DNA of 32,000 bases from Candidatus Harpocratesius repetitus (GTDB taxonomy: Archaea; Asgardarchaeota; Lokiarchaeia; Sigyniarchaeales; Promethearchaeaceae): assembly GCA_021498095.1 (NCBI GenBank), contig JAIZWK010000001.1, positions 1,230,001 to 1,262,000 on the forward strand. Direction: 5' to 3'. This document shows, one piece after another, positions 1-32,000 of the stretch. A program made the position numbers and the translations under genes. A model generated the notes under the pieces. It ran no database searches. It had not been told where the DNA came from and saw only the letters and a list, made by a program, of their open reading frames with translations. Within the stretch, counting starts at the first letter, position 1. Each line of letters begins with the position of its first letter.

Positions 1-13
1 TAGTTTTGGTTTA

Positions 14-3000
14 ATGTTTGGTCTATCTCTTCTATTTATCTGCAATTTGATTTTAGAGGTTATTCAACCTGGAGAATATATTGGAATTGCAGGTTATATC
101 CTTACTACTATGTTAATTATATTGGTTATATATCCTCTTTGGGAAGCTTTCTTTTTAGGAAGACCTACGAGTGATTCTGTTCATGATTTTCATAAATTTC
201 TTGAATCAAAGATTTTAGATCGCTTTCAAGGAACTATGGCGTATGTAGTTTCATTTATAATTTTCATTGTCATCTATATCGTTCCTATTATCTTAATTTG
301 GTATTTTTCTTCTATTTCGATTGCTCAAGTTGCATTTATGTGGTTTTTAATCTTTCCTCTGTTTTTCCTTAATTATTTTGCTTCTCAAGGCCAAGTTAGT
401 GGTATAATTCAAGCTACATATAGGAAAAATATTCCAAAAGAAATTATATCTAGTTCTCATTTAGGTCAAAGCACCATGAAACGAGTTTTAAATATATTTT
501 TTATTATAATTGCATGGACTCCATTTGTTTTATCCTTTTATAATTTCTTTAATCCAATCTTGAAGGCAATTAATGGTTACACATTTACAGAGAAAGATAA
601 AATGATGGGTTATCTGTCAATCTTAACTACTGTTCCATTTGGAATTAAAGGATTTTTCCAAAAATTCTGGAATAAAAAAGCGAAGACAAAAATCATTGAT
701 TATATTTTCGGAGGTTATATTTTTATCTCTCTGGCTGTTAATATGCTATTAAATTTTGTTCAAATAGAAAAAGCAGTTGTTACTAGTATATTTCAAACTA
801 ATCTTCTTCTTGCACCAATTCAACCAATTTTTGAAAATTATAGTATTCTAGTCCCACTAATTGTAGTTCAATCTTTTATCACCATTGTTTTTGGAACTTA
901 TACTTTATTGCAAAGAAATTCTGATTTTCACTCCGACATTCGATTGCAAGCTACATCTTTAGCTTATGGTGATTTTGAAATTGCAGAGATTATAAAAGCA
1001 ACTAAATCACGAAAATCTATAAAAAGTAAGAGCGAAAAAGCAATAGAAAAAGAATTGGAAGATCAGAAAAAGAATAGAAAAGGTAAAAAACAGACAAAAA
1101 CTAAAGATAAAAAATCGAAAATCAAGCATGATATTCTCACATTATATAAATCAATTCTACTTCCATCAGTTTATAGTGAACATGGTGTGGATCTTAATGA
1201 ACAGATCCGCTTGAAGGCTGAACAGTATCTTTACTTAATAGCAATTGAGAATCAAGAAGAAGCAGAAAAAATTGTATCATTTTTATTTAAAATGTCACTG
1301 AATTCAGAACAATATCAGAATAACTTAATGAATAGAAATAAGTTTAATAATCGTGAAGCTATAGGACTTCTAGGAGAAATTGGTGCAGAATATCCCAATA
1401 TTGTCTTAGAACGATTAATTAAGGCTCTTTCATATAATGATATTCGAACACAAAGACATATTTTGGATGCTTTAGGTGATATAGGGGAAACAAAGGAGAA
1501 TTTACTCTTGATTCTTGGAAAAATAAGACCACTTCTCGTTGATAAACGCACTGAGGTAAGAACAGCCGCGTTTCAAGCTATTACTGAAATGGTTCTTGAA
1601 GGTCAAAATCAAGATAAAGAATTTGTGGGAGAAATTCTTAGAGTTGTATATGGTATTTTGAATGATGAATTTAGTAATTCAGAAGCCATCGATTCTGCTT
1701 TCGAAGCTCTAGTTCAAATGAGCGCAAAAATTGCAGATGACTTATCTATTGAAAAAATAGTTCCATTTTTAGAATATAATGAAGGAAATGACAAAGATAC
1801 GATAGAATATATAATTCAAAATGCTTTAGTTGTGCTTTCATACATGGTATACTACAATATAGATACATTTCCACTTGAAAAAGTTCGCTCATTTTTGAAA
1901 GATGAACGCTCATTTTTACGATATGTAGCTGCTGATGCTGTGGGAAACTACATTTTAAAAGGACCAGAAGAGGCAAAAGAAGAAATCTTAGTTGATCTAA
2001 TGATAATGGCTCTTCACGATCCAGATATTGATGTCGTTCAAATGTGTGCAGAAAGTATCGCGGAATTTCTTATTATGAATAAAAATTATGAACCCACTAT
2101 TGACGGAAATAAGATTTCAATTATTGATTACTTTACTCGAGCATTAACTTCATCTGAACCAAAGGTAGCAGAAAATGCTTCAGAAGCTCTTAAAATGATT
2201 TCTCCAATGTATGATGAAATTGATATTTATCCCAGACTTGAACCTCATCTAAATGGAGACAACCTGGAATTAATCAGAGATTGTCTGCATGTGATTGCAC
2301 TTTCAGATAGTGAAGAGCATTTAAGCGCAAATCTGGAAATCATCTATAAATTAACCCGTCATCATGATGCCAGCGTTCGAGATAAAGCTGTTTATACTCT
2401 TGGAATGATTTCAAAAAATAGACCTGATATAGATGAAAAAATTGTTTTTGAACGACTTGATGATGAAGACCCTCAAGTTCGTCAAGAAGCTATTTTTGCT
2501 TTAGGGAAAATTGGGATTAAAAAACCGTTAGAAGTTACTCCAGAACTCATTCAACGTTTTTTCCAACTTGATAAAGAATCGGAGCAGTTCATAAGTGAGA
2601 TTGAACTCTATGCGGAATCCTTAGGTGTTATTGGTTCGCATCATCCATCAAATGAAATTATCATTTCTTTACAAGCTACTTTAATGGGTGATACAAATGT
2701 ATTTGCTAAAGATGTTATTGCTCGTGCTTTAGGGGCAATTGGTCATGGAATGATAAAATCAGGAGTTGCAATTAGACGAATTGAAGATGAAGCATTTTTA
2801 AATCGGATTTCTTGGTTAAAGATAGTAAGGAAGAAAGAATATACTATTGGTAATCTCATTATCTTTTTAATTGAAGCGCTTCAATTGAAAGGAATCCCAA
2901 ACAGCGTGATGAATGAAATTAGCGATGCAATTCAAGATTTACTTCCTGTCTTTTTATTTGCAAAGTATGAAGATGAAGATCCAACCAGTAATAAAACTCT

Positions 3001-3478
3001 TGAGATTATTAAAAAATTGTTAGCCCAAGCTTACTACGCAAATTATAATAACGAGATTTTGGAAACAATTGATCGTATCGATTCGATGATTAGTTTTAAG
3101 AAATATTTTGAAGAAAAGGATCCAAGAATTAAGGATCAATTTCTCTTTTATGCAAAACAATATACTCCAGATGGTAAACAATTTTTCGATCAAGGTAATC
3201 TCTTTTCAATATTAGCAGAAGATGATCCGACTTATTTAGCATATGCATTGAAATCATATGAGATTGCTGTCGATCTTTCACCATATGAATATTACACTCC
3301 AAGTTGTTTATTAAAGATGGGTGAGATTTATCGAAATACTGAGGAATATAAGGCTGCTGAGAAAATGTTTGCAGAAGCTTTAGAATTATTCTCTTCGATG
3401 GATGAAGTAGATCAGATGAAATACGTGGAAGATGCTTTATCTTCTGTTCGAAAGAATCTTTCAAACACAGCAAAGTAA
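14..3478 (+). CDS. Multi-pass membrane protein with HEAT-repeat solenoid and C-terminal TPR-like helices (probably 5'-truncated by the window)
   Basis: The frame is open back to position 2. About 8 hydrophobic segments lie in the first 300 aa, then a Lys-rich linker, then repeated HEAT-like units (e.g. 'DKRTEVRTAAFQAI', 'DASVRDKAVYTLG', 'DPQVRQEAIFALG') and a TPR-like end ('CLLKMGEIYRNTEEYKAAEKMFAEALELF'). Confidence 0.8.
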   Translation: MFGLSLLFICNLILEVIQPGEYIGIAGYILTTMLIILVIYPLWEAFFLGRPTSDSVHDFHKFLESKILDRFQGTMAYVVSFIIFIVIYIVPIILIWYFSSISIAQVAFMWFLIFPLFFLNYFASQGQVSGIIQATYRKNIPKEIISSSHLGQSTMKRVLNIFFIIIAWTPFVLSFYNFFNPILKAINGYTFTEKDKMMGYLSILTTVPFGIKGFFQKFWNKKAKTKIIDYIFGGYIFISLAVNMLLNFVQIEKAVVTSIFQTNLLLAPIQPIFENYSILVPLIVVQSFITIVFGTYTLLQRNSDFHSDIRLQATSLAYGDFEIAEIIKATKSRKSIKSKSEKAIEKELEDQKKNRKGKKQTKTKDKKSKIKHDILTLYKSILLPSVYSEHGVDLNEQIRLKAEQYLYLIAIENQEEAEKIVSFLFKMSLNSEQYQNNLMNRNKFNNREAIGLLGEIGAEYPNIVLERLIKALSYNDIRTQRHILDALGDIGETKENLLLILGKIRPLLVDKRTEVRTAAFQAITEMVLEGQNQDKEFVGEILRVVYGILNDEFSNSEAIDSAFEALVQMSAKIADDLSIEKIVPFLEYNEGNDKDTIEYIIQNALVVLSYMVYYNIDTFPLEKVRSFLKDERSFLRYVAADAVGNYILKGPEEAKEEILVDLMIMALHDPDIDVVQMCAESIAEFLIMNKNYEPTIDGNKISIIDYFTRALTSSEPKVAENASEALKMISPMYDEIDIYPRLEPHLNGDNLELIRDCLHVIALSDSEEHLSANLEIIYKLTRHHDASVRDKAVYTLGMISKNRPDIDEKIVFERLDDEDPQVRQEAIFALGKIGIKKPLEVTPELIQRFFQLDKESEQFISEIELYAESLGVIGSHHPSNEIIISLQATLMGDTNVFAKDVIARALGAIGHGMIKSGVAIRRIEDEAFLNRISWLKIVRKKEYTIGNLIIFLIEALQLKGIPNSVMNEISDAIQDLLPVFLFAKYEDEDPTSNKTLEIIKKLLAQAYYANYNNEILETIDRIDSMISFKKYFEEKDPRIKDQFLFYAKQYTPDGKQFFDQGNLFSILAEDDPTYLAYALKSYEIAVDLSPYEYYTPSCLLKMGEIYRNTEEYKAAEKMFAEALELFSSMDEVDQMKYVEDALSSVRKNLSNTAK

Positions 3479-3583
3479 TAGGGATAATTTATCACTTAAC
3501 TTTAATATTCTTTACCTTTTTTAGAGTCTTTTGATTTTTAATTTTTCGACACCTTTAAATCACTTGGATTCTTCGCTACAATT

Positions 3584-4644
3584 ATGGGAAAACCCCTTTT
3601 TATAATAAAACATATTCCTTTTCATGAATTAGAGCAATATTATAAGCAAGAAAAGAATGCTCGAGTAAAAACAAAAATACTTGCAGTCATACAACTATAC
3701 TTTGGGAAATCTACACTCGAAACAGCCTTCCATGTTCATTCCTCCCCTCAATCAGTAAGGAAATGGATTCATCAATGGAATAAAGATAGGATGAAAGGTT
3801 TACAACCCATAAAACGTGCAAAAGTTTATTCTTTATTATCGGAAGAACAAGAAAAACAAATTAAGAAAGATATTAAACAATCTCCCCGAAAACAAGGATA
3901 TTCCTTTAGTAATTGGCATTTAAAAGACATAAAAGGACATATAAAAAAAAAATATGACATTGATATGTCAATTTCAGGGGTTTGGCGAATGATGAAACGA
4001 TGGGATTACACATTGTTAGTACCAAGACCAATGCCTGCAAAAGCAGACGAAAAAAAAAAGATCAATTTCGACACGAAATGAAAGAGCTTGTAAATAACTT
4101 AAATGAAAACGAATCGATTTTATTCCAAGACGAAAGTTCCTTCTATTTTTCCCCCGAACCACGTCGTATATGGGCACCAAAGGGATCAAAACCAATTCTC
4201 CGAATACACAGCGGAAAAAAACGGTTAAATGTAATCGGTGCAATTGATCCTATCCAAAGGCGCGGATATTTTCAATATATTAAAAATTTAGACGTAGTTA
4301 ATTTTGGGCAATTTCTTCGTGGAATTCTTGCACAATATCCTGAAAATCATAAAATTTATATGATTTTAGATAATGCACGATCGCATCATGCAAAAATGCT
4401 TCAAAAATGGTTACAAATAAACAATTATCGTCTAAAATTAAAGTTTTTACCGCCCTATTCTCCTGATCTGAATCCGATCGAAGGTATTTGGAAAGATGCA
4501 AAGAGTAAAGCAACATACAACGAATTTTATGAAAAATTTGAAGAATTTCAATCTTCTTTATCCAAAACTTTGCACGAATTGAGTTCAGATGATGAAAAAC
4601 TAGCATTACGATGTAATTTGGAAAAATATAGAATTAATTCATAA
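3584..4644 (+). mobile_element. IS630-family insertion sequence; transposase split into orfA (3584-4081, HTH/winged HTH) and orfB (3982-4644, DDE). Element ends not identified.
   Basis: orfA has two HTH-like blocks ('TAFHVHSSPQSVRKWIHQW', 'WHLKDIKGHIKKKYDIDMSISGVWRMMKRWDY'). orfB has the IS630 DDE motifs FQDES, ILDNARSH and YSPDLNPIEGIW. Confidence 0.92.
4054..4060 (+). promoter_or_regulatory. -1 frameshift/slippage site A_AAA_AAG joining IS630 orfA and orfB
   Basis: A10G run at 4050-4060. In the orfA frame the codons are AAA (4055) and AAG (4058); a -1 shift continues into orfB 'KDQFRHEMKEL', giving a transposase of roughly 350 aa. Confidence 0.8.
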
Positions 4645-4896
4645 CTTTATAATCAAATGGATAGCCAAATGGACCAAAGTCATTTTCAATATACTTTAAA
4701 CAGTCTTCTAAAGTTCCTTCATGAACTGTGTACCATTTTAGGTTGTGGCGTTGCCAATCGGCGGTGCAATGTGTCAATTTTTCTTCAAATAAAGTGATTC
4801 TCGCAAAAATAAATTCTTCGTATTTCCCATTTATCAGTGGCTCTATTTTACGGGCACGATGTTCTAATGTTGATGCTGTTGGCTCGCTTGGATTAT
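4634..4896 (-). pseudogene. Coding fragment on the minus strand, probably an inverted piece of the adjacent plus-strand gene relic
   Basis: Protein-like open frame (NPSEPTASTLEH...KYIENDFGPFGYPFDY). Its nominal start at 4945 lies antisense within plus-strand coding DNA, leaving no room for a promoter. Confidence 0.5.
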
Positions 4897-5761
4897 CTTT
4901 TAAGTCGTTTGGAAGCGGAATCAGATTGGTTACAATTAACCACACCCTCTCAATTTATTGCTAACTTGCCAGAAGATTACAATTTTGAAGAGCTTACTTC
5001 AATTCCTGATGGCCAGGCTCATTGGATGCAGCAACCTTGTCAAGATCAAGGGTATATGGATTGGTTTGATTTTAATGCAAATGATATCGATCTACAAGAA
5101 TTTCGTTCTGAATTTTCAAAGGTTCGAAATCGATTAATGTTCATTCAATCTGCTATAGATGAAGCTTTGAATGCAGAAAAGAAGAGAAGCGCAGAGAGAT
5201 TGATGAGTTATGCTGAATTTGTTTTTGCTGCCAATCAATTTGAGTTTGGATGTGTTGGAGTGAAACCTGATTGGTTTTATAGAGCAAAAAGCGCGCTTCT
5301 CACAGCAGAAGCCGCATATTATGCATTAAATCCTTCTCTATCCCTTATAAGAAATATTATTTTCGGGACTTAAGGGAATAAATTACACCGAAATTAATGA
5401 GAATTCAATTAGAAAATACTGTGTACTTAACACATTAGATAACGTAGGAGTTGAAATTCAAATTCAAGATGGAAATGACTTGAATTTTACTAAGGATAAA
5501 ATTGATCCCATGTTTGCATTTGGTTTCCATTTATCTCTTCCAAGTATTGAGCCAGATCAGACTTATCAGATTGTAATTTCTCTCAAGGGAATTCAAAGCA
5601 TTCAAATAAACGATCAAAATAATATTAGTGATGATGCTTATAGTGACGATAAATCTGAAGGTTTAACAAATTTGATCCCAGGTTATCGCTCCTTAATGTT
5701 TCCTTCGTTTGCTTTTATTGCAATAGTCATTTTGGTTGTTAAACAAAAATCTGAGATATAA
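4891..5761 (+). pseudogene. 3' part of a cell-surface protein (possibly GH57-like) with IPGY+TM+basic C-terminal sorting tail; frameshifted near 5351-5373 and lacking its 5' end
   Basis: Frame 1 is open to TAA at 5371-5373 and frame 2 is open 5351-5761 (23-nt overlap). The C-terminus is 'LIPGYRSLMFPSFAFIAIVILVVKQKSEI'. GH57-like motif order 'WLQLTTPSQFI ... IPDGQAHW ... DW' is a weak by-eye match. Confidence 0.55.
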
Positions 5762-5814
5762 TTCTTTTTTTTTAATAAAATTTATTATCACTGCTCCCCT
5801 TATGGTATTTGTAA

Positions 5815-7398
5815 GTGATAGGCGTGGATTCGTTAAGTTTAGAGCGTTCAGCGGGGATTTTACTTCATCCTACTTGTTTATATACTCCCTATGGAATTGG
5901 AGATTTAGGTCCTCAAGCATATTCTTTTATAGAATTTTTACAAAAAGCCGGACAGAAATTTTGGCAGATATTACCTCTTGGGCCTACTGGATATGCTGAT
6001 TCCCCATATCAAACTCTTTCAGCTTTTGCTGGAAATCCTTTATTAATTTCTCCTGATGGTTTAGTTTCACTCAAATTACTCTCCAAAAATGAGATCTTGG
6101 AAAAATTAATCGATTCAGATTTACCCTCTTTTAGTAATTTTACCAATTCTGTAAAAAAATGGAAACAAGCCAAAAAAGTAGATTACCCTAAAGCTTATAA
6201 GTTTAAAGAAGGAATTTTACAGAAATCTTACCAAAATTTTATCCAAAATCCAAATAAATTTACCCGCTTAAAAAAAGAATTTACAATATTTTGTAAAGAA
6301 AATCATGATTGGTTAGATGATTATGTCTTGTTTTATTCGATTAAAAACAGTCAACAATTACGCTCATGGATAGAATGGCCTGAAAAATATGCAAATCGAG
6401 ATTCTAAAGTTCTTTTTCAATGGAAATCTGATCATCAAGAAGAATTAGAGTATTTAAAATTTGTTCAATGGTTGTTTTTTTCTCAATGGATGAAATTAAA
6501 GCATTATGCAAATTCCAAAGGTATAGAAATTATCGGAGATATGCCCATTTTTGTCGCACATGATTCTGTAGATGTATGGAGTCATCGAGAACTATTTACA
6601 GTGGATAAAGATGGAAATTTAATCTTTCAAGCTGGGGTTCCGCCAGATTATTTTTCAGAGACAGGGCAGTTATGGGGTAATCCACTTTACAATTGGGATA
6701 TTATGGCAAAACAACACTTTCAATGGTTTATTCAGCGATTTAAGCAGATTTTTCAACTTTGTGATTGGATTAGAATCGATCATTTTCGAGGATTTCAAGC
6801 TTATTGGAAAATTCCAGCTAGTGAAAAAACAGCAGTTAATGGAAAATGGATAAAAGCACCTGGATTAGCACTTTTTAACACTATTACTAAATCGTTAGGT
6901 AAATTACCTATAATTGCTGAAGATTTAGGAGTGATCACTCCTGAAGTTACAGCTTTAAGAAATAGATTTAATTTTCCAGGTATGAAAGTTCTTCAATTTG
7001 CATTCACATCTGATGCAAGTAATCCACATCTTCCCCATAATATTTCTAAAGATACCATAGCATACACCGGCACACATGATAATGATACAACCTTGGGTTG
7101 GTGGCAAAATTATGCAACGGATGAAGAAAAGGCATATTTGAAGGAGTATATTGGAATGGAACCTTTAAATATAGTAGAAATTATGATTCGTTTAGTTTAC
7201 TCTTCAAGAGCAATCGTTGCTATGTTACCGCTCCAAGATGTATTTGGTCAAGGAAGTGAATCACGTATGAATACTCCCAGTACTACACATGGGAATTGGC
7301 AATATCAAATCGATTATGGAATGTTAACAGATGAAAAAGCATCATGGTTGAAGCATTTAACTGAAATTTATGGAAGAAATTCTGTTTATAATAAATAA
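5815..7398 (+). CDS. malQ: 4-alpha-glucanotransferase (amylomaltase, GH77)
   Basis: Motifs GILLHP, YGIGDLG, WQILPLGPTG-SPY-SAFAGNP, IGDMPIFV, AGVPPDYFSETGQLWGNP, RIDHFRG, IIAEDLG, YTGTHDN and RMNTP. Confidence 0.97.
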   Translation: MIGVDSLSLERSAGILLHPTCLYTPYGIGDLGPQAYSFIEFLQKAGQKFWQILPLGPTGYADSPYQTLSAFAGNPLLISPDGLVSLKLLSKNEILEKLIDSDLPSFSNFTNSVKKWKQAKKVDYPKAYKFKEGILQKSYQNFIQNPNKFTRLKKEFTIFCKENHDWLDDYVLFYSIKNSQQLRSWIEWPEKYANRDSKVLFQWKSDHQEELEYLKFVQWLFFSQWMKLKHYANSKGIEIIGDMPIFVAHDSVDVWSHRELFTVDKDGNLIFQAGVPPDYFSETGQLWGNPLYNWDIMAKQHFQWFIQRFKQIFQLCDWIRIDHFRGFQAYWKIPASEKTAVNGKWIKAPGLALFNTITKSLGKLPIIAEDLGVITPEVTALRNRFNFPGMKVLQFAFTSDASNPHLPHNISKDTIAYTGTHDNDTTLGWWQNYATDEEKAYLKEYIGMEPLNIVEIMIRLVYSSRAIVAMLPLQDVFGQGSESRMNTPSTTHGNWQYQIDYGMLTDEKASWLKHLTEIYGRNSVYNK

Positions 7399-7432
7399 TT
7401 CTCTTTTTCATTATTTCTTTTTGATACTTTCA
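7399..7432 (+). terminator. Probable archaeal oligo-T terminator after malQ
   Basis: Several T runs (ttctctttttcattatttcttttttg) directly after the stop codon. Confidence 0.45.
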
Positions 7433-7556
7433 TCTTTAAATTAATTTACTACTTCAGTGTTGAGTATTATTATTATTTAACTCAAAATACTTTCTTTTAT
7501 AATTCACCATAACTTTAAATTTTTCATACAGCGTATTTAATTAGAGGAATAAAGAG

Positions 7557-8984
7557 TTGAATGAACAATCACCAAACATTTCGACAAAATCTCACAATTC
7601 AAGTGATATTTCCGAAAATAAAGATCATGATAAAGAATCTTCATTTGATAAAATATTTTCATCAAAAGATACTTTGAATTCCCAATTTAAGATTTCTTCT
7701 AATTCACTTTCAAATTTTCCTAATTTATTCTTTTATTTTGCAGAAAACATTTATTGTAATCTTTATGTTTATCAAAATTCATTTACTGAAAAAATTCTTT
7801 CGATTAATCAATATTTTCCTGAATATGAAGCTCTTTTTAAATATCTTAATTATTGCTTGCTAATGAATGAAAAACAATTAAATATATCATTTCAAAATCA
7901 AAACGCTTCACCAACAGATTCCACATTGAATCAAAGCAATAATTCTTCAATGTACATGAATCTTAAGTCAAATCTCTTTCCAATTTTCCAAAGATCAATT
8001 GTTTTTGTTCCAAATGGTCATGGACTACAAGATTTTTTTGCAATCTTTAGCAAGCTTTATAATTATTTCGTTATTTACCTTGATCTATTTATTCCTAATG
8101 ATTCCAATATTTCTAAATTAAAACAACCGCTTTCAGGGCTTATTTCATCATATTTACAAGATTTAGAATCTGGTAAAACAATCTTTTCAATTTTTATTCA
8201 TACTTCTTCAGAATTCTCGCTTCATTCTACTCTTCAAACGGAAGTTAATTTAGTTCTTTACAATATTCTCACAGATTTGGGTGCGTCTTCTAAGTTACTT
8301 CCTTTTCCTCTTATAATTATTTTAAATGAAGGTATAGATCAACAATTACCTAACCAATACTTCGACTTTATTTTTCATTTTAATTCCCCCTCTTTTAAAA
8401 CACGTATTCAATTTTTAAAAGCTCTGCCTTCATTAATTCCTAAGAATTCTATTAATTTAGAACACCTTGCTCATCAAATGAATAAATGGAACTTTGCTCA
8501 TATTCAAGAATTTTACATATTATGTCAAAAGTATTTTATTATCGAAAATTCATTTTCAAAGAAAAAATGGGAATCTGCAGAGATCACTACAGAATATGTT
8601 TTAAATCTCATGGATCGTCGAATTTTTCAACCAAGTCTTATTAAAAATGAGAAGTTTTCAAACGAAAGTTTTAATAAAAGACAAAGTTCGAATTTTAAAG
8701 AAAATCTGGATAATGTTGAAGTATTAAAAAATAGAAAATTAGGAAACTATAATCGTGATTTTATCTTTCAATTATATCAAGAAGTTGCCAGCTCTTGTTA
8801 TGATGAGATGATATTGATTCTTGATAAACTACAAAAAGGAATAATTCTTCAAAAGTCTGAGTTATCTTTGCTAGCAGATTATTCTTTTTTAATGAAAGAA
8901 TCACCTAAAGAAGCAATTACTCAATTACATAAAGCCAAACAGCGTCTTTCACAAATCGATCTTTTTTCTCAAAAAAACAAATGA
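7557..8984 (+). CDS. Degenerate (probably inactive) classical AAA+ domain protein with low-complexity N-terminus
   Basis: 'LIIILNEGIDQQLPNQYFDFIFHFNSPSFKTRIQFL...INLEHLAHQMNKWNFAHI' follows the sensor-1/SRH/lid pattern of Cdc48/Vps4/FtsH-type AAA domains. The Walker A position reads IVFVPNGHGLQ (no GKT) and the Walker B position reads SIFIHTS (no DE). Confidence 0.6.
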   Translation: MNEQSPNISTKSHNSSDISENKDHDKESSFDKIFSSKDTLNSQFKISSNSLSNFPNLFFYFAENIYCNLYVYQNSFTEKILSINQYFPEYEALFKYLNYCLLMNEKQLNISFQNQNASPTDSTLNQSNNSSMYMNLKSNLFPIFQRSIVFVPNGHGLQDFFAIFSKLYNYFVIYLDLFIPNDSNISKLKQPLSGLISSYLQDLESGKTIFSIFIHTSSEFSLHSTLQTEVNLVLYNILTDLGASSKLLPFPLIIILNEGIDQQLPNQYFDFIFHFNSPSFKTRIQFLKALPSLIPKNSINLEHLAHQMNKWNFAHIQEFYILCQKYFIIENSFSKKKWESAEITTEYVLNLMDRRIFQPSLIKNEKFSNESFNKRQSSNFKENLDNVEVLKNRKLGNYNRDFIFQLYQEVASSCYDEMILILDKLQKGIILQKSELSLLADYSFLMKESPKEAITQLHKAKQRLSQIDLFSQKNK

Positions 8985-9031
8985 ATTAATCATTCTAAAT
9001 GATAATAAATTATATTTATTCTCTGATAAAA

Positions 9032-12000
9032 ATGTCAAAGTCCGATGAAATTTCAGAATCAATTTCCCATATTTCTACAATTTCTAATGTAGATAAGGAA
9101 AAAAAAGTTTCAATATCAGAGAAAAGTCTCTCTTCATCACCAATTATATTTGTTGAAAAAATAGTGTTACAAAACTTTCTTTCTTTTGAATATGATGAAG
9201 TGCTATTTGATCCTCAATTTTCAATTATTATTGGACCAAATGGAGCGGGAAAAAGTTCTATTTATCAAGCATTAAAATTTGTATTAGGTTCTAACGATTA
9301 CGACGGTAGATATTCTAAATGGTCTGATTTTATTAGAACAGGTGCTAAAAAAGCTGTTGTTCAAATTCATATATTTATCGATAAAGAGGAATATATATTA
9401 CAGCGCATCGTTTCTATGAATGAAACACCTAAATTTTTATTTAAATCACCAAAAGATAAAAAATTGAGAACTATATCTGTTAAAAAAGTTAAAGATTTTA
9501 CAAAACAAATTCAAATTGATCCTAATAATATTTTTGCATTTATGTCTCAAGGAAATATTGATACAATTAAAGATTTCAAAGAAGAAACCCTCTGTTCGTT
9601 TATCGAAAATGGATTGGGATTAAATTTGACTCGAGAACAAATACTTGAAGTAAAATCTGAGATATTTCGATTGAAACAAGAAGAAAATTCATTATTAACT
9701 GAGCGAGAAAACATTCTTAATCAACTAACAGAATTAGAACCTTTAATTGAACAGCTGAAAAAGAAAGATGAACTCAAATCTCATTTAGATAAGTTACAAT
9801 TAGAATTAATAATTGCTCAAAAATCACAAATTGAAGAAGAAATCGAGAGATTGCAAAACAAAATTTTAATTATTTCTAAAGAAATTCAATCTTTTAACAA
9901 ACAAATTAATGGATTTAGTGAAGATATTTCTAATTATGAAAATGAAAAAGAAAAAGAAACAAAGTTCTATAATGAATTGATTGAACAACGAACTAAACTT
10001 CAAATGAAAAACGAGCATATTAAACAGCAAATAGAAGATTGGACAGATGAAAAAAATAATATTGCTACTCAAATTCAAAGTTTGGAACATGAAATTGAGA
10101 CACAAATTAAACAAAAAAAGCAAATTTCTTCCGAAATGGTTCTTAGTGAGTCAAAAATTAAATCAACTGAAATTCAACTCAGTAAACATCAAAAACAGAT
10201 CCAAAATTTACAAACTATACAGACACAATTACAAAATCAAATGCAACAATATAAATATACAATTAATCAATTAGATGCTGAAGAACAAGTTTTAAATATT
10301 TTAACTGCAAGTATGGATGAGTATCAAGCTGATTATGACAATTTCACAAAAGAAATTGATCAAAGATTAAGAGAAATCAATAAGATTAAAAATGAATTTC
10401 GAAAATATCAATGGTTTTTAAAGAATCCTACTGATAATTTACCCGATTTAATGCGACAAGAAGAACATAATGTTTTACAGAGAATCTCTGTTTTAACGAA
10501 AAATTTAAGTGACTTACAAGAAATTTATAATGAAAATATTAAATCAATAGAAAAAATAAATAATTCCATTATTGATCGAAATTTTCCGAAACCGCGGCAA
10601 ATTCAAGCTTTACTAGATGAATTGAAAGAACGAAATCTTAATTTTATTGGCCCATTAATCGATTACATAACCTATGATGAATTATACAGATCAGCAGTAG
10701 AATCTATATTTGGTTTTTCTGTACTTTTCAGTTTTATTGCTAAAGATAGCGAAACATTCCATCTCCTAACAACTTTAGCTAAAAAACATGGTGCTAAATG
10801 CAAAATTTATAAAGAACGGACAAATCAAATTAGACCTCTTCCTAATCTTAAACCTGATCCAACATCAGGAATTTTTGGGTATTTAGCGGAAAAAATTAAA
10901 CCAATTTCGGAAGATCCTGCAATTTTGAAAGTAATTTACTCAGTAGCCAATAAAACTTTAGTAGTTAAAGATCATATTATCGGAGAACAATATATTGAAC
11001 GATATAATTGGTCCTCATGGGTAGTTACTTTAGCAGGTGATCAAATTCGCCCTAAAAGACTTGTTTTAGAAGCTCTACCACGTATTTCTTCTTCTCAAAG
11101 AGCAAAATTTCAAAATGTAGCTCAAGCAAAGAAAAAAATTGCAGAATTATCGAATCAAATGAAACATAATAGAGAATTATATTTGGAAAGAGAACAACGA
11201 TTAGAAGAAGAAAAACACAAACTCTCAATTCTAAAAACCAGATTACAGGATGTTGATCGATTATATTCAAATTATAAACTTTTAGAAATAAAAACGACAT
11301 CAAAAAATAATCTTGTATCAAAAAAGAAAGAATTATTCAAAAAAATCCAAGAAAAAATCCAAGATATTCAAGAAAAAGAAAAGAAGATTAACAGCTTAAG
11401 ACAATCTTTACCTGATTCATTCGTTGAACAAAAACAGCAACTCGATGAAATTCCTCTAAAAATTGCAGAATTAAATGAAATTTTAATAGAATTAAATGAT
11501 ATGTACGGAAATCTTCAAAAAAATAGAGAAAACTTGAAAGAAAATGAGATAAAAATTAAAATTCATCTTGAAGATTTAGAAAAGCAGAAATCTAAATTAA
11601 ACTTTGAGTTGAAATCTAAAGATGATAAATTTTATAGTTTATTTCAAGAAACAATAAAATTAGAAAAAGAAATTCATCAATATCAACAGAAAGAAAAAGA
11701 GAAAGGCGAGAAATTGAAAGATTTAGAAGAGAAAATCTCCAATATTCTAGAAAAGAAGCATGAAATTTCTCTAAAAATCAACACACTTCAATTTAAGCAG
11801 TCTCAACTTTCACAATCTTTGGAAGATAATACCGTTAAACTTCAAACCATAGAAAATCTTCTCAAAGGAAGCATTTCTTTGAATTCTAAAAGAACGATTG
11901 ATGAAATTGAAGCAGATATCCAGTTTATTCAACATGAAATCGATAAAATTCAAGTCGATGATGGAATTTTATTAGAAAAGGAAAAATTGGAGAATATTAT

Positions 12001-12565
12001 CGATCGCATTGGTGAAAAACGACAATCTTTACAAAATGAAATTTCTGCTGCTGAAACGTCCCAAAAGCGATTAGAAACAACTTTTTTTAAGAATTTTCAG
12101 GAAAAAATTAATTTTCTACAAGATTCCACAAATTCTAAACTTCAATTTTCAGGTCAGAATTTTACAATTCAAATGAATCTTAAAGGTGAAATTGAATCTC
12201 TAAAGTTATCAGTAATAACAACAACTAGTATTAACAATTGTAATGTTCAATACCCCTTGCAAGCTGTCAGTGGTGGCCAACGATCGATGGTTGGAATTTG
12301 TCTGATGTTATCACTCACCCATCTAAATCCATCTCCTTTGAATATTTATGATGAATGTGATATGTTTTTAGACGAACTTAACGCTGAAACTATTGCTAAA
12401 CTAATTCATCAACTTGCAAGAAATGGTATTCAATTTATTTTATTAATGCCAAGTAAAAATATCCCTCTGCTAAAAAACGCAAATAAAGTTATTGGAGTTA
12501 GTCGTAACGGGAAATTTGGGCCTTCATTTGTTCATTATTCTCGCGCATTTGCTCATGAATCTTAG
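9032..12565 (+). CDS. smc: SMC ATPase, SMC5/6-like (ORF from 8999; ATG at 9032 preferred)
   Basis: Walker A GPNGAGKS (~9233), 'IDPNNIFAFMSQG' Q-loop, long coiled coils, hinge 'IGPLIDYI...YRSAVESIFG', signature VSGGQRS (~12266) and Walker B/D-loop 'PSPLNIYDECDMFLD'. Confidence 0.92.
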   Translation: MSKSDEISESISHISTISNVDKEKKVSISEKSLSSSPIIFVEKIVLQNFLSFEYDEVLFDPQFSIIIGPNGAGKSSIYQALKFVLGSNDYDGRYSKWSDFIRTGAKKAVVQIHIFIDKEEYILQRIVSMNETPKFLFKSPKDKKLRTISVKKVKDFTKQIQIDPNNIFAFMSQGNIDTIKDFKEETLCSFIENGLGLNLTREQILEVKSEIFRLKQEENSLLTERENILNQLTELEPLIEQLKKKDELKSHLDKLQLELIIAQKSQIEEEIERLQNKILIISKEIQSFNKQINGFSEDISNYENEKEKETKFYNELIEQRTKLQMKNEHIKQQIEDWTDEKNNIATQIQSLEHEIETQIKQKKQISSEMVLSESKIKSTEIQLSKHQKQIQNLQTIQTQLQNQMQQYKYTINQLDAEEQVLNILTASMDEYQADYDNFTKEIDQRLREINKIKNEFRKYQWFLKNPTDNLPDLMRQEEHNVLQRISVLTKNLSDLQEIYNENIKSIEKINNSIIDRNFPKPRQIQALLDELKERNLNFIGPLIDYITYDELYRSAVESIFGFSVLFSFIAKDSETFHLLTTLAKKHGAKCKIYKERTNQIRPLPNLKPDPTSGIFGYLAEKIKPISEDPAILKVIYSVANKTLVVKDHIIGEQYIERYNWSSWVVTLAGDQIRPKRLVLEALPRISSSQRAKFQNVAQAKKKIAELSNQMKHNRELYLEREQRLEEEKHKLSILKTRLQDVDRLYSNYKLLEIKTTSKNNLVSKKKELFKKIQEKIQDIQEKEKKINSLRQSLPDSFVEQKQQLDEIPLKIAELNEILIELNDMYGNLQKNRENLKENEIKIKIHLEDLEKQKSKLNFELKSKDDKFYSLFQETIKLEKEIHQYQQKEKEKGEKLKDLEEKISNILEKKHEISLKINTLQFKQSQLSQSLEDNTVKLQTIENLLKGSISLNSKRTIDEIEADIQFIQHEIDKIQVDDGILLEKEKLENIIDRIGEKRQSLQNEISAAETSQKRLETTFFKNFQEKINFLQDSTNSKLQFSGQNFTIQMNLKGEIESLKLSVITTTSINNCNVQYPLQAVSGGQRSMVGICLMLSLTHLNPSPLNIYDECDMFLDELNAETIAKLIHQLARNGIQFILLMPSKNIPLLKNANKVIGVSRNGKFGPSFVHYSRAFAHES

Positions 12566-12585
12566 GCAAGAATCGGAGTGAAAAA

Positions 12586-13392
12586 ATGGTAAATCGCAGC
12601 GAATTACAAGATTTGATGAAAGAAATTGAGGAATTGGAAAAGCAAGCTAATTCTGATACAGATCAATTAATAGATAAAGATCTTATTCCTATTTTTCATA
12701 AGCTTTCTTCATTATTAAATCCTAAAGATATTGATCTTGCACTTTCTATCTTACAAGGCGGAACGGACATTTTAAGGCTGAAAATTGAAGCAATAAAACA
12801 ATATATCTTATTATTATCTCAAAGGGAACTTATTGATGCATTTTTGGAGAATAATTCTGATGATATTTTATTAAACTCTCTTTTAAAACGATTTTGGATA
12901 TCCCCTTTTCAAATTTCTTCCATTTCTTCAAAATATTTGATTAAAAGTTATCAAAATCTAGTATTGGAAAAAAAATCCAGAAGTGCTTATTCTCCACCAT
13001 CAGAATTAGTGTCAAATTCAGAAAAATCTGTTGAAATGTTCTCACTTGATTCTAAAGAGATACAAGAAGAAATTCACTCCTTTTATCAAAATATTTTAAA
13101 CGTACTTCCTTGCGAATTGTCTGTTATTTTGCATAATTATCAAAATCCCAGTCAATATTTTCGCCATTTTTCATACATTTTGCATTTAACACAAGAAGGA
13201 TTTTTAAAATACGATCAGCAAACAAAATTCTTTTCCATTGCAGCAGATAAGGAAGAAAGAGTGGAAAAATATGAAAGAAAAAGGGAAAAGAAAGAAATGG
13301 ATGAAAGCAATGAGAAAAAGAAAGGAAATTTAAACAAAATAGTAAATCAAGACGAAAATCCAAATGAAAGAAAAGGAAGTGAAGAAATATGA
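12586..13392 (+). CDS. Kleisin-like subunit (ScpA/Nse4-like)
   Basis: Lies 20 bp after smc with an SD-like GGAGTGA. The helical N-domain ('LALSILQGGTDILRLKIEAI') and C-terminal winged-helix pattern ('YFRHFSYILHLTQEGFLKYDQ') resemble the kleisin termini. Charged low-complexity tail. Confidence 0.65.
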   Translation: MVNRSELQDLMKEIEELEKQANSDTDQLIDKDLIPIFHKLSSLLNPKDIDLALSILQGGTDILRLKIEAIKQYILLLSQRELIDAFLENNSDDILLNSLLKRFWISPFQISSISSKYLIKSYQNLVLEKKSRSAYSPPSELVSNSEKSVEMFSLDSKEIQEEIHSFYQNILNVLPCELSVILHNYQNPSQYFRHFSYILHLTQEGFLKYDQQTKFFSIAADKEERVEKYERKREKKEMDESNEKKKGNLNKIVNQDENPNERKGSEEI

Positions 13393-13949
13393 ATGAATTT
13401 TGCCTTCTTACGCATTTACTCAGCGATACTCAAATAATAAATTCGGATATATCAGATAATATTATTTCAATTGGTTGCACTGAAGATCAACTAATTAAAT
13501 CTTTAGGATTGAGTGGAAAATATGCAAAAATTCAATTAATACAATTACTTAATTCGTATGCTCAAGCAATTCGTGTATTTGGTTTGAGAGTTCAGAAAAA
13601 CCAACTTAATCAAAGATGGTTTTTAGCTAAATCACCTGAAATTCTCGAGTCAATAGGTAGTAATCCATTTCAAAATAAGCCTCGATTAGGGGCTACGCTA
13701 ATGGTTATAATTACATCTATTATGATTTCAAAAAGTCCCGTTGATAAAGCGAGAATCTTAGAAATACGCAAAAAACAATCAATTGAAGAAGATCTTAAAG
13801 CACTAGCTAAAATGAATTTTATTATAATTTCTAAATCAAAAATATCATTACATCCCAATTTAGGTTATTATCTTGATTTTTCAAATTTTTTCTCAGCTGT
13901 GGAGCACTTATCCTTAAAATCTGATAATCAAAAATCTTCATCTTCTTAA
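13389..13949 (+). CDS. KITE-like tandem winged-helix subunit (ScpB/Nse1/Nse3-like)
   Basis: ATGA overlap with the kleisin stop. About 186 aa with two WH-like halves ('LLNSYAQAIRVFGLRVQKN...WFLA'; 'LMVIITSIMI...IEEDLKALAKMNFI...ISLHP'). Confidence 0.6.
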   Translation: MNEFCLLTHLLSDTQIINSDISDNIISIGCTEDQLIKSLGLSGKYAKIQLIQLLNSYAQAIRVFGLRVQKNQLNQRWFLAKSPEILESIGSNPFQNKPRLGATLMVIITSIMISKSPVDKARILEIRKKQSIEEDLKALAKMNFIIISKSKISLHPNLGYYLDFSNFFSAVEHLSLKSDNQKSSSS

Positions 13950-14060
13950 TAGTTGAATGAGTTGTGTTAAGAATGAATTGGTAATTATCTAGATGATATT
14001 CAAATGTTATTTATATGATTGAGAGATTTATTTCAAATTTTGGTTTGAAATCTATTGAAG

Positions 14061-14381
14061 ATGGGTCTTTTTACACACAAAACCAAAGGAAATATTGAAA
14101 ATAAATTTCCTTCTGAAAATTTATTCATAAAACAAATTACATTAAACGGATCGCGTGATTTTGCTTTGCTTCAGCACAATCTTTTAGATGGGAATTTAAT
14201 GATTGTAAATCTAAAACCTCTACTTCGAATTGCTAAGGGACAAAAATCAGAATCATCAGTACTTCAAGATCAACTTCAAAAAATTAAAAAATACTGCTTA
14301 CGTACGGGTGGAAATGTAATAAAATTGAAGGAATGTACACTTTTGATAACACCTAATCATTTATTCAAAATTGAACGCTAA
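14061..14381 (+). CDS. sepF: Archaeal-type SepF-family protein (ORF from TTG 14055; ATG at 14061 preferred)
   Basis: MGLF start, 'LLDGNLMIVNLKPL', 'LQKIKKYCLRTGGNV' and 'LLITPNHLFKIER' match the SepF core pattern. Confidence 0.8.
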   Translation: MGLFTHKTKGNIENKFPSENLFIKQITLNGSRDFALLQHNLLDGNLMIVNLKPLLRIAKGQKSESSVLQDQLQKIKKYCLRTGGNVIKLKECTLLITPNHLFKIER

Positions 14382-14410
14382 TACTTAGTTGTAAATAAAT
14401 TCTAAGTTCA

Positions 14411-14845
14411 TTATCCTATTGTTTTAATTTCATCAAATAATGATTGTAAGTTAGAGTTCCCTAAATTCTTAAGAACTTCTATTAAATCTTGAAGGGTTGT
14501 AAATTTATCTTTCCATGTTGCTTCATCAATGGCGAGAACAAACCCTGATTTGAAAACTACAGCAAAGTAGTCTGTTCCTTTTGTATTTTTTATTAATTTT
14601 GGTTCAATTCGTAGTACATTATCAGAAAAATTTGGAAAAGAATCAGTAAAAATTTTTCCTTTTACTTCAAAATAACGATAATTAATAACTATTGCTTTTC
14701 CTACCCCCACTGATACAGAATACTGATCTTTTATGAATTCTTCTTTAATTACCAAAATTTCATTTCCATTTTCAGGAAATTGAACTACTTTTCCCTTATT
14801 TTCTGCTTCCAACTTTAGTTTTTCAATTATTGAGTGATAGTTCAT
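14411..14845 (-). CDS. Hypothetical protein (~144 aa; ORF extends to 14893)
   Basis: Open frame with host-like composition filling the gap between sepF and csp; no motif recognised. Confidence 0.7.
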   Translation of the reverse strand: MNYHSIIEKLKLEAENKGKVVQFPENGNEILVIKEEFIKDQYSVSVGVGKAIVINYRYFEVKGKIFTDSFPNFSDNVLRIEPKLIKNTKGTDYFAVVFKSGFVLAIDEATWKDKFTTLQDLIEVLKNLGNSNLQSLFDEIKTIG

Positions 14846-15017
14846 TAAGATCTTTTGCCATGCAAACCACTTAATTCTTTTGGAAATTATCAAAAAAGAT
14901 TTAAAAGTCGTAACAACAAGTTAAAATAACTAATTCGATCCTTATATGTTGAGTTGATCGAGATCACAAGTAGCGAATACAGGAATTCACGAACTAATAT
15001 GGATGGTGAAATACACA

Positions 15018-15284
15018 ATGGAACGTGGAACGGTGAAATGGTTCGATCCTCGTCTTGGTTTTGGATTTATTAAACGAGACAGTATTCCCGAAAATGAACC
15101 TAATCATGAAATTTTTGTCCATTACTCACATATTAATATGGAAGGTTTTAAAACACTTCTACCTGATTTGCGTGTAGAATTTGACGTAGTTGCTGGAATG
15201 AAAGAAGGAACAGTAGAAGCCCGCAATGTAACTATTATTCCGCCTGACTTTGTGCTGAACAAGCAAAAAGATGAAGGAAAGTAA
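15018..15284 (+). CDS. csp: Cold-shock domain protein (CspA family)
   Basis: GTVKWF, RNP1 GFGFI, RNP2 IFVHYS, 'EGFKTL' and 'VEFDV...ARNV'. SD-like GGTGA at 15005-15009 favours ATG 15018 over 15003. Confidence 0.93.
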   Translation: MERGTVKWFDPRLGFGFIKRDSIPENEPNHEIFVHYSHINMEGFKTLLPDLRVEFDVVAGMKEGTVEARNVTIIPPDFVLNKQKDEGK

Positions 15285-15322
15285 AATTCAGAAATAGTTA
15301 TGAAATTGTTTAAAAATAATTT

Positions 15323-16492
15323 TTAAGAATGTAAAAACCAAATGATTTGGGATAATAAAATTGGTTCATATCTAAGAAAATTATGACCTCCTCTTTGAGT
15401 TATAAGCCAATTTGATGAATCTAAGTTCAATTCATCTAAATTATCCCAAAAATGCTCAACTGGAATTACTAAATCATTTTTAGCATGGATTAGATAGAAT
15501 TTTTTGTTATTGTAGTTTTTCCAAAAGACTTGGTTTTTCATTTCTTGCTTTTTTCGTTCAATTTGTAAAAGTGGAGATAATTCAAAATTTTTTTTATAAA
15601 TTGGATTTATTGGGACTCCAAAAAATGTATATCTTAACCAAAACCACCAATTTTTCAGAAATGGAACAGGTGAAAAGGGAATTGATTCACGATAATTTCC
15701 CATTGCTGCTACGGCAATAATTTTTGAAATGTCATTATTAATATAATAGTGATTTTCAATCTGATTTTCTTTTTTGACTTCCTTATCTATATTTTTGGAA
15801 TCATTTTGATTTTTGATATTATCTTGACTTTCTGGGATAAGGTTTAGGTTCCTCAGACCCTGCTTTATAACAGCGATAGCACCTAATGATAAACCGATAA
15901 GATTTATTGTCAAATCACAAAAGCGTGGATCTTTTTTCAGAAATTTGATAACATACTCTAAATCGTTTGTTATTTCTACGAACTGAGATTTTGCACCTGC
16001 TTTACGGGATTTTTTTGTTCCGCGATTATCATATGCGATTACATTAAATCCAGCATGAGCAAGAGGAATTGTATAATGCCGGATGTAGAGAGAATCATCT
16101 GAAAATCCGTGAACGAAAATGATTATTGGTGATTTATTGCTATTAAATTGGCTATGAATCCATTCTCCATGTAAAAATTTGATTTTCTTTTTTTTGTCTT
16201 TATTGTTTTTTTGACTTTCATTACCTTCAAATGAGGTAAGTGGAATTGAAATTGGTGTAATTTCGACTCGATTTCTTTCTACATCCGCTCCAAACCAACG
16301 AAATTGCCAGAAATCACGAATTTCAAAATACAATGACCAGCAAAGCCACCAAAATAAGAAAGTAAAAACAGAAAGATATAGAGAATTTCCCAAAGAATTT
16401 CCATAAAAAATAAAATAATTTACATAAAAAATTCCAGATGCAAGAATAATGCCTAAAAATAGTAAGAGATAATGTTTCGGCCGAATAATCAT
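15323..16492 (-). CDS. Membrane-anchored alpha/beta hydrolase
   Basis: Two N-terminal TM segments, 'FVHGF' oxyanion motif, GLSLG nucleophile elbow, 'HAKND' acid and 'GGHN' histidine. Confidence 0.88.
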   Translation of the reverse strand: MIIRPKHYLLLFLGIILASGIFYVNYFIFYGNSLGNSLYLSVFTFLFWWLCWSLYFEIRDFWQFRWFGADVERNRVEITPISIPLTSFEGNESQKNNKDKKKKIKFLHGEWIHSQFNSNKSPIIIFVHGFSDDSLYIRHYTIPLAHAGFNVIAYDNRGTKKSRKAGAKSQFVEITNDLEYVIKFLKKDPRFCDLTINLIGLSLGAIAVIKQGLRNLNLIPESQDNIKNQNDSKNIDKEVKKENQIENHYYINNDISKIIAVAAMGNYRESIPFSPVPFLKNWWFWLRYTFFGVPINPIYKKNFELSPLLQIERKKQEMKNQVFWKNYNNKKFYLIHAKNDLVIPVEHFWDNLDELNLDSSNWLITQRGGHNFLRYEPILLSQIIWFLHS

Positions 16493-16551
16493 AAGATATA
16501 ATATTATATGAACACATCCTAAAAAATAGCTAAGGTAAAGATATAGAATTA

Positions 16552-19500
16552 TTATTTATTATATTTACTAAATAATACTTCAAACTGCTGAATTACTTTG
16601 TTTTCTATGTCTTCATGCATTAACTGGTCTGAAATACATTCTAACTCTGAAAAAAGAAGAGATAATTGCTCTTTGTTGTGCTTAATTTGATTTCCACCTC
16701 TAATTGAGGATTCGAAATTTATTACATAAAATACTAATGATTTGGGTATTTCTAGTAGAATTCCAAGAATCAGATCTACTATATTTAGTGTATCTTTTAT
16801 TTGTGAAGAGTTAAATCTTCGATGTTCTGAATCATAGTGTTGGAATAATTTATCCATTAAGTATTCAGCACATTTTTTCAGCAAATGGGTAAATCGAATA
16901 AGCCTTTCTGGAAAATTTACAGGTAATGGAAAAGCTGCAAGAATATCTTTATTCATATGTCGTCCATCGCTAAAGATCCGAAACCATGTGTAAAACAAGG
17001 AAGAATTAATCAAACACAATAGAAATGCTTGAAAAGAAGAAGAAGGTGATTTTAAAGGGAGAAATGCGATTTGAGTCCCGCAATATGGTGGTTTATGCCA
17101 AGAATTGTACCAATAATTTCCTGAAATTCGGATCCAAACCCCATCTGAGGATCTTTCAGGGTATTGCTTTAGTATATAGTGCTTGGTCTCTTCATCCTTG
17201 CAAATGATTGCTGTCTTTATCCAATCTCCCAATCTCCTTTTTAGTTTTGTTTTTCTTATTATTTTTATTTTTTCATTTTTGTGTTGAGAATGATAATTTT
17301 TTGGTATAACTTCTGTCCATGATTTAAAAAGTGTTAAAAGTTCTAAAATAGGAGAGGTTCCAATTTTCGGAACTCGATGTGGCTCATTAAAGCTCACTCC
17401 GATATAATCTCCTAATAAAAATGAATTAGCCGGCTGATATTCGAATTCCATTAAAGAAGGAAGTTTGCGGAACATTTGAGTAGTATATAATTTTCCTTCT
17501 TTTTTTGGATATATTGGATGATGACCAAATGCTAAAAGAATTGAAACAGATTGAGTCATTCCATCAAATAAACGACATTTATCCCGATCAAATGTAGCTA
17601 AGAATAGAAAATTAAATGAATTAATCAGATTTTTTCTTAAATTCGATAGTTTTTTGTTAAAACAAATTGTATACGATGTCAATAGTCCAAAAGAACCGTT
17701 TATTTTTAAGAGTCGATTTATTTTTGAAATAAAAAGGCTTGAAATTTCACTTTTTAAGCCATCATAGTTTGGAAGTAGTTTTTTTTCTTGAGATGTTAGT
17801 AGATTTCCATAAGGAGGATTTCCCAGAATTAAATTAAATCCCGAGTTGAAGCATGAAGTCGGTTCAGGATGGTAAAATGGAGATGGACAGGGAAATTGCT
17901 CCGGAAATTCAAGGATCCAGTGAAAAATCTTAAGTGTGTTGTTATTTGTATTGCTTTTAGATTTGTACAGTTCAAAGTATAATTTATCCAGGATTTTTTG
18001 CAAATGATATTTGATATTCGTAATTAATTGTTGTGTCTCCTTTTTAAGATATTGTTCAAAAAAGAATACTCTATTTTTTCGGAATTCTGCAATAAGTTTG
18101 AAATATGGAACAATATAATTAAGAAGTCGGGAAGAATCTTGAAGAGAAATATGATTTATTTCAATCAAAGCAGAAATACCTTGAGGTAACTGATTAATCT
18201 CTGTTTTTTCTAAAAATTGCTGTAAATAGGTGTGAACACTTAATAAGTTCTTCACAATTTCATTTTTTATTTTAATGTTAATTTTGTGCAGGTTATTTCC
18301 ATTTAAGAAACGATCTAAATCATACCAAGAGTCCCAACCAATTAAACTGTTACCTGAATGAATATTCATTGGAATTAAGTGTATTTTCTGATTTTTTATC
18401 ATTTGTTCAGGAATTTGAGAGACTACCTTTAAATATAACCTCCATTTTGTTATTCTGCATGATCTGGGGTTAATATCCACTCCGTATAGCATTTTTGGAA
18501 AAATTTCATATTTACGAAAGAAGTAGATAGCTTCAGAAAAGGATTTTAGTGAAATTAAATCAAATTTTCGTTGTTTTTCGAGATAAATGGAGAGAATATC
18601 AATATACTGCCGATTTTTACATATATCCCAAATTTCTTTATAAAAACAAAATAATATATTATCCATAGCAATTAAGAAATCTCCAGTTCCCACTGCTGGA
18701 TCTAATATTCGGAGTTTTAGAATTTTCTGATGGATTTGTCTTATCAAAGTATATCCAGTTTCAATATCTAAACTCAGAATGAAATATTTCAGAGAAATTA
18801 AATCGAAAACTTCATTTTCAATGTTGAAATGTGCTATCTTTGAAGAAAAACTTGATTTTTTTGAATATTGATTAAAATTTGGCAAGTGTTTTATGATAGG
18901 GTGAATTACTGAACGTAAAAAAAGTTTCAAAGCAATATCTTCACAAATATATGCAGGAGTATAATATGCTCCTGTTTGTTGTTTCGTCTCATTTTGAAGA
19001 AACCTTTCAAATAAAAAACCCAGATCAGTTTGTGTTATATTACCCCACTTGAGTTCAAAGGTTTCACAAGCCGAGAAAATCGCAACGTGAAAAGAATTTT
19101 GTGAAAAAACTTCATTCTTGCTGCTTTTTTCATCTTTCTGCTCATTAACAAAAAAGATTGAGTCTTTTAAATTTTCAATTATTGAAAAAGGGATAATTTG
19201 ATTCTCGAAATTATCGAATAATGATGGATCTATTCTTACATAAATTGAATCAAATAAGTGGATTGGATTTCGTTTGTGTTTTTTACTTCTATTCCTATCT
19301 CCTTGTTCCTTTTTCTCTTTTTGATTATTTCCTTTATTGCATGGAAAAATAATAGTAGAAATAAGTTTTGATATAAATTTAGAAAAACCAGATGAATCAG
19401 ATAGACTACAAGGTTGATTATTTGTTAATTCTTCTTCATTTGAATAATTGTTTTGTGATTTTGAAATTTTTTGGAAAATGTCTTTGAAAATATTGGGATT

Positions 19501-19713
19501 TTCCGCAATTAAACTTCTTTTTTGAAGTATCCAAAGAAATATCATTAAAAATATGAAATTATCGACTTTTACAATAAGTGTTTCATAAGAACTTCTCAAG
19601 TTTTCTTCTATTTTAGATTCTTCTCTCGTAATTGATTGATTGAGAATTTCATTCAAAAGATTCTGTTTCACTTTAGAAAAAAGTCGGAAAAAAAAAAGAT
19701 GTCGGGGTTTCAT
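16552..19713 (-). CDS. Large gamma-class N6-adenine DNA methyltransferase (Eco57I/TaqI-like MTase plus target-recognition domain)
   Basis: TGAYYTP, ILDPAVGTGDFL (motif I), LYGVDIN, GNSL, FNLILGNPPY (motif IV), and C-terminal 'LINSSLFYTW...FPLP' typical of this class. Confidence 0.9.
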   Translation of the reverse strand: MKPRHLFFFRLFSKVKQNLLNEILNQSITREESKIEENLRSSYETLIVKVDNFIFLMIFLWILQKRSLIAENPNIFKDIFQKISKSQNNYSNEEELTNNQPCSLSDSSGFSKFISKLISTIIFPCNKGNNQKEKKEQGDRNRSKKHKRNPIHLFDSIYVRIDPSLFDNFENQIIPFSIIENLKDSIFFVNEQKDEKSSKNEVFSQNSFHVAIFSACETFELKWGNITQTDLGFLFERFLQNETKQQTGAYYTPAYICEDIALKLFLRSVIHPIIKHLPNFNQYSKKSSFSSKIAHFNIENEVFDLISLKYFILSLDIETGYTLIRQIHQKILKLRILDPAVGTGDFLIAMDNILFCFYKEIWDICKNRQYIDILSIYLEKQRKFDLISLKSFSEAIYFFRKYEIFPKMLYGVDINPRSCRITKWRLYLKVVSQIPEQMIKNQKIHLIPMNIHSGNSLIGWDSWYDLDRFLNGNNLHKINIKIKNEIVKNLLSVHTYLQQFLEKTEINQLPQGISALIEINHISLQDSSRLLNYIVPYFKLIAEFRKNRVFFFEQYLKKETQQLITNIKYHLQKILDKLYFELYKSKSNTNNNTLKIFHWILEFPEQFPCPSPFYHPEPTSCFNSGFNLILGNPPYGNLLTSQEKKLLPNYDGLKSEISSLFISKINRLLKINGSFGLLTSYTICFNKKLSNLRKNLINSFNFLFLATFDRDKCRLFDGMTQSVSILLAFGHHPIYPKKEGKLYTTQMFRKLPSLMEFEYQPANSFLLGDYIGVSFNEPHRVPKIGTSPILELLTLFKSWTEVIPKNYHSQHKNEKIKIIRKTKLKRRLGDWIKTAIICKDEETKHYILKQYPERSSDGVWIRISGNYWYNSWHKPPYCGTQIAFLPLKSPSSSFQAFLLCLINSSLFYTWFRIFSDGRHMNKDILAAFPLPVNFPERLIRFTHLLKKCAEYLMDKLFQHYDSEHRRFNSSQIKDTLNIVDLILGILLEIPKSLVFYVINFESSIRGGNQIKHNKEQLSLLFSELECISDQLMHEDIENKVIQQFEVLFSKYNK

Positions 19714-19795
19714 TTCACTCTAATTCTCATTATTTTCTGATTTTAAAATTTATTTCATTCTATCTCTTTCATTTATTTTATTCTAATTCCTTTTT

Positions 19796-20641
19796 TTATT
19801 CTCTTTTTATTTCTTTCAACTCAACTGGTGCTTTGTCCCGTAAAATTGTTGGGTGGGATGCTCTTCTTTGTTCTTCTAAGCTGATTCTCATTTTTGGTTT
19901 AATTTCTGTATGCTTAAAAATTACTATAGAAGACCAAACAATAAATCCTAAAAAGCCTCCAATTGCAATTAATAACCATAATGTATGTAATAATAATTCT
20001 GATCTCCTAATTTCTTCAGGTGCTCTCTGAAAAAGGCCTGTTCCTTCAAGTAAATAATAATATATTCCCCCGATAATAAGAATTAAAGCAAAAGAAGAAA
20101 TTATTAAAAATATCCTTTTAGTAAAAAGAGAGCATAAAAATTGACTGATTATTAAACCAAAAGCTACATACAGTGTTATCCGAGAAATCCGAAATAATTC
20201 ATTGTAGGAATCCAATGTAGTACCATATGTAAGTAGTGAGATTCGCCACCCGAACATACGGAGATTATTAATTAACAAAGCAAGTAAAGTTAATGAACCT
20301 AAAAAACCCAAAATTACGAAAAGCTGCATTAAAATGGTTCTTTCTTCCTTATATGCCTTAGGATCTATATTTTCTCCTAAAAGCAAATCAATTTCTTTTT
20401 GTATTGCTAAAGGAACGGCAGTATCTAGAATAATAAAATCATAACCAAATTTTTTTACAATATTTTGGGCTAATTGTTTTCCTAATTCGTGATCTTTTTT
20501 AGCCGATTTAGGTCCTGCATAAAAATATACCTTTTTTTCGGTATTTTCAATAAGTAATGCAATATCATGCAGAAATAGGTTGTTAGATTCAATCCAATCC
20601 ATTTTTGATTTATCAAGAATGTAGCAGTAAATAATACGCAC
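19796..20641 (-). CDS. Gelsolin-like domain fused to four TM helices
   Basis: Residues ~1-90 ('NNLFLHDIALLIENTEKKVYFYAGPKSAKKDHELGKQLAQNI') follow the gelsolin-repeat pattern, then four hydrophobic helices and a charged tail. Confidence 0.6.
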   Translation of the reverse strand: MRIIYCYILDKSKMDWIESNNLFLHDIALLIENTEKKVYFYAGPKSAKKDHELGKQLAQNIVKKFGYDFIILDTAVPLAIQKEIDLLLGENIDPKAYKEERTILMQLFVILGFLGSLTLLALLINNLRMFGWRISLLTYGTTLDSYNELFRISRITLYVAFGLIISQFLCSLFTKRIFLIISSFALILIIGGIYYYLLEGTGLFQRAPEEIRRSELLLHTLWLLIAIGGFLGFIVWSSIVIFKHTEIKPKMRISLEEQRRASHPTILRDKAPVELKEIKRE

Positions 20642-20753
20642 CCCTAAAGTAATCCTATAATTGTATTACATTTGATTAGCAGAACATTAAAATATTGCTA
20701 TCATTTGAAAAAGGAAGAAAACGCAAAATAACCCTAAAAAAAGGAATTCAATA

Positions 20754-21671
20754 TTACATGTTTGATTTAATTTGTTTTGCCCGTGTTCTTAGAGTTACTT
20801 CGGTAACATGGGCAACATCGGCAATTTCTGTCTGAGTCTTTCGTTCGGATGTTGGTTTTGCTGCAATATACAATGCTGCAGCAGCTAATCCTTTCGGATC
20901 TTTTCCCATTTTCCGTAAACCATGACTTAATGCAATTCTCAACATATTCGATGCCTGCTTTTGCACTGAAACTGATAACTTTAAATCGTTTCCAAAACGG
21001 AAAACTAAAGGTTCTGGTGAAATTGGCTTATATTTCATCTTCAAAACTGGAAATACCATCCTGACGATTAAGCCCAATGATCTATGGACACTACGCAGTG
21101 GAAGCATGGCGACTTCTACTATTTCTTCCAATAAACGGGGAAAATTGTGGATTCGAATAGCAGCATAAACAGATGCAGTTACAAATGAATCTATTGAACG
21201 TCCCATTGTGAGCTTTTGTTTAGCTACTTCGGAATAAATTTTCCAAGCGGTTTCCACAATGTGTTCTGGGATTGTAAGTTTACGCGCCAATTGATTTAAT
21301 TTGGGTCGGGCTTCCCAAAAATTGCGTTCAAGTGAATTAACTAACGAACCTTGGATTTTAGATAATCGGTTAAACATAGCTTGGCGTTTTCCATGTAATG
21401 CTTGACCCTTTGCATCAGGAGAATTAATTCCAATAATTGTTCGTGGGCCGTAATTTCGCCATCTCGGTTCTGTTCTTCTTCGATTTCTTACTTCATCTGC
21501 TGTATAAGCGCGTTTTTCATGTGAAACATATGCTCGACCTAGAACTAGTCCACAATTGGAACAAACACGCATTCCTTCTGAATTTACAATTATATCGGGA
21601 GAATTGCAACATTCATTATCGAAGTCATCGTATTCTTTTTCATAATAATTCGGAATTGCCATAATAATCAA
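20754..21671 (-). CDS. tfb: Transcription initiation factor IIB (TFB); start possibly 21662
   Basis: N-terminal Zn ribbon (CC-x13-CSNCGLV), B-reader-like 'EKRAYTADE..R.R' and two cyclin repeats ('GRSIDSFVTASVY', 'GKDPKGLAAAALYIA', 'TQTEIADVAHVTEVTLRTR'). Confidence 0.96.
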   Translation of the reverse strand: MIIMAIPNYYEKEYDDFDNECCNSPDIIVNSEGMRVCSNCGLVLGRAYVSHEKRAYTADEVRNRRRTEPRWRNYGPRTIIGINSPDAKGQALHGKRQAMFNRLSKIQGSLVNSLERNFWEARPKLNQLARKLTIPEHIVETAWKIYSEVAKQKLTMGRSIDSFVTASVYAAIRIHNFPRLLEEIVEVAMLPLRSVHRSLGLIVRMVFPVLKMKYKPISPEPLVFRFGNDLKLSVSVQKQASNMLRIALSHGLRKMGKDPKGLAAAALYIAAKPTSERKTQTEIADVAHVTEVTLRTRAKQIKSNM

Positions 21672-22070
21672 CTAGGTAAAGGAGTTAAGGGAAATTAAGA
21701 AACATTTTATTTACAATCTAGAAGAGGTGATAAAATAGTTCTATCTAATATTTTTGTAGAGGCTTTCATACTTATAGTTAATGGTTAAAAAATTTTTGTA
21801 ATTTTAATTATAAATTTTCGCCAAATCTCTTTGGCTGGCAATAAATTTAATGGAAAATTCATATTCTCAACTGGATTATTTTGATAATTGTTTAATTTTT
21901 CTTTACTGTTTTGGAAATCGAGTAAAATAGAATCTAAAGAATTAGAAATATTCCAATTAAAATTACATGAAATAGAATTATTTATTTTGATTCAATTATT
22001 TTTGTTTTAAAAGCAAAAGTGTGCATATACATACACTTATAAATTATAATTAATTATTCGCATTTTTCAA

Positions 22071-24947
22071 TTAAACGCCTAAATTTTCCAATATAAGATG
22101 ATCTCGAGGGCGCACATTTATCGGTTTTTCTTTAAATCCCAATAATGATGTAAACCCTTTAAATCGACCATGGCCACTGAAAAATTCCATTTGATTTCGA
22201 TTACTTAAGAAAACTAAATCAAGCGGATGGCGGGATTTAATAATTTGTCTATTTACTTTTATGAACAAGGGTTGATACTGGTGTGAAATGGGATTAACAC
22301 CATTATAAATACATGCAGTCAAACGACCTTCTTCAATGCGTAGCAATTGTGCAGTATGTCCAACCAAATGAGTTCGAATTCGACTGCTGAAACCAGATTC
22401 GGGGTGAAAAATATGGATTGAGACCGGTAAAGTCCAATGTGTTTGAAGACTAAAGATGAATACATGTTGAATATTTTTAGAAGGATGCTGGAATACGAAT
22501 ACTTGAATTTTATGTCTAAAAATAAAATCTGTTCGAACAGAAATATCCAAATTTCTGTAAAAACCTTTAGATTGAAGAAATCGAAGTAGAAGGTTAATGG
22601 TTTTCAAAGAATTAAATTGAAGTTTTGGATTCAAACGGTCTTGGCTTAACCATGCCATTAGCTCTGGATAGGGAATAGCTTCTAAATCTATAACGGGAGT
22701 ATGTGGTAATTTGAAGTTAATTCGAAATAATGCACGAGTTATAAAATCAATAAAATAAAACCAAGCGCTTTTTTTAAGTTCAAAGGGATTTCGAGCATGA
22801 AAGAGTAAAATTCCCTTTCCTTTTGGAAAGATACAAATCTGATGTTTGGCTGATTTCTTTGAAAGACAGCAGCTTTCGACTTCATTTGTCACAAAATCCT
22901 TTAACACAGTACATGGTGCAAAGTGCTCATCACAATCAGGCAGTTGGCCAAAAAGAAAAACAATACCTCCTCTTTTGATATAGGAAACTAAGTTCTCTTG
23001 CACTTTACGACTTAAAAAGAAACTAGATGCAAAAATTAGAATTTTTGGGCGTTTTTTTCCAGAATCATTTTCTTTATCTTTAAAATCCGTGAGATGAATG
23101 TTTAGTGCGGGAGGAATTTTTGCTTCTATATTTTCGTATTCCAAATTAATAATTTTATAATCCATTCCTAAATGTTGTGCTGCCAAATGAAATTGAGTCC
23201 AGACATCTTGACCAAAAACAGGCGGGTGTCTAATATTCAAGTGTCTTCGTTTCCATAATTTAGGATCGTGCCCTCCATAAGCAGCTAACTCAACATACGG
23301 CATATATAATCCCAAAGCAAGCATAGTTTCTCTTTTGCTCTGTAAAAATTCACTCCCGTAATAATCACCAAAATATTTATTAATTCCAGATATCAACTGC
23401 AGTTTGTTACCACTAATCCCTGCAGCATCAATTGCTGAATAAGTGGGATATGGCTTTTTATGAGTAGAATCAATCTTTAATGACCAAGATTTTGTCCCCA
23501 CAAGAGGTGTTTGTGTATATCCAGTTGTATTTAACGCACAGCTCAGTAGCGTTTGATATAATGAAGTAAACGCATATTCAAATTTTGTTGAAGAATGTTT
23601 TCGCAATCCCCAATTAGTTGCTTTGTTAAACCTTTCAGCATATTTCATCATGATTGAATGTCGAGCATAACTTGTCTTATGATAGTTTTCTGCTTTACTC
23701 CAATTGGTAAAAGTACAAACGACTCCTGCTTGTTGTTCAATTCTTGCTAAATTTATTCTGGACAACCAAGCATCCAATCCAACCCGTAGATCTATAGGTG
23801 ATTCCCATTGTATAAGAATAATTGGAAATTCTTTTTTCTTTTCTGTATTTTTTTCTATATTCTTTTCTGTATTTTTTTCTTTATTCTTTTCTATTTTGTT
23901 TTCTGGAGTTTTTTCTTTATTCTTTTCTATTTCCTTTTCCTTATTCTGAATTGAGTTTTCTTTATGGAATTCATCGCCAACTGGAAAACCAAGCATTTTT
24001 TTCAATAAACGCAGCCACTCAATGTATTGAACTGTATTAAATTGTACCCATTCATTGATTAATAAGAGTTGGGAAGGATGACTAAAATGATTATTACCTG
24101 GATATATTGTTGGTGGGATAATTTGATTCCAAAAAGAAAAATTTGTGCGGTGTTGCGCATTAAATTGCTCGATTGTTTGATATTGTTGCCTCAAATAATT
24201 CCAAAAAGCATGAATATTTCGCAGATTATAATCTCCCTCAACCCAATATGGTGCTTTTCCTTCTGAGTAATAACCTTGATATCCTAATTGAATAAAGAGG
24301 ATCGGTCCTGCAGGATAGGCATATGGTTTGAGTATCGATTGATCAATTTGATTAAAAAAATCTTGCACATACCCCAAAAAGACAGGATCATTAGGTGATG
24401 GAAGCGGCTCTCCCTTGAGAGGTTTCCACCGATTCCTTGAACGTTCTTGATGTCCTCGAAGATAAAGATGATTTCGATAACTGCTGATCATTTCATTATG
24501 TTTTGGGTTGACAAAATCCGGCATTCCACCATATGATAAACTCGGATCTGAAAATGGTCCGATATTCAGGCTAACCCATAACCCTATTTTCTTGCAAAGT
24601 TCGATAAAATACTTGAAATTACGATTTCCTGCTGTATTTCCTTCAAAATCGAATTTTTGTGTTTTATTTGTTAAAATCCATTTAACATGATGACGCCATG
24701 GAACGGCACATTGGATGGTGTTAATACCGCTGTTTTTCATCTTTGCTAAACGATCAAGCCAATTTTTTGGGTCGTCGCGGTAATAAGGGTAGTCCCCTGC
24801 TATAATGAACATTGGTTCTCCGTTTTTCCATAATTTTCCTTCTTTAAAATTAAATATATGAAATGAATTTCTCGATGATAGATCCAAATTGCGTCGTTCA
24901 GTGCTTAAAGTCATCCTTATAAAGTTCAGCATCTGAATGCTTATCAA
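22071..24947 (-). CDS. GH35-like (beta-galactosidase / exo-beta-glucosaminidase GlmA-type architecture) protein with apparently degenerate catalytic residues
   Basis: 'NGEPMFIIAGDYPYYR..NWLDRLAKMKNSGINTI..VPWRHH..FDFEG', 'IGPF..GGMP', 'GPILFIQ', 'YQTIEQFN..H.T.F..W..IIPP', and a GH42-like trimerisation region ('VSYIKRGGIVFLFG'). Confidence 0.85.
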   Translation of the reverse strand: MISIQMLNFIRMTLSTERRNLDLSSRNSFHIFNFKEGKLWKNGEPMFIIAGDYPYYRDDPKNWLDRLAKMKNSGINTIQCAVPWRHHVKWILTNKTQKFDFEGNTAGNRNFKYFIELCKKIGLWVSLNIGPFSDPSLSYGGMPDFVNPKHNEMISSYRNHLYLRGHQERSRNRWKPLKGEPLPSPNDPVFLGYVQDFFNQIDQSILKPYAYPAGPILFIQLGYQGYYSEGKAPYWVEGDYNLRNIHAFWNYLRQQYQTIEQFNAQHRTNFSFWNQIIPPTIYPGNNHFSHPSQLLLINEWVQFNTVQYIEWLRLLKKMLGFPVGDEFHKENSIQNKEKEIEKNKEKTPENKIEKNKEKNTEKNIEKNTEKKKEFPIILIQWESPIDLRVGLDAWLSRINLARIEQQAGVVCTFTNWSKAENYHKTSYARHSIMMKYAERFNKATNWGLRKHSSTKFEYAFTSLYQTLLSCALNTTGYTQTPLVGTKSWSLKIDSTHKKPYPTYSAIDAAGISGNKLQLISGINKYFGDYYGSEFLQSKRETMLALGLYMPYVELAAYGGHDPKLWKRRHLNIRHPPVFGQDVWTQFHLAAQHLGMDYKIINLEYENIEAKIPPALNIHLTDFKDKENDSGKKRPKILIFASSFFLSRKVQENLVSYIKRGGIVFLFGQLPDCDEHFAPCTVLKDFVTNEVESCCLSKKSAKHQICIFPKGKGILLFHARNPFELKKSAWFYFIDFITRALFRINFKLPHTPVIDLEAIPYPELMAWLSQDRLNPKLQFNSLKTINLLLRFLQSKGFYRNLDISVRTDFIFRHKIQVFVFQHPSKNIQHVFIFSLQTHWTLPVSIHIFHPESGFSSRIRTHLVGHTAQLLRIEEGRLTACIYNGVNPISHQYQPLFIKVNRQIIKSRHPLDLVFLSNRNQMEFFSGHGRFKGFTSLLGFKEKPINVRPRDHLILENLGV
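23841..23948. repeat. Nine degenerate 12-bp tandem units inside the GH35-like gene
   Basis: Units begin TTCT/TTCC every 12 nt (e.g. ttctgtattttt twice, ttctttattctt twice) and encode KNTE/KNIE/KNKE-type tetrapeptides. Confidence 0.85.
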
Positions 24948-25083
24948 TTTTTTTTAACCAATATTGAAGCAAAAAAATCGATGATGAAATTAAGCGTAAA
25001 CTTATCAACATTCAAATAACGAAAGAATTAACAAAAAAGCAAAAAAAACGTAAAAGCCAAAAAATGCGCAATATATTATTCTA

Positions 25084-25161
25084 TGCAGATGATGATACTT
25101 TAAGAGGAAGACCGAAGTTGGAAACAACTAATGAAGAGATCTACTCAGGGTATCTGATGCA
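25084..25161 (+). ncRNA. Box C/D guide sRNA with two K-turns
   Basis: TGCA stem 25084-87; C box ATGATGA 25089-95; 16-nt guide; D' CCGA 25112-15; hairpin AGTTG-GAAA-CAACT 25116-29; C' ATGAAGA 25131-37; 16-nt guide; D CTGA 25154-57; TGCA stem 25158-61. Entirely intergenic. Confidence 0.88.
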
Positions 25162-25181
25162 AGTAGATTTCTTCTATTATA

Positions 25182-25703
25182 TTATTCATCATCATCACGA
25201 AATCTAGCCGGCGCACACAATTCACTGGCTTCGACTGCAATTCTTCCACAAATTTTACAATCAAATTTCGCTTTACCAACCTTTTCTTTGCAAAAGTGCC
25301 GTCCTTTTTCTATTGTAGCTCCGCAATATTTACACACATATGGATATTTGACGTCACAATAATGACCTGGAGGCTTTACAGGTTGACCACAAACAACACA
25401 TGAAAGTAAAGTGTTGGATTTGGATTCACGACTTATTTCTTCCCATTGTTCACGTAATTCGGTTGAAATTGGAACAGGATTACATACATGTGTTTCTTCC
25501 ACTCCAACCGCGCCACAATTCGCACAGTAGAATTTGATTGCTTTTAATTTTTCTTTGCACATATGACGGTGATTTATATTTTCTGCTCCACAATATTCGC
25601 AAGTATAACGCTTTACCTCTTCAGCTGGTGTACAGAAATGAACGTGCGGGGTCTTTTGTTGACAATGTTTGCAGATATGCTCTTCATCATATAACATAGC
25701 CAT
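25182..25703 (-). CDS. Small Cys/His zinc-finger repeat protein (six CxxC-x7-8-[H/L]xC units, 2 x 3)
   Basis: CKHC..HFC, CEYC..HMC, CANC..HVC, CVVC..HYC, CKYC..HFC, CKIC..ELC; an internal duplication is visible. Confidence 0.85.
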   Translation of the reverse strand: MAMLYDEEHICKHCQQKTPHVHFCTPAEEVKRYTCEYCGAENINHRHMCKEKLKAIKFYCANCGAVGVEETHVCNPVPISTELREQWEEISRESKSNTLLSCVVCGQPVKPPGHYCDVKYPYVCKYCGATIEKGRHFCKEKVGKAKFDCKICGRIAVEASELCAPARFRDDDE

Positions 25704-26063
25704 ATTTAATCATCTCATTTCAGGAGTCTGGTGAAATTAAGTGTTTAGTGTTATTTATCCTGATAACTATCTTTTGACTTTTTCTCATTAAAATATTTAG
25801 AAATTCTATTATTCCCATTTTAAACTGTCTTATTTTTAATAATCTTTTAAAAAGTTAAATAATATAAAGTGCTCTTAAGAGATATTTAGAAATATAAAAA
25901 GATATTGGGTATTGTAAAAAAATTTTGGTATAAGAATAATAAAGGATCGAAAAAATGAAAGGGAGCTTTTTAATTTTATAAAATGATCATGATTTTTCAC
26001 TTAGCAGAATCTAAAGCTTTTTTTGTATCTCTATCCTACTAGAGTTAATTTTGGTGGCATCAA

Positions 26064-28019
26064 ATGGTTCAAGAAATTCCCCCTCCTAAGCCTGAAAATG
26101 AAGCATTAACTAAAATTTCTCAAACGACTATTGATTCAACTACAAAAACCATAAATCGTTATGGATTAGGAAAAATGATTAGTCAAGGCATGAGCGGAAC
26201 CATTGGTGGGCCTATTTTCGTAATCCTTGGTTATGCGCTTTCTGTAGCACGAACTGGTTTACTAATTGCATTGATTCTTAATGGACTATTGATGCTGGGG
26301 TTTGTAATGATTTTTTCTGAACTTGCACTTTCACTTCCAATTTCAGGTGGAGGATATAGTTTTTCTAAAGAAGCTATCGGTGGAGTCCAAGGATTTCTTA
26401 TCGGTTGGTTGATTTGGATTGGAAATTTGTTATTCATTGCCATATCTGGGATTGGTTTTGCATTTTCGTTAATAGTTTTTTTGCCAGATCGATGGATCGG
26501 TTTACCTCTTGTAAAAATTATCGGTTTTTGTGTTGTAATCATTTTCTTTTTTGTCAATTATAAGTCTAAAAAGTTATCCATGTTTTTATCCCGTGTTTTA
26601 ACCTTTTCAATCACAGGTGGATTTCTATTTTATATCATCGGGGGTTTAATTTTCGGTTCTCAACTTAATCCTGACTTTTCCATAGATGTTTTTCAAGAAT
26701 CTTTCTCATTTTCTAAAGTTATGACAATGACTGCTTATACATTTGTCATTTACTGCGTCTATGAATGGAATAGCACCTTTGAATCAATGACTGCATCATT
26801 TGATTCCATTAAACGACCAAGAAAAACAATCCCACGTGCATTTATCTTTTCAATTTTAATCGCAATCGGAATATATTGGCTGGTAACCTTAGTTACTATG
26901 TTAAATATTGGTTCATTTCAGTCTCAAACAGCTGATATTATCCTTTCTTCAGATGTTCCTTTAGCAGATGCATTTGGGATTGTACTTAATAACCAAATCG
27001 GCATTTACTTTATGGGCTTTATCGGAATGATTGCCACAATTACATCTATTAATTCTGGATTACAAATGTCTTCACACGTTTTATATTCCATGGCACGAGA
27101 TGGGTTTATGCCGCCAGTTTTTAAAAAAGAGCGCCATGGAATTCAATGGGTTGCTTTGTTAATTTCTACAATACTCGCATTAGTTGTAGTATTAACTTTA
27201 AATATAGATGTCATTACAGAAATTATTAACTTTATTTTCTTGGTTTCGATGATCTTCATGTCGATTTCATTAATTGTATTACGGAAAACACGACCAAATT
27301 TAATTCGCCCTTGGAAAAGCCCGTTTTTTCCTTATCTTTCCATATTTTCGATTATTGTATGTTTCCTTCTTATTTCTACCATGATTACCTCTCCTTTGGG
27401 TCTATATGGAATTGTTTTTGGAATTCTTATCTTAGTGTTTGGAGGAATCTATTATCTTTTTCAAATATCTAGGCGGGATCGCATTTTCCTTATTCTTTAT
27501 GGTGCAAAAATTGGAATTTCTCTTTTTACACTACTATTTTTAGAATTCTTTCAAGTATCTTTCGTTTGGATTTTTCCTGCTGGAAGTTCTACACAAATTC
27601 AACTATCTTTTATTCGCATTCTGACTTCAGTCTTTTTAATTTTTGGAATTCTTTCTCTCTTTTTTGATTTAATTCCTACAAGACAATTGTTTGCTTGGGC
27701 TACCCAACATCGTTCAGATTCTGTAGTTGTTTCTGGAATTGTCCAACTTTCATCTCGAGCTGAAAAGCATGCTCACTTTTTTGCAGTTTCAATTGCTGTC
27801 ATTCAATTTGTTTTAAGTAGCTTTTTCCTATTACTTGTTCTATTTTTCAGCGTAGGGACATTATCATTGCAATCTCCTCTCTTTAATGATGAATCTGGCT
27901 TTTTATCCACTTTATTTATAACAACTGGAATTGTTATAGGTGTCATTTATGCTGTCAATGGTGGCGTAAGAATAATTATCGAGCAAGAATATTTGAACAT
28001 GAATAAAAATTTTTATTAA
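26064..28019 (+). CDS. APC-superfamily amino acid permease with about 4 extra C-terminal TM helices
   Basis: TM1 'GMSGTIGGPIF', 'FSELALSLPISGGGYSFSKEAIG..GFLIGW', 'RKTIPRAF', 'LYSMARDGFMP', 'RKTRPNLIRPWKSPFFP'. Confidence 0.92.
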   Translation: MVQEIPPPKPENEALTKISQTTIDSTTKTINRYGLGKMISQGMSGTIGGPIFVILGYALSVARTGLLIALILNGLLMLGFVMIFSELALSLPISGGGYSFSKEAIGGVQGFLIGWLIWIGNLLFIAISGIGFAFSLIVFLPDRWIGLPLVKIIGFCVVIIFFFVNYKSKKLSMFLSRVLTFSITGGFLFYIIGGLIFGSQLNPDFSIDVFQESFSFSKVMTMTAYTFVIYCVYEWNSTFESMTASFDSIKRPRKTIPRAFIFSILIAIGIYWLVTLVTMLNIGSFQSQTADIILSSDVPLADAFGIVLNNQIGIYFMGFIGMIATITSINSGLQMSSHVLYSMARDGFMPPVFKKERHGIQWVALLISTILALVVVLTLNIDVITEIINFIFLVSMIFMSISLIVLRKTRPNLIRPWKSPFFPYLSIFSIIVCFLLISTMITSPLGLYGIVFGILILVFGGIYYLFQISRRDRIFLILYGAKIGISLFTLLFLEFFQVSFVWIFPAGSSTQIQLSFIRILTSVFLIFGILSLFFDLIPTRQLFAWATQHRSDSVVVSGIVQLSSRAEKHAHFFAVSIAVIQFVLSSFFLLLVLFFSVGTLSLQSPLFNDESGFLSTLFITTGIVIGVIYAVNGGVRIIIEQEYLNMNKNFY

Positions 28020-28180
28020 TATATATTTCAATTCTTTAATTCTTGTTTAATGGTACGGTTCTTTCTTTTCGTATATATTATTCAGATGTATAAATGAACA
28101 CTATAGTCTTCCCAATCTAAAGATCTGATTTGGGGTAAATTTCAAAAACTTTTTTATTTTTCAAACTTTTATTTTCATGT

Positions 28181-28197
28181 CGAAGTTATATTATATA
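28181..28197 (+). promoter_or_regulatory. Probable BRE/TATA promoter of the tRNA
   Basis: cgaag-ttatattatata about 40-55 nt upstream of the mature tRNA 5' end, compatible with a short leader. Confidence 0.5.
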
Positions 28198-28237
28198 CGA
28201 AATTAATGATATTTGGATTCTTATGACAAATTTTAAT

Positions 28238-28319
28238 GCAGGGGTAGTCAAGTCGAAACGACGCTAGGTTGAGGGCCTAGTCCAATAGTGGTTCGAGGGT
28301 TCAAATCCCCCCTCCTGCA
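28238..28319 (+). tRNA. trnL: tRNA-Leu(GAG), no intron, CCA not encoded
   Basis: Acceptor GCAGGGG/CTCCTGC plus discriminator A; anticodon arm CTAGG-TTGAGGG-CCTAG (GAG at 28271-73); long variable arm CCA-ATAG-TGG; T arm GAGGG-TTCAAAT-CCCCC; T-rich run downstream. Confidence 0.93.
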
Positions 28320-28339
28320 TTCTTTTATTTATTTTATTT

Positions 28340-28465
28340 TTAACCACCATGAGAATCATATGGTATATTTAAATTCATATGATAACATATTAATCCGCAA
28401 GAAAATAAAGGAAAGAGTATAATTAGAAATTGCTCGTAGAATTTAATTAGACGCACCTTTTCCAT
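28340..28465 (-). CDS. Putative 41-aa small hydrophobic protein
   Basis: MEKVRLIKFYEQFLIILFPLFSCGLICYHMNLNIPYDSHGG, preceded by a perfect GGAGGTGA (28477-28470) 4 nt before the ATG. Confidence 0.55.
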   Translation of the reverse strand: MEKVRLIKFYEQFLIILFPLFSCGLICYHMNLNIPYDSHGG

Positions 28466-28676
28466 AACATCACCTCCCTTTGGCATCCTATACCTATAGG
28501 ATGTCTTTAATTCATTTGGTTGCAATTTCCCCAATAATATCATTACAAAAAAATCCCCAAAAAATCTCTAAAAGCACCAATAAGACCAAAAATATCCGAA
28601 AAAGACAAAATTCCAACTTAAAATAATAAAAAATATAATATCGTAAAATAATAGAAAAACAGAACAGGAAAAAAAA

Positions 28677-29165
28677 ATGTATCCCCCAATGTATAATCAT
28701 GGATTGGTCAGATATGGCCGAAATAGACATCCAATTTCCATTTTTGGATTCGTATTTCTGATTTTTGTACTCTTTAGTATTTCAGAAGTTAATATTCTTT
28801 GGTTTATCTTAATGATAATTATAATATTTGCTATCATTTCATCTAGAAATCTTAGAAATCGCTCTTACATTTCAAGATCAAGGCGTTCATCATATAAAAG
28901 GTCATCAAATTCTGATTTTGCATCATCCTTTGAGGATAAAAAACCTGAAAAGGATATTGATTTGTATCAAAACTCATCAACTCATCAACTCAATCAAGAT
29001 CAATTATCTGAGAATTCGTCAAGATTTAAAAGAAACAGATCATCCTATGAAAAATCAAGTCATAAAGAATTTTTCTGTGGATTTTGTGGAAATCCTGTGG
29101 TAGTTCCTGAAGAATCATCAGGAGAATTTTACTGTCCTTATTGTGGAGAAAAAAATAGAGTATAA
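28677..29165 (+). CDS. Membrane protein (2 TM) with Ser/Arg-rich linker and C-terminal zinc ribbon
   Basis: Hydrophobic residues ~20-55; C-terminal CGFCG-x12-CPYCG. Confidence 0.8.
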   Translation: MYPPMYNHGLVRYGRNRHPISIFGFVFLIFVLFSISEVNILWFILMIIIIFAIISSRNLRNRSYISRSRRSSYKRSSNSDFASSFEDKKPEKDIDLYQNSSTHQLNQDQLSENSSRFKRNRSSYEKSSHKEFFCGFCGNPVVVPEESSGEFYCPYCGEKNRV

Positions 29166-29222
29166 ATAGGCAGAATCTTCTAATTTTCTAATAAAATCCT
29201 TAACTTTATTTAAAGAATAATA

Positions 29223-29570
29223 CTATAAAATAGAATCATCAAAGTTAACATGTTTTGTGAATAAGGGAATTGCTTCGTTACTTACTTGTTCAGTGTACTC
29301 TAAAATTCTTTTATCTATATCGATATCGTCAATTAGAGATGCAATTTTTTTAATTACTTGGGTATGGGGTGTATTAGTGATTTTTGCGATTTTTTTTAGC
29401 GATATTTCTCCTTTTTTATAAAATTCTGCTAATTTTGGCATCATCTTTTCGCTTAGAATTGATAGAAATAGTTTTTTTGCGTAAGCTGATTTTGATAAAC
29501 CTTCATGATTTCCCATTTCTTCCAAAAAATTGTTTATTTCTTCTGGAATTTGAAAGTTTAGTTGAGTCAT
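29223..29570 (-). CDS. RHH + UPF0175-like HTH protein, putative antitoxin
   Basis: N-terminal RHH pattern 'QLNFQIPEEINNFLEEMG..EGLSKSAYAKKL' and UPF0175-like 'LAEFYKKGEISLKKIAKIT'. Confidence 0.75.
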   Translation of the reverse strand: MTQLNFQIPEEINNFLEEMGNHEGLSKSAYAKKLFLSILSEKMMPKLAEFYKKGEISLKKIAKITNTPHTQVIKKIASLIDDIDIDKRILEYTEQVSNEAIPLFTKHVNFDDSIL

Positions 29571-29586
29571 ATAATTATATAGTAAA

Positions 29587-29598
29587 TTTATATATAAA
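29587..29598. promoter_or_regulatory. Palindromic bidirectional TATA box TTTATATATAAA
   Basis: Perfect 12-bp palindrome in a 47-bp divergent gap; the box start is 31 nt from the plus ATG (29618) and 28 nt from the minus ATG (29570). Confidence 0.7.
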
Positions 29599-29617
29599 AT
29601 CTATCCTATTATTTTCT

Positions 29618-30121
29618 ATGAAAACAAAATTAATTATTGACACAAGCACTTGGATAAAATTCGATGAGTTAATTGAAGAGAGAATAATCTCAATAAAATT
29701 TATAGATAAATTGACTCAAATCTCAGATATTTATGTTACACATGAAATTGAAAGAGAGCTTGACTATTTTAATGTTATTTCCTACCAAAAAATGAAAAAA
29801 GAGATCTTTATTGTCCCTATTTCAAATAAAGAAATTTATCAAAAGACTATTGAAGATGGATATGATTCAGCAGATTCTAGTATTATTGGGGTTTCAGAAA
29901 TAAAAGATTACTTAATTATATCTGAAGATCGCCCTCTTGTTGAATATTATAGTTTGTATAAATTGAAAATCATGTTTTTTGCTGATTTAATTTGGGTGCT
30001 GTTAAATAATGACATGATTTCTAAAAATAAGGCATATAAATTTATTCATCCATTACAAAAAATGCGAAATTTACCAATCAAAAAATATAATTGCTTAATT
30101 AAAAAAATTGAAAAGTATTAA
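29618..30121 (+). CDS. PIN-domain protein (VapC/DUF3368-like), putative toxin
   Basis: 'LIIDTSTWI' (D), 'VTHEIEREL' (E), 'DSADSSII' (D) and 'IISEDRPL' (D), with a helical DUF3368-like tail. The ORF extension to 29384 is antisense to the antitoxin. The stop overlaps the patatin stop (TTAA 30118-30121). Confidence 0.85.
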   Translation: MKTKLIIDTSTWIKFDELIEERIISIKFIDKLTQISDIYVTHEIERELDYFNVISYQKMKKEIFIVPISNKEIYQKTIEDGYDSADSSIIGVSEIKDYLIISEDRPLVEYYSLYKLKIMFFADLIWVLLNNDMISKNKAYKFIHPLQKMRNLPIKKYNCLIKKIEKY

Positions 30122-31206
30122 CTTTGCTTCTTTTTTCGCTTCAAAAAGCCTTTTTTCTTTTCGTCAAATGACTCCTTTATAATAGTGGATTTCTCATGCC
30201 ATTTTTCTTTCACATTTTCAGAAATTTCTTCTAAATTTTCCCTTAATCGCGCAATAGCGGGTTTGTCTTTATCTGGAATAACCGCTTCAGCTAAGTGCAG
30301 TTCTTGTGAATATACATCACAGGGATATTCATCGGGTAATGCATCAGAATTCAAACCTCCTTGTTCAAACCACGCCTTGGCTCGCTGGTAAGCAAGATCA
30401 ATCCATTCTTTCGAATGTGAAAAATCAAACGGATCTAAACGGGCATCATTAGGTGAAGGAAGTACATGTATTGATACTTTAGATCGGTAATGATAATAGT
30501 CTGAGATCATTTGACGGGCTAAGACATAAAGAAATGTTCTAGCTAGCACTTGTTCTAATTTTTTTGGATAAACATCAGGTGTGTTTGGATATCCGATGGG
30601 AAAAACGATGATATTCTCGGCACCAAGTTTTATTGCGGTTGAAATTGCACTGTTGTTTATCAAACCGCCGTCTACCAGCATCATATTATGCATATATTGA
30701 GGGGGGTAAACCATAGGAATCGCAATGCTACTCATTAGGGCTTCTATGGCTCTTCCTTTATTAAATACAATTTCTTTTCCCGTTTTCAAATCTGAGGCAA
30801 CAGCATAAAAAGGAATGGTTGTTTCTTCTAAGCGTTGGAAAGGCAATGATCGTTCAATTAATTTACGAATATTTTTAGGGGATATCAAATATTTTCCAAA
30901 GGTTGTTAGATTTTTAACTGGGGTTATTGGTGAAGGTGTAAAGACATCTGTGAATTTTACTTTATTCCAAACAGATTCTAAATATTCTACTCCCTCTAAA
31001 GTGGGGTTATATGCAAAAATTGCACCATTTAGGCTTCCAACAGATGTTCCAAGAATAAAATCTGCTTTTATTCCAAATTCAGTTATCGCTTTTAGCAGAC
31101 CAACTTCAATTGCGCCCAAGCTTGAACCGCCGGAAAACACAAATGCTGTTTTTCTTTCTGTATTCGATGATTGTGTAATTTTTGTTTTTTGTAAAGATTG
31201 ATTCAT
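30118..31206 (-). CDS. Patatin-like phospholipase/esterase
   Basis: SGGSSLG oxyanion motif, GTSVG nucleophile and VDGG catalytic Asp. Confidence 0.93.
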   Translation of the reverse strand: MNQSLQKTKITQSSNTERKTAFVFSGGSSLGAIEVGLLKAITEFGIKADFILGTSVGSLNGAIFAYNPTLEGVEYLESVWNKVKFTDVFTPSPITPVKNLTTFGKYLISPKNIRKLIERSLPFQRLEETTIPFYAVASDLKTGKEIVFNKGRAIEALMSSIAIPMVYPPQYMHNMMLVDGGLINNSAISTAIKLGAENIIVFPIGYPNTPDVYPKKLEQVLARTFLYVLARQMISDYYHYRSKVSIHVLPSPNDARLDPFDFSHSKEWIDLAYQRAKAWFEQGGLNSDALPDEYPCDVYSQELHLAEAVIPDKDKPAIARLRENLEEISENVKEKWHEKSTIIKESFDEKKKGFLKRKKKQS

Positions 31207-31395
31207 GGTTCTTAGTACTGTATGAAAATATTTCTTAAAAGTATGTGGGTATCAATCAAAGATTTAGTTAAGAGGTTCTAGCAACTTCTATATTTTTGAC
31301 TGAATTACAATTTTCATCTTCCCTTCTCCGATTATAATCAAATATATCTAAAAATTACTTCAGTCGCGAAGATTAAATCAAATTTCAATGTATTT

Positions 31396-31998
31396 TTATA
31401 ATTTTTGAGATATTGGATAATATTCTACTATAAGATGTGGAGAAAGAAGATTTGCTAACCGCATTCCTTCAATTTCAGTCATCCAAGGGCGGATGAGTAC
31501 TTTTTTTTTCTGGTTTTTCAAGTATATCTCAATTTTCCAATTTGGCACCCTAACACGTATATAGAGCAGAAGAATACCAATAAACATAAGAATTGTAGCC
31601 AATCCCCACCACAAAAGTTTACGTTTAGGATTATATTGAATGATTATTTTTTCAATTTGATTAAATTGAATGAATGCAGGTTTATGAAATTGTGATTGTA
31701 GTTTAACCGTCTTTTTTTGCACATCAAAACGAACTGATTGACCGTACAACATATCTTGGAATTTCACTGGTTCAATACGGTTCAAAATTGTAAATTTTGG
31801 TTGAGTAGTATTGTATGGATTGCGAGAAATGTCTGATTTATGCGAATCGTTTGAATTGTATGATTTACTTGGATTGTGAAAATTATGTATATCTGAATTG
31901 TCTGAGTTGTCTGAGTAAACTGAGTTGCCTGAATTGTGAGAATTATGCAGATCGTTTGAATTAAATGAATTATTTGAATTTTGCATTGAATTGATCAC
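31396..31998 (-). CDS. Hypothetical membrane protein with Asn/Ser/Asp/His-rich N-terminus (start uncertain, at window edge)
   Basis: Low-complexity residues 1-60, then a beta-rich region interrupted by the hydrophobic segment 'LLWWGLATILMFIGILLLYI'. Confidence 0.75.
   Translation of the reverse strand: MINSMQNSNNSFNSNDLHNSHNSGNSVYSDNSDNSDIHNFHNPSKSYNSNDSHKSDISRNPYNTTQPKFTILNRIEPVKFQDMLYGQSVRFDVQKKTVKLQSQFHKPAFIQFNQIEKIIIQYNPKRKLLWWGLATILMFIGILLLYIRVRVPNWKIEIYLKNQKKKVLIRPWMTEIEGMRLANLLSPHLIVEYYPISQKL
31831..31992. repeat. Degenerate ~9-bp periodic repeat encoding xNS tripeptides
   Basis: gaattgt/gagttgt/gaattat units recurring; protein HNSHNSGNS...DNSDNSD. Confidence 0.6.
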
Positions 31999-32000
31999 TT

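Follow-up and report, generated by a model that had tools for sequence, protein, structure and literature searches.

The 32,000-nucleotide stretch of the Candidatus Harpocratesius repetitus genome analysed here (the window) contains an Smc5/6-related DNA-ring operon, composed of an SMC ATPase, a kleisin and a winged-helix KITE, whose reality in this Loki-type Asgard archaeon is confirmed. It is very likely that the genes at positions 9032-13949 code for the SMC, kleisin and KITE that form the core of an archaeal SMC5/6-related complex, with an AAA homologue immediately upstream as a probable partner. The case was built in silico: it covers the structure and conservation of the genes, the integrity of the motifs, the placement of the SMC in a clade and the folds predicted for the KITE and the kleisin. 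The features are as follows.

7557..8984, plus strand: degenerate classical-AAA homologue, 475 aa (synteny, family profile against the PDB, hhalign)
8999..12565, plus strand: SMC ATPase of the archaeal SMC5/6-related clade (family scans, PDB sequence search, alignments, head-domain tree, AU test)
9233..9256, plus strand: Walker A, GPNGAGKS, residues 79-86 (motif alignment)
9548..9550, plus strand: glutamine Q184 of the Q-loop, in FAFMSQGNID (family and motif alignments; invariant in the former)
10643..10975, plus strand: probable SMC hinge domain, residues 549-659 (PF06470 at 19.7 bits, under the 22.5 cut-off)
12269..12373, plus strand: SGGQRS signature, Walker B (IYDE, D1118/E1119) and D-loop DMFLD (family and motif alignments)
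12440..12457, plus strand: H-loop position, reading LLMPSK (family and motif alignments)
12586..13392, plus strand: kleisin gene, 268 aa (AF2 model, predicted complex, fold matches)
13389..13949, plus strand: KITE gene, 186 aa (AF2 model, Foldseek, VIA-align, PF04079, hhalign)

The initial annotation had described a hinged SMC followed by two tightly coupled genes in an Asgard-type genome, and the open reading frames and the sequence agree with it. The SMC counts 1188 aa from position 8999; from 9032, its likely start, it counts 1177 aa, which is also the length of its database copy P0008. Its stop codon (TAG, 12563-12565) is followed by 20 nt including GGAG and then by the kleisin ATG at 12586, and the kleisin and KITE genes share an ATGA overlap at 13389-13392. 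The nearest homologues carry the names Candidatus Harpocratesius sp. and Promethearchaeota. The idea of a minimal three-gene operon had to be abandoned, as a conserved degenerate AAA gene stands at the head of the operon.

The core SMC-kleisin-KITE set is almost certainly not new, the same operon having already been published for the close relative Prometheoarchaeum syntrophicum; the earlier suspicion that the family may be known was thus justified. SMC5/6-related archaeal SMCs were defined by Yoshinaga & Inagaki 2021 (PMC8665677), and SMC-kleisin-kite operons were described by van Hooff et al. 2024/25 (bioRxiv 10.1101/2024.01.07.573240), including P. syntrophicum NZ_CP042905.1_495/496/497 on the plus strand. 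The latter authors identified this set as an SMC5/6-related SMC with an Nse4-related kleisin, and placed the kite with Nse1-3 by their own profile and tree. In a closed genome of the same family (G142, presumably P. syntrophicum), the operon, on the plus strand, and a long condensin-like operon, on the minus strand, lie 314 kb apart, a spacing and orientation that match P. syntrophicum genes 497 and 808, which are 311 genes apart and lie on the corresponding strands. From spacing, strands and paralogue counts, the present operon is almost certainly the orthologue of P. syntrophicum genes 495-497. The published archaeal operons, of which P. syntrophicum belongs to the same taxonomic family, have the same gene order on one strand, an SMC that clusters with Smc5 and, as here, separate condensin-type operons in the same genome; the core described here does not differ from them in kind. 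The small subunits, first taken to be unannotated, are indeed named 'hypothetical protein' in the database, but the literature had already identified them in the relative. No experimental study of any member of an archaeal SMC5/6-related operon was found in the literature.

The SMC has the Walker A, Q-loop, signature, Walker B and D-loop that membership of the SMC ATPases asks for, divided between the N- and C-terminal halves of the head. In an alignment of 29 family members, S1091, G1092, G1093, D1118, E1119 and D1125 are invariant; the residues listed as invariant in it cover the Q-loop, signature, Walker B and D-loop, Walker A not being on that list. The protein matches SMC_N (PF02463) at 81.8 bits, the hinge model PF06470 is also recorded on several members of the family, and a coiled coil in the arms is implied by cross-matches to myosins (~80 bits, profile against the PDB). 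Two characters of the head bring it close to Smc5. The H-loop histidine is replaced by a proline, P1151, invariant in the family: in an alignment of 54 SMCs the position reads [TS]H in canonical SMCs, SMC1 and Rad50, TPK in Smc5, and MPSK or LPKS in the family studied here. The Q-loop segment is, in both this SMC and Smc5, one residue longer than in canonical SMCs. Smc6 probably shares the head-motif character of Smc5. The language-model lead for the protein is the SMC6 family. The Smc5/6-like head motifs initially pointed out are present, but 'DE.DMFLD' is not diagnostic alone, since it is also carried by some canonical archaeal-type SMCs (P0066, P0067).

The proposition that this SMC is not of the condensin type is substantiated by family scores and by phylogeny. 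It reaches 177.2 bits against TIGR02169, the condensin-type equivalog (cut-off 729.4), and 168.7 bits against the equivalog TIGR02168 (cut-off 567.35). A maximum-likelihood tree of head domains (52 rows, 373 columns) was computed under the site-heterogeneous model LG+C20+F+G4 PMSF. In this tree, whose sampling is thin (two eukaryotic Smc5, one SMC1 and no Smc6) and which contains long branches, the SMC family and its sister group f31 form a clade with support 100/99. Together they join eukaryotic Smc5 and the other Asgard Smc5-like SMCs in a second clade of 100/99, which leaves out the bacterial SMCs, the archaeal SMCs and the one eukaryotic SMC1. A clade uniting this SMC with the Asgard canonical, condensin-type SMCs is rejected by the AU test (p-AU 0.0003). 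The head-domain phylogeny called for at the outset thus places the protein with Smc5 and apart from canonical SMCs.

It is extremely unlikely, on this evidence, that we are dealing with a fast-evolving third paralogue of the condensin-type Smc-ScpAB complex, whose resemblance to Smc5 would be a long-branch artefact. Such a paralogue would account for ScpB being both the best fold match and the sole Pfam match of the KITE, for the D-loop DMFLD found in some canonical-type SMCs, and for the top profile scores against the PDB, in which Smc4, Smc2 and Smc3 rank over Smc6 and Smc5, although these scores are inflated by the coiled coil. It is contradicted, however, by the rejected canonical clade, by the 100/99 branch to Smc5 obtained under a site-heterogeneous model, by H-loop and Q-loop characters common to Smc5 and foreign to canonical SMC, and by two independent published phylogenies that recover an SMC5/6-related archaeal clade. 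We consider the condensin-type reading largely refuted.

The position inside the Smc5 clade is a more delicate matter. Smc5 joins the C-type and Heimdall-type sequences (C-type, f13, f18, f24 and f28; 98/90), not the Loki-type family. It is conceivable, and we retain it as a tentative possibility, that the operon represents a side lineage of the Loki order and f31, and that the direct counterpart of the Smc5/6 ancestor would be the other lineage, usual in Heimdall-type families and present in this genome as a sporadic 'C-type' locus (G000:C1:1133-1142 kb). In that case, 'pre-eukaryotic Smc5/6' would say too much of the operon at 9032-13949. This possibility is consistent with the best PDB matches of the C-type SMC P0168, which are Smc5 and Smc6, with a C-type kleisin that gives the only Nse4_C match of the genome (22.9 bits in one scan, 19.3 bits in another), with a faint MAGE match for the Heimdall-type KITE and with the almost complementary distribution of the two lineages across families. 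On the other hand, grouping Smc5 with the Loki-type lineage is not rejected by the AU test (p-AU 0.247), and Smc5, C-type and f24 all sit on long branches, which may have drawn them together. Van Hooff et al. class the inferred P. syntrophicum orthologue, with its Nse4-related kleisin, as SMC5/6-related (bioRxiv 10.1101/2024.01.07.573240). If the two lineages were orthologous replacements, both would equally be the archaeal counterpart.

The second gene had been called kleisin-like, and its in silico fold and predicted contacts with the SMC neck and cap point the same way. The AF2 model (pLDDT 84.4) displays an N-terminal helical domain, whose long helix spans residues 46-89, then a flexible central part and a C-terminal winged helix (~156-219) followed by a charged tail. 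Predicted together with the head and neck of the SMC, the kleisin obtained an ipSAE of 0.74, against 0.00 for the best of three controls; 58 of 80 solved complexes attain this mark, as do 2 of 110 mismatched pairs, but the prediction may echo a memory of solved SMC-kleisin structures and so speaks for likeness, not for binding. Contact agreement across the runs was at least 76%, with partner pLDDT of at least 65. The predicted neck interface involves kleisin residues 29-78 and SMC residues 211-239 and 1000-1035, and the predicted cap interface kleisin 178-219 and SMC 1152-1184. The C-terminal winged helix aligns with that of ScpA (4i99_C; Z 7.9, 61 aa, 2.1 Å) and of Scc1 (Z 7.3), and the best Foldseek row for the full-length protein is Nse4 (7qcd_F, E 0.046); these matches are middling, level with generic winged helices. 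The family comprises 60 cluster representatives. The Pfam scan of the kleisin (P0002) gave no match at all, none of 47 aligned family members matched PF02616, PF08743 or PF04824/5, a profile search of the PDB gave no kleisin-family sequence match, and hhalign found nothing between this kleisin and the Heimdall-type one. The language-model neighbours are Nse4_C clusters (archaeal and eukaryotic; 0.93 and 0.85) over ScpA (0.82), which is a lead only. Altogether, fold and complex predictions support the view that the 268-aa protein behaves as a kleisin.

The third gene was expected to encode a tandem winged-helix KITE, and by its predicted fold the 186-aa protein is one. Its AF2 model (pLDDT 86.2, pTM 0.76) contains two winged-helix domains in tandem, at residues ~1-89 and 98-160, and the structural matches, first to ScpB and then to Nse1, extend over both. 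The best six Foldseek rows are all ScpB (probability 1.00; E 1.4e-4 to 8.5e-4), with MAGE-G1/Nse1 at 3e-3 and JetB at 0.03; VIA-align gave Z 11.8 and 11.3 against ScpB (148-149 aa; 3.1 Å for the Z 11.8 match) and Z 9.9 and 9.4 against Nse1 (155 aa). At the sequence level, the protein passes the ScpB model PF04079 (28.7 bits, cut-off 27.4), as do 4 of the 32 family members in all, and hhalign relates it to the corresponding subunit of Heimdall-type operons (probability 78.5%, E 1.7e-5). An assignment to the Nse1/Nse3 (MAGE) type specifically was considered and set aside: PF01454 (MAGE) has no match in any of the 32 members, and 186 aa are too short for a RING domain. MAGE occurs among the language-model neighbours, again only as a lead. 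By these tests, the single KITE suggested to stand in place of Nse1/Nse3 resembles ScpB at least as much as Nse1/3.

The operon is headed by a gene that is absent from both prior papers, where 'AAA' does not occur in the main text; it constitutes, together with the three further SMC loci of the genome, our addition to the published operon. Between its end and the start of the SMC there are 14-47 bp, and in 7 of 7 genomes checked (families f1, f3, f4) the AAA homologue directly precedes the SMC in the same orientation, ~6-60 bp away. The Pfam scan of the single sequence gave no match. The family profile found the AAA domains of p97 D2 and Vps4/CdvC in the PDB (E 1e-6 to 5e-5), and hhalign relates the family to the AAA genes heading the sister-type and C-type SMC operons (98.9%, E 3.5e-17, 284 columns). 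As this homology is present and the catalytic Walker A GxxGxGK[ST] is absent, the protein is regarded as a degenerate AAA member: it reads VPNGHGLQ, devoid of the Walker A lysine, and the corresponding f3 sequence is NPGTDIL. A C-terminal helical extension is conserved. We propose that it probably serves the SMC complex as a fourth, catalytically inactive partner or regulator.

At the genomic level, the operon is the vertically inherited, order-wide version of the complex in Lokiarchaeia (Promethearchaeales). The KITE is present, as a single copy, in 139 of the 153 genomes of the order, and the order of SMC tail, kleisin and KITE is kept in all 29 related loci fetched, far beyond chance. The neighbourhood, with a GH77 gene upstream and hydrolase and restriction-modification genes downstream, is kept as far as a Prometheoarchaeum-like genome. 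Single copy, synteny and conserved surroundings are what a core gene set, and not a mobile island, would show, which argues against a system for defence or restriction of extrachromosomal DNA, like Wadjet/JetABCD, MksBEF or Lamassu, in place of chromosome maintenance. We hold such a role very unlikely, even though eukaryotic Smc5/6 restricts viral and episomal DNA according to PMC9458440, a type IIG restriction-modification gene is found 2.6 kb downstream of the operon, and PADLOC gives the SMC weak, generic matches to LmuB and mad3 (60-64 bits). The JetC match is at most 25 bits, no PADLOC model fits the two small subunits or the neighbouring genes, and the cluster contains no nuclease or JetD-like gene. 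Membership of Wadjet, Lamassu or Mks was rejected, as PADLOC identified no JetA, JetB, JetD or LmuA partner next to this SMC.

Stoichiometry, DNA transactions and cellular role we infer as follows. Two copies of the SMC most likely dimerise via their hinges. Ring closure by the kleisin would be asymmetric: its N-terminal helices would form a bundle with the coiled coil at the neck of one SMC, while the C-terminal winged helix would rest on the head 'cap' of the other. The middle of the kleisin would be bound by the single KITE as a dimer. Binding and hydrolysis of ATP at two composite sites would then power the clamping or entrapment of chromosomal DNA, or loop extrusion along it. As for the cellular role, we favour chromosome maintenance or repair over defence.

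With eukaryotic Smc5/6, the operon shares the head clade, the H-loop devoid of histidine, the longer Q-loop, predicted neck and cap contacts equivalent to those of Nse4, and the tandem winged-helix fold of Nse1/Nse3. It differs in having one SMC gene instead of the Smc5/Smc6 pair and one RING-less KITE instead of Nse1 and Nse3; genes for the SUMO ligase Nse2 and for Nse5/6 are not in the cluster, and Pfam yields no Nse4_C or MAGE match for its subunits. MukBEF, MksBEF and Wadjet JetABCD likewise combine an SMC-family ATPase with a kleisin and a KITE, and JetB is among the weaker fold matches of the KITE, but here the hinge is probably classical, JetD nuclease is lacking and conservation is vertical. 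Smc-ScpAB has the same architecture, an SMC (presumed homodimer) with a kleisin and a presumably dimeric KITE; the structure closest to the KITE is ScpB, and the C-terminal winged helix of the kleisin resembles ScpA-C on the Smc head. The operon is set apart from Smc-ScpAB by the equivalog scores, the rejected canonical clade and the PF02616 model, which the kleisin does not match. The genome moreover has its own canonical set elsewhere. Its four SMC-type loci, not reported in PMC8665677 or bioRxiv 10.1101/2024.01.07.573240, comprise the present operon and three others: the canonical SMC, which scores 828 bits against TIGR02169, a second, condensin-like SMC, and the sporadic Smc5-like C-type locus.

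Locus D, as the operon under study is termed here, consists of closely spaced SMC, kleisin and KITE genes preceded by an AAA-derived gene on the same strand. The host genome is a closed 4.36-Mb Asgard chromosome whose closest homologues bear the names Candidatus Harpocratesius sp. and Promethearchaeota. The genes are arranged as follows.

7557-8984, + strand: AAA-derived gene, 475 aa, with its stop 14-47 bp before the SMC gene
8999-12565, + strand: SMC gene, 1188 aa in the ORF table; read from the internal ATG at 9032 the product has 1177 aa, as does the database copy
12586-13392, + strand: kleisin gene, 268 aa in the ORF table
13389-13949, + strand: KITE gene, 186 aa in the ORF table

The SMC gene ends with TAG (12563-12565), 20 nt including a GGAG precede the ATG of the kleisin gene, and an ATGA overlap joins the kleisin and KITE genes. 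The layout described in the initial annotation, a hinged SMC followed by a 20-bp gap and an ATGA overlap, is borne out by the ORF table and the sequence, and its reading as an SMC5/6-like SMC with a kleisin and a KITE is supported by a head-domain tree, by models of the two small proteins and by a predicted complex. A scan for bacterial-type promoters and terminators, a type of scan ill-suited to an archaeon, gave counts equal to those of shuffled sequences.

The SMC carries a Pfam SMC_N domain, a hinge match at residues 549-659 that lies below threshold, and a Walker A motif; a 29-member alignment of its family shows no variation in the residues of the Q-loop, signature, Walker B and D-loop. 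It scores 177 bits against a condensin equivalog cut-off of 729 bits. All homologues at E < 1e-79 are Promethearchaeota, or metagenomic records labelled Hodarchaeota or unlabelled, and the next score is 78 bits. The ranking of PDB SMCs by full-length profile score (175 bits for Smc4, 119 for Smc6 and about 80 for myosin) is uninformative because the coiled coil dominates such scores, and the ranking from the single sequence is ambiguous. The placement of the protein is provided instead by an alignment of 54 SMCs, comprising the locus D family, its sister type from another Asgard family (f31), SMCs resembling that of another locus of this genome, locus C (C-type), Heimdall-type SMCs, the SMCs of two further loci (A and B) and the orthologues of these, bacterial-type SMCs, two eukaryotic Smc5, one SMC1 and the genome's own Rad50. 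After removal of two N-terminally truncated rows, a maximum-likelihood tree of the head domain (52 rows, 373 columns, LG+C20+F+G4 PMSF) united the locus D family with the f31 type (support 100/99). Smc5, C-type and Heimdall-type SMCs formed a second clade (98/90) that joins the first, and the union (100/99) leaves all canonical SMCs outside, in a tree that has long branches and whose few eukaryotic rows are Smc5 and SMC1 only. Branching with canonical SMC, the outcome that would speak against the initial annotation, was not seen, and a clade forcing the locus D family together with the Asgard canonical SMCs was rejected (p-AU 0.0003). The constraint placing Smc5 as the sister of the locus D family was not rejected (p-AU 0.247). 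The test grouping this family with all canonical SMCs against Smc5-like SMCs and Rad50 gave p 0.074, and is counted neither way because the constraint merely shifts the Rad50 root. A Rad50 identity was rejected: this genome has its Rad50 at a different site (4.09 Mb, 250 bits), and that protein roots outside in the tree.

Two characters in the 54-SMC alignment are shared by the locus D SMC with Smc5 and other Smc5-like archaeal SMCs, and are absent from canonical SMC, SMC1 and Rad50: the H-loop histidine is replaced (MPSK in locus D, TPK in Smc5), and the Q-loop segment is longer by one residue. The DE.DMFLD D-loop, part of the head motifs likened to Smc5/6 in the initial annotation, is not diagnostic, since two canonical-type SMCs carry it too. 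Within the locus D SMC family, a subgroup that includes P0027 and P0031 has the Walker A sequence GPNWSGK[ST], with Trp in place of the usual Gly and the lysine kept.

The 268-aa protein (P0002) gave no related match in Pfam, NCBIfam or PDB sequences, and none of the 47 members of its family matched Pfam. The family, for which an exhaustive search found 60 cluster representatives, had no match among PDB sequences by profile, and its alignment with the kleisins of Heimdall-type operons reached an hhalign probability of 0.07. In the AlphaFold model (pLDDT 84.4), the N-terminal part is helical, with one long helix spanning residues 46-89; a middle of low confidence leads to a winged helix at the C-terminus, at about residues 156-218, in the order helix-helix-helix-strand-strand. 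Among full-length Foldseek rows, Nse4 from the Smc5/6 holocomplex ranked first (E 0.046) and Brn1 chains came next. In the VIA comparison, the C-terminal winged helix matched ScpA-C on the Smc head (4i99_C; Z 7.9, 61 aa, 2.1 Å) and Scc1-C (Z 7.3), values level with those of generic winged helices. These fold comparisons lend modest support to a kleisin identity. A stronger test, the prediction of a complex of SMC residues 45-290 and 940-1188 with kleisin residues 1-230, scored 0.74, against 0.00 for the best of three controls, a level attained by 58 of 80 solved complexes and by 2 of 110 mismatched pairs. Between runs, 76% or more of the contacts agree, and the pLDDT of the partner is at least 65. 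In this prediction, kleisin residues 29-78 pack against the two strands of the SMC neck (211-239, 1000-1035), and residues 178-219 against the head's C-terminal cap (1152-1184). The predicted two-part interface of neck and cap is the defining geometry of a kleisin, and the model and its head and neck contacts agree with the kleisin call of the initial annotation. SMC-kleisin complexes have already been solved, so the high score may stem from resemblance to them, and the prediction is to be taken as evidence of likeness rather than of binding.

The 186-aa protein is a KITE, as its tandem winged-helix pattern had suggested: the model adopts that fold (pLDDT 86.2, pTM 0.76), and the best six Foldseek rows are all ScpB, followed by MAGE-G1/Nse1, Nse1-Nse3-Nse4 and JetB. 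Over both domains, ScpB reached Z 11.8 (148 aa, 3.1 Å) and Nse1 Z 9.9 (155 aa). The Pfam ScpB model matches 4 of 32 family members, this protein marginally above the cut-off, and none of the 32 matches MAGE; the KITE profile retrieved only chance-level rows from PDB sequences. Homology to the third gene of Heimdall-type operons was found by hhalign (78.5%, E 1.7e-5). The present data lean towards a subtype nearer ScpB; the kite of the P. syntrophicum set, the presumed orthologue, has been placed with Nse1-3 (van Hooff et al., bioRxiv 10.1101/2024.01.07.573240).

Four SMC-type loci are present in this genome, locus D and the following three.

Locus A (L012), G000:C1:566000-580000: 1487-aa condensin-like SMC, then a 366-aa gene and a 331-aa ScpB-domain protein
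Locus B: canonical SMC (828 bits by TIGR02169, above its cut-off) next to a ScpB
Locus C (L014), G000:C1:1133000-1145000, about 90 kb before the window: AAA ATPase, 1057-aa SMC, and proteins of 322, 313 and 176 aa

The locus A SMC has canonical LSGGEK and DEIDAALD motifs and no hinge by Pfam; the 366-aa product belongs to no family, and the 331-aa protein has its ScpB domain in the C-terminal half. Orthologues of this SMC, of about 1500 aa, occur in the same-family genomes G137 and G142. Locus C is a second SMC5/6-clade locus in this genome: the best PDB matches of its SMC are Smc5 and Smc6, and its 313-aa protein is a kleisin with the genome's only Nse4_C match. Its SMC signature is degenerate (SSGQK), and its AAA gene is of the active type. 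The two loci differ in their distribution. Among 153 other genomes of this order, 139 carry a single copy of the locus D KITE, with only weak matches in other Asgard families, and the succession of SMC tail, kleisin and KITE was kept in the same order and spacing in all 29 loci fetched. Locus C was found in 2 of the 153 genomes, and is absent from a same-genus genome and from G137 (6.04 Mb) and G142. Its relatives, at about 25% identity, are common in other families, namely f13 (25/31), f18 (10/12), f19 (18/19) and f24 (6/7), and most Heimdall-type families have them. It follows that the set passed down vertically in this order is locus D, and that locus C is the unusual extra. PADLOC found no defence-system match for the kleisin and KITE of locus D, and its cluster contains no nuclease gene.

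Of the eukaryotic SMC complexes, Smc5/6 is the least understood; its roots have been traced to Asgard and TACK archaea. Compared with the eight-subunit eukaryotic complex, locus D presumably encodes one SMC, one kleisin and one KITE, a simpler set for biochemistry, and it offers a clean, complete and order-wide example from a closed genome. Archaeal SMCs have been divided into canonical and 'SMC5/6-related', with separate homodimeric complexes proposed (Yoshinaga & Inagaki, PMC8665677). In P. syntrophicum, genes 495/496/497 (+) encode an SMC5/6-related SMC, an Nse4-related kleisin and an Nse1-3-related kite, and genes 810/809/808 (-) a condensin/cohesin-related set (van Hooff et al.). Locus D orthologues are also present in G137 and G142, presumably the genomes of two cultured organisms, Lokiarchaeum ossiferum and Prometheoarchaeum syntrophicum respectively. 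In G142 (closed, 4,324,194 bp), locus D occupies 4.2988-4.3035 Mb of the + strand and locus A 0.2934-0.2978 Mb of the - strand; across the origin, 314 kb separate the two, in keeping with the 311 genes that lie between 497 and 808. A verbatim copy of the G142 kleisin is present in a DDBJ run, with the neighbourhood of the window. From the agreement of strands, spacing, absence of locus C and this kleisin copy, we infer that the set 495-497 is the orthologue of the locus D operon. Locus D belongs to a kind described before and, the family and operon structure being in the literature, adds little in itself. Two points may carry weight. One is the conservation of an AAA-derived fourth gene; the other, the presence of two lineages of the SMC5/6 clade side by side in this genome, bears on the onset of the Smc5/Smc6 (and Nse1/Nse3) duplications.

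In each of the seven genomes checked, from three families, a homologue of the 475-aa AAA-derived gene directly precedes the SMC gene in the same orientation. The profile of the 475-aa family matches the p97 D2 AAA domain and Vps4/CdvC (E 1e-6 to 5e-5); a PDB search with the single sequence gave no match. Aligned by hhalign with the AAA genes heading f31-type and C-type SMC operons, it reached 98.9% (E 3.5e-17) over 284 columns, which take in the P-loop and a C-terminal helical extension common to both sides. By BLASTP, the resemblance to C-type AAA proteins is marginal (E 0.007 and 0.14), and profiles are needed for the link. The AAA genes of the f31-type and C-type operons pass Pfam AAA, the latter at about 100 bits; in the 475-aa family, which heads the operon in Loki-order genomes, the Walker A lysine is lost (VPNGHGLQ here, NPGTDIL in f3). 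Judged from sequence, the product of 7557-8984 is a degenerate classical-AAA homologue, p97 D2/Vps4-like, without the P-loop lysine. Heimdall-type operons have an unrelated CARDB-like gene at this position. We raise, as a rather doubtful possibility, that the operon forms a module of four genes (AAA, SMC, kleisin, KITE) rather than three, in which the AAA-derived protein would physically associate with the SMC5/6-related rings of these Asgard lineages and could load them, unload them or regulate their ATPase, a part comparable with that of Nse5/6. If so, it would represent an SMC accessory class unmentioned by Yoshinaga & Inagaki and van Hooff et al.; the main text of the latter makes no mention of an AAA gene.

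Further genes lie on either side of the operon. A HEAT-repeat protein of >1150 aa (14-3478, + strand, open 5' end), encoded 5.5 kb upstream of the SMC operon with an IS element (HTH_33 and DDE_3, 3584-4644) in between, matches Pfam Cnd1 (condensin non-SMC subunit 1) at 44.7 bits; no single stretch passes alone, and the match is probably generic HEAT similarity. Downstream, 105 bp past the KITE gene, a 108-aa gene (14055-14381, + strand) resembles SepF faintly (17.4 bits, under the cut-off), and is kept in position within the same family (45-68% identity) and not in the other families of the order. A gene for a 1053-aa Eco57I/MmeI-type restriction-modification enzyme (16552-19713, - strand) adjoins an alpha/beta hydrolase gene (15323-16492), and both also follow the orthologous operon in the Prometheoarchaeum-like genome G142.

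Follow-up and report, generated by a model that had tools for sequence, protein, structure and literature searches.

Two minus-strand open reading frames in the window, the 32,000-nucleotide stretch of Candidatus Harpocratesius repetitus DNA analysed here, are separated by a gap of 234 nt, and the opposite strand of this gap carries sequences resembling the boxes of a C/D guide RNA. The locus raises the question of whether these boxes mark a real RNA gene, which nucleotides such an RNA would direct to methylation, and how far its build, which the initial annotation had called more eukaryote-like than archaeal, sets it apart from the guides that are already known.

Layout and conservation of the RNA

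The features of the RNA are collected in Table 1, together with three other C/D sRNA candidates found in the same genome. Boxes C, D', C' and D stand in the order in which they had been reported, each of the reported elements was recovered in place, and both spacers are 16 nt long. Given these elements at these coordinates, each box pair consists of a Watson-Crick stem and a 3-nt bulge with tandem G.A/A.G pairs possible, so that the claim of a full K-turn at both box pairs was borne out. The reported GNRA loop is present here as GAAA; it is restricted to the host's genus (g1), and only the stem beneath it is conserved. The minimum free energy fold of the single sequence pairs the two spacers with each other (-16.1 kcal/mol, z = -1.85); this pairing is not conserved and was dropped from the model. 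The flanking reading frames encode a GH35-like protein and a zinc-ribbon repeat protein. Further along the window, an 82-nt tRNA gene was observed at 28238-28319 on the plus strand (Rfam RF00005, 44.6 bits).

Table 1. Positions of the RNA and its parts in the window, and of the other C/D sRNA candidates in the host genome (G000, contig C1)
Feature	Position	Strand	Remarks
Whole RNA, about 78 nt	25084-25161	+	layout UGCA-G-AUGAUGA-16 nt-CCGA-AGUUG/GAAA/CAACU-A-AUGAAGA-16 nt-CUGA-UGCA
Putative promoter element, motif AAAAAATG (tentative)	25059-25066	+	18-25 nt upstream of the RNA
Terminal stem, 5' half UGCA	25084-25087	+	pairs with 25158-25161
Bulge G	25088	+	with A25089 and U25090 forms the 3-nt K-turn bulge
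Box C, AUGAUGA	25089-25095	+	invariant across orthologues
D' spacer, 16 nt	25096-25111	+	core GAGGAAG, G25104-G25110, is positions 8-2 upstream of D'; position 5 is G25107
Box D', CCGA	25112-25115	+	
Internal stem AGUUG, loop GAAA, stem CAACU	25116-25129	+	canonical stem of the C'/D' K-turn
A	25130	+	with A25131 and U25132 forms the bulge of the C'/D' K-turn
Box C', AUGAAGA	25131-25137	+	
D spacer, 16 nt	25138-25153	+	core CUCAGGGUA, C25144-A25152, is positions 10-2 upstream of D; position 5 is G25149
Box D, CUGA	25154-25157	+	invariant across orthologues
Terminal stem, 3' half UGCA	25158-25161	+	pairs with 25084-25087
C/D sRNA candidate, compact layout	G000:C1:622072-622125	+	GGC stem, AUGAUGA, 12-nt spacer, C' AUGACA, 13-nt D spacer UUGUCGCCCCACG, CUGA
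C/D sRNA candidate	G000:C1:3192612-3192667	+	11-nt D' spacer, K-loop, 16-nt D spacer (..UCGAGAAUAAA before CUGA)
C/D sRNA candidate	G000:C1:3754780-3754862	-	5-bp terminal stem, D' guide UAAGGCAUUUGC, long D'-C' hairpin

In order to place this layout against chance, the 4.36-Mb genome (31% G+C) was scanned strictly for the C/D'/C'/D arrangement, which gave 7 layouts at 5 sites and none in the reversed genome. Convincing boxes together with a terminal stem were present at two of these sites, one of which is the RNA of the window. A looser scan for C, D and a terminal stem returned 15 matches, against 2 in the control, and among the 3 of the 15 that lie outside long reading frames (terminal stem of at least 4 bp) the window RNA was again found.

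Homologues were sought by a combined pattern and covariance-model search of 150 genomes of the order, and homologues with compensatory stem changes, of the kind that the initial annotation had suggested looking for, were found in family f1, with both stems covarying. Strong matches were confined to that family, in which they occur in genus g1 (the host and G002), genus g5 (G006 and G010) and genus g6 (G007, G011 and G013); a weaker, non-syntenic match is present in genus g4 (G005). In the same-genus genome G002, 92% identity extends across exactly the RNA and the flanks have diverged. Throughout g1, g5 and g6, the RNA adjoins homologues of the same GH35-like or zinc-ribbon genes.

The terminal stem is kept at 3-6 bp in all six aligned orthologues with differing sequences (GGC/GCC, AAGCA/UGCUU and UUGCA/UGCGA), and three of its four pairs have changed on both sides. 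An internal stem of at least 3-5 bp is likewise present in six of six (AGCUG/CAGCU, CGA/UCG, GAA/UUC and GGUUU/AAACC), with four of five pairs changed on both sides; the internal stems of G013 and G005, read by eye, are GGUU/AACC and GGAUUU/AAAUCC. A model-based alignment was used for the covariation analysis in place of MAFFT alignments, which misaligned the internal stem. In it 98.4% of the cells are paired and 7 of 11 pairs have changed on both sides; none of 500 shuffles reached this covariation, and sliding the partners destroyed the signal. Because the alignment was fitted to the structure, these figures lean towards it, and the genomes compared are close relatives and hence non-independent samples; the stems can also be read directly in the sequences. 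Box D' varies from CCGA in g1 and g5 to CUUA in g6 and AUGA in G005, its GA being kept except in g6. Box C' reads AUGAUGA in G002 and g6 and AUGACGA in G006, and its GA dinucleotides are invariant among the six aligned orthologues. Motifs resembling (A/G)AAAAATG lie 17-30 nt upstream of orthologues as well (G002, G010, G005 and G007; loci L006, L007, L010 and L068), and the motif may be a promoter element, in surroundings that are AT-rich.

It could be argued that there is no RNA gene here, and that AT-rich intergenic DNA has brought the boxes together by chance or that they belong to a UTR. The search of Rfam is in keeping with such a reading, as no family was matched at gathering score; the best match, to ceN22, reached 21.5 bits against a threshold of 45, and the sub-threshold matches, at 15-21 bits, were weak ones to C/D snoRNAs that reflect a generic C/D resemblance. 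Chance would not, however, limit conservation to the 78 nt between diverged flanks, make the stems covary or keep the synteny in three genera, and the RNA is encoded on the strand opposite to both neighbouring genes, so that we regard this explanation as extremely unlikely. Conservation together with covariation settles that the layout exceeds chance. Judged by its boxes, both K-turns, conservation and covariation, the RNA belongs to the box C/D guide class, as had been proposed, and we conclude from these comparisons of sequence that the plus strand of the window at 25084-25161 is a real, unannotated box C/D guide RNA gene.

Predicted targets in the large-subunit rRNA

The host encodes the core proteins of a C/D ribonucleoprotein, namely fibrillarin (269 bits), a Nop-domain protein (215 bits) and L7Ae (92.5 bits), and the genes for fibrillarin and Nop5 are adjacent. 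A single Nop-domain gene was found in the genome, and not the paralogous Nop56 and Nop58 of the eukaryotic type. The genome was also seen to encode a true actin (435 bits, Pfam Actin) and two more proteins of the actin family; Pfam Actin had no match in any of four archaeal control genomes, which identifies the host as an Asgard archaeon. Its rRNA genes (G000:C1:2300729-2305614; 724577-726072; 802841-805945) are arranged as an LSU-then-SSU pair, an unlinked SSU gene and an unlinked LSU gene.

In order to identify targets, the guides of each orthologue were compared with the rRNAs of its own genome, and contiguous pairing across position 5 was scored by aligned position over three complete genomes. 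For the D guide the best shared site lies in helix 74, where the guides of the host, G010 and G011 pair over 9, 9 and 11 bp, and none of 200 permutations of the guide columns reached this shared score. In the host, positions 2-10 of the guide pair over 9 bp, one of them G:U, with LSU 2558-2566 on the 3' strand of the helix (-15.7 kcal/mol), which agrees with the length of about 9 bp spanning position 5 that is expected of archaeal guides. Position 5 falls on C2561 of the host LSU, the equivalent of E. coli 2441 (UUACCCUGGG). Taken in the host genome alone, the best D score is not exceptional (shuffle fraction 0.37). A G-to-A change gives the rRNA of genus g6 the sequence UUACCCUAGGGG, as seen in the two genomes with an assembled copy, and position 8 of the guide has changed from C to U to match; in the g6 guide, moreover, position 1 is A and position 9 is C, and each of the three changes improves pairing. 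This covariation of guide and target was seen in one genus. Since g6 is the outgroup of g1 and g5 by LSU identity, the helix 74 target is probably ancestral. No separate guide for helix 74 was found in the host genome.

For the D' guide, the core GAGGAAG pairs over 7 bp with host LSU 2615-2621 (CUUCCUC) in the peptidyl-transferase loop and places position 5 on C2618, equivalent to E. coli C2498. Only the 7-8 nt next to box D' are conserved across genera, and they read AAGGAAG in g5. C2618 is the best shared D' site: it was reached by 1 of 200 permutations with three genomes, and by 0 of 300 when one guide per genus was used (four genera) or when the guides of family f3, described below, were added. 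The pairing amounts to 9 bp in G005 and, aligned by hand, to 7+6 bp around one bulged A in g5. A permutation test on the total of paired cells with the f3 guides was not significant (0.22); A-rich guides pair loosely everywhere, and this test was therefore replaced by the contiguity score. Within the host genome alone, the 7-bp duplex is not exceptional against shuffled guides.

We considered whether the D' arm is vestigial in this genome, such that methylation is left to the D guide and the C'/D' K-turn is kept just for the assembly of the ribonucleoprotein or for chaperoning. The duplex of 7 bp falls below the 9-bp criterion of Dennis et al. (PMC4644070), and in comparison with G005 and g5, whose pairing extends further, the spacer has diverged in its 5' half. 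The same authors, however, relax the 9-bp rule for double guides acting on nearby sites (PMC4644070), the 7-nt core is the sole part of the spacer that is conserved, over four genera and the sister family and in register with box D', and no other guide for the C2498-equivalent C2618 was found in the host genome. A vestigial D' arm is, on this balance, improbable. A different target of the D guide, either the main or an additional one in g1 and g5, could be LSU 400-412 in domain I (GUAUCC[C/U]GAGUAG), with methylation of C404 near E. coli G367. The guide of G010 pairs there over 13 contiguous bp, positions 1-13 (shuffle fraction 0.007), and that of G006 over 12 bp; in the host the duplex is worth -14.7 kcal/mol, against -15.7 for helix 74. 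Guide positions 11-13, moreover, are conserved between g1 and g5 though unpaired with helix 74, and since they fit only LSU 400-412 a second target is possible. Nevertheless, the host and G002 have an A.C mismatch at position 7, two nucleotides from the target, the g6 guides do not fit the site, there is no guide-target covariation at it, and 13 bp are not required, given that solved archaeal ribonucleoproteins accept about 10 bp (PMC7229835). No separate guide for LSU 400 was found in genus g6. We hold this site to be an unlikely target.

The initial annotation had placed the D guide on helix 24 of the SSU, at the equivalent of E. coli C796, and the D' guide on LSU helices 69-70, within H69-H71, at about E. 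coli 1921. A scan of the guides against the host's own rRNAs and tRNAs, which it had also suggested, did return a 12-bp match of the latter kind but gave only six contiguous pairs in h24. The host h24 reads AUACCCCGGUAG; it has AUACCC in common with the complement of the D guide and pairs ungapped with positions 1-6 only, after which a mismatch and a bulge follow, and at -13.3 kcal/mol against -15.7 for helix 74 it was rejected. The 12-bp match is real: LSU 2047-2058 pairs with the 5' three-quarters of the D' spacer (shuffle fraction 0.02, -14.1 kcal/mol). The duplex nonetheless starts at position 5, where it has a G:U, leaves positions 1-4 unpaired and draws on the 5' half of the spacer, which lacks conservation; in G002 it is disrupted by a U-to-C change, and in g5 and g6 it is absent, so that this site too was rejected. 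Neither site is among the best shared ones, and it is hardly conceivable that these are the targets. Among the 21 tRNAs predicted by aragorn, the best pairings were of 8-9 bp with G:U and none was compelling, and across the whole genome no near-perfect complement of either guide was found outside the rRNAs except the antisense strand of the gene itself. The D' guide of G002 can pair over 13 bp at position 720 of its LSU; the site lies in a variable hairpin present only in that genome, and the match was therefore treated as chance.

The most likely function of the RNA is to guide the sugar methylation of two cytidines of the large-subunit rRNA that lie next to its catalytic centre. We consider it probable that it is a double-guide box C/D sRNA of about 78 nt which pairs with the LSU for methylation of C2561 and C2618; the case for these targets draws on conservation, covariation and the match to a Methanopyrus guide, sR16, that is discussed below. 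By the established mechanism, boxes C/D and C'/D' would each fold into a K-turn to which L7Ae binds, and a Nop5 dimer and two fibrillarins would assemble on the RNA. Positions 2-10 of the D guide on LSU 2558-2566 would place C2561, and positions 2-8 of the D' guide on LSU 2615-2621 would place C2618, at the +5 position, and both cytidines would receive a 2'-O-methyl group. Neither pairing requires the 5' 6-8 nt of its 16-nt spacer, which appear to be tolerated as extra length. C2561 and C2618 lie 57 nt apart in domain V and bracket helix 89 on the 23S map, so that the RNA may in addition keep this region in place while it folds, a role that has been proposed for double guides. Double guides usually address sites within 100 nt of one another and may act as folding chaperones (PMC4644070).

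Spacer length and the internal stem

In archaea, the spacers of C/D RNAs normally measure about 12 nt, and C'/D' is formed as a K-loop (PMC7229835, PMC7994747). As had been noted from the sequence, the RNA of the window departs from this compact norm in having 16-nt spacers and a stem at C'/D', and the remark that longer spacers and an internal stem are more eukaryote-like also holds; both are typical of eukaryotic snoRNAs and exceptional in archaea. The spacers here measure 16 and 16 nt. Across family f1 the D' spacers range from 13 to 17 nt (23 nt in G005, by eye) and the D spacers from 13 to 25 nt (13 nt in G005, by eye); the additional, unconserved nucleotides are found at the end away from the box. 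A stem of 3-5 bp or more, and not a K-loop, closes C'/D' in all six aligned orthologues; a K-loop at C'/D' is a typical and not an obligatory archaeal feature. An archaeal ribonucleoprotein with 21-23-nt spacers was fully active (PMC7229835), so the departure in length need not change the mechanism; and as a length limit is not needed for activity, the limit of about 12 nt is characteristic of archaeal guides and does not define them mechanistically.

Two orthologues show further variation. In G011 (L030:1497-1581, minus strand) the D spacer is 25 nt long and resembles a partial internal duplication of the guide (ACUAGGUUAAU followed by CCUAGGGUAA). The orthologue-like sRNA of G005 in genus g4 (L068:1501-1587, minus strand) combines its 23-nt D' spacer with an internal stem of 6 bp; its D guide, UUUUAUAGUUACA, is a different one, which pairs over 10 bp with helix 69 and places position 5 on E. 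coli A1913; this match is weak (shuffle fraction 23/300).

The three other C/D sRNA candidates of the host genome, at 622 kb, 3.19 Mb and 3.75 Mb, bear on whether such laxity is general. That at 3.19 Mb is conserved in G001, G002 and G010 (g1 and g5), and the 5' half of that at 3.75 Mb is conserved in three g6 genomes. Either a 16-nt spacer or a long D'-C' hairpin is present in two of the three. On four loci, which do not amount to a census, the lineage may in general not keep strictly to compact guides. A stronger proposal is that this Asgard family has, as a trait of the lineage, abandoned both the ruler that keeps spacers at 12 nt and the K-loop, given that orthologues of one guide retain their targets with spacers of anywhere from 13 to 25 nt and close C'/D' with a real helix; in our view it is doubtful. 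If it were true, these RNAs would be a present-day intermediate between the compact sRNAs of archaea and the snoRNAs of eukaryotes, with a more flexible ribonucleoprotein that perhaps uses the additional spacer nucleotides for accessory pairing. A trend cannot be established from one RNA family and three further loci. The build is nevertheless the unusual part of this RNA and, in relatives of the eukaryotic ancestor, of moderate evolutionary interest.

Comparison with known guide RNAs

A full-text search of the literature found no paper describing Asgard C/D sRNAs. The present analysis supplies an Asgard genome with an RNA gene that its annotation lacked and predicts two ribose methylations in the peptidyl-transferase region, at the equivalents of E. 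coli 2441 and C2498. One of these two nucleotides is a site that E. coli methylates with a protein-only enzyme: RlmM is a stand-alone 2'-O-methyltransferase for C2498 of 23S rRNA (PMC3488215, PMC11542601), and thus acts on the nucleotide predicted here as the D' target. The table of PMC11542601 gives no archaeal or eukaryotic counterpart of Cm2498.

The closest functional match is sR16 of M. kandleri, which was detected by RNA-seq and is assigned 23S C2715 as its D target and C2772 as its D' target (Dennis et al. 2015, PMC4644070, Additional file 1). From its sequence, the guides of sR16 are GAUCGAGGUAGG before CCGA (D') and CCCCUGGGGUAC before UUGA (D). When these were placed anew on the M. 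kandleri 23S rRNA of Additional file 3, position 5 fell on the second C of UACCCC and on the first C of ACCUCGAUG. The column numbers of that file, as stored, are shifted by 6 from true E. coli numbering, and the equivalence of targets was therefore set by sequence context. By this measure sR16 and the RNA of the window address the same two target nucleotides (E. coli 2441 and C2498) with the same arms and in the same context, 57 nt apart. Both have CCGA as box D', and their D' cores, GAGGUAG in sR16 and GAGGAAG here, differ at one position, which matches a difference between the rRNAs at E. coli 2497. They differ in build: sR16 has 12-nt spacers, 10-bp duplexes, an 8-nt K-loop between D' and C' without an internal stem, and UUGA as box D, whereas the RNA of the window has 16-nt spacers, duplexes of 9 and 7 bp, and a 5-bp stem closing C'/D'. 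Since the targets are the same as those of sR16, the function would be an ordinary one, and the RNA is, by function, the Asgard counterpart of a catalogued archaeal double guide. The assignment of this target pair to the Methanopyrus guide also suggests that the job may be old and widespread in archaea.

Single arms of the same kind are found in other archaea. For Ignicoccus hospitalis sR414, C2772 is listed as the target of the D' guide (GAUCGAGGUAAG, followed by CCGA), and for Sulfolobus acidocaldarius sR128, C2715 as that of the D guide (PMC4644070); the other arms differ (G2720 in sR414 and G2697 in sR128), and both RNAs have the compact archaeal architecture. Nearer to the host, the sister family f3 of the same order has a widespread, compact C/D sRNA of 65-75 nt (loci L057-L077, for example L058 and L057), whose guide core (A/G)AGGAAG(U/G/A), in register with a D-type box, is directed to the same LSU site, E. 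coli C2498, with 11 bp in some members; the rRNA site of this guide is identical in G030 and G138. In contrast to the RNA of the window, the f3 guide stands before the terminal box D and not before D', with spacers of roughly 12-14 nt and no internal stem (by eye).

Eukaryotic box C/D snoRNAs resemble the family described here in having variable spacers longer than 12 nt, a D'-C' stem, and pairing that is box-proximal only (PMC7229835). The RNA of the window is unlike them in its length, 78 nt and not 60-300 nt, in that both of its box pairs are well formed, and in that only one Nop-domain gene is encoded by its host; neither of its targets could be matched to a eukaryotic counterpart. Rather than representing a novel type of RNA, it stretches a guide that has been catalogued in other archaea, and within this familiar class it is a new variant at the level of a family, with a target pair that is ordinary and already catalogued.
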